A stretch of 64,000 bases of DNA, taken from assembly GCA_019828565.1 (NCBI GenBank), contig JAHDYR010000006.1, positions 248,001-312,000 on the forward strand, given 5' to 3'. Below are positions 1 through 64,000 of this stretch, piece after piece. The translations under genes and the position numbers were made by a program. Within the stretch, counting starts at the first letter, position 1. Every line of letters begins with the position of its first letter. The notes below the pieces were generated by a model. It was not told where the DNA came from, did not search any database, and worked only from the letters and a program-made list of their open reading frames with translations. Origin of the DNA: Carpediemonas membranifera BICM (taxonomy: Eukaryota > Protista > Fornicata).

Positions 1-3000
1 GCCTTGCGGCGCTAAACCGTCCGTTAACGTCAGCGCCGAATTCAAGGAGTAGAAGAATGAGGTCGTCAAATCCATTAAAAGCAGCAGTTGTCAAGGGCGA
101 GCCATATTCGCAGTTGTAAGCTGTATACGCCCCTCCGTCGAGCAGCACACCGGCAGCGCTGAGGTTCCCCTGGATGCAGGTCATCATGAGGGCCGTGCGG
201 CAATCTTTGTCACGCAGGTCGAGGGTCGCCCCGGCATCGATGAGCAACTTGAGTATCTCGACGTGGTTATTGGTCGCAGCGGCAATGAGCGGGGTCCAGC
301 CATTGTTGTCTCGGTGGTCTGGATCAGCACGGTGCTCGAGGAGGAGGCTGACCATGTCAGCGTGGCCTCCGAAGGCGGCACGTAAGAGGGGGGACCAGCT
401 GTCGTTGTCGGCGATGTCAATCATAGACTTATTGGTGTCCAACAAAAGAGTTGCTATTTCGACAAACCCCTTCTCGGCTGCAATAAACAGTGCGCTGCTG
501 CCACTCGAGTGGACCTTGGTGCAGTCCGCCCCGGCAGCAAGCAGTGATCTGGTGCACTCGGCGTGACCCCGTAAACACGTCAGCATGAGAGCCGTGAATC
601 CTTCGTCGTTCTGCAGGTCGAGGGTCGCCCCGGCATCGATGAGCAACTTGAGTATCTCGACGTGGTTATTGGTCGCAGCGGCAATGAGCGGCGTCCGACC
701 ATTGTTGTTACGCTGGTCGAGGGTCGCCCCGCGCTCGATGAGGAGACGGACGACGTCGTCATGACCCTTGGCTGATGCGGCGAACAGAGGTGACGAGCCA
801 TCGTTATTGGCGACGTTGATCATGGACTGATTGGCGTCCAGCAGTAGCTTGACGATGCCAGCAAAGCCAAAGTATGCAGCGAGAAACAGAGCACTGGCGC
901 CCGTGGAAGAAACCTTGGTGCAGTCTGCGCCGGCACTTAGCAGAAAGCCAGCGCTGTCCGCGTGTCCGTTGACGCAGGCTACCATGAGCGCAGTCCTGCC
1001 ATCTTTCTCCTGCAGGTCGAGGGTCGCCCCGGCATCGATGAGCAACTTGAGTATCTCGACGTGGTTATTGGTCGCAGCGGCAATGAGCGGGGTCCAGCCA
1101 TTGTTGTCTCGGTGGTCTGGATCAGCACGGTGCTCGAGGAGGAGGCTGACCATGTCAGCGTGGCCTCCGAAGGCGGCACGTAAGAGGGGGGACCAGCTGT
1201 CGTTGTCGGCGATGTCAATCATAGACTTATTGGTGTCCAACAAAAGAGTTGCTATTTCGACAAACCCCTTCTCGGCTGCAATAAACAGTGCGCTGCTGCC
1301 ACTCGAGTGGACCTTGGTGCAGTCCGCCCCGGCAGCAAGCAGTGATCTGGTGCACTCGGCGTGACCCCGTAAACACGTCAGCATGAGAGCCGTGAATCCT
1401 TCGTCGTTCTGCAGGTCGAGGGTCGCCCCGGCATCGATGAGCAACTTGAGTATCTCGACGTGGTTATTGGTCGCAGCGGCAATGAGCGGCGTCCGACCAT
1501 TGTTGTTACGCTGGTCGAGGGTCGCCCCGCGCTCGATGAGGAGACGGACGACGTCGTCATGACCCTTGGCTGATGCGGCGAACAGAGGTGACGAGCCATC
1601 GTTATTGGCGACGTTGATCATGGACTGATTGGCGTCCAGCAGTAGCTTGACGATGCCAGCAAAGCCAAAGTATGCAGCGAGAAACAGAGCACTGGCGCCC
1701 GTGGAAGAAACCTTGGTGCAGTCTGCGCCGGCACTTAGCAGAAAGCCAGCGCTGTCCGCGTGTCCGTTGACGCAGGCTACCATGAGCGCAGTCCTGCCAT
1801 CTTTCTCCTGCAGGTCGAGGGTCGCCCCGGCATCGATGAGCAACTTGAGTATCTCGACGTGGTTATTGGTCGCAGCGGCAATGAGCGGGGTCCAGCCATT
1901 GTTGTCTCGGTGGTCTGGATCAGCACGGTGCTCGAGGAGGAGGCTGACCATGTCAGCGTGGCCTCCGAAGGCGGCACGTAAGAGGGGGGACCAGCTGTCG
2001 TTGTCGGCGATGTCAATCATAGACTTATTGGTGTCCAACAAAAGAGTTGCTATTTCGACAAACCCCTTCTCGGCTGCAATAAACAGTGCGCTGCTGCCAC
2101 TCGAGTGGACCTTGGTGCAGTCCGCCCCGGCAGCAAGCAGTGATCTGGTGCACTCGGCGTGACCCCGTAAACACGTCAGCATGAGAGCCGTGAATCCTTC
2201 GTCGTTCTGCAGGTCGAGGGTCGCCCCGGCATCGATGAGCAACTTGAGTATCTCGACGTGGTTATTGGTCGCAGCGGCAATGAGCGGCGTCCGACCATTG
2301 TTGTTACGCTGGTCGAGGGTCGCCCCGCGCTCGATGAGGAGACGGACGACGTCGTCATGACCCTTGGCTGATGCGGCGAACAGAGGTGACGAGCCATCGT
2401 TATTGGCGACGTTGATCATGGACTGATTGGCGTCCAGCAGTAGCTTGACGATGCCAGCAAAGCCAAAGTATGCAGCGAGAAACAGAGCACTGGCGCCCGT
2501 GGAAGAAAACCTTGGTGCAGTCTGCGCCGGCACTTAGCAGAAAGCCAGCGCTGTCCGCGTGTCCGTTGACGCAGGCTACCATGAGCGCAGTCCTGCCATC
2601 TTTCTCCTGCAGGTCGAGGGTCGCCCCGGCATCGATGAGCAACTTGAGTATCTCGACGTGGTTATTGGTCGCAGCGGCAATGAGCGGGGTCCAGCCATTG
2701 TTGTCTCGGTGGTCTGGATCAGCACGGTGCTCGAGGAGGAGGCTGACCATGTCAGCGTGGCCTCCGAAGGCGGCACGTAAGAGGGGGGACCAGCTGTCGT
2801 TGTCGGCGATGTCAATCATAGACTTATTGGTGTCCAACAAAAGAGTTGCTATTTCGACAAACCCCTTCTCGGCTGCAATAAACAGTGCGCTGCTGCCACT
2901 CGAGTGGACCTTGGTGCAGTCCGCCCCGGCAGCAAGCAGTGATCTGGTGCACTCGGCGTGACCCCGTAAACACGTCAGCATGAGAGCCGTGAATCCTTCG

Positions 3001-6000
3001 TCGTTCTGCAGGTCGAGGGTCGCCCCGGCATCGATGAGCAACTTGAGTATCTCGACGTGGTTATTGGTCGCAGCGGCAATGAGCGGCGTCCGACCATTGT
3101 TGTTACGCTGGTCGAGGGTCGCCCCGCGCTCGATGAGGAGACGGACGACGTCGTCATGACCCTTGGCTGATGCGGCGAACAGAGGTGACGAGCCATCGTT
3201 ATTGGCGACGTTGATCATGGACTGATTGGCGTCCAGCAGTAGCTTGACGATGCCAGCAAAGCCAAAGTATGCAGCGAGAAACAGAGCACTGGCGCCCGTG
3301 GAAGAAACCTTGGTGCAGTCTGCGCCGGCACTTAGCAGAAAGCCAGCGCTGTCCGCGTGTCCGTTGACGCAGGCTACCATGAGCGCAGTCCTGCCATCTT
3401 TCTCCTGCAGGTCGAGGGTCGCCCCGGCATCGATGAGCAACTTGAGTATCTCGACGTGGTTATTGGTCGCAGCGGCAATGAGCGGGGTCCAGCCATTGTT
3501 GTCTCGGTGGTCTGGATCAGCACGGTGCTCGAGGAGGAGGCTGACCATGTCAGCGTGGCCTCCGAAGGCGGCACGTAAGAGGGGGGACCAGCTGTCGTTG
3601 TCGGCGATGTCAATCATAGACTTATTGGTGTCCAACAAAAGAGTTGCTATTTCGACAAACCCCTTCTCGGCTGCAATAAACAGTGCGCTGCTGCCACTCG
3701 AGTGGACCTTGGTGCAGTCCGCCCCGGCAGCAAGCAGTGATCTGGTGCACTCGGCGTGACCCCGTAAACACGTCAGCATGAGAGCCGTGAATCCTTCGTC
3801 GTTCTGCAGGTCGAGGGTCGCCCCGGCATCGATGAGCAACTTGAGTATCTCGACGTGGTTATTGGTCGCAGCGGCAATGAGCGGCGTCCGACCATTGTTG
3901 TTACGCTGGTCGAGGGTCGCCCCGCGCTCGATGAGGAGACGGACGACGTCGTCATGACCCTTGGCTGATGCGGCGAACAGAGGTGACGAGCCATCGTTAT
4001 TGGCGACGTTGATCATGGACTGATTGGCGTCCAGCAGTAGCTTGACGATGCCAGCAAAGCCAAAGTATGCAGCGAGAAACAGAGCACTGGCGCCCGTGGA
4101 AGAAACCTTGGTGCAGTCTGCGCCGGCACTTAGCAGAAAGCCAGCGCTGTCCGCGTGTCCGTTGACGCAGGCTACCATGAGCGCAGTCCTGCCATCTTTC
4201 TCCTGCAGGTCGAGGGTCGCCCCGGCATCGATGAGCAACTTGAGTATCTCGACGTGGTTATTGGTCGCAGCGGCAATGAGCGGGGTCCAGCCATTGTTGT
4301 CTCGGTGGTCTGGATCAGCACGGTGCTCGAGGAGGAGGCTGACCATGTCAGCGTGGCCTCCGAAGGCGGCACGTAAGAGGGGGGACCAGCTGTCGTTGTC
4401 GGCGATGTCAATCATAGACTTATTGGTGTCCAACAAAAGAGTTGCTATTTCGACAAACCCCTTCACGGCTGCAATAAACAGTGCGCTGCTGCCACTCGAG
4501 TGGACCTTGGTGCAGTCCGCCCCGGCAGCAAGCAGTGATCTGGTGCACTCGGCGTGACCCCGTAAACACGTCAGCATGAGAGCCGTGAATCCTTCGTCGT
4601 TCTGCAGGTCGAGGGTCGCCCCGGCATCGATGAGCAACTTGAGTATCTCGACGTGGTTATTGGTCGCAGCGGCAATGAGCGGCGTCCGACCATTGTTGTT
4701 ACGCTGGTCGAGGGTCGCCCCGCGCTCGATGAGGAGACGGACGACGTCGTCATGACCCTTGGCTGATGCGGCGAACAGAGGTGACGAGCCATCGTTATTG
4801 GCGACGTTGATCATGGACTGATTGGCGTCCAGCAGTAGCTTGACGATGCCAGCAAAGCCAAAGTATGCAGCGAGAAACAGAGCACTGGCGCCCGTGGAAG
4901 AAACCTTGGTGCAGTCTGCGCCGGCACTTAGCAGAAAGCCAGCGCTGTCCGCGTGTCCGTTGACGCAGGCTACCATGAGCGCAGTCCTGCCATCTTTCTC
5001 CTGCAGGTCGAGGGTCGCCCCGGCATCGATGAGCAACTTGAGTATCTCGACGTGGTTATTGGTCGCAGCGGCAATGAGCGGGGTCCAGCCATTGTTGTCT
5101 CGGTGGTCTGGATCAGCACGGTGCTCGAGGAGGAGGCTGACCATGTCAGCGTGGCCTCCGAAGGCGGCACGTAAGAGGGGGGACCAGCTGTCGTTGTCGG
5201 CGATGTCAATCATAGACTTATTGGTGTCCAACAAAAGAGTTGCTATTTCGACAAACCCCTTCTCGGCTGCAATAAACAGTGCGCTGCTGCCACTCGAGTG
5301 GACCTTGGTGCAGTCCGCCCCGGCAGCAAGCAGTGATCTGGTGCACTCGGCGTGACCCCGTAAACACGTCAGCATGAGAGCCGTGAATCCTTCGTCGTTC
5401 TGCAGGTCGAGGGTCGCCCCGGCATCGATGAGCAACTTGAGTATCTCGACGTGGTTATTGGTCGCAGCGGCAATGAGCGGCGTCCGACCATTGTTGTTAC
5501 GCTGGTCGAGGGTCGCCCCGCGCTCGATGAGGAGACGGACGACGTCGTCATGACCCTTGGCTGATGCGGCGAACAGAGGTGACGAGCCATCGTTATTGGC
5601 GACGTTGATCATGGACTGATTGGCGTCCAGCAGTAGCTTGACGATGCCAGCAAAGCCAAAGTATGCAGCGAGAAACAGAGCACTGGCGCCCGTGGAAGAA
5701 ACCTTGGTGCAGTCTGCGCCGGCACTTAGCAGAAAGCCAGCGCTGTCCGCGTGTCCGTTGACGCAGGCTACCATGAGCGCAGTCCTGCCATCTTTCTCCT
5801 GCAGGTCGAGGGTCGCTCCGGCATCGATGAGCAACTTGAGTATCTCGACGTGGTTATTGGTCGCAGCGGCAATGAGCGGCGTCCGACCATTGTTGTTACG
5901 CTGGTCGAGGGTCGCCCCGCGCTCGATGAGGAGACGGACGACGTCGTCATGACCCTTGGCTGATGCGGCGAACAGAGGTGACGAGCCATCGTTATTGGCG

Positions 6001-9000
6001 ACGTTGATCATGGACTGATTGGCGTCCAGCAGTAGCTTGACGATGCCAGCAAAGCCAAAGTATGCAGCGAGAAACAGAGCACTGGCGCCCGTGGAAGAAA
6101 CCTTGGTGCAGTCTGCGCCGGCACTTAGCAGAAAGCCAGCGCTGTCCGCGTGTCCGTTGACGCAGGCTACCATGAGCGCAGTCCTGCCATCTTTCTCCTG
6201 CAGGTCGAGGGTCGCCCCGGCATCGATGAGCAACTTGAGTATCTCGACGTGGTTATTGGTCGCAGCGGCAATGAGCGGGGTCCAGCCATTGTTGTCTCGG
6301 TGGTCTGGATCAGCACGGTGCTCGAGGAGGAGACGGACGACGTCGTCATGACCCTTGGCTGATGCGGCGAACAGAGGTGACGAGCCATCGTTATTGGCGA
6401 CGTTGATCATGGACTGATTGGCGTCCAGCAGTAGCTTGACGATGCCAGCAAAGCCAAAGTATGCAGCGAGAAACAGAGCACTGGCGCCCGTGGAAGAAAC
6501 CTTGGTGCAGTCTGCGCCGGCACTTAGCAGAAAGCCAGCGCTGTCCGCGTGTCCGTTGACGCAGGCTACCATGAGCGCAGTCCTGCCATCTTTCTCCTGC
6601 AGGTCGAGGGTCGCCCCGGCATCGATGAGCAACTTGAGTATCTCGACGTGGTTATTGGTCGCAGCGGCAATGAGCGGGGTCCAGCCATTGTTGTCTCGGT
6701 GGTCTGGATCAGCACGGTGCTCGAGGAGGAGGCTGACCATGTCAGCGTGGCCTCCGAAGGCGGCACGTAAGAGGGGGGACCAGCTGTCGTTGTCGGCGAT
6801 GTCAATCATAGACTTATTGGTGTCCAACAAAAGAGTTGCTATTTCGACAAACCCCTTCTCGGCTGCAATAAACAGTGCGCTGCTGCCACTCGAGTGGACC
6901 TTGGTGCAGTCCGCCCCGGCAGCAAGCAGTGATCTGGTGCACTCGGCGTGACCCCGTAAACACGTCAGCATGAGAGCCGTGAATCCTTCGTCGTTCTGCA
7001 GGTCGAGGGTCGCCCCGGCATCGATGAGCAACTTGAGTATCTCGACGTGGTTATTGGTCGCAGCGGCAATGAGCGGCGTCCGACCATTGTTGTTACGCTG
7101 GTCGAGGGTCGCCCCGCGCTCGATGAGGAGACGGACGACGTCGTCATGACCCTTGGCTGATGCGGCGAACAGAGGTGACGAGCCATCGTTATTGGCGACG
7201 TTGATCATGGACTGATTGGCGTCCAGCAGTAGCTTGACGATGCCAGCAAAGCCAAAGTATGCAGCGAGAAACAGAGCACTGGCGCCCGTGGAAGAAACCT
7301 TGGTGCAGTCTGCGCCGGCACTTAGCAGAAAGCCAGCGCTGTCCGCGTGTCCGTTGACGCAGGCTACCATGAGCGCAGTCCTGCCATCTTTCTCCTGCAG
7401 GTCGAGGGTCGCCCCGGCATCGATGAGCAACTTGAGTATCTCGACGTGGTTATTGGTCGCAGCGGCAATGAGCGGGGTCCAGCCATTGTTGTCTCGGTGG
7501 TCTGGATCAGCACGGTGCTCGAGGAGGAGGCTGACCATGTCAGCGTGGCCTCCGAAGGCGGCACGTAAGAGGGGGGACCAGCTGTCGTTGTCGGCGATGT
7601 CAATCATAGACTTATTGGTGTCCAACAAAAGAGTTGCTATTTCGACAAACCCCTTCACGGCTGCAATAAACAGTGCGCTGCTGCCACTCGAGTGGACCTT
7701 GGTGCAGTCCGCCCCGGCAGCAAGCAGTGATCTGGTGCACTCGGCGTGACCCCGTAAACACGTCAGCATGAGAGCCGTGAATCCTTCGTCGTTCTGCAGG
7801 TCGAGGGTCGCCCCGGCATCGATGAGCAACTTGAGTATCTCGACGTGGTTATTGGTCGCAGCGGCAATGAGCGGGGTCCAGCCATTGTTGTCTCGGTGGT
7901 CTGGATCAGCACGGTGCTCGAGGAGGAGGCTGACCATGTCAGCGTGGCCTCCGAAGGCGGCACGTAAGAGGGGGGACCAGCTGTCGTTGTCGGCGATGTC
8001 AATCATAGACTTATTGGTGTCCAACAAAAGAGTTGCTATTTCGACAAACCCCTTCACGGCTGCAATAAACAGTGCGCTGCTGCCACTCGAGTGGACCTTG
8101 GTGCAGTCCGCCCCGGCAGCAAGCAGTGATCTGGTGCACTCGGCGTGACCCCGTAAACACGTCAGCATGAGAGCCGTGAATCCTTCGTCGTTCTGCAGGT
8201 CGAGGGTCACCCCGGCATCGATGAATAAGTCAATGATCTCGACATGACCCCAACATGCGGCGGCGATGAGCGGGTTATCATGCAGGTCTGAGGGATGATT
8301 GACGCCGGCGCCACGGTCGAGCAGGAGTCTGGCACAGCGAGCATGCCCACTGACAGAAGCTGCGAACAGGGGCGACTTGCCATCCTTATTGGTCACGTCA
8401 ACCATATCGGGTGCCGCATCCAGCAGCAGTTCGGCGATGTCTGTATCACTGAAGGCGGTGGCGATGTACAGGGCGGTGCGGCCGTTGGAGAACAAGGCCT
8501 TGGTGCAGTCGGCACCGGTGTCAAGAAGAGACCTGACAGCGTCCACGTGGCCATTCTCACACGCTGCAATGAGGGCGGTGTAGCCGTCCTCGTCCTGCAG
8601 GTCGACCCCAGCCCCGACATTGGTCAGCAGCTCGACAACATCCGTGTGTCCACCAGCAGCAGCAGCATTGAGGGCAGTTCGTCCGGCAGCACCGCGGAGG
8701 TCTGGGCCAGCCCCGGACTGCAGCGCCTCTCGCACCGTGACCAGTGAACCAGCGGCCGCGGCCTCGATTAGAAGCGTCCATTGGGAAGCACTTGACGCTA
8801 AGACTGTACCTTTGCTCTCCAAAGACGTTACTTCTCCGGCCTTGGCGCCTTCGGGGCCGACGGTCGGGGGCATGCTGGCTTGAGGCTGCGAGGCGACATC
8901 CGAAGGGACAAACGGCGAGATGTGGGCACAATAGTTGCAGTTTTCGTCTTGTGAGTATGTTGCAGGACTGTAGCTATGTGGGTTAGTGATGCTGATGCCT

Positions 9001-9221
9001 CTTGGCCTCGATTCGTCGGGTTCTGTCGATGGATGGACTGCTTGGGGTACATTAGTGCCTTCAACGGCAAAGTTGACACGAGTAGCGTTCATTGCAATGT
9101 CCGTATCTCGTTGCCACTCACCGACTGGGAATTGAGCCCACCCACTAATTGTGCCAATCCTGCTGGATGGAGACCATCCCTCACAGGCCTCACTGCGGTC
9201 GACCCCGACCATGCCATCCAC
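1..9221 (-). CDS. Giant ankyrin-repeat protein (>3000 aa, about 85 or more ANK repeats); one frameshift at ~2506-2509; runs off the window start
   Basis: The 2273-aa ORF 2400-9221 has TPLIAAA/TALM..C/SPL..AA ankyrin motifs. The same repeat continues to ~220 and is followed by unique ANK-like sequence. One B module reads GGAAGAAAAC where the others read GGAAGAAAC, which breaks the frame. Confidence 0.9.
221..8201. repeat. Coding tandem array of twenty 399-bp modules (types A and B, mostly as 798-bp AB higher-order units)
   Basis: Module starts recur every 399 bp (LDLQNDEG = A, LDLQEKDG = B). Order in protein sense: A A B A B' B B A B A B A B A B* A B A B A. Confidence 0.93.
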
Positions 9222-9245
9222 AGATCATGATCAAACTACTTTACT

Positions 9246-10091
9246 TTACATCTTGTCGACGAACCGCTTCACACTGGCGAGTGTGTTGTTCAAGTCCCTG
9301 GCGAGAACCTCAACACCAGCTTTGTCGCCCCCTCGCCCCTCTGCCCGGTCGGTTAGCGCCTGGGCCTCCGCCTTGATCAACTCGACCTCGGCCTTGAATC
9401 CAGCGCAGAGGTCCTCGTACTGCTGCTCAGTGGCCGTCCGATGGGCCTCGAACTCGGACTCAAACTTCCGCTGCATCTCTTGCTGGGCAAATTCCATCTT
9501 ATCACGCTCTTCGCTGAGTTGGAGGTGGGCTTGGCGGTCTCGGGCACGTGACTCGGCCAGCTGGGCGTCGATGCGGGCCCGTTCGGTCGCCAGACGATCT
9601 TCTTCACGACTTACGGCATTCTGGCGCTGGTTGATCTGAAGCCGCATTTGCTCCAGCCGAGCCCGCTCGACTGCTAGCTCCGCATTGGCCTTGGCGAGCT
9701 CCAGCTTGGCTGCTGACTGGACGACTGCCGCATGCTTCTGCATCTCACTCAAATATAGCTTCAGATCGCGGCAGATGATGTCGCTGCCGGCCGTAGAGGA
9801 GGGGGCGTCGATCTGTAGGCCCGTCCCGGCCAGACTCGTGAGGGCGGAGAGGAAACCCGAAACACCGAGTGTGACCTTCGAGGACTTTGTTTTCGTGGCT
9901 GAAGCGAGTGAAATGACTTCATTAAACGCCTCCATGGCCACTTTGTCGGCGTCCACCGTGCTTATGGGCCATTTTCTAATGAAGCTGCGTTTGTTATCGT
10001 GGATGGGGAACCATTGGTGGTCTGTGAAGACCTTAGTGACCTCTGGAGTCGCGTCTGTATCAATAGTGGCGCAGTACACGCACCGATCCAT
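9246..10091 (-). CDS. Hypothetical protein with C-terminal coiled coil
   Basis: 281-aa ATG-started ORF with an E/Q/R/A-rich heptad region. Confidence 0.6.
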   Translation of the reverse strand: MDRCVYCATIDTDATPEVTKVFTDHQWFPIHDNKRSFIRKWPISTVDADKVAMEAFNEVISLASATKTKSSKVTLGVSGFLSALTSLAGTGLQIDAPSSTAGSDIICRDLKLYLSEMQKHAAVVQSAAKLELAKANAELAVERARLEQMRLQINQRQNAVSREEDRLATERARIDAQLAESRARDRQAHLQLSEERDKMEFAQQEMQRKFESEFEAHRTATEQQYEDLCAGFKAEVELIKAEAQALTDRAEGRGGDKAGVEVLARDLNNTLASVKRFVDKM

Positions 10092-10279
10092 CAGCCTTAT
10101 GATGGCAAGCGGTTGTCATGCTCGATTTACGAGATTTATGTGATTTATGAGGGATACTATGTACCTGCACAGACCTAATGACAACGTCTACCATTGGTGC
10201 CCACAACCACCAGTCAGTCCGACCATCGACAGGTTCAGATCACAGATGCGGTGGGCGACGGTGACATTGAGGTCGGTCG

Positions 10280-11775
10280 CGTCTGGCTGTCCTTCGCAGC
10301 GACCTGGTGGACGAAGGCGAACTTCTTGCGAAGGAATCAGGGGAGCTTGTCCTCCTGGCTGTAGCTAACGCCCTGCTGTGGACTACAAGGATTTCTGCAG
10401 GGACGTCCTCTCACACAGCTGCAACAAAGACTTGATCAAGAGTTCGACCGCCATTGACGGCCAGCTCTGCACAGCCCTGCTCGCCACTGTCACTGTACCC
10501 AACACTCTGCGCGGTGTCCTCTCCGGCATGCTCGCCACCCGCCCCGAGGCCCCCTGGTCCGTCCGCCGCGCCATTGCAAACCTTCCCAACGCGGCGAGTA
10601 ACCGCTTCTCCACGGCCCACCCCTTTGTTACTGCCATCGATGATCGCCGAGCTGTCGCATGCCACGGTGACAGAGACTGTCGGCGACATGACATTCACCG
10701 TGCCCATCTTCCGCGAGGGCACGCTGGTCTTCACGCCCGACGCACTCGACATCAATGTCGTTTACCTGCGCTCGGTCCTGCTGGGTCTCGGCCGCGTGCT
10801 GCAGCTCATGCTGCTCGACGGCATCACACTGCCCGCGGACATGATCAGCGACGCCTGGGTCATCGCGCTCATGGACGGTCGCATCGACATGAGAGCGCTG
10901 ATGCCCACCGTCGACCAGGCGCTGCATACATCGCTCCGGGACGCCACGACCGCGTGCCCGCTCGAGGGCTTCGCGGGCGACCTCAAGGCGTACAGCGACG
11001 AGGTGAGACACCGCTTCGCCGAGCGCATGCAGATTATCCGCAACGGCATGACCGCGAATATGCAGTTCCAGGGGTCAGTCGCTGCACTTCCCCGAGGACA
11101 GCCAGGGTGGGCAGGACGCCCTCCGCGCCGTGCTCGAGGACGACGAGACGCGCCGTCGCTTCGCCTTCCACATGTTTGGCGGCCAGCTCCCCCAGCCAGG
11201 TTCCGTCGGTGTGACCCTCCACGACCATCACCGCGTGTACGCCGACTGTGCGGGTGGTGCCCGCCTTCCTCGTCTGGAGGACGCCAGCCAGATGCGCCAG
11301 GCGGTGCTCGACTCGGCCCCTGCCACAGCAGCCGCGGCAGCCGACTTCTACGTCATCCCGCGGCACCAACATGCATTCTCGCGCGCCGAGATCAGGACGC
11401 TCGTCGAACAGAACGACATCCTGCAGACATGCCGCCTAGTCACGCTCGGCGGTGGCGCTGCTGTGGACGTCCCCGTCATCCGCTGCTGCCCCACATGCGG
11501 TGAAACTGGCATCTCGCGAGGGCGACCTGGACAACTGCAAGATTTCGACGTGCCCATGCGGCCAGGACTTCTGCCACAAGTGCCTGCTCTGCGTGGCCAA
11601 CCAGGAAGAGCGCATGGCCCACAACGGCGGCGATTGCGAGATGGCCCCGCGCCAGACACCTTTGCCCGATGGCGTCAAGTGGCAGCGCACCGTCACGTGC
11701 CCCTACTGCCATCGGTCAGCCACGGTCAGCGCGAACCGGAGGCAGGTCACGTGCCGCGGGTGCACCAGACCATAG
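10280..11775 (+). pseudogene. Multiply frameshifted gene with a C-terminal IBR/RING2-like (RBR-type) Cys-rich domain
   Basis: Coding-like segments hop between frames (ORFs 10378, 10454, 11130, 11452). CPTC joins DNCKISTCPCGQDFCHKC across a frameshift near 11515, followed by CPYC...CRGC. The 5' boundary is approximate. Confidence 0.55.
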
Positions 11776-12205
11776 ATGCGAGAGTCGAGTAAAATTTCCA
11801 CCTTTTCGAGCTCTATCCGCTGGCCGGATTCCATGTGACACGACTAGCACCAGCCGGCGCTCCTCGTCGGCCTGATCAAACCGGTGCCCACTCTCGTCGT
11901 GGGTATGTGAGCGCCTTGGTAGCCAACCAAGGCGGCGCTTACCTAGACGGGCAACTCCCGCCTGGGCATTGTAACAGGGTTCAAGCTGATCACCAGTGTT
12001 CGACAGGCGATCCACTAACTAACATGCGATCAGACCTTCGTAAAAACAGCTCACCCTCTCGATGTCCTGACAAGATTGGACATAAATGTCATTATGGTGA
12101 TGCTGTCATGACCTGCTTGGGCTGCATGTCAATTGTATGCCTGAGCTCGGACTGCACACGCGAGTGCATCCAACCAACAGTATCATTTACATTATCCGCG
12201 CTATA

Positions 12206-15200
12206 CTACCTCATCTCGTTCACATCATCCAGCACGCTCACCCTCGACGCCCGTCGATAGTTCGCTCTGCTCCTCGACGCCGACCCAAACTCGGGTGTAA
12301 TGACGTCGTCCAACCGCACAGAGGCGCCCGAGGCGTGCCCCATGGTCACCTGCTGGATAGATGAGGTCAGTGACTTCACCTGGGCCCGCTCCTCAGCCCC
12401 AGACCGACGGTGGAAGGCCGCGAGTTGGCCAATAGTTGACGCGTTTGCCGGGGTTACAGTGCCACTCTCGCCAGCCTCGCACAAATGAAGTACCTCTGCT
12501 GATACCTCGCACAAGGCAGCATCGTGGGCTGAAACGAGCGTGCTGATCGCCTGGAACGTCGACCCGAAGTCTTTGAGGCGTGCCCGAGTCTGCTCGACCA
12601 TCTTGGTTGTGTTGCCGATGCTCGCCTTGGCTTGGTCGACCCCGCGGTCAAGCTTGTCGATCATCTCGTCATGCTTCGACACCGCCGTGGCAGACGCGTT
12701 AACCTTGGTCTCGAGGCCGTCCAGCTTTGTGGACAGCTCGCGTGTCTTGCCCTCGAACTTGGTCTTGGCATCGCCCAGGCCCTTCTGGGCAGAGTCGGCA
12801 AGATCCTTGACCTTCCGAATCTCGGATGTAATCTCCGCCGTATCCTTTGCTGCTTCAGATACAGCCTCAATCTTTGCTTCGAGCGAGTCACTCAAATCTG
12901 TCACACTCAGCTTCACGGCCTTAAGCTCAGAGGTGCTCTCGTCCAGCCTGTTCGCCACTTGGTTCATCTTCGTGTTCGTGGTCGCGGAGATGTCGGCAAC
13001 CATATCTGCAATCTCCTGCGTCACGTCAACTCGCAGGGCATTCTGCTGCCGGGAGAGGTCCTCAGAGACGTCCTGGATGAGGCGTGTAACCTGCTCGCGG
13101 CTCTCCTCCCGGGTGTCCTGGAGCTGGATGCGGATGTCGCCCTCGATGGCCTCGAGGCTCTTGTTCATCTTGCGGAGGTTCGCGTCGGTCGTCTGAGCCT
13201 GCTTCTCGAGCGAAGTCGTCGTGGAGTCGAGCTTCTCGAGTTTGGTGGTGTGCTCGGCGACAGTGCGGACGAGTGAGTCAGATGTGCCAGTCATATCTCT
13301 AGATACGGAAGAGATCTTCTCAGATATCTGGCCGACCTTATCCTGCACTTCGGTAGTGACAGCATCGAGATCCTCAGCCACGGCGCGTCTGACGTCCCCT
13401 AGCTTCTCAACGACGTCCTCGGCCAGCTTAGCCTGGTTCGCCGACTGCTCTTCGCGGGCGCGATCGATGGCCTGCGCCGTGCTCTCGGATGTCCGCTCGA
13501 CAGCGCTGGCGTTTGCCTGGATGCGGATATCGAGCGCGTGGATCTTCTCGCCGATGGGCTCGAGTTTGCCGGAAAAATGGTCAGCGAGCTTGGCCTGCTT
13601 GTCCTCGAGCTGCCGGAGAGCTGGCGGGATCTGGGACAAATCGCCCTTGACCGCTGCAATCTCGCGGTCGAGATCGGCAGATGCGCCAGCCTTGACCTCG
13701 GCGATAGCAGTTGAGGCCTTCTCCGACACGGAGCTGAGTTGTTCAGCCAGAGTGTCGTCGGCCGCCTGGGACTGCTCCTGCAGTCTGCTGATGGCCTCGC
13801 GGACCTGATCATTGGCCACAGTCGCGGACTTGAGGTCAGCCTCACGGGCCTCGGTCCAGGTCTGGCGGGTTGACTCAACAGCCTGCATGGCGGAGTCGAA
13901 CTTGGTGGCGATCTGCTCAGTGACGACGGCGTCCTCGGCCTTGGTGACGAGCTCCTTCTCGAGCACAGTGATCCGCTCGGCCAGGGCGACGACGATGGCA
14001 CGGAGGTCCTGCTCGGCCTTGGTAACCGTGACCATATCGGCGTCCATGGTCTTGGCAGCCTCAAGGATGGCCGCCACCTTCTGGTCTGCCGCGTCAGCTC
14101 TAGTAGTCAGACCCGAGATGGCCTGGGCGTTTGCACTGAGGCCGGTCTCAAGCCTGTCGCTAATCTGCACGACGGCGTTGGTGATCTTGGCCGTGTCGTC
14201 CTCAAGACTCTTCACCCGACCCACAGCCTCGCCCTGCTGCCCAGAGAGCTTCTCAACAGCGTCAGTCACGGCACTGAACTTCTTCTCCGCGGTCTCGAGG
14301 TCAGCGTCACGCTGGTTGTGCATGCGGTTGAGCAGCTCGACAATTCCCTTGACGTCGTTCTGGGTCTTGGAGACGGCGGGAGAGACCTCGTTCAGCTTGC
14401 TGCCGATGCCCTCGACGACCTTGGCGAAGGTCTGAATGCGCTCGGACATCTTGGCGTCGTTACCGCTGAGCTTCTCGTCAACAATCTTTGTCATATCGGC
14501 CGAGCGGTCAGAGATCGCCTTAATCTTGGCCTCCTGCTTCATCAGAATCTCCCCGAGCTGGTCGATGATCTCCTTCTGCGATTGCTCTTGGAGAGCCACC
14601 GCGGCGTCGCGCTGCTTGATCACGCTCTCCTGGAGCTTGGCCACGTGGTCAGTGATGACAGTGACGTTGTCGTCAACGAGGCGCTTGATGGCGGTCAGTG
14701 ACTCATCTGTGTCGCGTGATACTTGAGCCAGCTGACCGTCAAACTTGTTCGATATGTCTGATCTGACACGCTCAGACTCGGCCTGCATGATCTTGGGGAC
14801 CTTCTCAATCGTATCTGCGATCCGCTCCTCCTGCTGGGCGATGATCTTGCGCGTGTCCTCGCCAATCTGGTCGACCCTCCGCTCCATGGACATAAACCTC
14901 GTGTCGAGTGACTCTCTCATCAGCCTGGTAACCCTGTCATTGACGTCGGCCTCGAGATTCTTCATAGTACTGCTGAAGGCCTGCTTGGCGTCATCGTCCT
15001 TCGCCTGTGTGGTGGCAATCGACTCCTGGACCTGGGTCTGCATGATCTCGACCTGCTTCTTGAGGCGCTTGAAGTCTTTCGCGGTCTTGGCTGACTCAGT
15101 AGAAGTCTGCGTAGTCGCTTTCGACTCAAGAGACTCGACCCTTGAAGCAAGGGCGTCGAGATCCTTGGACCCGACGACCGCCTTGATCTCGGCGACAGAC

Positions 15201-16003
15201 GCGGCAAGCGTCTGCACCGCCTCTTGGTCTGCGGTCAATGCGGCCTTGATAACCTCCACATCGGCTCTGGTGTCCTGGGTAGTCTTCCTCAGGCTGTTCC
15301 GCAGCTCCTCATCGCCGTCGTTCAGACGGGTCAACTTGCGCTGAGTTTTCTTGGAAAGCTTGATGCTCTCATTAAGGGCCTTAGACAGCTCGGCGCGGTC
15401 CTTGTTGATGGTTTCAACCATGCTGGCCTCGACCTCGACCTTTCCTGAGGACGTGACGCTCCGGCCGACGTGGGACACTGCCGGCCGATCCTCGGTTGGC
15501 GTCTGGAGGGTGTGCATCAGGTTCCTGCGTGTAGGGGACATGAACGTGGCCGCAGGGTCGATGGCGCTCTCGAGCACCGAGACGCGGTCTTCGAGTCGAT
15601 GGGAGCGGACGAGGTTATCCTGAGAAGCGAGGAGGTGCTTGCTGATCTTGTCCTCGATCATGGTGTCTACAACATGGTGCACGTCGGGCGTGAGCAAGGG
15701 CGCGTCCATCCTCATATCGTAGTTGCTGCGTATTTCGGAGCGAATGCGGCCGACGTCACGGGAAAGATGGTCGTTGGCATGTGACGCATAAGGCGTGCCA
15801 CTAGGTCTATATGGAGAGTCGTATACTTGATTTGCTGCATCGTGTCTTGAATACGCGTCCTGGGAGGCTGAAACAGGATGAGCGAACTTCACCTGTTGAC
15901 GGACATCCGTTGGATGCTCATACGGACCCGATGAAGGATACAGAGCCGGTGATGGGCGCCACGGTGTTCTTTCCGCTGTCAATGCGGCACCGGTAAGCGA
16001 CAT
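12206..16003 (-). CDS. Long coiled-coil protein (1265 aa)
   Basis: Uninterrupted ORF with heptad composition over about 1000 aa; the start codon is uncertain. Confidence 0.85.
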   Translation of the reverse strand: MSLTGAALTAERTPWRPSPALYPSSGPYEHPTDVRQQVKFAHPVSASQDAYSRHDAANQVYDSPYRPSGTPYASHANDHLSRDVGRIRSEIRSNYDMRMDAPLLTPDVHHVVDTMIEDKISKHLLASQDNLVRSHRLEDRVSVLESAIDPAATFMSPTRRNLMHTLQTPTEDRPAVSHVGRSVTSSGKVEVEASMVETINKDRAELSKALNESIKLSKKTQRKLTRLNDGDEELRNSLRKTTQDTRADVEVIKAALTADQEAVQTLAASVAEIKAVVGSKDLDALASRVESLESKATTQTSTESAKTAKDFKRLKKQVEIMQTQVQESIATTQAKDDDAKQAFSSTMKNLEADVNDRVTRLMRESLDTRFMSMERRVDQIGEDTRKIIAQQEERIADTIEKVPKIMQAESERVRSDISNKFDGQLAQVSRDTDESLTAIKRLVDDNVTVITDHVAKLQESVIKQRDAAVALQEQSQKEIIDQLGEILMKQEAKIKAISDRSADMTKIVDEKLSGNDAKMSERIQTFAKVVEGIGSKLNEVSPAVSKTQNDVKGIVELLNRMHNQRDADLETAEKKFSAVTDAVEKLSGQQGEAVGRVKSLEDDTAKITNAVVQISDRLETGLSANAQAISGLTTRADAADQKVAAILEAAKTMDADMVTVTKAEQDLRAIVVALAERITVLEKELVTKAEDAVVTEQIATKFDSAMQAVESTRQTWTEAREADLKSATVANDQVREAISRLQEQSQAADDTLAEQLSSVSEKASTAIAEVKAGASADLDREIAAVKGDLSQIPPALRQLEDKQAKLADHFSGKLEPIGEKIHALDIRIQANASAVERTSESTAQAIDRAREEQSANQAKLAEDVVEKLGDVRRAVAEDLDAVTTEVQDKVGQISEKISSVSRDMTGTSDSLVRTVAEHTTKLEKLDSTTTSLEKQAQTTDANLRKMNKSLEAIEGDIRIQLQDTREESREQVTRLIQDVSEDLSRQQNALRVDVTQEIADMVADISATTNTKMNQVANRLDESTSELKAVKLSVTDLSDSLEAKIEAVSEAAKDTAEITSEIRKVKDLADSAQKGLGDAKTKFEGKTRELSTKLDGLETKVNASATAVSKHDEMIDKLDRGVDQAKASIGNTTKMVEQTRARLKDFGSTFQAISTLVSAHDAALCEVSAEVLHLCEAGESGTVTPANASTIGQLAAFHRRSGAEERAQVKSLTSSIQQVTMGHASGASVRLDDVITPEFGSASRSRANYRRASRVSVLDDVNEMR

Positions 16004-16260
16004 AAGCGTTGCTGGTTTTTGATGCCAAAATTTCTGAGAAAAGATTGGTCCAGATCAGCATGGGCTGAGTAGCGGAAGTCTCGCCCCTCGCTGATGTCAT
16101 GTCGATGGTGGTGGCGCTCTCTGCCTGGAATAACCGCCGCTGTTTCTCCAGCCGTTTGATCGTTACATGGCACACAGCAACGCCGGAGAAACATACAACA
16201 CTTTAAATGGTCAAGCCTCGTTACCTTGAAGCAGGAATAGTACAATCTACACAATCTAAC

Positions 16261-18072
16261 CTAAATGTCGAATCCACAAATCTCTGTGAGCTCAATGCCA
16301 TCCACCACAATGCCTGTCTTGAGTCGACGGTAGAACTCGGCGCACGACCCGTCAACATCGTCGAACCACACAGGCTCGTCCACAGCCTCCACCTCCGACT
16401 CGAGCTCGACTTCAACGAACGAGACTTCTGACTCGACTCCAGAGTCAGAGTCAGAGTCACTACCTGAGTCAGTGGAGTCACTTGCACGGGCCGACACGGT
16501 CCCGTCCTTGAGCAGATAGCACCCGCCCTCCGCCCCGAGCCATGTGGTCGACCCGCGGCCCCTGATCGCCCAGATGACCTCTCTGTCGACCTCCCACACC
16601 CCGCCGTCGAACTTGGAGTAGTAGCCGAATGACCCAGTGTCGTCTGAGCGTACGAAGCACCAGCAGTTGGGGTCGATGAAGGCCCGCTTGATGCTGCAGG
16701 GCAGGCTGAGCTTAGTGGGGTGGAGCACCATCCTTCCGTTCTCCAACTTGCCGAACTCAAAGCTCGGGACTGTGCCTACACCGCCGTACAGCAGCTTCTG
16801 CCCGCTGACGAACACAGAGTACTCATTCAGCAGCGCCACGTCGTCAACAGGGAAGGGTAGCTCAGTGAAGACGTCCACCGGGTACTGGTGACCCACGCCG
16901 AGCCGGCCGCACCAGTTCTTGCCGACCATGAAGGCCCGTCGGTCCTTGATAAGGGCGATCCCGGCGTTGCTTAGCACCTTGTCGAAGTGGTCGCATGGAA
17001 GCGGGATGGGCTGAAACTTAGGCGATAGTTGGCCGAGACAGTGCGTCGTCTGGCCTGTAACCCGTGCTGTGAAGAACAGCATCGTCGTCGAGCCCGTGTG
17101 GAGTCGAACTGAGTCGATTGAGTCGAACAGCTCATGCTTCGACCAGTGTGCCAAGTCAGACTCAGCCTGGGCGATATGGTCGCTAAACTGCACCCTAGTT
17201 GGCCCTGTGAGGTCCTGGATCCGCTCGCCCCATGCAAACAGGCCCGCTGCGGTGACTGCGACGGAGTCACTCCCGACAGTATGAAATCTGATGATCGGGG
17301 CGGGCAGCTGGACCCTATGGTATCTCCTGACGACAAGCTCGGCGTCCAGTGTCGATGTGGCGTCGACTTTGTTACCACTCCACTGTACAGGACCCCATGA
17401 GAACAGCCGGCCCTCGTATAGGAGGAAGTGGAGCGGGTATAGGTTACTGCCGGACTGGATGTGGGTGCCGTCGACCTCAGAGTTGAAGCGGGCAAAGAAT
17501 AGCTTCTTACAGAGGAACCAGCAGGCGCGGGCGTGGGGGGAGTAGCCGTCGATGACGTCCGGCCTCTCGTCCAGCCCAGTCAGCTCAAACAGCGGGAACA
17601 TGCGCTCCTCCTTGTGTTCGAGGTCGGGGTCTGCACCAGCAGCCATCATCACTGCCCAAAAGAGCGCGGGTGAAAGGGAAACGATCGAGTGGGGCCCATT
17701 GGCGTGCGAGAGCGAGGTCTGCTGGATTGTGAGCTCCGGCCCGTCCGTTAGGATGTCCATGGCCCGCTTGAGGAAGATCGCAGCCGCCTTGTTCGTTGGC
17801 GGCGGGAGAGCTTCGAGCTGGCTCACAAGATCGTTGTACGAGATGTCCTCGGGACACACCAATGAGCGTGGTATGCTGCTGATACGCTTGCCATACTGGT
17901 GGAGGAATGCCGCTGCTAGAAGGGCAGGAACATTTCCAGGAGTCCCGTTTGTTTCGAGAATCGCCATCGTGTAAGCAAGCTGGTACTGGTGGAACTCCTT
18001 GCGAGAAGGGCCGTATATGATGTGTATGAGTCTCGTTAGAAAGCTCGGTGTGCGGGCATTCTCGTGTTCCAT
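16261..18072 (-). CDS. RCC1/BLIP-II-like beta-propeller protein of a lineage-specific family (paralog of 48302-50086)
   Basis: VTAAGLFAWG and GKNWCGRLGVGH...LPFPVD motifs; shares AGADPDL and WFLCKKxFFxR with the 48.3-kb gene; acidic SD-rich tail. Confidence 0.75.
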   Translation of the reverse strand: MEHENARTPSFLTRLIHIIYGPSRKEFHQYQLAYTMAILETNGTPGNVPALLAAAFLHQYGKRISSIPRSLVCPEDISYNDLVSQLEALPPPTNKAAAIFLKRAMDILTDGPELTIQQTSLSHANGPHSIVSLSPALFWAVMMAAGADPDLEHKEERMFPLFELTGLDERPDVIDGYSPHARACWFLCKKLFFARFNSEVDGTHIQSGSNLYPLHFLLYEGRLFSWGPVQWSGNKVDATSTLDAELVVRRYHRVQLPAPIIRFHTVGSDSVAVTAAGLFAWGERIQDLTGPTRVQFSDHIAQAESDLAHWSKHELFDSIDSVRLHTGSTTMLFFTARVTGQTTHCLGQLSPKFQPIPLPCDHFDKVLSNAGIALIKDRRAFMVGKNWCGRLGVGHQYPVDVFTELPFPVDDVALLNEYSVFVSGQKLLYGGVGTVPSFEFGKLENGRMVLHPTKLSLPCSIKRAFIDPNCWCFVRSDDTGSFGYYSKFDGGVWEVDREVIWAIRGRGSTTWLGAEGGCYLLKDGTVSARASDSTDSGSDSDSDSGVESEVSFVEVELESEVEAVDEPVWFDDVDGSCAEFYRRLKTGIVVDGIELTEICGFDI

Positions 18073-18335
18073 TGTCGTATCCCGCTTGACCCACCGTGAC
18101 TCGCCCTAACCTGCCCGGCCGCTCTCAGCCTTGCACAGCAGCACCACGCATGCACATGACAGTGTAGGCATGGGCGTCGACAGCCCACGGCCTCTTATTC
18201 TGCCTCCATGGCACCATCGTCATCGGCTTACCAGAGATCGTCGAGTCTTCCAAACCAAGAACACAAATGCAATCGAGTTCACGAATCTCCCCATTGCTAC
18301 TATTTACGTATGCCACAGTAAACCGTGCACATAAC

Positions 18336-20326
18336 TCACCCCACCTGGTCCATGAGGGCCTGATACTGACTCGGGTCCAAGTCAAGATCCTGCCAGTCCC
18401 GACTCAACCGCATCGAGGAGTCGATACCGCTCAGGTCAAGGCCCGCCGCCGGCCCTGCTCCGATCGTGCCAAAGGATTCCTGGAGCGGAGCCTCGGAGAA
18501 GGAGTCGGCATACGTGTCGTCGTCATCCTCATCGTTCTCCTCCTCCTCATCATCATCCCCATCGTTATAATAAACATCAGGGTCGGGCCGACTCCCCGAC
18601 TCAAGGGGCAGCCCGGCCGACCGACCCACGAGGTTCAGCCGGAACAGATCCCTCACCGCAATTTCCGGCACATCGCACGACATCCGGACTACCACCTCAA
18701 CCTGACCCTGGTCTGGGTGTGTCAGCCGACCGCCCATAGCGAGCATGTCGCGTGTGGCTGATGTGACGTGATATGTCCCCTGGTTCGACTCGCCCTGAGT
18801 CAGGGAATACCGAACGGTCGGAGCCGATAAAGGAACCATGGCCCTACCCAAGAACTCGGGCGTCGGCTCACGGGGGACCAGGAAAGAGACCTCGACCAGC
18901 GTTTGGTATAAATCGACTGCAAGGGAATCTGTCGCTGGAATGTGGAATGACGCCGACCCGTGTATGGGCCAAGTCGTCTGCCCGTGTTCTGTGGCGGCCG
19001 AATGAGAGCCCAGGTCAACTTCCTGCCTGATACCAGCCTTGTCGACCAGTTGGACCCTGACAATGACGGTCTCCGGATATTGGGCAGGTCCGGTCAGATG
19101 CACCAGCCCGACCGCTCGTGTCACTGTCACCTCCAGCGTCTCAGACCCTACAGGTTTAGGCGATTTTTGGGTTGGAGCAGGGGCTGCTTGGGTCTGGACC
19201 GGCACGAGGTCGTCCATATCAAGGTCTGCTTCACGTTCTTCGGGGTCAGAGTCGGTGAAGTCATCCTCGAAGTCAGAGCGTTGGGTCAGGTCGGTCTCCG
19301 ACTCCACATCGGAGTCGAAATCCATCGACTCCACCATTGGCTGCAGCTTCCTGGCCGCTATCACCGCGGCCGACCTCTGCGCCTTCTTCGCGTCCCCCTC
19401 GACGTCGACCCCGACGGCGAGGTCAGTCTGGGCAGGCGCGTTCCTCCTGACGGCCGGCTTGGGAAGTCGAGCCAGCTCTCGCCTGAACGCATCGACCCTG
19501 TCGCACTGAATCATGCCGTTCTCGTGAGTGTCGCAGAGGTAGACCTGGAGCAAGAGAGTGCCGATAGCATCGTGTGCGTCGTCCAGCAGGGAGACCCTGA
19601 GCGTGCTGATGTGGTTGTTCGGGTGCAGCGTCTGCTGGGCCGGCAGGGCGTAGGACCCTAGGCAGGCCGTGCCGAGGACATCGTCCTTGGTCGTCCCGTC
19701 CTTGTCGTGGATGGTGAACGTCAGCCTGGCGATCGTAAATGTCTCACCGCGGGGCCGGATGACGGTCTGCCGCCTCACGTGCAGGAGCTGCGTCCCATGA
19801 AACGCCACAGTCCTGCCGTTCACGGCACACGGCGTGAAGTTTGAGTCGATCTGACTCCCGTTGGCCGCCCTGTTAAAGATCTTGAGATACAGCCCGTCTC
19901 TCTGTGCCATGCTGGGGTCAGCGAGGTCCACGGACTCGATATGCAGCAGGATGTAGGGGTAGGCGTTGTCCGGGTCGGCCACGGTCATCTGCTGCCGCGC
20001 CTGGGTGGCTAGCGTGGTGGGGGGCGCGTGGTAGTTCACAGGGGCGGGCGCTGTTTGGCTCTCACCGACAATCGTCTGAAGGCTCTCGGGAAGTTTCGGG
20101 AAGCGGGCAGCGCGCCAGTCGTCTATTTCACCAATAACCTCCTTGGCTCTCGCTATTGACTTTTGGTAGCTGTCGTAGGACTCGACATTGTGGGGAACTG
20201 GATAAACAAAGGAAAAATCGACAAACAGGCACGTGCTGCCTCAGCAAGAAGCTTTCCTTGGCTAGCAAGATGATTGAGCTTGTCTTTGAGCGGCGCATCA
20301 TCCGGGATCGTGAACCATCCGGACAT
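18336..20326 (-). CDS. C2-domain-like protein with acidic regions; one 35-nt intron (20198-20232)
   Basis: The ORF-track frame stays open upstream of 20039. Splicing GTGCCT...ATCCAG joins it in frame to an exon starting MSGWFTIPDD at 20326. FTIHDKDGTTKDDVLG is C2-like. Confidence 0.7.
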
Positions 20327-20513
20327 CTGGCGACGGATTCTCGTCGTTTGCGCCAAAAGTGCGGCATCCGGAAAACGCTTCCAGGATGGCTCCGGCGTGT
20401 GTAACCGACCAGCACTGCTCTATGAGGCGGACGGGTTGTCTGATGGTAGAGAGATGGTTTAATAATATGTTCACTGGCACTGGCCAATGTTGTCGCGTCA
20501 GCAACCCACCGTC

Positions 20514-21032
20514 TCATCCAAACTTAGGCCGGGCTCGGGCCAGCTTGTCTCCAGCACCTCTCAGCATCGCCTTCATGTCCTGCATCCCCAGCATCTCCCC
20601 CGCCGTCGCCCTCACCGTGGTCACGTACTCAGTCTCGGGGCTCGACAACCAGTGCTCGGACTCCGACTCCAGCATGCGGTCCACATACGCCTCCTCCGTC
20701 TCATCTGGACGGCGGGCGTCGGGGTCGATTCTCTCGTCCTCGACGCCGTGGCGCATCTTGGCGTAGCGGGCCTGAAGCTGCTGGGTCAGAGCAACAGTGT
20801 CGGCGTCGCCAAAGGTGTCTCGCTTCCTCTCATAGTCGCTTGTAACAAGGTAGTTGTTCCGATTCGCCTGTGTGCTGTGGTATGAGACGTCTCCGACGGC
20901 TGCTTCGCCTTGGGAGGACACGAACTTCTTCCTTTCGTCCTTATCCGCCCCTTCTTCAAAGCCTGGCCGTTGTTGAAGGAACTTAGGGAAGACTGCGCCC
21001 GTTTGCTTCTTCTCAAAGGGATTCCTGCTCAT
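20514..21032 (-). CDS. Hypothetical protein (172 aa)
   Basis: ATG-started ORF with protein-like charged composition. Confidence 0.65.
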   Translation of the reverse strand: MSRNPFEKKQTGAVFPKFLQQRPGFEEGADKDERKKFVSSQGEAAVGDVSYHSTQANRNNYLVTSDYERKRDTFGDADTVALTQQLQARYAKMRHGVEDERIDPDARRPDETEEAYVDRMLESESEHWLSSPETEYVTTVRATAGEMLGMQDMKAMLRGAGDKLARARPKFG

Positions 21033-21189
21033 TTCAGGGCGCTGTGTCGAGCTGAAAATGATATATTTGCCCTCATGTAACTTTCCAGCAGAGCTGAGTC
21101 CGCCACAAGGTCTCGGGGGGCACTATCAGCCAGCCGGCACGAGGCCTAAACGTCGACTGACGTAAACGAGGACTAAACTGCACCCGTCG

Positions 21190-21339
21190 ATGGCAGCTGT
21201 CGAACTGCTGCTTGTGGGCATTATTGCGGCCTCACTTTATTCAATGCTGTTCTATCCAGAGCTGATATTGCTGATTTGGTCATTTGGGGGCGCTGCAACA
21301 CTTTCCTTTCTGTTCTTTTCCATATTCCGCGAATCCTGA
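21190..21339 (+). CDS. Candidate 49-aa two-helix membrane microprotein
   Basis: Manual translation: MAAVELLLVGIIAASLYSMLFYPELILLIWSFGGAATLSFLFFSIFRES*. It is preceded by TAAACTGCAC, which also occurs upstream of other ATGs. Confidence 0.4.
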   Translation: MAAVELLLVGIIAASLYSMLFYPELILLIWSFGGAATLSFLFFSIFRES

Positions 21340-21775
21340 GAGAATAGCTCGATTACCGATGGATTAAGGATCTGTTATGCGTCATTCTCATCATAATCGG
21401 ATCAAATAGAAATCTTCCTTTGTTCTCGTTCTCGTTCGAGGTTGTGTTCATCCACGTCCAAGACCAAGGACCGGTCAGACGTCGCAGGCCGGGACAGAGC
21501 ATGGCATTTCCGAGGACACTGTTCTTTTGGACAGTACATGCGAAGAAAGGCAAGACTGTCGCTGTCCGCGGCTGCTCAATCGTCCCACTCTCGTCTGGCG
21601 GGTTGCTGAAAATTGAACGCTGAAAGCTGAGATTTGAACTTTCTACCCCCTTTAGTGTGCATCCACGACACGGACTAGCTATGGAACGTCCCTAGTCTAG
21701 AGACCTGCGCGTGCATATAAAACGACCAACTTTTTTCATGCTGCTGCTTCGGGATCATCCTCTACGACCTTCCCG

Positions 21776-23203
21776 ATGTTCTCAGTCGCCAAGAAAAGCA
21801 TGAAGGCCAAGCAACACAAGCATGGCCATACGAAACAGGTGGAGAAGAGGCTCAAGATGTACAACTCGAAGCAGAAGCGTGATTCCAAGGGCAAGATCAT
21901 CTCTGGAGCGCTTGTGAAGGACTTAGATAAGCTAGATGGCCGCATAGCACCAAACCGGATGTGGTTCGAGAACACCCGCGTCATCGGACAGAAGGATCTC
22001 GCCACGTTCCGCGAGGAGATGGAGGCGAAGGAAGCCGATCCCTACAGCATGGTCGTACGCCACAAGAAGCTGCCTACCGCTCTCCTCGCCGACCGCTTCG
22101 AAGGTAACCGCGTCAAGATCCTCGAGGTTGAGAGCTTCGACAAGACTTTCGGCAAGTCTTCCACTCGCAAGCGCCCGAAGCTCGCTAATTTCGACATGGC
22201 CAAGATGGTAGAGGACGCCAAGGGCCGCACCGAGGGCTTTGAGCACACCACTGCCGAGGAGGAGGCCCGAGACGAGGGCCGCCACTGGTCACTGAAGGCA
22301 GGTCAGTCTCGCCGCATCCTCGCTGAGTTCTACAAGGTCATCGACTCCTCTGATGTTGTCGTGCAAGTGCTGGACGCCCGCGACCCCATGGGCACCCGGT
22401 CAAAGATGATGGAGAAGTACATGAAGCAGCCTGAGAACGCCCACCGCAAGATGATCTTCGTCATCAACAAGTCGGACCTCGTCAGCCCAGGCCAGCTCAA
22501 GGGGTGGGTGAACGTGCTTCGCAAGGAGCACCCCACCGTAGCCTTCCACACGAGCCTCTCTGCCCAGCACCGCAAGACGAAGAACCGCCGCCCTGCCCAG
22601 GACCGCGGCTTCGGCGTTGAGGCGCTCCAGCAGCTCCTCGAGCAGATGCCGAAGAACTTCAAGGACCGGAAGACCATCAGCGTCAGCTTTGTCGGCTACC
22701 CCAACACGGGCAAGAGCTCGATCATCAACACCCTGAAGCAGAAGACCGTCTGCTCGGTCGCCCCGATCGCTGGCGAGACGAAGGTGTGGCAGTACGTCTC
22801 GCTCACCCAGAAGATCTTCCTCATCGACTCGCCCGGCATCGTTTCACCTGACCCAGACCTGTCTGACGCTGACATCGTCCTCAGAGGTGTGGTCCGCAGT
22901 GAGAACATCGATGACCCCGCCCAGTACGTCGGTGCCATCCTTGAGCGGGCGGGCTTCGACAAGCTCGTCGAGGTTTACGACATCAAGGAGCCGATGGTGA
23001 AGCGGACCCCCAAGGCCTTCATGAAGGCGTTCGGCCGGCGTCGCGGCCGACTTATTGAGGGCGGTAAGGTTAACATTGGCGAGGTGGCCAAGATCATGAT
23101 CGACGACTACGTGAGAGGCGTTATCCCCTGGTCCGTGTTGCCCCCCGGATACCTAGAGCGGAAGGCACAGAAGGCAGCGGAGAAGGCGGCCAAGGAGGAA
23201 TAA
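21776..23203 (+). CDS. NOG2: Nucleolar circularly permuted GTPase Nog2/GNL2
   Basis: N-terminal KRLKMY...RIAPNRMWFENTRVI and GQSRRI..E.YKVIDSSDVV; G4 NKSD, G1 GYPNTGKSS and G3 DSPG in permuted order. Confidence 0.95.
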   Translation: MFSVAKKSMKAKQHKHGHTKQVEKRLKMYNSKQKRDSKGKIISGALVKDLDKLDGRIAPNRMWFENTRVIGQKDLATFREEMEAKEADPYSMVVRHKKLPTALLADRFEGNRVKILEVESFDKTFGKSSTRKRPKLANFDMAKMVEDAKGRTEGFEHTTAEEEARDEGRHWSLKAGQSRRILAEFYKVIDSSDVVVQVLDARDPMGTRSKMMEKYMKQPENAHRKMIFVINKSDLVSPGQLKGWVNVLRKEHPTVAFHTSLSAQHRKTKNRRPAQDRGFGVEALQQLLEQMPKNFKDRKTISVSFVGYPNTGKSSIINTLKQKTVCSVAPIAGETKVWQYVSLTQKIFLIDSPGIVSPDPDLSDADIVLRGVVRSENIDDPAQYVGAILERAGFDKLVEVYDIKEPMVKRTPKAFMKAFGRRRGRLIEGGKVNIGEVAKIMIDDYVRGVIPWSVLPPGYLERKAQKAAEKAAKEE

Positions 23204-23280
23204 TTTAATGTAAATATGCGGATATTGGGGAGGATCACTGTGCCTAGTTTGAATTAATCAAATATTGGTTAAACTGCACA

Positions 23281-24288
23281 ATGACGACGACGCCTGAGAA
23301 CGTTCACGAGCTGCTACAGAACGTAACGAGGCTGTCGCGCGAAGGAAAACATGTTCAAGCAAAGGTATTGGCTGTTGAAGCGGTCAAAATCCTTGGAGAA
23401 TCCAAGAACAGCAGCCTTGGTCTCGAAATGGCTGTTGCACGCCATAACCTCGCTGTTGAATACGAATTCTTGAAAGCGTATCATCAGGCTATATCAGAGT
23501 ACGATAAGATGGCGGCCATACTCGAACGGCACAAAAATATTGACGAGTCTGTCGCCGCCCAGCTCCTTTCAGCCCGCGAAGAGGCCAAGCGCGTGCACAT
23601 GGCAAAGATAACGTATACAGGAGCAGCTAGGAGGGTTCGTTCACCCGAGGTGGGCCTCAAACCCTCGACCTACGGGGTCAAGCGCGTGGTCGGATTCCAC
23701 GGCAACCAGCGCCGCAAGGTGAAACTGCCCAGTAGTCTGCCGAAACAACAAAAGGAAGTGAAGCCCCCGAGCACCACAGGCGATGCTGCCAAGCGCACCT
23801 TGACACCCCTTCAGGACTTCTTCGACTCCAACCCCACTCTAGCGAAGTTCAACCTGACCAAGCCCAGCCCGCTGCCGACTGGTAGGGAATTCACCTTCCC
23901 CATGGCCTCTGGTAGTTCGTATACGCCACAGGAATCATTTGATGTGACGATGCCACTCAGCGTGAGTCTGCCGAAGATCAAGATGTCCCCCACGAAGGCA
24001 GCAGGAACAAAGCCCTCCACTGACCGGAAGAGCAGGTTGACTAAGTCTGTGCTCCCCCCTATCGGCCTGCCCAACCAGCCGACCCCGCCCGGCGCCACTG
24101 TACTGAAGACCCCCCTGACTGATGACACCGACAGGTTTACCTGGACAACAACGATCACTGACATCGACGGGGGTAACGGGTCAAGTCCGGACAGGTTGAA
24201 CAGGCTGCCGGAGATCGGCGAGGTGAGCGCCATGGACTCGACTGAGGTGAGCTACAGCGACGTGTCGGACTCGGACTCGGGTGAGTGA
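23281..24288 (+). CDS. Hypothetical protein with a TPR-like N-terminus and P/S/T-rich tail
   Basis: 335-aa ORF; AVARHNLAVEYEFLKAYHQAISEY is TPR-like. Confidence 0.7.
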   Translation: MTTTPENVHELLQNVTRLSREGKHVQAKVLAVEAVKILGESKNSSLGLEMAVARHNLAVEYEFLKAYHQAISEYDKMAAILERHKNIDESVAAQLLSAREEAKRVHMAKITYTGAARRVRSPEVGLKPSTYGVKRVVGFHGNQRRKVKLPSSLPKQQKEVKPPSTTGDAAKRTLTPLQDFFDSNPTLAKFNLTKPSPLPTGREFTFPMASGSSYTPQESFDVTMPLSVSLPKIKMSPTKAAGTKPSTDRKSRLTKSVLPPIGLPNQPTPPGATVLKTPLTDDTDRFTWTTTITDIDGGNGSSPDRLNRLPEIGEVSAMDSTEVSYSDVSDSDSGE

Positions 24289-24441
24289 GTGAACTCGGGG
24301 TGCTGGTGGCAGTGTTGTTGCTGTGGAAGCCTCAGGGCTAATGAGAGGCAGCTGATACAATTAGTGGTTGTGCCTCTCTACCGCCGCCGCACCAAATTCG
24401 CAGATTAATTTACGACGCTAATAAATGCCACTAAACTGCCC

Positions 24442-26037
24442 CTACATAGCCACACACCGGGAGTCGCCGATGTCTCCGCCGCACTCGACGAGGTCGACCA
24501 CGCTCTCCTCCATGCCGGTGCAGAGCCAGTCTCCCTTGCCGACATACCCCTCGCTGTCCGAGGTCGAGCAGTCCTGCTCCACACGGGCCACACCATCCGC
24601 CATGGGTTTAGCAGAACCCGACTCGACAGTGGCCTTGGCCCCGTCATCGTCCGTGGCGTGTTTGTCGACGAGCTGGGCGATCGTGAACCCCGCCCTACCC
24701 TGCTCCACGCAGTAGTGGCGGTGCAGGTCCTCCCGCAGCATCATGACTTCCCGAGTCAACGCGGCGACTGTGATCGGGTCAGAGTCAGAGTCAGAGTCAG
24801 AGTCAGAGTCGGCCAGCACCACGGGCACGCCCCGGCCGGTGTGGTACGGCGGCGATCCCCCAGACATCAGCATGCTCCTCATGGGTGACGTCATGGCCTC
24901 GTAATCCTCATCCGTCTGGGAGGATGCGGGGCGGGTTACAGGCTTGGTTTGCGCCCGACGCTCAAGCTCTGCCGCCCGCTGCCGATGCCTGTCGCTCTCC
25001 AGCACCAGGCTGGCGAGTCTCTTTGACAGGCTCCGGCGTTCCGACTCGGCAGCCTTTGCCCGCTTAGTGGCGTACGAGGCGTCGCTGACGGCGACCATGA
25101 GCTGACCCTTGAGCGAGGCCACTTTCTTCTCCAGTCTGTGCATGCGCCAGCTAGTGAACCTGCTGGCGTCCTCGACCGTGGGTGCCGGGCCGGGCGTCGG
25201 GATGAGGTCGGGATTCCTCAGGGCGTCGGCGACGTCCTCGGGGGAGATATGAACGCGGTCGGGCAGCATGTCGTTCAGTGATGATCTCAGTGGCTGTAGT
25301 TCGTCCATAGCCACCTGGTCATGCACGAAACGGTCGATGAAAGCATACAGGTACGCCGCAACGGTGTGGGAGAGGGCAGCGGGTGACGTGTCCTGCTGGG
25401 GCGCACGGATGACAGAGTCTAGCATGCCTTGGAGGTGCCGGTTATCGTCCTCGAGACGGTCACACCGAGCTTGAAGTACCGATGTAGATATCCCGACGCC
25501 GGCGGGGTGGGTCGGCCCGACCACTGTTGCTGTCATTGAAGGGGTCCGCTCCAGCACATGGCCCGTCGGGAGTGAGATGGACCTGCTGCGAAGCTTGGTC
25601 GAGATGCTCGAGAAGGTCCTGGCGTGGCTCATGCGCGGGGTCGCCATCACAGAGGCAGTTTCAGCCATAGCTTCGTCGTCGTCGACGGAGTGGAAGTATA
25701 GGATAGACAATAGGCCGAGGATGGTCTGCATACGGCCACTAAGGACGTCTGCTGTGTCGATAGCGATGAGGGCGTCGTGCAACAGGGGCGAGGAGACAGA
25801 GTTGAAGATGCCATAGAGCGCCGCTGAGGTGTTCTCGTATGTATAAACACCAGGCTCTGGCTTATAGAAGCCCATAACGTCCAGGAGCTCGACATACACC
25901 GAAGTGTTGCTGAAATGCTCCACGAAGTTCTGAACGGTTAGATTTTCAAGCCGAGGGATGTCCCAGCTCCTAATCCACGAGACTACAGCATCCAGCTCAT
26001 CTGGCGCGAAGTCTGAGCCGGTGTCTTCGGGTTGCAT
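24442..26037 (-). CDS. Hypothetical protein with a possible calponin-homology-like N-terminus, coiled coil and (DS)n tract
   Basis: 531-aa ORF; VVSWI...F...YVELL...DVLSG...ILGLL resembles CH domains; (TCAGAG)n at ~24779-24810. Confidence 0.7.
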   Translation of the reverse strand: MQPEDTGSDFAPDELDAVVSWIRSWDIPRLENLTVQNFVEHFSNTSVYVELLDVMGFYKPEPGVYTYENTSAALYGIFNSVSSPLLHDALIAIDTADVLSGRMQTILGLLSILYFHSVDDDEAMAETASVMATPRMSHARTFSSISTKLRSRSISLPTGHVLERTPSMTATVVGPTHPAGVGISTSVLQARCDRLEDDNRHLQGMLDSVIRAPQQDTSPAALSHTVAAYLYAFIDRFVHDQVAMDELQPLRSSLNDMLPDRVHISPEDVADALRNPDLIPTPGPAPTVEDASRFTSWRMHRLEKKVASLKGQLMVAVSDASYATKRAKAAESERRSLSKRLASLVLESDRHRQRAAELERRAQTKPVTRPASSQTDEDYEAMTSPMRSMLMSGGSPPYHTGRGVPVVLADSDSDSDSDSDPITVAALTREVMMLREDLHRHYCVEQGRAGFTIAQLVDKHATDDDGAKATVESGSAKPMADGVARVEQDCSTSDSEGYVGKGDWLCTGMEESVVDLVECGGDIGDSRCVAM

Positions 26038-26186
26038 GCTGTCGCAGTCGCCGGGGCAAGATTCAATCGATGACTGATCTTGACGTCACATGGGTGTGGA
26101 AGACTGCCGCGAGGCGCGATGGAGACCCTCAGGTGGGGTGTGCCGTAGGGCCACTCAATTTTTCCAAATGATGAGCACAGGACAGG

Positions 26187-27689
26187 ATGGCGTCGTTTCA
26201 CGTGTTCCCTTTGACAGGGCATGGTGGGATACCAGCAAGCGAGTCACCAACCATATCCATGGCCATTGGTGACGTTCAGCTGGTATCAAATCCTCGTCTC
26301 CTCTCGCTATACCGCGTTTGCATCTCTCTCACTGGAAAGGACAACGCTAACACGCTTCTCGCCTCATCAGAGCCATATAAGTACATCCACGTATCCATCT
26401 ATCGGGCTAGTGCCTTCGTAGCCTTCATCATCCACCCAATAACCTTCATCCCGGCCCTCGACCTCGCTCAGTCCATCATCAACGCCGCAGAGCACATGGC
26501 ACGCGGCACATGCATGGCTATACTCACCGTGTTGCGTCAGGAGTGCGGCGACATGCTCGTTCGAGCCCCCAGCGGTATCGTCGGCCCCATTGCCCGCCCC
26601 CTCCTCAAGAGCCTCTCCGCAGCTTTCACCAAGGCGCCGCTGTCCCTAGCCTCGGTGTCAGCAGCCCACGCTATGCTCCCAGGCCGACTAAGCGTCCCCT
26701 GCGCTGAGTCCGTGTCAACACTGATCCACAGTGTCACAAACCCCTTCGCACTCGCCCGAGATCCCGCGGTTACTGGATACCACGATCCACACTGCCTTGT
26801 TGCCGGGTTCGTGGCCTACCGGGACGCGGTTATCTGGGAAACCGGCCGTCCGGAGGTGCTGGCCCCCATGCATGTGTCGTGGCTCACCACAACCGCCCCC
26901 AGCCTGATATCCACCGCTAGGGTCAGTACACGCGACACATTTGTACCAGATGCGGGCGACGTGGCCCCTGTATGGAACGCCCAGCTCCTCTCGGCCCTGG
27001 CTCGACTCTCGGCCGCCGAGCAACAGCGTCCACTGCCCGATGGCCACGGGTCCGCTGGTGTCGACATGGGAAGGGCGCTTCAGGGCACACTGGAGCGGCT
27101 CGAGGCGTCATTCCGGGCAGAGGGTGACCCAGACCCCCTGGAGGATGTGCTGGCGTTAGTTTACGAGACCGAGGACGTCAAGGGGCGGGTGCTGCCCGCT
27201 ACTCTTGTTACTGGCAAATTAGGAGAGATTTACATAAGTCTCATGTATATTCGTAACATACAAGATCCTGGAGACCCGCTGCTTTCCGAGAGGGCGCACA
27301 CCCTTCTCTATAGCCTCGTCGATGACGCCGTCAGCGCCAGCATCGAGGAGAAGATCGGGGCTGTGACCACACCGTCCTCGCTAGGCCCCATCACCTCGTA
27401 TGTGGCATTGGACACCGCGACGGGTCGGGTGTACAGCACCTGTCTCGGGGTGTTGGCCGACGGGGGAGTCGACCCGCTCGGGCCGACAGTTTACCATCCC
27501 AGGGGGTGCAGTTTACTGCACTACCTCTGGTCTGACGGCCAGGCTGAGGCCAAGGAGGTCAAGGAGGGCGGTGGGGATTCGATTGTGACGTTTGGTCGGG
27601 CGGGCAAAATGGTTGTTGCCGGGAGGGGAACGCTGCCTGTAACTGCCCACAACATGTGCACCATGGTCTGCAATATGATCGAAGGATGA
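26187..27689 (+). CDS. Hypothetical protein (500 aa)
   Basis: Long ATG-started ORF with no recognised motif. Confidence 0.7.
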   Translation: MASFHVFPLTGHGGIPASESPTISMAIGDVQLVSNPRLLSLYRVCISLTGKDNANTLLASSEPYKYIHVSIYRASAFVAFIIHPITFIPALDLAQSIINAAEHMARGTCMAILTVLRQECGDMLVRAPSGIVGPIARPLLKSLSAAFTKAPLSLASVSAAHAMLPGRLSVPCAESVSTLIHSVTNPFALARDPAVTGYHDPHCLVAGFVAYRDAVIWETGRPEVLAPMHVSWLTTTAPSLISTARVSTRDTFVPDAGDVAPVWNAQLLSALARLSAAEQQRPLPDGHGSAGVDMGRALQGTLERLEASFRAEGDPDPLEDVLALVYETEDVKGRVLPATLVTGKLGEIYISLMYIRNIQDPGDPLLSERAHTLLYSLVDDAVSASIEEKIGAVTTPSSLGPITSYVALDTATGRVYSTCLGVLADGGVDPLGPTVYHPRGCSLLHYLWSDGQAEAKEVKEGGGDSIVTFGRAGKMVVAGRGTLPVTAHNMCTMVCNMIEG

Positions 27690-27786
27690 CAGTGTTACAA
27701 TAGCTTGCATAAATAGACGTTTCTAGATATTTAATCGACATTTAAGACGGCAAAACTGCCGCGCGCGCTTTTTCCATAAGCGCGCC

Positions 27787-28478
27787 ATGATCGTTATCTG
27801 CCTAGAGGGAGCCCACGGCGTTGGAAAGAGCAGTATGTTGCCGTTTATCGTTTTACAACAGCCGTTATTGAACAACTTCAGAAGCTCGGCGTTAATGTCC
27901 TCGACGAGGCCTTCATCGGCATGCCCTCGTACAACATTCACCCCCAATCGCTCTGCATGGAGTCCATCTGGCTTTCACATTGGTTCGAGCGCCTATTGAA
28001 GCTCCAACAAACGAATCCCGATGATCTCTTCGTCTGCGATCGCTCTCCATACTGCGCCGAGCTTTATACCGCCAAAGGACGTTACGGTGCCGTCCTCGAG
28101 CCCTTCATCCGGGCCCAGATTGAGGAGCTCAAGGCCTCTGCGGGCATTGAGATCTACACTGTGAACATCACCGTCGAGCGGCAGACGCTTTGGGACCGCA
28201 TCCAGGCCCGCCTCGCCCTGGAGCCCCATCGCCAGCAGTTCAACGAGGACTCGTACGAGTGGCTGACGACCGTGCTCGACTGGTACGAGGCCCACCGGTG
28301 GGACTTCAGCGTCGAGAACTCGCGGAGTCAGAGCGATAAGGCCGACGCGGTGATGGATGTGATCAAAGGGATGCTCGGGCAGATCCACAAGAGCGTGCCT
28401 GCATTCCGGGCGTACGCAGCCTCTCCTGAGTGCCGTATCGAGTGGCGCGAGAAGAATGGCATCCAGTTCCGGTTGTAG
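27787..28478 (+). CDS. P-loop nucleoside/thymidylate kinase-like protein; 29-nt intron at 27833-27861
   Basis: Splicing GTATGT...CAACAG gives MIVICLEGAHGVGKST (Walker A) in frame with the downstream ORF containing VCDRSPY. Confidence 0.85.
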
Positions 28479-28592
28479 TAAGAGAGGTATTGAATAGTTG
28501 TAAATGCACGCATGATCGCGTGGCTTACTCGCTAGTATAGTAGTCATGAACCCGACCCGGATGAGATATTTATAGCCTGCCGCCATGGCCTG

Positions 28593-31500
28593 CTACGCGT
28601 CGTAAGTCAGCGTGGTCGTGCCGTTGCCGCGCATCAGCATGCTGGGCTTGCCCTCCCTGATGAGCTGCTGCATCCAGGCCATCAGCACGTTCACGGGCAC
28701 GTCCAGCTTGGGCACGGGAGTCGAGACCACCGTCAGCTCGGCGTCCCCGGACATCTCCCGGATGACACGGCCCAGCCGCACGAACCGGAGCGTCTTGTCC
28801 CTCAAGACGGGCGGGATTGGGATGTCCTCGAGCACGGAGACGCTCTCGGCGGTCAACCCGTCGAGGGAGACGGGGGCGGGGGCGGGGGTCGGCCCGGGGA
28901 TGGGCGGGGAGACGTCGCTGGCACTGTCGGAGTCGGCGCCGGTCGACTCGCCCTCCGTCTCGGTCTGTAGCCCGGCCTCTGCGACAATGACGTCGACCTC
29001 CTCTGCCTGACCAGCCTCGAGCTCCCACCGGTCGAACACCTCGGTCAGGTTGGGGACAGTCGACAGGCTTGGCTTGGACGCGTGGCCGGCCATTGACATC
29101 GACGGGTGCATCGTGATGGACGACGCGTGCACCGTAAAGAGGCTCTGGATGTGCGAGTACGCGCTAATCGTGTGCTTGGCGTCCGCGGCGTGTACTGTCT
29201 GCTGCATCTCGATACGCTCCTCGATCGAGTCGGGCATGCCGTGGGTCAGGAAGCCCTCGGGGATGACCACAACCTCCGCCTTCATCCGGAAGTCGGACAT
29301 GAGCCGCTCCATGCGGGCCTTGTGCTCCTTGGCGTTGTCCTCGTTCGCCGTGGTGAAGACGCGCAGCTTGCACGACGACCAGGCGGGGTTCTTGCTCAGC
29401 AGGTGCGGCAGCAGCACGGTCAACCCGCCGTCGTCGGCCAGCCAGTAGACGTCGATTGTCCCGCGGTGGTGTCTGGCGGCCTTGGTGAACTTGGCCACAG
29501 GGCCATCGCCGGCCTCGGTCTTGATGACGTCGCGGAGGTTGGCGATCGACCGGACCGTGATGGCCGCGTCACCCTGGAGCCGCTTGAGCATGGATGCGGT
29601 GTCGGGGTTGGGTACGGCGGACGGCTTGACGTCGAGGTCGAAGTTCTCGATGATGACCACGCCCTTGTTGAGGGCACACGCCTCCCTGAGCACCGTGATG
29701 AACCGCTCGCCCTTGGCCGAGTCGCTAGGCCAGCGGGTTGGGTAGCCCATGACAACTGTGTCTGGCCGCAGCCGGCCCAGGCCCGAGGTGAGCATCAGGT
29801 GGCGTGCGCCCCGGGGGAAGGTCGTGGACGTCGTGGCGTCATAAAATGCGGTGATGTTTCTCTCGTCGAGGAACTCCCGGCCCCGCTCCCGTTCGTGCAC
29901 GAGGAGGTTGATCTGGCGGTCCTCGTCTGCCTTGACGATGACGTTGCCGACGACGACGATGCCCTTGGCCGCTGCCAGCTGATGTGCGAACCGGAGGAGG
30001 TGGGGCCGCTTGCCGAGCTTGCCGACGAGCACCAGGCACTGCGGACGGTAGTTCTTGACGTGGAGCTCGGTCCTGTCGAGCTTCAGGGCGGACTGGAGCG
30101 CGGTCGCGTAGAGGTTGGCCTGTGCGGCGTCGCCCCAGTTGACGTTGGGCGGACGCCAGTGGATGTATCCGAACACCACGAGGCACACCACGACGGACAG
30201 GGCAGCGTTGAACCAGTCCATCATGAACATGATGACGACGCAGAGGACCGTCGCCAGGAGGGCCAGCCAGCGGTTGTACAGGCGGAACGAGGGCCTCCAG
30301 CCGGGGCTTCCCGTCATGCTCGTGGCGAAGCAGGCGTAGTTGATGGCGCCGTACGAGATGAGGAAGAAGTTGGAGATGACGGGGGCGACGAGGTCGAGGT
30401 TGTTGACCATGATGGACCCCAGGGCGATGGCGAAGGTCAGCAGGTACGCCCGGTGCGGCTCGTTCTTCTTGCCGTGGCCCGTGCCCATGAACCGGAGCCA
30501 GGGAAAGAGGTTGTCGTCGCACAGGCGCTGGAGGATGCGGGGTGCCCCGACGAACGACGCCAGGGCCGACGAGAGGGTGGCCGCGAACACGCCGACGTAG
30601 AAGATGGGCTTCCATATGGTGATGCTGGCCATGACGAGCTTGTAGTTGACCAGACCCTCGTTGGAGGCGGCCGTCCGGGACACCGTGGCGGCCAGGGCGA
30701 ACGCCATCAGCAGGTACACCGCGGTCGAGGTGAAGATCGCGTGGAGAGTGCCCTTGGGGATGGCGACAGACGGGTTCTTGAGGTCACCCGAGATGTTGGC
30801 GCCGGCCATGATGCCGGTGCAGGCGGGGAAGAAGATCGCGAAGACCGTGAAGAGGTTCTCGCCACTGTTGCCGTTGGAGGAGAAGGACGACGGCAAGTTG
30901 TCGACCAGCGTGTCCAGCGAGAAGCCAGTGATGCCGTTGGTGTCCCTGCCGAGCAGCTTGATGAAGGGAATCCCGGCGAAGAAGCCGACGATCGAGAGGA
31001 GGAGCAGGGCGAGCAGGAACATGTCGAGCTTGATGACCCACCCGACGCCGATGAAGCAGACGACGAGGATGACGACGGCGACGACAGAGGAGACGAGGCG
31101 GCCGTCGACCTGGCTGTGGAGGACGGGGCCCGAGACGAAGCTGTACAGCATCTCCAGGAAGCTCTCGGTGAAGCCGATGACGTACATGGCCACAGCGACG
31201 GCGTTGGCGATGAAGAAGACGACGCCGATGACACCGCCGTACGTCGGGCCCAGCGTGCGGCTGATGAGGTAGTACACGCCGCCGCCCTTCACCGCGCCGT
31301 TGGTGCTGATGGCTGAGAGGCTGAGGGCTGTCAGGAAGGTCACAGAAACCGAGGAGATGATTACGAGGAGGGCCAGGGGCAGCCCGGCCGTCCCGACGAC
31401 CCAGCCGAGACGGAGGAACATGATCACACCCCAGATGTTGAGCAGGCACCGGCCCATTACGCCAGTGAACCAGCCGAAGCCCTGGGGCTTCTGTTTCTTC

Positions 31501-31748
31501 AGCTTCTTGGGTTTCGCCTGCTCCGGTTCATTGTCTGTTCCATCGGGCGCTTCACCGTCGTTTGGAACCTCGAACGAGAGCTCATTCACGTCTTCATGCG
31601 ATACCTGGCCGTCGATCTCCATTGTTGACACGAGCTCGTGCAGATTGACCCTGTTCTCGGCGTCCTGCGCGTACATCAGGGTTTGAGCAGGCGCCGGCTC
31701 TGAGGCGAACATATGTGAGCTAGCAATTGGCGCATCTTCTTCTGTCAT
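28593..31748 (-). CDS. SLC12 cation-chloride cotransporter
   Basis: FGWFTGV..RCLLNIWGVIMFLRLGWVVG, FFPACTGIMAGANISGDLK.P, KNYRPQ, GLGRLRP, IDVYWLADDGGLT and RGN motifs. The start is taken at MTEEDA. Confidence 0.96.
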   Translation of the reverse strand: MTEEDAPIASSHMFASEPAPAQTLMYAQDAENRVNLHELVSTMEIDGQVSHEDVNELSFEVPNDGEAPDGTDNEPEQAKPKKLKKQKPQGFGWFTGVMGRCLLNIWGVIMFLRLGWVVGTAGLPLALLVIISSVSVTFLTALSLSAISTNGAVKGGGVYYLISRTLGPTYGGVIGVVFFIANAVAVAMYVIGFTESFLEMLYSFVSGPVLHSQVDGRLVSSVVAVVILVVCFIGVGWVIKLDMFLLALLLLSIVGFFAGIPFIKLLGRDTNGITGFSLDTLVDNLPSSFSSNGNSGENLFTVFAIFFPACTGIMAGANISGDLKNPSVAIPKGTLHAIFTSTAVYLLMAFALAATVSRTAASNEGLVNYKLVMASITIWKPIFYVGVFAATLSSALASFVGAPRILQRLCDDNLFPWLRFMGTGHGKKNEPHRAYLLTFAIALGSIMVNNLDLVAPVISNFFLISYGAINYACFATSMTGSPGWRPSFRLYNRWLALLATVLCVVIMFMMDWFNAALSVVVCLVVFGYIHWRPPNVNWGDAAQANLYATALQSALKLDRTELHVKNYRPQCLVLVGKLGKRPHLLRFAHQLAAAKGIVVVGNVIVKADEDRQINLLVHERERGREFLDERNITAFYDATTSTTFPRGARHLMLTSGLGRLRPDTVVMGYPTRWPSDSAKGERFITVLREACALNKGVVIIENFDLDVKPSAVPNPDTASMLKRLQGDAAITVRSIANLRDVIKTEAGDGPVAKFTKAARHHRGTIDVYWLADDGGLTVLLPHLLSKNPAWSSCKLRVFTTANEDNAKEHKARMERLMSDFRMKAEVVVIPEGFLTHGMPDSIEERIEMQQTVHAADAKHTISAYSHIQSLFTVHASSITMHPSMSMAGHASKPSLSTVPNLTEVFDRWELEAGQAEEVDVIVAEAGLQTETEGESTGADSDSASDVSPPIPGPTPAPAPVSLDGLTAESVSVLEDIPIPPVLRDKTLRFVRLGRVIREMSGDAELTVVSTPVPKLDVPVNVLMAWMQQLIREGKPSMLMRGNGTTTLTYDA

Positions 31749-33210
31749 TAAACCAAAGGATTTGGTTGTCCTGTTTGGCGCTCGGGTTGAATTGCGGTGC
31801 AGTTTATGCCCCAATCGAGAACCTTATTTAGTCCGCCCTGATGGCACTGGAGCCCGGAACTGGTCCCAGTGTATATCGCAGGTGATGCTGACAAAACGAG
31901 AAAATGATTGTCAGGCGGACACTTTCAGTTGTCTGATATCAGAAGACGACGCTCATAATGACAATGCATGAAGCGCGCCAAAAAGCAAGCGTTCGCATCA
32001 TTCCACTGACGCCGCACGCGCTGCACCCAGGAGGTCGGTTCTCGGTCATCGACTGAGCATCGCTGACTGTGGTCGGCATTAATGTCGACGCACCAACGGC
32101 GATAACCCGCGTCAACGGTGTGTTCAAACTCACGCTGAACCCAGTCGAGTCGATTCTGTCCACAGACTGCCTTGACCATGACGGGCCCACCCTGAAGGGG
32201 CGTGAAAAGATCATCAGCTTCGTGATGAGAGACGCACTCGCATGCCCGTGGTTCTGAAAACTGCGTCACGTGCCCTCTACCCGCTCTGGACGATGAATGC
32301 ATGTGGACGTCCGCGACTGTACATGCGTATGACATGCCAGCTTGGTCCACAGACAAGCGGGGTGCGGTCAGGGAGGCGAAGGGCCATTGATATCTTCTAG
32401 TACTGACCCCAAGATTCGGCGAGAATCTGGGATATGACAAGATTTGCTCCCATATCCATTGGCGCAAGAGATGTGAAATGTCAGGCAGTCAGGAGAGGCT
32501 TACAGGATTCTGGTAGGTGTAGCTCAATATCAACGTTTACTAGGAGTTACGTCAGCATCACGCCAGATATCATGTGGGGATCATAGGCAATGTTGCGAAT
32601 GTTATCACGATTCTTGTCATGGCCGAAACCATCTGATTGCACAGAAACATCGGGGGTTTCTACAGAGTCTGTTGAACAGAGCATAGCGGCGCCACGTAGA
32701 CCACGCATGTTTTTCGAGAAGAGTCAAGTTTGTGGCCACGATTTCTGGAGTCAGATCGACTCGGCCCCATGGAAGACGGACGGAAGACGGTATTCGAGAT
32801 CATGCAACTGTAGCGAGTCGGGCATTGCGGCGGCTGTCTGTTATTGGAGCATTTTGTTCACATCGTGATCACATGATCATATGATCACAATCGATCACGG
32901 GAAGTTCCAAGCCCAGCAACACGGATGTTAACAATCAGCACCTCAACGGCAGAACTGCTGCCCGCCGGAGTGGGTGTGCCAGTGGGTGCGTGCACCGGGT
33001 GTGAAGGGGGCGTGGCAGACCTCGTGTCGAAGTGCCGTCCTTGTCCGGGCGAAGCACGTCTGTGGGGTTGAAAAGTCAGTTCGACTCGCAACATGGTGGG
33101 AATCGCATGACCGCTATCACGCCATTCCTGCGGTCGCCCGGTTCGCGGTCTAGTTCCTGGCAACACCGCTGACTCCTGCTCAGAGACGTTCATGACATTA
33201 AACGTGTGTT

Positions 33211-33819
33211 TTAAACCTTATCGGTGCTCTCCAGTCCCATGTCAACGAAGACCTTCTTCAGATGTTTGACGACAGGTGAGAACTCGGCGAGCAGGGCACC
33301 GACCTCGCCCTTGGGGTCACACTCAGCCCGGCCGGCCACGATCTTCTCGTGCAGAGTGGCGCGCTTCGGGACTGCGCCCATGCCGGCGCCGAATACCTTG
33401 CGGACGACGAACCCGTGGTATGGCTTGAGTACGGCCTCGTAAGTCGCCTTGGCGTGGTCGCCCATCTCACCTCCAGCCTCGTCCAGATAGCCCTTGAGGA
33501 GGCCCTCGAGGAACTCCATGCCGCGGCGGAGCCACAGGAGGGAGACGGGGGCGAGGGCGTCGTTTTTCTTGTCGTTGACGTCTCTGGCGAGCATGGCTTC
33601 GAGGCTTGGAGCGGGATTCGCCTCCATCTCCTTCCGGAGCTTCTTCATGTTGCCCTCGAAGTCCATCTTGAGGGGCTTGAAGGTAACGTTGCCGATCATG
33701 TCGAAGAAAGCCAGAAAAGGCTCAACAGCGGTGAGGAAGGAAGTAATTTCGATCTCATCGCCATTGCGCTCAATGCCTTGGAACTTCTCGGTGATAGATG
33801 CGATAATGGAGGCCGTCAT
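33211..33819 (-). CDS. GLTP: Glycolipid transfer protein family
   Basis: FFDMIG..F..LK.DFEGN..KL, LLWLRRGMEF and YEAVLKPYHG..VRKVF motifs. Confidence 0.9.
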   Translation of the reverse strand: MTASIIASITEKFQGIERNGDEIEITSFLTAVEPFLAFFDMIGNVTFKPLKMDFEGNMKKLRKEMEANPAPSLEAMLARDVNDKKNDALAPVSLLWLRRGMEFLEGLLKGYLDEAGGEMGDHAKATYEAVLKPYHGFVVRKVFGAGMGAVPKRATLHEKIVAGRAECDPKGEVGALLAEFSPVVKHLKKVFVDMGLESTDKV

Positions 33820-33968
33820 TTGCCGTCTGCAAAAGCAAACTCCTGGACTCGGAAATTTCAACGCCCACCAGCCAACCCGCGACTGGTAGTACGAGCGTTC
33901 TGGGCTGGCCGGCGGGTCTGGGCTGGTCACCGAGTCAGAGTCCAGTCAATATTGAATTTTCCCAACAA

Positions 33969-34574
33969 ATGACGCTTCTCGAAGCAACCAAAGCAGTTCA
34001 GGTTCCCGCGGGAACGCCTGCGCCTGAAACAGCCATTGATCCGACAGAAGGTTCCAAGATTGACCAGATCCGTGCCGGATTCCGCATTAACTCCATGCAA
34101 ATGGCCGATGCGACGCCCGGAAGGCCAGTTGAGGTGATGTGGGTGGACGATAAGTGGGATTCCTTCATTGTAGACCCATCATTCCGCAAGACTGCCGTCA
34201 TCACTCGGCGTTTGTTCGATGCCGCCTTTGTTCACCGCGAGACGACCTTCTCCTCGAAGGAGGAGATGCACAACTTCAGAATCCACCAGCGCCTGCTCCT
34301 CATGGGACAGGAGGTCGAGCACTGGTACTTTGAATTCGGTTCGTCCCCGCCGCCACCCTCACCCAGGCTTCGTGATCCCCAACAGCACCAACACATGGCA
34401 AAACGGTATGCCCACGCCACTCATACTAACACAGTGATTGAGGCAGCAGGTCCAGGGAAGATGATCCCGCCCGAGGTGCTCCACGGCAACCTCTGCGTGG
34501 AGACACTATTCTGTGAGGGCGAGGAGATCATCGGCAAGGCCACAGTAGACATCCTCATCGAGGAGCTCCAGTAG
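33969..34574 (+). CDS. PDE6D: PDE6-delta (prenyl-binding protein) family; introns at 34339-34366 (28 nt) and 34406-34434 (29 nt)
   Basis: Splicing restores [32 protein letters not shown].NFR motif present; intron 2 has a TACTAAC branch point. Confidence 0.9.
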   Translation: MTLLEATKAVQVPAGTPAPETAIDPTEGSKIDQIRAGFRINSMQMADATPGRPVEVMWVDDKWDSFIVDPSFRKTAVITRRLFDAAFVHRETTFSSKEEMHNFRIHQRLLLMGQEVEHWYFEFGSSPPPPSPRLRDPQQHQHMAKRYAHATHTNTVIEAAGPGKMIPPEVLHGNLCVETLFCEGEEIIGKATVDILIEELQ

Positions 34575-34798
34575 AGGGTGCTTTTGTAAAGCTTCCTGTT
34601 CGGCCATTGGTGGCCCGGCTGTCCCTGGAATGTGCAACACATGCATATGAACGATGGCGCCCCTGTTTTCTTTGGGCGGCCAGCCTCTTGGGCTATACTC
34701 CCGATCAAGAGATCTTTGATCTCGGATGTGGGATCTAGGGCATCTCAAACTTTTCTCCCGATCTCGCAAGTCTTGGAGACGAAACACTCGGCATCGTC

Positions 34799-36808
34799 AT
34801 GCGGCTTTGGAGCCTCATCGAAGGGAAAGTTCCCGCTCTCAAGAAGCTATTCTACATGCAAGATGCTAGCGATGAAGAGAGCTCCAAGTACCGGCTTGAT
34901 TGGTCCGCACTGGTGGTTCTGACCTTCATCACGTCCATCGTGAACCTAGTGATCATTTCAACCCTTTATCTTGGTGATTTCATGGGCATTGTGGTTGCTA
35001 CTGTTGTTTTCATCGTCGGCATGGCTATCTTCGTCGCCCTTCTCACACTCTCCGTTCCCTCGGCCTTCGCGTCCAAGGCCACGCTCAGCGGCATCTTTGC
35101 TGGCGTGTTCATCGTTGTCACTACCATCTTCTCCCTATTCTCCATCATCAGCTGCCTCTTCAACTTCATGACCAGAGGCATCACGAACCAAAACATCTAC
35201 TGGAACATCCTCAGTGCTGTTTCTGCCGTCATCGCGCTGCTCATGAACATCGTTACCCTCTGCTTCAACGTGGGGACCGGCGCCTGGGGCCTCTATGCCT
35301 CTTTCTTCGCCAAGAAGCGGCCCGCCCTGTGGGATTTCAAGCTCACCCCCCGCCTCATCCTTGCCCTCGCCATACTCATGATCGTGCCAGCCCTCGCCGA
35401 GCTCGCTGGCATGGACAAGGGCGACTCGTTTAACCGCATGCTCGAGGAGACATATGTCGACATCCTCGTGCTCGCCGCCATGTTCATTCTGCTCGTCGTC
35501 GTCGGTGTTGCTGCCACCTTCCTCAAGGACCTCGACAAGCTCCCGGTCACCATCACTGACATCGTCGCCTTCCTCGGCCTCGGACTGTACCTTGGCTCGG
35601 CCACGTGCCGCCTCATCTCCGTCTTCACCAACGGGGATGCTGACTACCAGTCGGACGACTCCGACCTCGGCATCTTCGCCACCATCTCTCACATGCTTGC
35701 CACAGCCGCCTCGTACATCCTCGAGGCCGTGGCGACGTCACTCATCATTGACACCATCCCCAAGCATCTGCAGGTGGTCTTCATGACGGTGGCGGCCCTC
35801 GCATTCTTCGTCATGCCCGACAGTCTCAGCAACGTGTACAGGTACGCGCTCCTCGGCGACGGGATCACCGGCAACAAGCTGGCCCGCACTATTAGCCTGG
35901 GAATGCTCCATTATACCGCCGTCATCGCCGCATTCGTCGCGCTCTTCTTCATCGACGTCAACCACGACCGCGACATCTCCTCCGATGCCGACAAGGCCGC
36001 CCTGAACGCCAACAATCTCCGCTATCCTAAGTTCATCAAGCCCACCGTGAAGAACGGTATCAAGACCTTCCCCACCGGTGGCGCGGGCTCCGTTATTTAT
36101 TGGTCAGTCATCCTCGCCGCTGTCGGCCACGTCTGCACGAAGTATCCAGCCCACTTCGTCCTCCAGAGCCTGCAGACGCAGGCCACCGATGCCCAGCTCA
36201 TCTATAACCCGACGGTGCCGTTCGAGAGCGTCTCTAGCATGGGTACGACAGTCACACTCACGATGATCCCCATCATTGCTGTGCTCGGCACTGCTTTCTT
36301 TGGCGTCACGAGCGCGGCGCTTGTCTCTGTCATCGCCATCATCGTAGAGTTCGTCGTCCTCGGTGGCATGGTCGCCGCTCCATTCCTCGCCAGCTCCACT
36401 GGCTTCTCCATCGGCATCCAAGCACACCTCCTTGGCCTGGCGGTGGCGCTCAACCGGTTTGCTGTCGCCCTGCTCGCGGGTGTGACGCTTTCATGCATGC
36501 GCGTCTTCGTCAAGCACTCTCTGGAGGCGATGCTTATATTCTTCACGGTCGCATGCTTCGCCCGCGTCATCTCCACAGCACACGTGCTCGTCCACAGCCT
36601 GCTCGACTGGGAGACGAGCAGCGACTTCATCAGCGTCCTTGTGTTGTTCATCGGTGCCGGTGCCACGATTGTTCCCGCCGCAGCGGTGCTTGTTCACCCC
36701 TTCTTCTACGTTGGTAGAAACGGATACGTCTCGGTCGGCGTTAAGCTGCTCAACAACGCCTCGAGCGCAGAGGACGTGACGGACAAGCAGCAGCTGCTCT
36801 CCAAGTAA
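34799..36808 (+). CDS. Multi-pass membrane protein (669 aa)
   Basis: Many hydrophobic segments and strong C-ending codon bias. Confidence 0.85.
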   Translation: MRLWSLIEGKVPALKKLFYMQDASDEESSKYRLDWSALVVLTFITSIVNLVIISTLYLGDFMGIVVATVVFIVGMAIFVALLTLSVPSAFASKATLSGIFAGVFIVVTTIFSLFSIISCLFNFMTRGITNQNIYWNILSAVSAVIALLMNIVTLCFNVGTGAWGLYASFFAKKRPALWDFKLTPRLILALAILMIVPALAELAGMDKGDSFNRMLEETYVDILVLAAMFILLVVVGVAATFLKDLDKLPVTITDIVAFLGLGLYLGSATCRLISVFTNGDADYQSDDSDLGIFATISHMLATAASYILEAVATSLIIDTIPKHLQVVFMTVAALAFFVMPDSLSNVYRYALLGDGITGNKLARTISLGMLHYTAVIAAFVALFFIDVNHDRDISSDADKAALNANNLRYPKFIKPTVKNGIKTFPTGGAGSVIYWSVILAAVGHVCTKYPAHFVLQSLQTQATDAQLIYNPTVPFESVSSMGTTVTLTMIPIIAVLGTAFFGVTSAALVSVIAIIVEFVVLGGMVAAPFLASSTGFSIGIQAHLLGLAVALNRFAVALLAGVTLSCMRVFVKHSLEAMLIFFTVACFARVISTAHVLVHSLLDWETSSDFISVLVLFIGAGATIVPAAAVLVHPFFYVGRNGYVSVGVKLLNNASSAEDVTDKQQLLSK

Positions 36809-37211
36809 ATATGATTTGACCGGTGTGTGGGCATTGGCCATTGTGGATACTGTGGTAAGCTGAAACCGGCCCAATAGCACAGACGAAGTACGGTTAGGTC
36901 ATGCCAGACAACCGGTGTGACTCGACTGGCGGAGTCATCTCTGACCATTTGATAGTCGTCGTATTGTTGTTGCTGGATTGCTGGGGTGGCCCAGCTCCTA
37001 TGGCATGGGCTGTGTCTCTCGAGCAGTCCTAAGGGTTCAATTCAAGTGTTGGAATCATACAATGAGCTTAGCTAATCAGTCTTGAGTGGCCAAGGCTGCA
37101 GTCACCCGGCACTCATGACATATACACCATGCCCGTCCCGAGGATATCGCGCATTTATTAATAATACAACAACAAATTGACTCAGCCGACACTTGTACAG
37201 ACTTCAACAAG

Positions 37212-38636
37212 TCAGGTTGACCGCAGTACTGCCACCACGGCCCCGCGTGCTGCCATATCGGGCGTGTTATCGATAGAAATCAGCATCGAATCAGATCCTA
37301 CAATATCACACACGACCGCCCGAGTGATGTCACTAGCAGCCGCAGGTATCCTTCCAGCCACGACCATCGTGCCGGCCCGCCGGAGCTGGGCCGCGGTACC
37401 TGGTGCACCCAGCACTTCGGAGTACATCGCGTGTATGAAGGCGCAGGTGAGTCCACCTGGGGTGAAGTTCGAGAGGGTCAGGCCGTCCATTGTTCCTGAG
37501 GCCCCAAGGTTGACAGCGCCGTCCCGCTCTCCCCAGAATGACGCATTCAAAACTGGAGGCTTGGCACCGCTTGCCAGGAATTTGCTCGCCTCGTCAATCA
37601 GACTGGTGTACAGCTCGCCGGTATTTGTGTCATCACCGCCGGCCATGATCCCAAACTGCCGAGCCAACCCAGCGAGTAGGGCAAGAGTACGACCCCCGCC
37701 CAAAGCAGCCCGGACCTGGATCTCTGCCGACGTGCAGCAGACCATCGGCCTAGCCTCATACCCATCCAGCTCAGACCCTTCGCTCCCGTGCCCCGAGTTC
37801 CGACACCTCTCCGCCCGGCCCGGTCCAGGGAGACTGAGCTGCGAGCCAGTCCCGACCACGAGGACGGGGCGGGGCTTGGGGAGGGTGATGGACCCCGGGG
37901 CGACGGTCCAGGCCGCCAGGACCGAGGCCTGGTTGTCGCCCAGACCAACGCAGACGGTGACCTCGCTGTCTGTACAGCCCAGGTCTTGAAGGACATCTGC
38001 GGGGATATTAGCAACAGAAGTACCAGACGGGGCAAGTTTGGGCAGAGTCAGACGAATTCCCAGAGCGTCTAGGACGCGCTGGTCGTATGTTCCCGTGTCC
38101 TGGGCGATTAACCCGACAGAATGGGCCATGGTTACGTCCGCAGCCACCCTGCCGCACAGACGGTGTGTAATGAGGTCGATGATGGTGAGACATGTGACGC
38201 TTTCGTCGTTCAGGGCTGGGTTGGAGGTAACGAGTTCTGCCACAGCAAGGGCGCCGAAGCCAGTGCCCATGCGAGGGGTCAGACCAGCGTCGGAGAGCTG
38301 GGACTCAACTCTCGCCTGTACCTCTGCCGGGGCGACGTACTGCCATGAGTAGAAGGGGGTGAGCGGCTTCATGTCCTCGTCGGCTAGAAGGACGCCGTGC
38401 TGCTGACCAGTAAGGCCAATAAAGTCGATCTTGCGAGTATGACCGTCGATAACATCCCGTAGAGCATCAAATACAACTGCTATAAGAGCGTCGATATCTG
38501 CGTAAACGCCATGCTCGCCTTCGGGCATCGGTTTCGAGACGCTCTTGAGTGTATGAAGCATATTGGCACCATCAGAGAGGTATCTAACGCATGATACTGT
38601 CGAACTGCCTATGTCTAGGCCGATGCACTCGAACAT
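37212..38636 (-). CDS. FGGY-family carbohydrate kinase, sedoheptulokinase-like
   Basis: GLDIGSST, GLTGQQHG, SWQ, LGDNQAS, VGTGSQLS and AALGGG motifs. Confidence 0.88.
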   Translation of the reverse strand: MFECIGLDIGSSTVSCVRYLSDGANMLHTLKSVSKPMPEGEHGVYADIDALIAVVFDALRDVIDGHTRKIDFIGLTGQQHGVLLADEDMKPLTPFYSWQYVAPAEVQARVESQLSDAGLTPRMGTGFGALAVAELVTSNPALNDESVTCLTIIDLITHRLCGRVAADVTMAHSVGLIAQDTGTYDQRVLDALGIRLTLPKLAPSGTSVANIPADVLQDLGCTDSEVTVCVGLGDNQASVLAAWTVAPGSITLPKPRPVLVVGTGSQLSLPGPGRAERCRNSGHGSEGSELDGYEARPMVCCTSAEIQVRAALGGGRTLALLAGLARQFGIMAGGDDTNTGELYTSLIDEASKFLASGAKPPVLNASFWGERDGAVNLGASGTMDGLTLSNFTPGGLTCAFIHAMYSEVLGAPGTAAQLRRAGTMVVAGRIPAAASDITRAVVCDIVGSDSMLISIDNTPDMAARGAVVAVLRST

Positions 38637-38876
38637 GGACAGGCGACGGGTCAGAAGACGCTCGGATTTGGGAAATATGCATATTCAATCCTCAGCGATT
38701 GTGGGCCCGGGCGTCACTCACAAGACCCACCCACCACGTCACTTAGAGTTACCAGCCCTCTATTGACCTCAGTCGGCTCTTATATTTTCTGGCCATGATC
38801 CTTTTTTCTTGCATTTTTTTTCCTGGAAAAAAGACGAGACGAGTCGTTGTTGCCGAACGAGCTAATGGGTCGCGTT

Positions 38877-39548
38877 ATGTCTGCTACTGGTCAAAAGCAC
38901 ATGGATCTCACCCGCTACACGAGATTCCCCCGCTATGTTGTCAACCAGCGCAAGAAGAACGTTCTAGTTCAGCGCCTCAAGCAGCCCGCTGCTATCAACG
39001 AGTTCACGCATACTGTTGAGAAGAACATCGCCACCAACCTCGTTTCCTACCTCTCCAAGAACAAGCCCGAGGACCGCACACAGAAGAAGGCCCGCCTTCA
39101 GGCTCTCGCTGAGGCCAAGGCCGAGGGCAAGGAGATCGCTCAGAAGAAGCCCTACTTCGCCAAGTTCGGTGTCAACCACGTGACTTCCCTCATCGAGAAG
39201 AAGCAGGCAAAGCTTGTCGTCATCGCCGCTGACGTCGACCCCATCGAGGTCGTTCTCCACATCCCCGCCCTCTGCCGCAAGCAGAACATCCCCTTCTGCA
39301 TTGTCCCCAGCAAGGCCGTCCTCGGCCAGGTCGTCCACATGAAGACCTGCGCTTGCGTCGCCATCACTGACGTCCGTGAGGAGGAGAAGCGCGAGTTCGA
39401 TTCCCTCGTCACTGCCATCACCGGCTTCATGGACAGCGTCAACATCCACCAGGAGGGCACTGCCGTCAACGGCTTCAAGGCCATCAAGCGTGACGAGCTC
39501 AACGCCGCCCGCGTTGCCCGCGAGCAGGCTAACCGCCGTGAGCTCTAA
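38877..39548 (+). CDS. RPL7A: 60S ribosomal protein L7a (eL8)
   Basis: DLTRY.RFPRYV...RLKQP.AIN.F and GVNHVTSLIEKKQAKLVVIA.DVDPIE motifs; the start is uncertain. Confidence 0.95.
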   Translation: MSATGQKHMDLTRYTRFPRYVVNQRKKNVLVQRLKQPAAINEFTHTVEKNIATNLVSYLSKNKPEDRTQKKARLQALAEAKAEGKEIAQKKPYFAKFGVNHVTSLIEKKQAKLVVIAADVDPIEVVLHIPALCRKQNIPFCIVPSKAVLGQVVHMKTCACVAITDVREEEKREFDSLVTAITGFMDSVNIHQEGTAVNGFKAIKRDELNAARVAREQANRREL

Positions 39549-39788
39549 GCTCCGCCCCCATAAATGCCGGGACTAAACAGGGCGCAAGCCCAATGACCAA
39601 CCCGGGTTATTATCTTTGGCCGGCAGCGCTTTGCTGCCGTGCAAGTAATCAGCGGCTTCAAGCCAAAGCTGTCTTTACTATTTCAACATCAATTGAAACG
39701 CTTGCATTGATAGAATTGTCTGCGATTCATACCACTTCACTGGAGGACGGTCTCCGATGCTGTATTGGCCTGGTGCATCTGTCGTTCA

Positions 39789-40301
39789 TGCTGACGTCCA
39801 CGAAGAAGACGCTTTTGTGGAAGCTCTGGAGAAGGCAATCCAACTCGCCCTCCACTCCGAGGGCTACTCAGGCTCCGACATCTCCATCGTGGTGCGGGAT
39901 GCCCTGTTCCAGCCCATCCGGCAGCTCCAGACAACAACGCACTTTAAGCCAACACAGACGGCGGAGGGCACCAAGTGGCTGGCCTGCGCGCCTTCAGACG
40001 AGGGTGCAGTGGAACGGGACATCATGTCGTTCGAGGGCTCTGAGGTGAACGTGCCGCCCGTGTCGGCGGAGAACTTCTTCCGGGCCCTGGATCGGGTCAA
40101 GCCGTCCGTGTCGAAGGAGGATGCCGAGGCACTCGCCAACTGGCAGTATGGTGACGGTGAATAGGGTTCTTTTTATTTTTTTAAACTGGCATGGCCCCCC
40201 GCTCTGCTTATGCTCTTTATTGTTGAGAAGACGATCTCCCTACTGACTTAAGACGTGAGTAGGAGGGAGACAGGGCAGTGTTGCGCAGTATAAACACATT
40301 G
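39789..40301. repeat. 513-bp direct duplicate of 52714-53226 (Vps4 fragment, hairpin and terminal repeat motif)
   Basis: Constant offset of 12925 bp; only two substitutions noticed, both in the subterminal hairpin. Confidence 0.95.
39859..40164 (+). pseudogene. VPS4: Vps4-type AAA ATPase C-terminal fragment (copy 1)
   Basis: EGYSGSDISIVVRDALFQPIRQLQTTTHFK...CAPSDEGA...KPSVS matches the Vps4 lid, beta domain and C-terminus. No Walker A/B or MIT domain lies upstream. Confidence 0.8.
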
Positions 40302-40309
40302 ATCGTCGA

Positions 40310-40352
40310 TGTGCTATTGAAGGGTCAAACAATGTGTTTATACTGCGCAACA
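40310..40352 (+). mobile_element. 43-bp solo end unit (mini-element) with a 5-bp GTCGA target-site duplication
   Basis: GTCGA[TGTGCTATTGAAGGGTCAAACAATGTGTTTATACTGCGCAACA]GTCGA; 42/43 identical to the reverse complement of 53204-53246. Confidence 0.85.
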
Positions 40353-40416
40353 GTCGACTTACTTTAAACTGCACCACAACACGTCGATTATTAACAGCAC
40401 TGTCAGTTCGTCAGCA

Positions 40417-40830
40417 ATGGCGAAAAGAGCAGGCACTACAAAGAAGAAACGCGGACCGCCACGGGGTATGAAACCCGTTGCCCTCCGAGACAATGCTACT
40501 CCCATAGAACAGTTCATTCATGGCCGAATGGAGGGCATTGAGCAGACAACGAATCTGAAGCAATGCCTCAAGTTCCCCGCTGCACGTATCAAGTCCATTA
40601 TGCGCGCTGATCCACACGTACGCATGATTTCCGCCGATGCCACTGCCATCGTGTCGAAGGCAGCCGAACTATTTGTCCTCGAGGTCACCAAGCGCGCGCT
40701 AGATAGGCTTGGTGAGGACAGGAAGTGCCTGATGCAGACAGACATCATTGATTCTCTGCGCGACGACGAGTCCTTTGACTTTCTCGTGGACCTCTTCAGA
40801 CCGGACAGACCGCCCGTAGCGCCCAAGTAA
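40417..40830 (+). CDS. Histone-fold protein, NF-YC/CHRAC/Dpb3-like
   Basis: FPAARIKSIMRADPHV.MIS.DA..IVSKAAELFV...DFLVD motif. Confidence 0.9.
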   Translation: MAKRAGTTKKKRGPPRGMKPVALRDNATPIEQFIHGRMEGIEQTTNLKQCLKFPAARIKSIMRADPHVRMISADATAIVSKAAELFVLEVTKRALDRLGEDRKCLMQTDIIDSLRDDESFDFLVDLFRPDRPPVAPK

Positions 40831-41102
40831 ATTAGATGATAACGCATGCAGGGCATCAGACGTAGTCAGTGGTGGAGCCGGACGGTCACTGTGTCATTGG
40901 CTCACAATGGCGGAGGAAGGGGTTCAGGACATGGAACGAAACACCTGGCTCGTTTGCCACGGTATCTGCCATCAATGGCGCTGACGGCCACCGTGACTAT
41001 CAATCAGACAGCGGAAATGATTGAGTTGAGTTGCAGTGTGAAATGCAAAATCACTGGGGAAAGCGTCGTGCGGCGCCATTCGCGCCTGAACAACAGCGCA
41101 AG

Positions 41103-42497
41103 ATGAGTAATTTGCCACACGATGATTCCGGAGACGAGGACACCGGCGTTGGCATCATTCCCGTGGTGGACATCTATGCTTCCCGCCAGCGCATGCCCTC
41201 CTTCACAATGGCCGATCGTTCGATAGAATCCGTCCATTGGAGCAAGAAGCAGCGCTCGGAGATGACAGATTCGGACTGGGCACACCTCATGCAGGAGCAT
41301 CGCATCAAGATGGCCGTGCCAGGCAGGGCAGCACCGCGGCCGTGTCGCAACTGGGCGGAGATGAACATCCCGGATGTCATCCGCCGCTCCTTCCCGTCCT
41401 CATGGACAAGGCCGACTCCCGTGCAGATGGCGTCGATCAAAGCGGCTATATCGGGTTGGAACCTCGACTGTGTCGCCTCCACAGGCTCTGGAAAGACCGC
41501 AGCATACGCTATCCCAACGCTGACTCGGCTCCTGGACAACGACCTCCTCGGCAAGGGCGCGTCCGTCCTGATCCTGGTCCCGACGAGAGAGCTCGCCGAG
41601 CAGGTGCTAGAGATGTACCACATCCTCACGGCACACGTCGCCAAGTGCTCGGTGTACGCCGTGTACAGCGGGGCAGACACAGAGGCCGGTCGCCAGGTGG
41701 GTGTGAGGCGCGCTGATGTTATCGTCGGCACACCAGACCTGATCCACCGTCACATCGCGGACGGGAACCTTAACCTGCACGGACTGCACGCGTTGATCAT
41801 CGATGAGGCTGACCGCATTGTAGAGCAGTTCGGGCAAGGACCACTCGGCGCCATCATCTCTGCCCTCGGGGCCGCGAGACCCAGTGCTCAGCGCCTGCAG
41901 TATTCAGCGACAAGGTCTGAAGCCACGACGAAGCTCGCACACACCACCAGCCGCGTCCTATCGATCGAATGCGCCACCCCCCCTGCGACGATCACCCACC
42001 GCGCCGTTCTCGTGCCATCGCCCAGAGACAGGCTCCGGACACTGGCGGGTGCTGTCGACGAGTACGTCTACCGCGGCCACAAGCAGGCGCTCGTGTTTGT
42101 GAACACGCGGTCAGACGTCCAGCCCCTCGTACGGGCCCTGCAGGGCCAGGTCCAGCGGGTGCGGGTGCTCGGGGTCCACGGCGAGGACGTGGAGATGAGG
42201 CGTGTAGCCGCAGAAGCCCTGCAGGACTCTAGACCGGTCGTGGTGGTATGCACTGATCTCTTTGGCCGCGGTATCGATGCACCGCACCTGGGCGTCGTCA
42301 TCAACTACGACCTGCCCCAGAACAGAGGCTCGTTCGACCCCGCCTCCTTCACTCATCGCGTGGGCAGGGTGGGTCGGGCCGGAAAGGCCGGTGTGGCCGT
42401 CACCATTGCCCACAGAGAAGAGAGGACCATGTTCAGGGACCTGAGGGCGGCGCTGCGGGCTGTGCGGTGCAGAGACATCCCGGATGAGATCCGCTGA
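41103..42497 (+). CDS. PRP28: DEAD-box RNA helicase, Prp28/DDX23-like
   Basis: Prp28 signature HWSKK...MT..DW....I......P.P.RNW.E, plus STGSGKT, PTRELA, DEAD, SAT and HRVGRVGR. The start may be further upstream (41043). Confidence 0.8.
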   Translation: MSNLPHDDSGDEDTGVGIIPVVDIYASRQRMPSFTMADRSIESVHWSKKQRSEMTDSDWAHLMQEHRIKMAVPGRAAPRPCRNWAEMNIPDVIRRSFPSSWTRPTPVQMASIKAAISGWNLDCVASTGSGKTAAYAIPTLTRLLDNDLLGKGASVLILVPTRELAEQVLEMYHILTAHVAKCSVYAVYSGADTEAGRQVGVRRADVIVGTPDLIHRHIADGNLNLHGLHALIIDEADRIVEQFGQGPLGAIISALGAARPSAQRLQYSATRSEATTKLAHTTSRVLSIECATPPATITHRAVLVPSPRDRLRTLAGAVDEYVYRGHKQALVFVNTRSDVQPLVRALQGQVQRVRVLGVHGEDVEMRRVAAEALQDSRPVVVVCTDLFGRGIDAPHLGVVINYDLPQNRGSFDPASFTHRVGRVGRAGKAGVAVTIAHREERTMFRDLRAALRAVRCRDIPDEIR

Positions 42498-42699
42498 GCA
42501 TCTGTTCTTCGTTTACTATGTGGACAGATAAATGGCCGGCCCGGGTACCCCTATACAAAGCAGAGGGAAGCAGCGATGACGCGGACATGGATATGTGGGT
42601 TACATGATGTAAATGCGGGATCAGGCACAGGGTCACCAGTAAGGATACGCGAGCGTATTTCGGGATCTTTTCGATCTTGAGCAATCAAGAACACGAGAA

Positions 42700-44458
42700 G
42701 ATGACCTCGACAAATACGGCTCCTCAAACGCCAATTAGATCGCCAGCTGTACTTTTGACTACCCGTGTGCTGCCAGGCAGCTTCAGTAGCGCCACACAGC
42801 TTCCCCGTGGCATTGGAAGCCCGGCGAAGGCCTTTCTCACCGCCAGGGGCGTCACTGGCTCAAATATGGTAGAGATTTCTGCACACACAGACGATGACGG
42901 CTGGTCTCTGCTTCATCACGCAGTCAAGAGCGGCGAGCAGAACATTGTGGAGTTCTTTCTGGACAACGGCGCCGATATCAACCGCCCCAACGACACCGGC
43001 GCCACCGCCCTGCACCTGGCAGCGCTGTTTTCTCCGCACCTTATCCCATACCTCTATCGACGCGGGGCCGACCAGTTTGCCCGCAACAACGACGGCCTCA
43101 CAGCCATCCACCTCGCTGCAGGCCACCAGCCCGCGGCCATTCCCCTCCTGATCGAGCGCGAGACCCCTGTAGACGTCCTGGACACTGAAGACTGGACGCC
43201 CCTGCATGTGGCGGCCGAGAACATGCCCGAGTCGATCGAGGTGCTGCTCCACTATGGGGCGGACATCAACGCCATCACTGCCACTGGCATGACCCCGCTC
43301 CACATCGCCGCGCAGCATAAGCCGGCTGCTGTGGCGGCTCTGCTTGAAAACGGGGCGAACGTTCGTGCGACCAACAACGACGGCTGGACGCCCCTTCACA
43401 TCGCCGCCCACCACCAGCCAGACGCCGTCAGCATGCTCACAAGGGCCGGGTCTGCTGTACTGGCGCCCCTACCCAACGGCTCCCACCCTCTCCACGTGGC
43501 GGCCGAGCACTGTGCCGAGTCCATCCCACCCCTGCTCGCAGCCGGGGCCGACATCCATGCGGCCACAAAGAACGGGTGGACACCGCTCCACTTCGCCTGC
43601 TGCTACCATCCCGAGGCTGTGCTCCACCTCATCCATGCCGGGGCGGACGTCCACACACCCGACGAGGATGGGGTGTGCCCCCTGCACAGGGCGGCCCAGT
43701 GTCAGCCAGGCGTCATACTCGACCTCGTTGGTGCTGGGGCGGGTGTTAACGTGCGGGCCGGCGATGGGTGGACGCCCCTGCACTTCGCCGCATGTTTCCA
43801 GCCCGAGGCGCTGACCCCGCTGTTCAATGTGGGGGCTAATGCTGCGGCCACAGACGCAACAGGAGCCACACCGCTGCACATTGCTGCGGAGAACCAACCG
43901 GAAGCAGTGGGCCGCCTCATAATTCGCGGCTCCTCCATTGACGCGCAGGATAATGACGGAAACACGCCCCTCCATGTGGCTGCAGCCAACTCGCCCGAGG
44001 CAGTCGAGACCCTCTGCCATAACGGGGCAAAGGTGAATGTGCACTGTAAGAACGGGACGACCCCGCTCCATGTGGCCGCCGAGTTCTCAGAGAAAGCCAC
44101 GCTCGTGCTACTGAAGAACAAGGCCGACCCATGCGCCACCGACGATGTGGGCTGCACACCACTGCATGTTGCCGCGGTCCAAGCCCCCCAGACGACCGTG
44201 GCCCTCGTCAGCTACGGGGCTGACCTCACAGCAACGAACGACAGGGGCGAGACTCCTGCATCACTGGCACAGGAGCACTCGGGCCCGATCGCAGCGGCGC
44301 TGTTCGGGGAGCTGTCCAAGAGGGCGGCCTTGGGGATGAGGCACGCCAGCGAGAAGGCTGAGCTCGAGTCGAAGGTGCGGCAACTCGAGGCGCGGGTGGC
44401 TGAGCTTGAGGGCAACGCTGCCGCTGCTGCAGCAGGCATTGTTTCTGTCAAGAAGTGA
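42700..44458 (+). CDS. Ankyrin-repeat protein with a short C-terminal coiled coil
   Basis: About 14 diverged G.TPLH.AA repeats. Confidence 0.92.
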
Positions 44459-44541
44459 TGTTCACGGAATTATTTCTTTCTTCTTCACGACTAAATTGTT
44501 CTCTCGTTCACTGGCCATGATGGCATGTCTCGGGGACCTTT

Positions 44542-45612
44542 GTGTCTTGTTTAAAAAAGCGTGTCACTGCAGCCAGCCGCGTGTCGTCCGCCACAGTCGG
44601 GCAGTTTATCGACGGTCTCATCGGAATTTGCTGCATGGAATCGGTGTTCTCGAGTGCAGCGAAAGAAATACCTGGCTCATTTGGCATAGCAACTGTTATC
44701 TCCAACAGAAACTCAGAAGATTTGGGCTTGAAGCCATCTGTTGCGGCGAACGATCTCCTTGAAGCCTTCACACTCATCAATGAGTTCCTTGGAGGCAAGG
44801 AGATGCCTTTCAACGACGTTATATGCGAGCTGAAGCTCAGCGGCACCTCACTACTGACCAAAAAGCGCGTTCATCAGTTCCTGCATTTCCAAACCCGACC
44901 CATCCTCTCGCTCCACTGGAGCACAGCACAGACACCTCCCATCCTGATCATATCAGCCGCCTCAATGACGCAAGAAGAACACGAGGAGTTTATCAGGTCA
45001 ACCCGGTCGGAGATTGAGGCATATGTCGCGGCGAACAGACCCCTGGATAAGAGACAGCTCCCAGCCACGCCCATCCCCCAGTGCCCGGGACAAGCCCCTG
45101 CCACTGGGAGGGACAGACTCCTGGCTTCCCTGGCCGATGTCCGGGACTCGCCGTTTGCCGCCAGACGGCCCACTCTCCGCGAGCTGGACGGCCTGGCGCG
45201 GGCAGGGGCGGATCCACAGCAGATTAGACTGTTGAGGAGGCGAAAGTTTACTCCGAACCAGGGCCCTGAGCCGTTTATCGACACAGCCGATGCTCGGGTG
45301 CGTGTCTTTGACGCGATGTACAAGCAAACATACCACACAAACATCCGCAAACTCGGTGAGATAGCACAGGCCGTAGCGGCAGAGATGGGCGACCGGTCGA
45401 TGCGAGTGCATGTCGCTGACGCGCTGATCCGGAGGATTTGCGAGGTCCCCCGGTCACCCTTCATGATCGAGGCCCGCGAGGTAATTACAGCTGACAACGA
45501 CGTCCCAGTAGAGGAGTACCTCAAGTTCAACAAGCTGGCCATGGTAGGGGTGGGCAAGCACGGGTTCGTCGCGGCTGTGAGGGATAGTGCCACTGGCGGC
45601 CCACTTGGATGA
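44542..45612 (+). CDS. Hypothetical protein
   Basis: 356-codon open frame; the true start is uncertain. Confidence 0.55.
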   Translation: MSCLKKRVTAASRVSSATVGQFIDGLIGICCMESVFSSAAKEIPGSFGIATVISNRNSEDLGLKPSVAANDLLEAFTLINEFLGGKEMPFNDVICELKLSGTSLLTKKRVHQFLHFQTRPILSLHWSTAQTPPILIISAASMTQEEHEEFIRSTRSEIEAYVAANRPLDKRQLPATPIPQCPGQAPATGRDRLLASLADVRDSPFAARRPTLRELDGLARAGADPQQIRLLRRRKFTPNQGPEPFIDTADARVRVFDAMYKQTYHTNIRKLGEIAQAVAAEMGDRSMRVHVADALIRRICEVPRSPFMIEAREVITADNDVPVEEYLKFNKLAMVGVGKHGFVAAVRDSATGGPLG

Positions 45613-45874
45613 GGCGGGCTGTTGTTGTGTGTTGTTATGTGCTTCAATGTATGTGTATTTTAAGTCTTCTAAACATCCCAGTGCATTCAACGTCAGGTAC
45701 ATGTGACTGGAGGAGCTTCGGAGAGTCGGCCCGAACCCTAGGTGACGATAAGAAGTGGCGGCGGACGCCATGATCAGGATACTGGGACGTATATATGACT
45801 GGGAGTGCTACAACATGAGTTCTGCGTAACTAATGTACATGTGCACTTTACGCCGAACAATTCTCGAATTTCCG

Positions 45875-48168
45875 ATGTCGGCAAGGCCTGGCAAGAATGC
45901 GCTTCCACGCGAATCGCACGAAGAAGGTTTGTAACTACGGAATCCGCCTTGTTTGTTTCTCACATAGATCTTGTTCTTGCTCTTTTGAGCGAAAGTCGCA
46001 GGGATGACCGTCTCTTCGTTACTGACTTCCGTGGAAACACTGGCAGTGAGCTCCAAGGCACAGTATTCATCAAACTGGACGATCTGGACCGGATTGTCGA
46101 GGCTATCGAGTCTAAGCCGATGAACATGAAGGACGACGATGACCGCATCCTCAGCACCAACAGAAGCCTCCACGACCTCGTCAGACGCATTGAGAGCAAC
46201 GTTGAGCGCTACAGCCGCATTTTTGCACAAGTTATCCACGAGAAGATCGTTGGGCTGCCCCCCCAGGCCCGCCCCGAGTTCGCCGAGCAGACGCGCCGCT
46301 TTCAGGTTCGCTTCGTCACTCGCGAGGCATCCTCTGTGACCCCCATCATCAACGTGCGCTCCTCCCGCATCGGCCAGCTTATCAAGGTCCGCGGCGTCGT
46401 GACCCATGCGACTCAGTCGGTCCCTAAAGCCCGAGTCATCTGCTACCAGTGCTCAAACTGCACTAAGTCGATCTACGAGATCGTTGAGCGACAGGACCAC
46501 CAACCGCTCGAGTCGTGTGACAGTGCCGAGTGCATCAGGGCGAAGAAGTCGGGCACGCTGACCATGAACACTAGCGAAAGCCTCTTCGTCCCCGCACAGC
46601 ATATCAGGATCCAGCAGCTGTCGGCCGAGGTGAAGCAGGGCAACGTGCCCATCTCGATTACCGTCCACATGGTCGGCGAAGGCATCACCCGGTCGTGCAA
46701 CCCCGGCGACATCGTCACACTAGAGGGTGTCTACATCCCCATCCTCTACGAGGGCGGCCGGCAGTTCCAACGTGGTCTGCTCAACGATACAGCCATCCTC
46801 GCCCATCGGGTGGTGAAGGAGAAGACGCAGCTGCTGCACGCCGAGGTGGACGCCGCGAACATCGCCATGAAGCTCAAGCACAAGGGTTCGGTGGAGGCTT
46901 TCAAGATGCTCTCCTCGTCTATCGCGCCCAAGATCATCGGCCATGAGAATGTCAAGAAGGCACTACTCCTCCAACTCATCGGCGGTGTCGAACGCACCCG
47001 TAGCGATCGGACCGTGATCAGGGGCGACCTCAACGTCTGCCTCATGGGCGACCCCGGCTGCGGCAAGAGCCAGATCCTCAAATACGTTGCTCAGATCGCA
47101 CCAAGGGGCGTCTACACCTCGGGTAAGTCATCATCCGGCGTGGGTCTGACCGCCGCGGTCGTAAGAGATCCCATGACCCGCCAGTTCACCCTTGAGGGTG
47201 GCGCCCTCGTGCTCGCCGACCAGGGCGTCTGCTGCATCGATGAATTCGACAAGATGGACGACGGAGACCGCGGGTCCATCTACGAGGCCATGGAGCAGCA
47301 GCGCGTCTCCGTGGCAAAGGGCGGCCTCGTCACCACACTGAACGCTCGCGCCTCTATTGTTGCGGCCGCCAACCCGGCCTGGGGCAAGTACGATGTCACC
47401 AAGAGCACAGCCGAGAACATCAATCTGCCCCCCGCGATGCTGAGCCGGTTCGACCTGCTCTTTCTGATTATAGACGACCAGGGCGAGGAGGAGACCATGG
47501 ACCTCGCCCGAGCCATCCTCTCCGGGGCCGTGGACGACAGCTACAAGAAGAGCACACTCAGTCTCGAGGAGATGCGGCACTTCCTCCGCATTGCCAAGCT
47601 GTTCAAGCCGCACATGGACTGGGGAACTGGGGCAGCGCTCCCTGCCGAGGCAGCTAGGATCAGGGACTACTACCTGGCATGCAAGGCGGATGACGTCGAG
47701 CAGAATGACTACAAGGACGTCTTCACGTCATATCGCATGCTGCAGTCGCTGTCCAGACTCGCCATGGCGCACGCCAAGCTGAGAATGACGCTCAAGTACT
47801 TCTCTGACCCTGAGAACGAGACCCTTCCCGAGCCCGAGGATGAGCAGACCTCGGCTACTGTCTCCAAGACAGACGTCGAGGAAGCTATCCGTCTGATGAA
47901 GGTTAGCCGCGAGTCCTTCACGCGTACGAAGAAGCGCCGCTCTGGCCGCACCATTGCCTCGCCCGACGAGGTCAAGCAGATGATCGTACGAATCCTGGAG
48001 GACAACGGGTCGATGAAGAGGGACGAACTCATCAAGCTGACGTGCAGCCGCCTGAGAGGTGCGAAGGCGGACAAGGTCTCGGCCTTGATCAAGAGCTGGG
48101 CAATTGGCGGGGCGCTTGAGAAGCGGGGCGAGGACATCTCCCTGCCTGACGAGGACGAGGAGATGTGA
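45875..48168 (+). CDS. MCM7: Replicative helicase subunit MCM7; probable 41-nt intron at 45927-45967
   Basis: IRGDLNVCLMGDPG.GKSQ, IDEFDKM, ENINLP..MLSRFDLL and a Zn finger. An exon starting MSARPGK at 45875 splices in frame via GTTTGT...CATAG. Confidence 0.9.
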
Positions 48169-48432
48169 GTGTTTCATGGGATATGTAAAGGATGTGGTTT
48201 ATCGTTGCTGATGGGTTGGATGCGGGCTGAAGATCGTATCAGATCGCATTCGACTGCTGACACGAAAAGCCTTGGCAACATAATTTAGCCCCGCCTGGCG
48301 ATTGCGACGTCTGGCAGGCTGCTGGCAACTACTACTGGCAAGGCTTACCAGTCTGGCCTCTGGAGATTGCATCTCACGAGAAGAGATTTCCCTTGCGATA
48401 CGAAGCGATCCCCGTATCGAGCCATGCCAACG

Positions 48433-50086
48433 AATGGCAGCGCAAACTCAATGTACAGATACGAAACAGACACTCATTGATGCATTTCGGTGCGCGGTGA
48501 TTGCTACAGCGCATGTTCCCGGCGATGTTCCTTCCAAACTGGCCAAAGCACTCGAAATCGAATTCGGAGAGAGCATTCCGAAGCTAGACGATCTCTGCAA
48601 AGAATCTAGCGATGATATTTCCAAGCTCAAAGCACAGCTGTCCTCTCTGAAGCTAACAAGCAGCAAAGCAACAACAATGCTCGATCGCGCCCAAGCAATC
48701 CTGAGCGACGGCCCCCGCCTGAGCATGAATATCGAGCTCTGCGCTGGCGAGACCCTCCCTGAGCAGGTATACACCCTGCTCCAGGGCACGCTCTACGCCG
48801 TTCTCCTCCATGCTGGCGCCGATCCCGACCTGGATGACAAGGAAGACGACGAGGAGCGCGTGACTGAGCACCGCAAGCACTACCCCGCAGAGGCCAAGAG
48901 CATGTGGTTCTTGTGTAAGAAAACCTTCTTCACCCGCAACGTGGCCGAGAAGGATGGCAAGCTACACATCCGATGCCGGTTTGACGATGCCGTCCTATTT
49001 AGACGGTACCACGGCCGCCTGTACACCCGTGGGAACAATGCGTGGAACCTACTAGGCTACAAGGGCCGAGACACCACTGCTTACCGCATGGTCAGGCTGC
49101 CGCCCGTACTTTCGATGAGAAGTACTCAATTCGCTGCCATCGCGGTCACCCCACGAGGTCTGTACGGCTGGGGAAGCGACCACGGCCGTGTTCTGGGCAT
49201 GTATTCTTGCAAGAGCGGTGGCGGTACCATCGGCTTCCCTCGACGTATCAGGTTCGTCCAGGAGCCGCAGGTCGCACAGTACGAGGCGAGTCTCCCGGCC
49301 TGGGCCAAGGACAGGCTGGTTACATGCCTCGCCGTGACCCACAACTACTCTGTTCTCATCACTCCGGTCGGTGTCGTCGCCTCGGGCTATGACAGCAAGC
49401 ATTTCCTGCCGGGCGAACAGAGGCACTCCGCTGGTCTGTTCCAGCGCGTACCGCTCCCCCGGGCATTCTATCCGACGCACGTGCTCGCTGCAAACGTGGC
49501 CGTCTTGACCGACGGGTCTAATCAAATGATTAGTGGAGAGAATTCCCGGGGCCAGCTGGGCATGGGGCACTGTGACGAGGTCCAGGAGTTCGTCCCGCTC
49601 CCTTTCCACGTCGACCGTGTTATCTCCGTGCCGTCGGTCTTTTCTCTCTACCAGAGCGGCAAACAGCTGTTGTTTGCGGGCAGGGTGATGCCCTTCATGC
49701 TACCCTTCCTGCCGCACTTCGCAGAGGACGACGAGTGCAGCCGGGCCACCCCACTGACTCTGCCCCATCGGGTCAAGGCCGTCTTCCTCTCGACGTTTAT
49801 AGCATTCGTCCGGGCTGACGGCGAGGGTGTGTTCATGGTGGACGCGCTGCAGCACTATTACGAGCTCCCCTTCGAGCCGACTATGCTGCTGGTTGTCAGC
49901 GACACTTTCTTCTTCAGGAATAAGGGCGCATGGTTTGCTGTGGGTAACAATGAGTACGGTGCGGTGTCGCCTGATATCACCACTGATTGGATCGACACAC
50001 CGCTCGAAGTATCTCTCGCCACCGTCGAGAGTTTGAGGCAGATGAGCGGGTTCGTCATCGAGTACCCGACCATGCTGGCCCAGTGA
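48433..50086 (+). CDS. RCC1/BLIP-II-like lineage-specific family protein (paralog of 16261-18072)
   Basis: AGADPDL, WFLCKKTFF, VTPRGLYGWG and GENSRGQLGMGH...LPFHVD motifs; the start is taken at the first ATG. Confidence 0.78.
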
Positions 50087-50203
50087 GCCGGTGCGGTTGA
50101 TATAAAGAGGCTGCTGCTGGTTCATAGCGATTTATCGTGCGGTATTTACCGAAATGTATCACCGAAATGTGACGATCGTGGTTAGCTGTTCTCAGCGTTG
50201 GTG

Positions 50204-50791
50204 ATGAACTCCGCTATTCACTCCACTCTTCCAACTAACCCAACAGTAGAGGATGTTAAGGCTGCGAGCGCGGTTCTTGAGAGCTCCTCAGAGCCGATTA
50301 TCATCAACTCGTTGCTCCGCAAGCTTGTCCAGCGCCTTGTTGTCGCTTCGTCTGACATGAACATAGATCCTATGCTTCCGTTGACTCTTACTGAGGCTAT
50401 TGTGCGCTTCAGTGGCCATATTGACCGCCCCACGGCCCTTGTGATGCTCGATATGCTCTCTAGCTCGACATCCCCGTCCAAGCACACGCTGCCAGTGCTA
50501 GAGAAGCTCATACCATTCGTCACAGTCCATGATACTGAGCTGGACGGCATCCTGGCCATGCTCGACGCCCCCGAATCCGCCTCTGCCGCTGTCACCATGG
50601 TCGCCAGGGCCGCCCCGACCCTGGACGGCAGCCTGCTCCCCGTAGTCGCCACCCATGTAGCCGCATACCTGCTGTCGGCGGTCCCCACGGGAGACCACCG
50701 GGCTGAGGCCCTCGAGTGCTTGGACAAGCTCGCCGAGCACGGCGGGCTGTGGGCGTCCAGTGTCAGAGAGCTCCGGGACAGGTGCGGGTGA
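50204..50791 (+). CDS. Hypothetical helical protein, possibly truncated or spliced at the 3' end
   Basis: ORF of about 195 aa that ends ~260 bp before the mobile element. Confidence 0.5.
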   Translation: MNSAIHSTLPTNPTVEDVKAASAVLESSSEPIIINSLLRKLVQRLVVASSDMNIDPMLPLTLTEAIVRFSGHIDRPTALVMLDMLSSSTSPSKHTLPVLEKLIPFVTVHDTELDGILAMLDAPESASAAVTMVARAAPTLDGSLLPVVATHVAAYLLSAVPTGDHRAEALECLDKLAEHGGLWASSVRELRDRCG

Positions 50792-50965
50792 GGTGTGAGT
50801 GGATCCACATTGTGTGCTCTCGCGTTGCACCTGTTTCAGCATACACCCCCGTGTCTCTTGGCACCCTCCACCCAGTCTCACCTATAAAGTTCATCCGCCA
50901 CCCTGGTAAAACTGGTGATGTCTCCAGTCTTCGTCCTCGGGTAACACCAGGCCCGCTTCGATTGT

Positions 50966-50995
50966 ACCTTACCTTACCTTACCTTACCTTACCTT
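50966..50995. repeat. (ACCTT)6 microsatellite, reading (TAAGG)n on the minus strand
   Basis: Six perfect pentamer copies. Confidence 0.95.
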
Positions 50996-51054
50996 CCGCT
51001 GGTGCGAGAACCAAGATCCCGCCCAGAACCGGCGCCCAGAACCCTCTTCTTCGA

Positions 51055-51134
51055 TGTTGCGCAGTATAAACACATTGTTCGAACCTCCCAGACAGGGCCT
51101 GAAAGGAACGATCAAAGTGCCAAACTGCACAACA
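51055..51134 (-). ncRNA. Candidate omegaRNA scaffold: 80-nt hairpin between the stop codon and the element end
   Basis: The arms are 38 and 39 nt. All six transition differences between them form G-U pairs on the minus (gene-sense) strand. The position matches TnpB/Fanzor guide scaffolds. Confidence 0.6.
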
Positions 51135-52556
51135 TCATCCGTCAGCAGACGAATGGTGGCGGTTAGCCAATTGATGATACTGGAATGATGTTGGAAGGCG
51201 CGGGATCGAGGTGCGACTGAATGGAGAGCCACTGAGCTCATCTTCCGTGGCAAGAGAACGCCACAGGATGTTCTCTGCAGCACTCTTGTCCCGATGATCA
51301 ACATTCAGAGCATCAGGAACTGTTGCGCGCCACTGAGCACCACGGCACTGTGGATTTTCGCAGAGCATCACACGATGTGGGTGAACGTGCTGGTCATCAC
51401 GCGGACGAACTCGCTTGTAGGGGGCGTGGCAGTGAGGGCAGACGACGGTGGTGCGGTCCTCGTTAACCATGTTAAGATCGACGACAATGTTATACCTCTT
51501 GAGAAGGGGTACTATCTCTCTCGCGAACTTTCGATATGGCGCGCAAGGAATGAACATACCAGCAGGCGTGGTGAATCCCGAGCTCCCGTAGAAGGCTTTC
51601 AGGCGAATGGGGGTGGGGATGGGATGGTGGCGACGCCAACCGAACTCCCGCAGACGGCCCATTGACCTGGGGTTGTCCCGGTAGCGTCTTTTCTGCTCTT
51701 CTGTCAACGGATTGGTGGCGTGTGGGAGTGCGTGATTAATTCCCACACGATGACAGAAATTATCATTCAGTAGGCCCATCGTGTCACCGTAGGCCATGAA
51801 GCCCGGTCGGACGGGGGCCATGGGCACGATCGGAACGAGGCGAGGCTGGCGGAGCGACATCGAGTACTCCCCGTTGAAGTGGCTGATGAGGCCACTCAAC
51901 GTCTCCACTCCGTCAGCAATTGCCCAGACGCAAGAGAGAATGCGTGGGGCAGCCTGGGAGACTGGGAGCCCGTCGTTCTCACCCATGTGAGTCGCCCAGA
52001 ACAGCGAGGGGAGACACGCAAGGATCTCAGGGTTGACCATGTTGAGGATGGCGTGAACGCCGGCCAACTCCTGCTCGAAGAAGGCCGGAGAGCCAACACC
52101 TGCGAGAGCTTCTTCGAGTCGGGCGAGGGTGCCCTGTAGCCTGTCACGGTACGTCGTCACCGTGCGGGCGAGCCACAGCTTCACAGAGTTGGCGTATCGG
52201 ATGAACCACTTCCGGAGACTGGGACTCACTCCAAGCAACGCCAAACGACCTTTGAGCTGCGCGACCAGATCCTGCGTGGTAGTCTCCCGCCACATCGGCA
52301 GAGTGTCGAGCGACTGCACGATGGCCGCGTAGGCCTGACCCGGCTGACCGCCGCGTACATGAGTGAGCAGTCCGTTGTGGAAGTCGGCGTCATGTAGGGG
52401 GAGTTGCCGGCGCTGCGCATAGCATTCAACCGCGAGCCGGGCCAGCAGGCATGAGTAGAGATATTTTGCTGCGGCGTAATCCCCCACTCTCCGTTCTTCG
52501 GTGTAGTTCTGTCTGAAAGCTTGCTTGATGGAGGCTTTGATCGTATATATCTCCAT
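51135..52556 (-). CDS. Fanzor/TnpB-like RNA-guided protein (473 aa from MEIYTIK; the ORF extends to 52604)
   Basis: Numbering follows the 489-aa ORF: FYGSSGF...PCAPYRKF, VNE382DRTTVVC389PHC392, C415ENPQC420, HRD439KSAAENI and terminal PFSR. The N-terminal TIKASIK and the VPIVP..P.RPGFM segment are Fanzor1-like. No clear RuvC-I D-P/L-G. Confidence 0.82.
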   Translation of the reverse strand: MEIYTIKASIKQAFRQNYTEERRVGDYAAAKYLYSCLLARLAVECYAQRRQLPLHDADFHNGLLTHVRGGQPGQAYAAIVQSLDTLPMWRETTTQDLVAQLKGRLALLGVSPSLRKWFIRYANSVKLWLARTVTTYRDRLQGTLARLEEALAGVGSPAFFEQELAGVHAILNMVNPEILACLPSLFWATHMGENDGLPVSQAAPRILSCVWAIADGVETLSGLISHFNGEYSMSLRQPRLVPIVPMAPVRPGFMAYGDTMGLLNDNFCHRVGINHALPHATNPLTEEQKRRYRDNPRSMGRLREFGWRRHHPIPTPIRLKAFYGSSGFTTPAGMFIPCAPYRKFAREIVPLLKRYNIVVDLNMVNEDRTTVVCPHCHAPYKRVRPRDDQHVHPHRVMLCENPQCRGAQWRATVPDALNVDHRDKSAAENILWRSLATEDELSGSPFSRTSIPRLPTSFQYHQLANRHHSSADG

Positions 52557-52783
52557 CTTGTTGCGCACTACAGGTGTGCAGCTGGTCATTGATGAAGATG
52601 TCATAAGAGCCGACGATGAACACCATTACCAGCATATACAAGTGTAGAAGTGAATTTAATGTGGAATAGAAGACAATGAGACGACGTGTGAGCGATTGTG
52701 ATGTTTGCAGCTGTGCTGACGTCCACGAAGAAGACGCTTTTGTGGAAGCTCTGGAGAAGGCAATCCAACTCGCCCTCCACTCC

Positions 52784-53089
52784 GAGGGCTACTCAGGCTC
52801 CGACATCTCCATCGTGGTGCGGGATGCCCTGTTCCAGCCCATCCGGCAGCTCCAGACAACAACGCACTTTAAGCCAACACAGACGGCGGAGGGCACCAAG
52901 TGGCTGGCCTGCGCGCCTTCAGACGAGGGTGCAGTGGAACGGGACATCATGTCGTTCGAGGGCTCTGAGGTGAACGTGCCGCCCGTGTCGGCGGAGAACT
53001 TCTTCCGGGCCCTGGATCGGGTCAAGCCGTCCGTGTCGAAGGAGGATGCCGAGGCACTCGCCAACTGGCAGTATGGTGACGGTGAATAG
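52784..53089 (+). pseudogene. VPS4: Vps4 C-terminal fragment (copy 2), cargo inside the element
   Basis: Identical translation to 39859-40164. Confidence 0.8.
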
Positions 53090-53284
53090 GGTTCTTTTTA
53101 TTTTTTTAAACTGGCATGGCCCCCCGCTCTGCTTATGCTCTTTATTGTTGAGAAGACGGTCTCCCTACCGACTTAAGACGTGAGTAGGAGGGAGACAGGG
53201 CAGTGTTGCGCAGTATAAACACATTGTTGGACCCTTCAATAGCACATTCGATAAAGCCTTATTCTGCGAAATAGCTCGACCTCA

Positions 53285-56200
53285 ATGTCTGCGCCTGGTA
53301 ACGACAATGATGCGTTACTGACGATCCAACGAATGTCTAGGGAGCTTCATAGCATTGAGCCACATAATAATCTGTCGGGAGCGCTTCAGAAGCGACATTT
53401 GGAGCTCAGGGATACGATACGGCGCGTAGGACGCATCTGCGCCGCCCCTGACGCAGTATGGCAGACGACAAAGACAGCTGTAGAGATATTTGCTAACCAT
53501 ATGGGCACACCGCACTCCACTCCGTTCTTTGACGCCGAGATCGCGCGACAGCTCGCGCTAATTGCAGCCACAGGGCCTGAAGAGACGTTTGCCTCGACCC
53601 TGCAGGTGATAACAACCGCGTACATGGAGGATCCGACCTCCCATCTCGCGGGCATCATCCCCGACGTCCTCATCGTACTCGCCACGTCAGTCTCGTCCAA
53701 CAGGGTATGGCAGGCGCTTGACGGCCTTCTCACACTGATGCTGAGTGCCGGGAAGAATATTCAGCGCTACGTTGGCCGGGAGAACGTCACTCTGGACTGG
53801 TTTGGCGGCCTGCTGCCCGCGCTCGCCACCATCCTCGCCAAGGCGGACGAGGTGTTCAACGGCCACCCAGACGCCGACGTCACCATCCCCGGTGAGATAC
53901 TGTCCCCGCCGGGCCCCAAGCCGCCTGGGACACTCGCACCCCGCCGACCGTGGGCCTGGGACTCGCACCCGGAGACTCACCGCATGCTCAGCGCCGTCTG
54001 GATGCTCGTTGTCATTCTGTCAGTCACGGAGACGCTCATGTGGGAGGCGCACCTCAAGACGATTGCCCGGTTCACACCGGTGTTGTTCACTCGGCACAGT
54101 CCTCTCGGGCTGGTCGACGGTGAGCTTGAGGTCACTGCACTGCTCAAGAACGGACTCGACGCCGGCACGGTCGCCTCTCTCAGGGCTCGACTCAGTTCCG
54201 AGTTCGAGGGCATTGCAAGGCAGGTGAAGCAGCTCTCCACCGCCCAGCTTGTCCTGCTGACGACGATATACGCCGTCGAGTGCCATAGGGTGTTCTCCGG
54301 CATCTTTGTCCCTGTGTACCACTATCTGATGATCGAGGAAAGCCTCAGAATGGCCCCGGCGTCGTCAATGACGGAGGAGCTGTCCAAGTCGAGGAGGGCG
54401 CCGATCTGGACCTTCTTGGAGGTCATAGTTGACAAGATATACTCAAAGTGGTCGAATCTTTTCATATCTTCAAGTGATACGTGTTCGAACCCAGCCAACC
54501 GCACAATTGTCATTGAGGCGGCGGTCGAGCTCCTCCGCTTCCACCAGGCGACCCTACCCGAGACTGCCCGCCGGGTCCGCACCCACCTCCTCCTGACACT
54601 CACAGGCCAGCCCGACACATGCGTCAACAGCGACGTCCTCGAGGCATCGCTCGCGGCATTCCCGCCCGACGGTCCTGGCAGCGAGGGGCTGCTCGAGACA
54701 ATATTCCAGACGGCACACCGGGCACACCCCGTGCGGCTGTGTGGCATGCTTGCCGTGCATCGAATCAGATCTCTCCGGCAGGGTCTGGCGCCTGTATCTT
54801 TGCACACCATATTTGGAGATATTCAACTCCGGTCGAGTCTTGATGTTGCGATAGACGCAGCTCTCGAGCTCGTCTCCACGGGCACGATGCCCCTCCCCCG
54901 CCGCGTGTCCAACCTCGCTCAGCTTTGGACCGGCCATCGCCACGAGTTGACCACACCTCATGTTACGGCCGAGCCCGTCGGTCTGGCCACAGGCGTGGCC
55001 GATAGCGTTATCCTGCACGCCCATGCACACGGGCCAGTCGCGGCGGTTTACGACGGCCTGCTGCACCTCGCGAGAGGGGTGGGCGAGATCCCTGGCGGGG
55101 CGCTTGATCAGCTGTTCAAGCGACGCGACGCCTCCGAACTCATCGGGCTGGAGGCGGCGGCTGCCGTCATCGACGCCGTCGCTGTCATCGGAAGCAGCCA
55201 GTGCGTCGCCTCGACCTCTCGCTGGATCATTTCCCTCCTCGAATTCCACGAGGAGGTCGGAATCGGCCTGTTTAGCGGCGAGGCAGACCCACACACTGAC
55301 ACCGAGATCCCGTATGACGAGCCCGCACACGCAGAGCCGGTCCAGGAACACCGCGTCGACTTCGCCCCGGCCACGCAGCGGCTGTGGCTCCAGGCACTGC
55401 ACGGACTGCTCCTCTCCGCCCCAGACGACGTCGGGGCCGAGCTGGTGGTCTTCGTCACGAGGGTCCTGGGCGGCGACGGGCTTGCCCTCAGTCGGGTGGT
55501 TTGGGGTCCCCTCATCCAGCTCATGCTCCTCGCCCTGGACCTCCTCGACGGCACCACGGACAGCCTCAAGGACCTCGTGGCGACCAGGATTCTTCAGAAC
55601 ACGGCCACACTCCTTGCTCTGGGCGATACTCCTCGGGGCTGGGACAACAGAGCCCACAGAGACGAGGCCGAGTCGTTGGTCACTCTTGCCGCCGCAATCA
55701 CAGCCCAGCTCGGGGCCACGGAGTCCAGCGTGCGGGCACTGGCCACCATTATCGCCATAGAGGCGGGGTCTACCCTTGCATGGACCGGTTTTGTCCCGAA
55801 TGTGACCCGCGTCCTCGGCGTCGAGATTCCCCAGACCATCCCATTCCGGCCCGGGACACGACAGCGGCAGATGACCACCGCAGGAGCGTTCATCCAGACC
55901 CTGAAGCGCGCCATCGACACGTTCGAGGGGCATGTTCTTCCCCCAGGATTCGGTGCCGACCTCATTGACCTCGCATCATTTGATTGCACCCTGCTCGTTG
56001 ACCTCTACCACCGCATCCGGCCCTCGCTCCGGCAAAACGGCAAGCTGGCCGGCGAGCTGGCTCAGTACATCTCTGACAACCTCATACGCTTCTGCCAGGT
56101 CAACCGCGCCTTCGACATTGTCATTGAAGCCCGCTGCCAGCCGCCCAGCTTCGCCTTCGACCTGTCCTCCATCCCCGATGACTACTACGACGCCCTTCCG

Positions 56201-57892
56201 CACTGCTCGCCCCTCCGCCCCCCGCTTGCCATCCTGCTGCTGTCCTCCGTCCCTGCTGGCGCCTCTCTGACTCAGAATCGACTCAGACAATATGCGGTCA
56301 GATCTCTGGCTGTCAGTTTCGGCATGGAGGTCTTCTTCCAGGACCAAGAGTTCAGGCCGTACCAGCATGATCCCAAGGCCCACCCCGCACTGGTTGCCAG
56401 AGGTGTGCCGGGTGCAGCAGACCGCCTTCGTCAGTCTGCAACGTTTATCCCGCAGCTTGTCCAGCTCGTGAACACTGATCTAGACGGCCTTGTGGCTGCT
56501 CTTCTCGTCTCCATCGGCAAGCTATCTCCGCTCATGGCATCTCTCCTCATATCAGCCATCAGAGCCGAAGTGTCGCCTGAACTTTTCAAGAGCGCCTTCG
56601 ATAGAAAGGGGGCCACAGCCAAACCAGCGACCAAGAGCAAGTCCCACAGTGTTTTCAACAGGAACCTGTGCCGCGTTGTTGCTGAGATACTCGCCTCAAT
56701 GACCGATGAGGACAGCACCGCGTTCAACACACAGTTCTCGTTCGTATCTCAGATTATGGGGATCTCTGACCGCTTGGTCAAGACACGAGACACGAAGAAA
56801 ATATCTTCTGATGATCCGGCGATCGGAATTGAGCTTGACCGTCTCTTGAAGCAGACGACCATCTCCGGCGTGGAGACGCTCCCCTTCGACACGGCCGCCA
56901 CTGTGGTCGGGATCCTCCCCAATAGATCCGTCCCCCTCAAGTCCCACTCGCGTGTGCCGCTACTGGTCACCTTCCTCGCGATCACCCACCGCAAGGAGGG
57001 TTCGCTGACATCGGCAGAGGCGCACACCCTCCGCGAAGACGTACACGGCAGCGAGACTGTGCTCAAAGAGGCATATGCGGGCATGGACGCTGGGTCCCAC
57101 TGGCTGAAGCTGACGACGTGTATATTCAAAACGGGCGATGACGTTCGCCAGGACCAGCTCGCCCTGCAGCTGATCGCCCAGTTCAAGGGGCAGCTCACGG
57201 CCGCGGGGCTCGGTTTCCTGTTCCTGTACCCCTACCGCGCAGTCCCCATCGAGGCTGATGTCGGGTTGGTCGAGTGTGTCAAGGACGCCTCATCTCGGGA
57301 TCAGATTGGGTCGATGTTGGACGGGTCGGTGTACCACTACTATTTACGTGAATTCGGGCCAGCCATAAGTCCTGAGTTCAAGTCCCGTCAGCAGCAGTAT
57401 TGTTACTCGCTCGCGGCATACAGCGTGGTGTCGTATCTGCTTCAGATTAAGGACAGACACAACGGGAACATCATGCTCGACCGCCAAGGCCGCATCATCC
57501 ATATCGACTTTGGATTCATATTTGATATCTCGCCCGGAGGAGATATTAGATTCGAAGCTGCTCCGTTCAAGCTTACACGCGAGATGATCGACATGCTTGA
57601 CGGTCCGGACTCGCCTCTATTTATGGAATTCATGGAGCTGTGCGTGCTTGCCTTCCTTGCCCTCCGGCGGAACTACCTCGACCTTGTGGGTCTCGTCCGC
57701 CCGATGCTGAAGTCGAGCCTGCCCTGCTTCAAGGTCGACTCAGTCCGTAACCTGCTCGACCGGCTGGCCCTTGGGGCGACTGACCTTGAGGCAACACGGT
57801 TCATGCGGGACCGCATCCGGGAGAGTTTCGATTGTCTCAGTACTAATGTGTACGATCGCTTCCAGGCGTGGCAGAACAACATTAACTGGTGA
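53285..57892 (+). CDS. Phosphatidylinositol 4-kinase, type III alpha/Stt4-like
   Basis: PLKSHSRVP, IFKTGDDVRQDQLALQ, LQIKDRHNGNI, HIDFGFIF.ISPGG and FE.APFKLT motifs. Confidence 0.93.
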   Translation: MSAPGNDNDALLTIQRMSRELHSIEPHNNLSGALQKRHLELRDTIRRVGRICAAPDAVWQTTKTAVEIFANHMGTPHSTPFFDAEIARQLALIAATGPEETFASTLQVITTAYMEDPTSHLAGIIPDVLIVLATSVSSNRVWQALDGLLTLMLSAGKNIQRYVGRENVTLDWFGGLLPALATILAKADEVFNGHPDADVTIPGEILSPPGPKPPGTLAPRRPWAWDSHPETHRMLSAVWMLVVILSVTETLMWEAHLKTIARFTPVLFTRHSPLGLVDGELEVTALLKNGLDAGTVASLRARLSSEFEGIARQVKQLSTAQLVLLTTIYAVECHRVFSGIFVPVYHYLMIEESLRMAPASSMTEELSKSRRAPIWTFLEVIVDKIYSKWSNLFISSSDTCSNPANRTIVIEAAVELLRFHQATLPETARRVRTHLLLTLTGQPDTCVNSDVLEASLAAFPPDGPGSEGLLETIFQTAHRAHPVRLCGMLAVHRIRSLRQGLAPVSLHTIFGDIQLRSSLDVAIDAALELVSTGTMPLPRRVSNLAQLWTGHRHELTTPHVTAEPVGLATGVADSVILHAHAHGPVAAVYDGLLHLARGVGEIPGGALDQLFKRRDASELIGLEAAAAVIDAVAVIGSSQCVASTSRWIISLLEFHEEVGIGLFSGEADPHTDTEIPYDEPAHAEPVQEHRVDFAPATQRLWLQALHGLLLSAPDDVGAELVVFVTRVLGGDGLALSRVVWGPLIQLMLLALDLLDGTTDSLKDLVATRILQNTATLLALGDTPRGWDNRAHRDEAESLVTLAAAITAQLGATESSVRALATIIAIEAGSTLAWTGFVPNVTRVLGVEIPQTIPFRPGTRQRQMTTAGAFIQTLKRAIDTFEGHVLPPGFGADLIDLASFDCTLLVDLYHRIRPSLRQNGKLAGELAQYISDNLIRFCQVNRAFDIVIEARCQPPSFAFDLSSIPDDYYDALPHCSPLRPPLAILLLSSVPAGASLTQNRLRQYAVRSLAVSFGMEVFFQDQEFRPYQHDPKAHPALVARGVPGAADRLRQSATFIPQLVQLVNTDLDGLVAALLVSIGKLSPLMASLLISAIRAEVSPELFKSAFDRKGATAKPATKSKSHSVFNRNLCRVVAEILASMTDEDSTAFNTQFSFVSQIMGISDRLVKTRDTKKISSDDPAIGIELDRLLKQTTISGVETLPFDTAATVVGILPNRSVPLKSHSRVPLLVTFLAITHRKEGSLTSAEAHTLREDVHGSETVLKEAYAGMDAGSHWLKLTTCIFKTGDDVRQDQLALQLIAQFKGQLTAAGLGFLFLYPYRAVPIEADVGLVECVKDASSRDQIGSMLDGSVYHYYLREFGPAISPEFKSRQQQYCYSLAAYSVVSYLLQIKDRHNGNIMLDRQGRIIHIDFGFIFDISPGGDIRFEAAPFKLTREMIDMLDGPDSPLFMEFMELCVLAFLALRRNYLDLVGLVRPMLKSSLPCFKVDSVRNLLDRLALGATDLEATRFMRDRIRESFDCLSTNVYDRFQAWQNNINW

Positions 57893-58378
57893 AGCGTCTG
57901 TGTCTTGTGGTCGCTGCGACCGCTTTGATTATAAACTGATCGGATCAGTCCTGACCTTCCGTTCGCGTGTGAGAAAGCTGCAAGGCCTTGCCTTGCATGA
58001 AATCGGTAAGGACAAGAGAGGCGATTGCTCTGTATGCTCTGGTGCAGCCAAATGATCGATCAGGTGGGGTGACACAGTATAAACTACGCGGAGCCCCAGA
58101 TGTCCACCGGATTGGCGCGACACTGTTACCCTGGTCGCAACCCACTATGTCTGGCCCGCAGAGCAGTGAAGCGGATGCTCTAAGCCTTCGCTTGTTCGGG
58201 ATCGTGATAGGCAATCTCGAACAGTCATCTTGACCCGAAATATACAATACAAATTTTGCACGCGCCATGTCATCAGTGGTATCCGAGGTAGCCCAGGACC
58301 AAGATGGGCCAGCTCGGCCTCTTGCACGCTTCGAGCTTTTTTTCTTGCAAAAATTTCAAAGACGACAATTCAACTGCG

Positions 58379-59020
58379 ATGTCAAGCGGAGCGAAGAGAT
58401 GGGACAATTATAACTGGCCCCCGCTTCTCAAATTGGTACATATTGATCACACAGAGCTTTCTGATAGCACTGCACTGACCGGAAAGCTCCTCGCCGGCCT
58501 GGCATATGCCGTTTTCGCGCCACTCATCATGAACGTCCTGTTCTGCTTCATCCTCATATTCCCCTACCTAATTGATCTCCAAATTGTGGTCCAGCTCGCC
58601 GGCTTCGCCTGCTCTCTTCTGGCGCTATGCATGATTCCTGTTTGGGGGTTTGCCAACTACTACTTCGGCTTCCGGGCACTCTCCGCTAAGAGCATGAAGT
58701 ATTGCATTTACTACATCCTTTCCCAAGGCGCGCTGACCATTTACTACGCTTGGATGGCTTTTGGCTTCTTCTTTAACTCCAACGGCCTCCTCCGCTTCTT
58801 CACGATCCTCGCGTCAGTGTGGCTCGGCTATAGTGGGTCCATGCTTTCCATCGTATGGGCACTGATCACAGCCGTGCTTTGGCTCCTGATCGTTGTCGTG
58901 GAGACCATTGTGTGGACGGTTTTCATCGGCGTCTCCATCTTTGTCATGATCCGTGTGTTCCAGGGTTCATACTTCGGCAGGGCGGCCAGGATTGCCGGTG
59001 TGGCGTCCAAGTTCGCGTAA
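58379..59020 (+). CDS. SCAMP-like four-TM membrane protein
   Basis: NWPP motif followed by about four hydrophobic helices. Confidence 0.65.
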   Translation: MSSGAKRWDNYNWPPLLKLVHIDHTELSDSTALTGKLLAGLAYAVFAPLIMNVLFCFILIFPYLIDLQIVVQLAGFACSLLALCMIPVWGFANYYFGFRALSAKSMKYCIYYILSQGALTIYYAWMAFGFFFNSNGLLRFFTILASVWLGYSGSMLSIVWALITAVLWLLIVVVETIVWTVFIGVSIFVMIRVFQGSYFGRAARIAGVASKFA

Positions 59021-59243
59021 GAGTTGCCTATAGATAAAGAATATACAGTCTGCGATGACGGGAGCGTGGCTTTGCGGAGCCAACCAATTTGTCACGGCAT
59101 GCCTGACTCACCGCCCACAAGCGACCAACCATACGGCCACAGACTACTATACATCAGCCAGAGGTGGCACCACTCACATCCGGGCACTGCGGAGGCCGAA
59201 CTTGGCGACAGTCGCACAAGCGTCATACGACTTAACGAAGACC

Positions 59244-59709
59244 ATGTCAGAGATAGAGGCCATTAAGCTGTGCGTACCGCCGTTTAGTTTCTTATAATAG
59301 CCACAAGCTCGAGATGGAGCCCAGCAGCTGCCCCATTAGCTCCCCATGCGAGATCAAGATGTCGTACGACCTGATCAACAGCGTTAGGAACGCCCACTGG
59401 CATGTACATTACACTGTAGACTACGCTGCCAAGCGCCAGATTATCAGTTTGCCTCTTCCCATCCTGTCTCACACAGACCTTCTCGAAACCACTCCCGAGG
59501 CCGAAATCCCCGCCGGCACACACGAGACGACGCTGCAGATCCCCGAGATACCCGTAGATGGTATCAAGCCCCGGTTACTGCTCAATGTCGGACTCCTGGT
59601 CGTCTCTTTGATGGTCGAGGGCGAGTCCGTCGTTGACCTGACATTCGTGACCCAGGTCCGCAAGGACGGCGATGGGTTCGTCCGGACATGCTTTAACCCC
59701 CTGGAGTAA
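59244..59709 (+). CDS. ASF1-like beta-sandwich protein; introns at 59270-59300 (31 nt) and probably 59447-59476 (30 nt, in frame)
   Basis: The exon MSEIEAIKL splices in frame to ORF 59314. The W.V.Y..D and LLNVGLL pattern resembles the ASF1 fold; the family call is tentative. Confidence 0.55.
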
Positions 59710-59889
59710 AGAAGAGTCTTTACGAATTTGTCGGGCTGCAGTCTTTGATGGTTGGCCTCTGGCCAGAGCTAGCCTGACGTCTGACGAGAGCCTCGCGTAC
59801 TTGTGGCGCATACAAGGGCCTCGCGCCGGGACTTCATCTCACGCCAGGAAGGGCGACTCGAGAGCAGTCGACAATAGGAAGGGAGAGCA

Positions 59890-61020
59890 ATGACGTCGGG
59901 CGGTATCAAGGCTCAGCTAGCCGCTGTTCTCAGCATATTGATGCAAAACAAGGACCGCACTATCGATGAATTGACCAGCATCCTCATGGATGGCGCGATT
60001 GGCATCCCTGCAGCCATATCAAAGACTCTAAGCCAGATCATGGCCTACAACCTCGTCGGTGGCAAGTTCTGGCGTGGTGCTTTCGCCTTCATCGCCACTG
60101 CTGAGGCCGCGGGTGTCGATCTCACCTCCACCACTCTCACTCCCGCCGAAGAAGCGCTCAGACACCACGCCGTCCTCCTCGCGTGGGCCCTCGAGGCTCT
60201 CCAAGCAGCCTTCCTCGTAGCAGACGACATTATGGACAACTCTGACCTTCGCCGCGGCAAGCCCAGCTGGTTCAAGGTCCCCGGGGTCGGGCTCCGTGCC
60301 ATCAACGACGGGTTCCTGCTCGAGTCTACCTGCCTGGCTACAGTTGCCATGATCGAGGAGGAGATCGAGATGGGCGGCGACCTGACTCGTTTGATCCAGA
60401 AAGTCATCAGATACACCGAGATTGGGCAAATGGTCGATATTGAGTCGGATTTGGACGGCGAATCTTCGATATTTGACTCTCTCGAGTCTGCCATGAAGTT
60501 CCGCGCTGTCTACGAGTCCATACATCAGCACAAAACGGCCTACTACACAGTCCACCTGCCCATCGCCGCGGGCCTGATGCTCGGCACCCACTACACCACC
60601 CATATGTCACTTGAGCGTGGGTTCGAGTCCCAGCTGACCAGGGCGACCCTGCCGATCGGCAGATATTTCCAGATCCAGGACGATTTCCTGGATATGTTTG
60701 GATCGATCGAGAAGCTCGGCAAGCCCGGCATGGATCTGGCTGAAGGCAAGTGCGGGTGGACCCTGGTTGAGGGGGTGATCAAAGCCCATGAGCTGGGCGA
60801 CTCGGACGGACTGAAACAGATCCAGGCCAACCTCGGCCGGCCCGACGCCGACTCCGCCTCTGTCCGGGCTGTCTACACCAGACTGGGCCTTCCCCAGCTG
60901 TACACGGAGACTTCTAGCCGGCTAGAGACAGTGATCGCTCAAGCTGTGAGCACCCAGACCCCTGTGGCCCGGTCCTTGTGTGGACAGATGATGGCGGCCC
61001 TGGTAGGGCGCCAGAAGTAG
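59890..61020 (+). CDS. FDPS: Farnesyl diphosphate synthase (trans-prenyltransferase)
   Basis: QAAFLVADDIMD.S..RRGKP.W, GQ..D, KTAYY and FQIQDDFLD motifs. Confidence 0.93.
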   Translation: MTSGGIKAQLAAVLSILMQNKDRTIDELTSILMDGAIGIPAAISKTLSQIMAYNLVGGKFWRGAFAFIATAEAAGVDLTSTTLTPAEEALRHHAVLLAWALEALQAAFLVADDIMDNSDLRRGKPSWFKVPGVGLRAINDGFLLESTCLATVAMIEEEIEMGGDLTRLIQKVIRYTEIGQMVDIESDLDGESSIFDSLESAMKFRAVYESIHQHKTAYYTVHLPIAAGLMLGTHYTTHMSLERGFESQLTRATLPIGRYFQIQDDFLDMFGSIEKLGKPGMDLAEGKCGWTLVEGVIKAHELGDSDGLKQIQANLGRPDADSASVRAVYTRLGLPQLYTETSSRLETVIAQAVSTQTPVARSLCGQMMAALVGRQK

Positions 61021-61872
61021 TGTAGCGGGGTATGAATAGTGGTAAAGCAGGTCATGTTTCTGTCTTTGTTGCCTGGTCTCCTGTCATGACTTGTGGCGTC
61101 CCTGCTTCTCTCCGCTGGGGCAGAGGCCAGTGGAAGGATTGCTGGGTCTCAAAGGGTCGGCCGATCATATACGGTTGACTTAGCGGTATTTGAACGGTTC
61201 AGAGCGCCAGGCAGACTCATTAATGACTGCCTCATGTAACATGTATTCTGCGACCCTCATCGGCATTGACGACGAGCGCCAGCGCTGCCGCGACAGCGCA
61301 GATAACTCATGATTATTTATATCCTGCGGGTAGCGTAATTATGGACCAACGTACGTAACTACACTGCGGTGAGGGTCTGGTTCGTAGCACAATTCATTTT
61401 GACAGTTCCATTTATGAGCCAACTCACGTAGCACATAATAAAAGGTCGAGGCCTACCTCTACGCGTCAGCAGCCAGATTTTACATCCCTGCCCGCAAGAT
61501 CGCCCTTACCATGGCTGATGCCCTCATGTCCGCTACCCTGTTGGTGTATGACAAGAGGTGCGCCAAGCTGGGACTGTTCAACCCGCTGGAGCTCCTTCCG
61601 GCAGGGCTGTCGGCATAAGCCAGCAATTTACGTGAGATAAATGGAAAATCACAGGAAATGACGCAGTCAAATCGGATGATTGAGTCAGGATCGACTCAGC
61701 GGCGCTACACAAGCTCGCTCCGTTTCCCTTGTCTTTATTGGGAGGGCGTCCACGCCCCAACCGAGCCGGCGGGCGGCGGACGCAGTCCCGATGAGATCCT
61801 CTCCCTAAGACAGTAAAAGGCGCGAGTCATCCGAGTCAATCATAATCTGCACCACAAGAAACCACGAACTCA

Positions 61873-62373
61873 ATGCCTGAGCCTCCTCGGAAGCCAAGCT
61901 TATCAATCTTACAGAGACAATCTTCATTGAAGTCATCGATGTCGCAGGCTACGCTGGGAAAGCGCCAGCCGTCTCTGACACGCATGAAGACCAATATCAT
62001 CGGCCAGGCGTTCCATTCTCCAGGCGCATCCGCTTCAATCGCCCGTAGACAGCGTATCAGCAGTCTTGTGAAGAACGGAGAGCTCCAAACCGCCGAGTTC
62101 GAGGCTGTCTACAGCGAGCTGTCCAAGCAGCTCGAGGCCATGGTGGACGAGCGCCGGGCCCAGCTGGACTCTCTCACACACGACGTAGAAGTCGCATGCA
62201 AGGACTTGCTGCAGTCCAGGGAGCAGAACGACGCCTTGAACACCCAGCTGACCGAGCTCGACGCCAAGCTGGGCGAGGAGAGGGCCCGGTGGAAGCAGAT
62301 CGCCATGGGCGCCATGCTAGGCAGCGAGATAGAGAATGACGAGACCGCTAGCCTTTATTCTATCCGATCCTGA
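61873..62373 (+). CDS. Small coiled-coil protein
   Basis: 166-aa ORF with a heptad C-terminal half. Confidence 0.7.
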   Translation: MPEPPRKPSLSILQRQSSLKSSMSQATLGKRQPSLTRMKTNIIGQAFHSPGASASIARRQRISSLVKNGELQTAEFEAVYSELSKQLEAMVDERRAQLDSLTHDVEVACKDLLQSREQNDALNTQLTELDAKLGEERARWKQIAMGAMLGSEIENDETASLYSIRS

Positions 62374-62493
62374 CGGGGTGAGTAATTGCCCAGATTGTAG
62401 AACTGAGGTCAGCTCATGATCGCCGGAAACGGCGTTGTATCGCATAATATGTATTCATAAATCGTCTTGTCTCACTAATAATTCCATTTTAAC

Positions 62494-63498
62494 TTACTCC
62501 TTGCTCTCCTTCTCGAGCTTGTTGAGGTACCGCGACCCGTCCTTCGACCGGAGCCAGAAGATCTCGAGCAGCCGGATGATCACGGGATGCCGCAGCCACA
62601 TGACCTTGCTGAGGTATGGTGTGAGCATGTACGCCACGCTGATGCAGTGGATGAAGAGGACGGGAACCCACACCATGCGGAGGGCCGTGAAGAAGAGGCC
62701 GCCGATCGTACCACCGACGAACCAGGCCATGAGCATGCGGCGGGGCACCCAAGCGAAGAAGGCGCGGGACAGGTGGGGGTAAACGACCCAGGAAACCTGA
62801 AGATACGAGGAGAGCGTCGCCAGTGCGATGATCAGGATGTCGCCGACAAAGCCAAATCGGGACAGGATGATCGATCCAGAGCCCATGACAATCGCAGCGG
62901 CAGGGGAGGGCATGCCGTCAAAGCGAAGGGCGCCGCCCGTCTGGCCCGCACGGTGCTTCTCGACGATGAAGCGGATGAGGCGGTAGAAGGTGCAGACTCC
63001 GTGCATTGTGCCCCCTATGAGGCCCATGATGCGGTTGTTCGTCGCCACGAAGATGAGAACGCCGATAGTGAATCCAAAACTCGTACCGTCGGCGACGTCG
63101 TCGAAGTACTCACCCTTGGGGGTTGACCCCCACTGCTCGGCGGCACGGCCGTCGAAGAGGTCAAAGAATTGACCGATAAAGATGAGGAGGAATACGGCCT
63201 CCTTCTGGAAGAGGAGCTCGCCGGGCTCGTACGCTGTCATGATGTAGACGCCAGCGAGACCGCACGACATGTTCATGATCGATAGACAGTTGGCATACCA
63301 ACAGTTAGGAATCAAAAATGAGAAAATTAGCGCGGAAAGGATCGTGCCGACGAAAATGATGGTGAACCGAATAATACGGTCGTCAGGAATGTTGTTTTTG
63401 CCGATATAAAAGAGCGAGATGAAGAGGCTTCCAATCATAATCAATCCAGCAATGGCTCTTACACCATCCTGTCTTGTAGCCGTTCGTTTGGGCGCCAT
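62494..63498 (-). CDS. CDP-alcohol phosphatidyltransferase (PssA-like)
   Basis: DLFDGRAAEQWGSTPKGEYFDDVAD signature, RLIRF and F.GMPSPAAA motifs; the start is taken at MAPKRT. Confidence 0.9.
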   Translation of the reverse strand: MAPKRTATRQDGVRAIAGLIMIGSLFISLFYIGKNNIPDDRIIRFTIIFVGTILSALIFSFLIPNCWYANCLSIMNMSCGLAGVYIMTAYEPGELLFQKEAVFLLIFIGQFFDLFDGRAAEQWGSTPKGEYFDDVADGTSFGFTIGVLIFVATNNRIMGLIGGTMHGVCTFYRLIRFIVEKHRAGQTGGALRFDGMPSPAAAIVMGSGSIILSRFGFVGDILIIALATLSSYLQVSWVVYPHLSRAFFAWVPRRMLMAWFVGGTIGGLFFTALRMVWVPVLFIHCISVAYMLTPYLSKVMWLRHPVIIRLLEIFWLRSKDGSRYLNKLEKESKE

Positions 63499-63694
63499 CA
63501 CCTTCGGATGCTCCCTTAAACTGCGGGTCCTAAGGCTCAACCGAATTGGCCGCCTGAAGCAGAGATGAGCGTTGTACCACATGATACATACCCGCTGGAC
63601 GTCATCTCATCATTTCTAGATTCATTTATGTGTTACATTGCTGGCATGTTTTCCTCAGGCACAACATCATCATTGCTTCTTCTCAACAGCAGCC

Positions 63695-64000
63695 ATGCAG
63701 AAGTCCTTGATCCTTGTTGTTCTTGTTTCACTTCTCGTTTCGTGCGTCGTTGCTGACGATACGCTGGAGTTGGCTCTTGTTCTCTTCCGCCACGGCGATA
63801 GAACGCCTCTCCATTACCTTCCGGATCCCTACAACATCTTCAGCAAGGCTCCTAGGCAAACCGGTCAGCTTACTACCATTGGCCAGAAGCAGCACTTCGA
63901 CCTCGGCACGAAGCTCCGCTACAAGTTCGTCGACCAGCACAGCCTGCTCAGCAGCAGCTTCAACAACTCTCAGATCCTCGTCCGTAGCACCGGCACCGAT
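63695..64000 (+). CDS. Secreted or lysosomal histidine acid phosphatase (5' part; runs off the window)
   Basis: Manual translation: MQKSLILVVLVSLLVSCVVA signal peptide, then FRHGDRTP, GQLTTIG..QH..LG and VRST. Confidence 0.92.
   Translation, partial: MQKSLILVVLVSLLVSCVVADDTLELALVLFRHGDRTPLHYLPDPYNIFSKAPRQTGQLTTIGQKQHFDLGTKLRYKFVDQHSLLSSSFNNSQILVRSTGTD

Follow-up and report, generated by a model that had tools for sequence, protein, structure and literature searches.

The 43-bp unit, the full-length element and the inverted fragment

The window, by which we mean the whole 64,000-nucleotide stretch of DNA analysed here, comes from the free-living protist Carpediemonas membranifera and carries a short solo unit of 43 bp (40310–40352, plus strand) upstream of a host histone-fold (CBF/NF-Y-like) gene (40417–40830, plus strand). 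The unit starts with TG, ends with CA and is flanked on both sides by GTCGA (40305–40309 and 40353–40357, plus strand), as the initial annotation had described. It corresponds to the left end of a 2192-bp non-autonomous Fanzor element on the minus strand (51055–53246), which has TG..CA ends of its own and is bordered by 5-bp duplications (left, 53247–53251; right, 51050–51054; both minus strand) that read TCGAA in element orientation and TTCGA on the plus strand. Two further claims of the initial annotation hold at this level: the solo equals the outer 43 bp of the upstream end of the big element (53204–53246, minus strand; aligned as 53246–53204) with a single mismatch, which falls at nt 18, and it carries both termini, since exactly its last 25 bp (40328–40352, plus strand) are also those of the right end (30/32 positions when the comparison is extended). 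The unit is therefore made up of 18 left-specific nucleotides and 25 shared ones, accompanied by one 5-bp duplication. When duplication lengths of 1 to 12 bp were tried at the solo and at the big element, 5 bp was the sole fit at each; TG..CA termini and an exact 5-bp duplication are present at 2/2 sites, and a 5-mer is repeated by chance at the solo spacing at 173 of 55,447 positions (0.3%).

The boundaries of the solo are supported by contigs from public sequencing runs, because those with unrelated flanks break off exactly at its edges. Contigs of this kind stop exactly before 40310 in runs X1, X2, X4 and X5 (4, 4, 2 and 1, respectively), and three in run X4 stop directly behind 40352; the four runs represent at most two samples. 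The solo had been proposed as independent support for the boundaries of the large element, and the contig breaks strengthen that proposal. Among the contigs listed from the public runs, none bridges the solo with both of its flanks (40301–40357), and neither a full-length nor an empty allele was seen at the solo site. One other left end, seen at a loose end behind 40301 in X5, also has the A that the solo carries at nt 18. A 24-nt pattern taken from the shared repeat matched nothing in viral contigs or in metagenome contigs. The solo is a short non-coding unit with a target-site duplication, as a MITE would be, but the label "MITE" attached to it earlier is unsupported because terminal inverted repeats are lacking in solo and element beyond TGT/ACA, an alignment that 34% of random 20-mers equal.

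In the big element, the last 80 nt (51055–51134, minus strand) form a single long hairpin (-42.2 kcal/mol, z -7.5, reached by 0/200 shuffles), whose 3' arm is the shared 25-bp repeat. Judged by its fold, this hairpin is a predicted guide-RNA (omega/reRNA) scaffold, and Fanzor guide scaffolds are described as sitting at the right end of their elements (PMC10711439). An Rfam search of 50900–53150 returned four matches, all far below the curated thresholds. The 18 nt preceding the right repeat resemble the left tip weakly (p 0.04), and the right-end version recurs in 4/4 gene models that read through the right end; the two ends thus differ in a fixed manner, unlike LTRs. Next to the hairpin lies a Fanzor1-type ORF (51135–52604, minus strand), Fanzors being predicted RNA-guided DNA cutters, and no transposase or Rep ORF was seen inside the element. 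The initial annotation of the solo mentioned neither this Fanzor gene nor the place of the shared repeat in the hairpin. A 12/14 match to the end of the unit at 52559–52572 (minus strand) precedes by two bases the second ATG in frame with the Fanzor ORF, and a short GGTAA tandem repeat (50965–50994) marks the end of the gene adjoining the right flank. Elsewhere in the window, positions 78–8400 hold about 21 tandem copies of a 399-bp unit. The copies alternate between two types (100% within, 73% between) and lie in an ORF of 2270 aa on the minus strand, whose frame is broken by one base near 2400.

Beside the solo lies an inverted 513-bp fragment of the element (39789–40301, minus strand), which corresponds to element nt 21–533 with two mismatches. 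Its tip holds a third copy of the shared repeat (40279–40301); both the fragment and this third copy were absent from the initial annotation. The first bases of the fragment lie inside the shared repeat, the gap to the solo is 8 bp (ATC plus the left duplication GTCGA), and the fragment/solo junction shows weak microhomology. At the far junction (39789), a 350-nt contig of X1 and X2 runs through with no difference. Folded alone, the 43-bp unit is no better than its shuffles, and the segment 40279–40352 forms a strong hairpin (z -9.1). This segment was also considered as a MITE with 23-bp inverted repeats and rejected: its left arm extends as element body over 513 bp, and the segment lacks a duplication that would belong to it.

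Both the inverted fragment and the big element contain a captured 385-bp piece from the 3' part of a VPS4 gene (element nt 98–482), located at 39840–40224 and 52765–53149 (both plus strand), matching Pfam Vps4_C and lacking from other copies. The VPS4-free form is seen in contigs of 4/4 runs (joint 39815–40225) and in gene model P0008, and a VPS4-like upstream loose end appears at 39840 in run contigs. The captured segment comprises the 3' end of the gene and its downstream region in antisense to Fanzor, in the manner of a Pack-type capture, and differs at one site from the covering contig of X1 and X2. No VPS4-type Walker A motif was found in the window, so the complete VPS4 gene is likely to lie elsewhere. 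If a full VPS4-carrying copy stood at 40310, the inverted fragment would complete a 513-bp palindrome with a 28-bp spacer.

The Fanzor family and its target sites

The ORF of the element has 12 homologues besides the window protein, all of them named proteins of Carpediemonas membranifera. We compared 85 proteins, of which 54 belong to the element's family, 20 and 10 to two sister families, and one is unrelated. The 52 tagged gene models of the element's family correspond to at least 48 other loci after merging, a figure that is a lower bound. Three fingerprints, as defined for Fanzors in PMC10711439, were sought: the RuvC-I DPG, a catalytic E six residues before the CxxC zinc finger, and the RuvC-III D. 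All three are present in 14/54 family proteins and in 9/30 sister-family proteins, and the Fanzor1 TDG motif of the WED domain (STDGV/KTDGV) is conserved across all three families. One family member, KAG9392881.1 (= P0025), is among the HMM hits for Fanzor tabulated in PMC10711439 (Table S2); the species goes unmentioned in the supplements of PMC10530073. Missing from the window copy are about 160 residues, among them the TDG motif and the RuvC-I DPG, and from its sequence this copy is likely to be inactive; internal deletions are present within the family.

General searches added little. Two structure predictions of family proteins had a mean pLDDT of about 40 (low confidence), and Foldseek with these models found nothing at E<=0.001. 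A profile search of the PDB gave Cas12f at E 0.32, a single-protein search of solved structures gave 0 hits, a Pfam TNB domain match fell below the cutoff, and NCBIfam held nothing relevant for the Fanzor proteins. No relatives were found outside the species except one near-identical record (P0045), a transcriptome entry labelled Copromyxa protea that is 98–99% identical to the C-terminal 140 aa of the Fanzor and for which contamination seems more likely than transfer. The two further Fanzor families of the same species (P0047, P0049 and P0058–P0085) share about 34–53% identity and have intact-looking catalytic motifs, and models such as P0058 and P0060 look like mosaics between families. On the minus strand, about 100 bp at 61498–61593 resemble the N-terminal extension of the sister-family model P0085 (62% aa, E 3e-5), possibly as a remnant or shared flank. 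Carpediemonas membranifera offers three related compact Fanzor families, with fullest models of about 600 aa and an 80-nt predicted scaffold.

A joint from 40299 to 40225 in X1 and X2 indicates that some copies carry an apparent tandem module, made of the shared repeat and the next hairpin-like 60 nt, with a different 12-nt piece starting TG in front. The X1 loose end before 40278 shows a right-type tip, five bases and then a variant left end with about 20 bp of the family's left tip and no shared repeat; it is possibly a tandem or circle-type junction, perhaps with a sister family or an autonomous partner. Just inside the left end (40225–40290), the summed contig depth reaches about 5000 in X1 and X2, several-fold above neighbouring genes. 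This depth may reflect many copies or abundant RNA, which contigs do not distinguish, and contig depths were not taken as evidence of expression because no run is on record as RNA.

The initial annotation had further noted that both insertions duplicate N+TCGA and had taken this to suggest a target preference. The former is correct on the plus strand (GTCGA and TTCGA), but the two insertions point in opposite ways. As a rule the preference fails: TCGA occurs in 0/7 one-sided outside flanks of other copies, a count compatible with partial enrichment of up to about 35%. Three of these flanks come from single-contig loose ends (ATTAC, ACCAC and CGTCA, the last with a right-type tip on one side and a variant left end on the other), and four from back-translated gene models (CARAA, GR.., a stop codon and TGCCN), none of which can hold TCGA; four consensus rows that each merge 2–4 contigs were excluded from the count. 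With the window sites included, TCGA is found at 2/9 (p 0.007), but the window sites had prompted the idea, and the test set is the 0/7. A T two bases before the duplication (4/4 left flanks) was noticed post hoc and is unsupported.

A different regularity is shared by both window sites on the plus strand, where NTCGA is followed after 6 or 7 bp by a 15-mer that matches the last 15 nt of the unit at 12 positions. At the solo, this host promoter-like motif lies at 40364–40378 (plus strand), 6 bp after the duplication, and X4 and X5 contigs begin at 40376 after an adapter-like leader. At the big element, it lies at 53259–53273 (plus strand), 7 bp past the duplication and upstream of a PI3/PI4-kinase gene. 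A score of 12/15 is reached by 0/1645 intergenic 40-mers and 3/2625 window 40-mers. Of 13 occurrences of the core TAWWCTGCR outside the element, 5 fall in the 100 nt that precede a same-strand ATG, a zone that makes up 2.6% of the sequence. These two sites suggest that a host promoter motif is mimicked, and perhaps targeted, by the end of the element, and we treat this as a lead because the pattern was drawn from the very examples on which it was tested. Tentatively, and with more doubt than belief, one may combine these features into a composite-like Fanzor transposon, in which the 25-bp repeat would serve as right transposase end, guide-RNA scaffold arm and TAWWCTGCR promoter mimic, the element would be steered to positions 6–7 bp upstream of the motif in host promoters, and the 43-bp unit would be shed as a solo or hop alone.

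Origin of the 43-bp unit

The 43-bp unit is probably a solo scar. It is the left end of a multicopy Fanzor element, and a full copy would have lost its body between the 25-bp direct repeats while keeping its 5-bp duplication. Several points argue for this collapse. First, the make-up of the solo is exactly as expected for a crossover in the shared 25 bp. Second, the adjacent inverted fragment belongs to the VPS4-carrying variant, whereas 4/4 runs show the VPS4-free form. Third, the geometry of the 513-bp palindrome is as expected from fold-back repair and would tie the solo to a body lost at the same site. In its favour, too, are the A at nt 18 shared with another left end, the independent contigs across the far junction of the fragment, the internal deletions within the family and the precedent of solo terminal repeats in the DNA transposon KolobokP (PMC9587614). 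Recombination between the direct repeats was one of the origins considered in the initial annotation; it now appears likely, and the adjacent body fragment favours it.

The collapse would have taken three steps. A borrowed integrase-type DDE transposase, to which the TG..CA ends and the 5-bp duplication point, would have inserted a VPS4-carrying copy at the solo site. A break just outside its left end would then have been patched by reverse copying of nt 21–533, with either the folded-back strand or the sister copy at a distance of 12.9 kb as template, giving the 513-bp palindrome. Finally, annealing or a template slip between the two repeats would have removed the body. Since such a loss does not regenerate the empty site, the Fanzor of the element would be unable to cut the resulting scar again. 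Repair in the host would fit: metamonads reportedly have no Ku or DNA-PKcs but retain alternative end joining and single-strand annealing, and Carpediemonas membranifera is reported to be haploid (PMC8516963). Several points weigh against the collapse: the site has shown no full-length or empty allele, none of the listed contigs bridges the solo, a homology of 25–32 bp is short, the microhomology at the fragment/solo junction is only weak, the inverted fragment could be an independent arrival from the copy at 52714–53226, no transposase was seen in the element, and the solos of KolobokP are put down in part to excision and transposition of their own (PMC9587614).

A first alternative, which we consider unlikely, is that the 43-bp unit is itself mobile, its left and right tips making a complete mini-element on which the Fanzor element was built as a composite. 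Both tips and a clean 5-bp duplication are indeed present, but the unit has no inverted repeat, 43 bp is very short for two ends meeting in one complex, and self-mobility leaves the body fragment 8 bp away unexplained. A candidate second solo exists in X5 record 31, where a left-type unit is followed by a base that differs from the element's internal start. The variant left end at the X1 loose end before 40278 fits as well, sharing about 20 bp with the family's tip but not the repeat, and the repeats of KolobokP appear able to excise alone (PMC9587614).

The fixed difference between the two ends bears most directly on a second alternative, a miniature, TRIM-like LTR retroelement of which the unit would be a true solo LTR. 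Such an element would account for the TG..CA ends, the 5-bp duplication, the terminal direct repeats and the weak resemblance of the right end to the whole unit (p 0.04), and in one contig the sequence that follows an adapter-like leader begins with nt 7 of a unit. Reverse transcription would, however, equalise the ends, which differ in their first 18 nt with the right version in 4/4 read-through models; by eye, there is also no primer-binding site after the left end and no clear polypurine tract before the right repeat. We regard the solo-LTR reading as largely refuted and its chances as small.

Slighter still is the chance that the solo and the hairpin that it makes with the inverted fragment are an assembly artefact at a repeat-rich spot. 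The absence of a listed contig bridging 40301–40357 and the 40279–40352 hairpin (z -9.1), which is hard to sequence, could be read in this way, but contig sequence in X1 and X2 crosses the far junction (39789) with no difference, two sites distinguish the fragment from the big copy and one the solo, and a site-specific 5-bp duplication is not something that misassembly can create. The least probable route is an HUH/Rep (Replitron- or Helitron-like) or tyrosine-recombinase reaction via the direct repeats with the solo as an excision scar: Replitrons do have short terminal direct repeats and a right-end hairpin (PMC10288648), and Geminivirus-like Rep and helitron-like genes are reported in the species (PMC8516963), but the element encodes no such enzyme, and its fixed 5-bp duplication and sharp TG..CA ends at both sites differ from the Replitrons described in PMC10288648, which mostly lack a duplication or have variable ones with fuzzy ends.

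Taken as the remnant of a collapsed full copy, the solo itself is one ordinary-looking recombination scar. Fanzors are thought to hold transposons in place by re-cutting empty donor sites, and published Fanzor models link the cut motif to a fixed target duplication. The family described here appears to be flanked by variable 5-bp sequences, to lack inverted repeats and to carry direct repeats that would permit collapse into a scar uncuttable by Fanzor, and it points to a transposase that would be supplied from elsewhere. With its host reported to be haploid and to lack NHEJ, it would constitute a natural test both of Fanzor homing with random targets and of escape from it.

Relation to known mobile elements

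The element resembles the non-autonomous Fanzor1 transposons in its Fanzor ORF with DPG, TDG and the alternative catalytic E, in its structured right end and in having no transposase of its own (PMC3627910, PMC10711439). The host elements named for Fanzors include Mariner, Sola2, MuDR, Harbinger, hAT, EnSpm, piggyBac, IS4-type, Helitron and Crypton elements as well as unclassified families (PMC3627910, PMC13565253). The combination of TG..CA ends, a variable 5-bp duplication and a right-end arm repeated at the left end is absent from the Fanzor hosts described in the accessible parts of PMC3627910, the Yoon preprint and PMC13565253, and the accessible part of the last, a 2026 review, states that there is no evidence of Fanzor-encoding retrotransposons. 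In the open literature, searched by title and opening of the abstract, we found no report on this family, on Fanzor in Carpediemonas or on Fanzor together with Ginger, composite and direct-repeat structures, although supplementary tables could list similar elements. We consider the direct-repeat design of the ends unusual.

Three other classes share parts of this design. The solo LTRs of LTR retrotransposons and TRIMs have in common with the unit the TG..CA ends, the 5-bp duplication and a likely origin by recombination between terminal direct repeats, but the Carpediemonas element does not end in identical LTRs (identity covers the final 25 of the 43 bp), the unit is as short as 43 bp, and neither priming signals nor a reverse transcriptase was seen in the element. 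Integrase-type DDE transposons are generally bounded by inverted repeats, and neither such repeats nor an encoded enzyme was seen here. The likeness to this class (Ginger2, IS3, IS481 and IS1202) lies in TG..CA termini and 4–5-bp duplications (PMC10045372). Replitrons (Craig 2023, PMC10288648) share short terminal direct repeats and a right-end hairpin, but they use a Rep HUH transposase, their duplications are absent or variable, and their right ends are fuzzy.

The closest analogue in architecture is KolobokP, a DNA transposon that has a direct repeat at either end, solos with target duplications and a homing-type nuclease as passenger (PMC9587614); solos and multimers have both been described (Kojima and Bao 2022, PMC9587614). 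Its repeats, however, measure about 450 or 660 bp, contain their own 11–18-bp inverted repeats and have RR..YY termini, and it encodes a DDD/E transposase together with a His-Me nuclease (PMC9587614). The Carpediemonas element has instead a repeat of 25–43 bp, TG..CA termini, no inverted repeats and a Fanzor passenger, so that repeat size, termini and genes place it outside KolobokP, although the two work in a similar way.

Follow-up and report, generated by a model that had tools for sequence, protein, structure and literature searches.

Gene content of the 2.2-kb element

The window analysed here, a 64-kb stretch of the genome of the free-living protist Carpediemonas membranifera, contains a 2.2-kb element that begins with TGT at 51055 and ends with ACA at 53246 (Table 1). 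The TTCGA on both sides is the only exact end duplication among lengths of 2-15 bp, and two random 5-mers from the window would match by chance with P = 0.0013. Termini and duplication are thus as originally predicted. The element contains a Fanzor ORF and a piece of a Vps4 gene only; no transposase was found in it or among the 30 window ORFs scanned with Pfam, nor did one turn up elsewhere. The element adjoins a piece of another repeat, in a repeat-rich spot, and a PI4-kinase ORF (53285-57892; Pfam PI3_PI4_kinase, E = 5e-38) starts 33 bp past the right duplication.

The Vps4 piece bears out the original description of host-gene cargo. It is a 3′ fragment encoding the AAA lid and Vps4_C domains (Pfam E = 3e-8 and 7e-14, the latter for Vps4_C), with its stop codon at 53089, and it has a second copy in the window. 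That second piece, near 39.8 kb in the window, was rejected as the donor gene: it is itself a fragment, lies about 240 bp from the upstream gene and carries a derived base. The shortened Vps4 cargo of one paralogue, P0008, corresponds to a contig joint from 52740 to 53150, and a second joint, 51618 to 52676, touches the 5′ leader region.

Table 1. Features of the element and of its relatives within the window
Feature	Coordinates	Strand	Basis
Truncated family member without Fanzor (Vps4 fragment, hairpin, 23-bp end arm)	39789-40301	+	alignment
74-bp palindrome with perfect 23-bp arms (arm plus solo unit), homologous to the 80-nt hairpin	40279-40352	.	alignment
Solo 43-bp unit	40310-40352	+	42/43 identical to 53204-53246, opposite orientation
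Predicted guide, about 15 nt of flank past the duplication	51035-51049	-	inferred from Fanzor1 RNAs
Target-site duplication, left copy, TTCGA (5 bp)	51050-51054	+	sequence
Terminal unit at the gene 3′ end, 40 bp, TGT...ACA on +, right hairpin arm	51055-51094	-	unit alignment
80-nt hairpin, stop codon to element end, predicted core of guide-RNA scaffold	51055-51134	-	folding
Fanzor1-like gene, 489 aa, in-frame deletion	51135-52604	-	paralogue alignment, contig loose ends, motifs
Fanzor gene 5′ leader, common to other copies	52605-52713	-	P0008 and P0017 read-through
Vps4 3′ fragment and T-rich stretch after it, antisense to Fanzor gene	52714-53149	+	Pfam
Subterminal hairpin, purine-rich on + beside end unit, part of the family's 5′ end	53150-53203	.	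folding, read-through
Terminal unit on the gene 5′ side, 43 bp, TGT...ACA	53204-53246	-	boundary and contigs
Target-site duplication, right copy, TTCGA	53247-53251	+	sequence

An internally deleted Fanzor1-like gene

The window ORF has the TnpB/Fanzor C-terminus that was first noticed at this locus: it keeps the shifted E, the C4 zinc finger and the RD motif, and it lacks DPG. Alignment with paralogues places a deletion at about 51650, where contig loose ends show the missing piece on both sides; the junction in the form seen in the window copy was bridged by none of the contigs listed. The ORF is short because this deletion removed 163 residues, among them the RuvC-I DPG motif, and the ‘compact’ family of the original prediction must be given up. 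The first catalytic Asp is among the missing residues, and the protein of this copy is predicted from its sequence to be nuclease-dead. The window locus would thus be a guide donor only.

The gene is part of a large C. membranifera family with over 100 gene records, which fall into three subfamilies; its own subfamily takes in 53 of the 110 fetched proteins, and one intact relative comes from a metagenome. FDPG occurs in 73 of 111 sequences, E-x6-CxxC (an E six residues before the zinc finger) in 53 of 111 as well as in the window ORF, and [HR]RDK in 48 of 111; DPG, E-x6-CxxC and RD appear together and in order in 28 of 111. A DPG at RuvC-I is a Fanzor feature as defined in PMC10711439. The strict published Fanzor regular expression matched 0 of 111 sequences because the second Cys pair is C-x4-C. 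Intact natural members include P0098 (646 aa) and P0090 (612 aa); no full-length ORF of the window subfamily was found among the 110 fetched proteins, the longest having 539 aa against about 650 expected. The protein family is already recorded in one supplementary table: the paralogue KAG9392881.1 (P0043) is a Fanzor HMM match in Table S2 of PMC10711439.

In a Foldseek search of 350,542 PDB chains, the top five rows were all SpuFz or GtFz (E = 0.018-0.083, TM about 0.25). The model searched has low confidence (pLDDT 49; a model of P0058 reached 40), and this evidence is weak taken alone. Among the 50 VIA rows listed, GtFz was the only full-length match (Z 10.8, rmsd 15.0, 341 aligned); the other 49 were set aside as helical-bundle matches to about residues 148-270. 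The ESM Atlas linked the family, at 0.97, to clusters with Cas12f1-like_TNB or DUF8286 that are mostly from giant viruses or green algae, and Pfam TNB scores fell under the cut-off. We call the gene Fanzor1-like on the strength of its length, these low-confidence fold rows and the Atlas clusters. HMM searches with the family hit nothing but Carpediemonas records, one record from a transcriptome and one that shares a cluster with P0098, and none of the described Fanzors; the lineage is too diverged for HMM linkage to characterised Fanzors. NCBIfam and PHROGs gave nothing informative, the A2 profile of the family matched no PDB sequence, tblastn of P0098 against phages returned nothing, and neither of two related-locus scans confirmed a candidate (0 of 50 and 0 of 59).

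Boundaries shared by other copies

The original prediction proposed looking for further copies with the same boundaries. These were read through paralogue proteins that continue past the element and through loose ends of sequencing contigs, and both sources show the same end bases with differing flanks. The boundary at the gene's 3′ end is common to five paralogue proteins, each of which reads into a different flank. At 53246, the boundary is sharp and shared and the flanks differ in 4 of 4 contig runs, which represent one sample and may be the source of the assembly. This boundary appears in 16 loose-end rows, six of which pool 2-4 contigs and are not decodable. Runs X1 and X2 look like one data set. 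Contig depth is not used as evidence, since the runs are only guessed to be RNA. No empty allele was seen among the sequencing contigs, with runs X4 and X7 lacking coverage of the flanks.

The 5′ end of the family recurs as well. The fold of 53140-53203 is modest on either strand (z about -2.8); the subterminal hairpin within it is read through by P0008 and P0045, in which the end arm and the hairpin sit 5′ of the Fanzor sequence, and contigs with other flanks join the hairpin to the 43-bp unit. With 53 records and five different 3′ flanks, the Fanzor-bearing, multicopy, transposase-less family originally proposed stands.

A TCGA-containing duplication was also part of that proposal. It holds for the two duplications readable in the window, and it fails as a rule: TCGA was present in 0 of 5 flanks from paralogue proteins and in 0 of 3 single-contig flanks. 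Other copies stop at the same bases in differing flanks, which shows that the boundaries are genuine and that the element does not need TCGA. One pooled loose-end row ends CGAA, so a partial preference for TCGA-like sites may exist. The two readable duplications are both exactly 5 bp, and both come from one 64-kb window. The right duplication of the 2.2-kb element also resembles the sequence after the 43-bp unit in the 74-bp palindrome, so the two may not be independent.

Direct terminal units that also occur alone

The two end units are homologous over their full length and lie in the same direction, matching at 36 of 43 columns. The direct end repeats of 25 identical bases reported earlier are present, although they form only part of this 40-43-bp unit, which also occurs solo. 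Read instead as inverted repeats, the outer ends match at 9 of 30 bases. A 23-bp core of the unit occurs four times in the window and not once in 100 shuffles; two of these occurrences, 40279-40301(+) and 40330-40352(-), were absent from the original prediction. The solo unit has its own 5-bp duplication, GTCGA (40305-40309 and 40353-40357; P = 0.0013), and two sequencing contigs contain exactly the 43-bp unit, alone. Beside it, the truncated family member is identical to 52714-53226 at 511 of 513 positions, and at one of the two differing sites the paralogues agree with the 53-kb copy. Scans of metagenome and viral contigs for the end-unit pattern gave 0 stretches, and no multimers of the 43-bp-unit element were seen.

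A predicted guide RNA at the element end

As first described, a hairpin fills the interval from stop codon to element end. These 80 nt fold as one hairpin (z = -8.4). Folded as RNA, the gene strand reaches -42.2 kcal/mol and the other strand only -25.6, and G-U pairs make up 6 of the 32 pairs on the gene strand. A common variant at 51128 disrupts one pair. Rfam offered no family for the hairpin, only one sub-threshold chance match.

Fanzor1 RNAs extend ~15 nt past the TSD, according to PMC10711439. By analogy, the predicted guide would lie just beyond the left duplication, where its sequence is the single occurrence in the window, and it is predicted to match the empty site.

Other origins for the ends

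The palindrome 40279-40352 invites a different view of the mobile unit. Its alignment with the 80-nt hairpin covers both from end to end and takes in the five bases ATCGT that border the left arm on its inner side, and within the palindrome TCGA comes after the 43-bp unit. The mobile unit could then be a 74-80-bp palindromic MITE with 23-bp inverted repeats. The guide-RNA hairpin would descend from one copy of it, and the 5′ end from a clipped copy that uses a cryptic internal ACA; the direct repeats would be a by-product and the 43-bp units clipped MITEs. We consider this unlikely. A duplication flanks the 43-bp unit and not the 74-mer, the palindrome continues past the 23-bp arm in 0 of the 16 loose-end rows, and the unit found alone in contigs is exactly the 43-bp one.

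A HUH enzyme, Helitron2- or Replitron-like, might instead use the terminal hairpins and direct repeats and capture pieces of neighbouring genes. The terminal repeats of Replitrons are short and direct, Helitron2 elements of Chlamydomonas carry Fanzors and generate duplications, Rep-like and helitron-like genes exist in the host, and the copies are patchworks that include pieces of genes and have many internal deletions. This origin is nonetheless improbable. Both readable duplications are exactly 5 bp rather than variable, at the few loci read, and both ends are sharp TGT/ACA ends, whereas the Chlamydomonas elements show a fuzzy right end. The strand difference of the 80-nt hairpin as RNA shrinks when it is folded as DNA (-18.1 on the gene strand against -14.4 on the other), and the host's own Rep and helitron genes reportedly lack expression.

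TG...CA direct repeats with a 5-bp duplication and solo units could also describe a non-autonomous, TRIM-like LTR retroelement whose LTRs are very short and whose solo units are solo LTRs, and a purine-rich tract (17/20) does lie right before the right unit on the + strand. Reverse transcription leaves both LTRs identical at insertion, and LTR retroelements have a primer-binding site and a polypurine tract. The end units here differ at 7 of 43 columns and do so at the same positions in several copies, with the 3′ variant recurring in P0012, P0017, P0061 and P0062, a pattern that speaks against an LTR retroelement. Neither orientation has a TGG primer site after the first unit, and 43-bp repeats are much shorter than those of TRIM elements. 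Such an origin is very unlikely. Equally hard to credit is a 2.2-kb span that never moved whole, in which a solo unit landed near a Fanzor element: only one full element has both flanks read and its site is repeat-rich, but the TTCGA match would then be chance at the probability given above, and the order of unit, hairpin and Fanzor repeats in P0008 and P0045, as does that of unit and hairpin in contigs with other flanks.

A probable composite-like transposon mobilised in trans

The reading we favour, at a probability of roughly 0.6, sees the locus as a copy, shortened by an internal deletion, of a composite-like DNA transposon that exists in many copies, has no transposase, carries a Fanzor1-type gene and is moved in trans by an integrase-type DDE enzyme. 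We infer mobilisation by an integrase-fold DDE enzyme acting in trans. Such an enzyme would bring together the outer TGT and ACA of a single unit or of the complete element, cleave with a 5-bp stagger, and cut and paste the element. Solo units would either have transposed by themselves or be left over after a deletion between the two 25-bp stretches of identity. A guide RNA would consist of the 80-nt hairpin, the duplication and some 15 nt of flank; with it, an intact paralogous Fanzor would cut the emptied site, where repair templated by the sister copy would put the element back. The window locus, its own protein being presumptively inactive, would contribute the guide alone.

The end-to-end likeness of the hairpin to the palindrome of the element's own ends suggests how transposon termini can give rise to a guide scaffold. 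C. membranifera has no ORC, Cdc6 or NHEJ, and replication from breaks at RNA:DNA hybrids has been proposed for it (PMC8516963), so that an expanded family of RNA-guided nucleases in this host is worth a look. At its most speculative, and in our view a far-fetched proposal, a 43-bp mobile micro-element would have built both ends and, via a palindromic self-doublet, the guide scaffold, and its Fanzor family of >100 records and three subfamilies would supply programmed, genome-wide R-loops and breaks that start recombination-dependent replication in this ORC-, Cdc6- and NHEJ-less host.

Comparison with known systems

Hosts of Fanzors described in the available parts of the literature are TIR transposons, Helitrons, Cryptons and IS607-like elements. 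The end architecture seen here, which the original prediction did not recognise, is described for no Fanzor host in those same sources. The proteins resemble Fanzor1 systems (Spu-1/SpuFz1, GtFz1 and the SfAV Fanzor) in the DPG, the E six residues before the zinc finger and the RD of the paralogues, in a full length of about 610-650 aa, in the absence of a transposase from the element and in the many deleted copies. As in SpuFz1, an 80-nt region separates stop codon and element end. Where Spu-1 has inverted repeats of 30 nt, the present element has direct 43-bp units and its ends show hardly any inverted match; unlike described Fanzor1 systems, it shows no evident fixed target and has the C-x4-C second Cys pair, and the window copy is without RuvC-I. 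Flanks without a fixed target raise the question of which TAM such a Fanzor uses. The Fanzor1 elements MCi-2 and MCi-5 of Mucor circinelloides (PMC3627910) likewise make duplications, vary in their 5′ parts and have no TIRs that can be recognised; the duplications there follow a fixed pattern and measure 11-12 or 6 bp, and the available text of that source describes no direct terminal or solo units.

The termini recall two other groups, neither listed as a Fanzor host in the portions of the literature covered. TDD-4/5 of the Ginger2 group have TGT ends and 5-bp TSDs, and IS481EU of parabasalids has TGT...ACA ends. Ginger2/TDD termini are TGTNR with TSDs of 4-5 bp; the TGTTG end here fits and the TGTGC end does not, while 5 bp fits TDD-4/5. 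Their TIRs are about 50-180 bp, in contrast to the poor inverted match of the present ends. IS481EU also has TIRs, with TSDs of about 4, 15 or 25 bp, compared with 5 bp at both loci readable here.

KolobokP (PMC9587614) has the closest architecture: an internal region between direct terminal repeats, each repeat having ends of its own, together with solo repeats and a nuclease as cargo. These repeats measure about 450 or 660 bp, carry TIRs of 11-18 bp and have RR...YY ends, against 43 bp and TGT...ACA here, and it encodes a Kolobok transposase and a His-Me nuclease where the present element has no transposase and a Fanzor as cargo. A host element with solo-capable, 43-bp direct terminal units would add a composite-like class to the hosts of Fanzors, one that would parallel KolobokP with an RNA-guided nuclease instead.

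Element boundaries and terminal units

For this element the sequences show sharp ends, solo copies of its terminal unit, duplications of 5 bp at each of two loci and a Fanzor-type gene family, broken in this copy. As the original prediction held, the outer ends are TGT and ACA and TTCGA lies on both sides. This is the sole exact end duplication of 2–15 bp; two random 5-mers would agree with P = 0.0013. Read as inverted repeats, the ends share 9 of 30 bases. The predicted direct repeats are present but longer than the 25 bp claimed: the terminal units agree in 36 of 43 alignment columns, and both have TGT...ACA ends of their own. One contig carries a sequence intermediate between both, and a solo 43-bp unit (42/43 identical) has its own 5-bp duplication, GTCGA.

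Coordinates of features in the window
Feature	Position	Remark
Ankyrin-repeat ORF	about 80–9212	
Second copy of cargo block	39789–40301	truncated member, best reading
Truncated member plus solo unit	39789–40357	
Palindrome	40279–40352	74 bp
Solo unit	40310–40352	
(TACCT)n run	50965–50994	
Left-flank repeat portion	50990–51035	
Predicted guide	51049–51035	
Element	51055–53246	
Left terminal unit	51055–51094	
Fanzor ORF	51135–52604	(−) strand
Cargo block	52714–53226	
ALEKAIQLA stretch	52714–52760	
Vps4 3′ fragment	52714–53089	cargo; antisense to Fanzor gene (−)
Right terminal unit	53204–53246	

Other copies were examined through paralogous proteins running through the ends and through sequencing contigs. 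Five of the 110 fetched proteins (P0012, P0017, P0054, P0061 and P0062) read through the 3′ end of the gene, and all diverge from the window directly past the terminal ACA, implying five distinct flanks. At 53246, contigs from 4/4 runs of one sample cease matching and continue into other sequence. The boundaries are thus shared by other copies, as had been expected. Two contigs, of 1084 and 2644 nt, contain exactly the right terminal unit in their interior, differing from it at 1 and 6 places respectively. P0008 and P0045 start in the 5′ arm (the 23-bp end core) and hairpin and continue into Fanzor sequence, which makes the direct-repeat layout a trait of the family. The proposed TCGA-containing duplication did not hold as a rule. 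TCGA is absent from the first five flank bases in 5/5 read-through proteins, assuming no intron or indel there, and from all three single-contig flanks; 6 of 16 loose-end rows, where contigs stop matching the window, merge several contigs and were left out of these readings. On these sequences TCGA is thus not required at the insertion site, though present in both readable duplications.

The left flank holds a (TACCT)n run ∼60 bp from the element and a portion of another repeat. The latter also lies 5′ of the subfamily-2 Fanzor genes P0029 and P0109, where it abuts sequence ∼60% like window 61470–61615. P0029 also has the inner stem of the element's hairpin.

The Fanzor gene and its family

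The element's ORF has 12 other matches, every one a record of the free-living metamonad Carpediemonas membranifera; identity is 74–98% for 11. The 110 fetched proteins comprise subfamilies of 53 (the element's own), 32 and 21, the latter two about 41–44% identical to the first, and 4 ungrouped; these counts are of records, not loci, and are a lower bound. Against the relative P0011, the ORF shows an in-frame gap of 163 residues around position 51650, the GFDPG motif included, and contig loose ends there make the missing piece visible on both sides. Internal deletions are frequent in the family. Contig joints 51554–52173, 51757–52095 and 52740–53150 correspond to P0003, P0026 and P0008.

The Fanzor fingerprint combines DPG at RuvC-I with a glutamate placed six residues ahead of the zinc finger (PMC10711439). 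Among 111 sequences (110 fetched plus the window ORF), FDPG occurs in 73, E-x6-CxxC in 53, RD in 48 and all three in order in 28. A loose form of the Bao-Jurka motif matches 35/111, among them the window ORF, which fits by way of a different Asp. In its strict published form the regular expression finds 0/111 because the second Cys pair and last Asp are differently spaced. Judged by motifs, the gene family carries the fingerprint and the element's own copy lacks it. The protein family is already in the published Fanzor table, via KAG9392881.1 (P0043, of the element's subfamily), a Fanzor HMM match in Table S2 of PMC10711439.

Tests of remote homology to Fanzor are weak individually and consistent. 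Pfam Cas12f1-like_TNB matches 14 of the 17 aligned members, all with scores under the threshold (best E 0.016). For P0098, an intact 646-aa metagenome protein, a PDB sequence search with an E limit of 10 gives two Cas12f chains and nothing else (E 0.042); these also rank first of 16 with the A4 family profile (E 0.014). The P0098 model is poor (pLDDT 49). In the suggested Foldseek comparison, SpuFz/GtFz Fanzor1 structures are nevertheless the top five, at E 0.018–0.083 and TM about 0.25. GtFz is the sole full-length match among the 50 listed by VIA (Z 10.8, rmsd 15.0, 341 aligned). The top ten of a viral structure library are proteins of 575–777 aa, eight named from large DNA viruses. In the ESM Atlas, residues 260–630 score 0.97 against clusters that carry TNB (in 16–62% of their members) or DUF8286 and come mostly from giant viruses or green algae. 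Size and these fold and cluster matches, rather than a tree, suggest the Fanzor1 label.

Paralogues bear the database names 'Transposase', 'cytosine deaminase' or 'Smc'; in the alignments these proteins are Fanzor-like fragments. P0072 (140 aa, 95% identical to the element's subfamily) is filed under a Copromyxa protea transcriptome, likely through cross-contamination. Contigs 95–99% like the element across 51090–52705 occur in the run of a second organism and a microbial-mat metagenome (X4, X7); one microbial-mat contig also has P0003's internal deletion.

Cargo and neighbouring genes

Host-gene cargo was correctly foreseen: the element carries a Vps4 3′ fragment, kept in shortened versions in other copies. 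The block containing it recurs at 40 kb with 2 differences in 513. That locus is best read as a truncated family member rather than as the Vps4 donor: it is itself fragmentary, and at one site it has a derived base, P0008 and P0045 there agreeing with the 53-kb copy.

The Vps4 fragment opens with ALEKAIQLA, a short stretch without a Pfam match that is reminiscent of the Vps4 N-terminal helix; the cargo would then be an internally deleted Vps4 gene. The truncated member and solo unit lie between ribosomal L7Ae and NF-Y/histone-fold genes and together form a palindrome, which could be a Fanzor-less guide locus. Eukaryotic genes in the window are MCM, PI4-kinase, Vps4 and ribosomal L7Ae. An ankyrin-repeat ORF has 21 tandem 399-bp units that alternate between two types. 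A single spacing measures 400 instead, suggesting that the frame shifts near 2400.

Predicted guide RNA

A single hairpin fills the 80 nt from stop codon to element end, as predicted (32 pairs, 6 G-U, gene strand, z = −8.4). Its energy is −42.2 kcal/mol on the gene strand versus −25.6 on the other, and −18.1 versus −14.4 with DNA parameters. A common variant at 51128 disrupts one pair and counts against a guide-RNA hairpin. Fanzor1 scaffolds include TIR and TSD, and the RNA extends about 15 nt further; by analogy, this would place the guide just outside the left duplication. The hairpin and the palindrome can be aligned over their full length, the five bases inside the left arm included, which makes it likely that the predicted scaffold was formed by a palindromic doublet of an end of the element itself.

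Proposed mobilization

The TGT...ACA ends, found also in parabasalid IS481EU, and the stagger of 5 bp, found also in TDD-4/5, suggest an integrase-type DDE enzyme, which would make that stagger by acting on those ends. No transposase was found in the element or among 30 scanned window ORFs, which argues for mobilization in trans. With both units in direct orientation, the pair would present a left and a right outer end, just like a solo unit. Deletion between 25 identical bases would yield an identical product; own movement and deletion are indistinguishable as sources of solo units. An LTR route is disfavoured: reverse transcription yields two identical LTRs, but here the same positions distinguish the two units in several copies. 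Fanzor would cut sites that the element has left, so that repair templated by the sister copy brings the element back, in line with a review of OMEGA systems.

The host is without ORC, Cdc6 and NHEJ, and breaks at RNA:DNA hybrids are proposed to start its replication (PMC8516963). That this large RNA-guided nuclease family supplies those breaks is conceivable but very improbable. Most fetched Fanzor copies are broken, and the absence of NHEJ might just as well do no more than favour selfish homing. Transposons are unmentioned in the main text and ten readable supplements of PMC8516963, and Fanzor in those supplements.

Relation to known systems

'Fanzor' and 'Carpediemonas' co-occur in no main text searched; Repbase, subscription journals and bioRxiv supplements lay outside this scope and may hold the family. 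Among the matches listed, the Fanzor literature on direct-repeat, solo, composite or transposon-end elements gave no such element, and that on metamonads no mention of Fanzor. The name C. membranifera is absent from the readable supplements of PMC10530073 and PMC10432273. Fanzor hosts listed in the sources covered are Mariner, Sola2, MuDR, Harbinger, Helitron, Crypton, hAT, EnSpm/CMC, piggyBac, LINE and IS607. The element resembles KolobokP in direct repeats, solo repeats and nuclease cargo, but differs in size, ends and genes. It shares 5-bp duplications with TDD-4/5 and TGT...ACA ends with parabasalid IS481EU. Its 80-nt region between stop codon and end is like that of SpuFz1, whose guide RNA is produced from 80 nt at the equivalent place. 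By analogy, its way of working would be that of a Fanzor1 element such as Spu-1.
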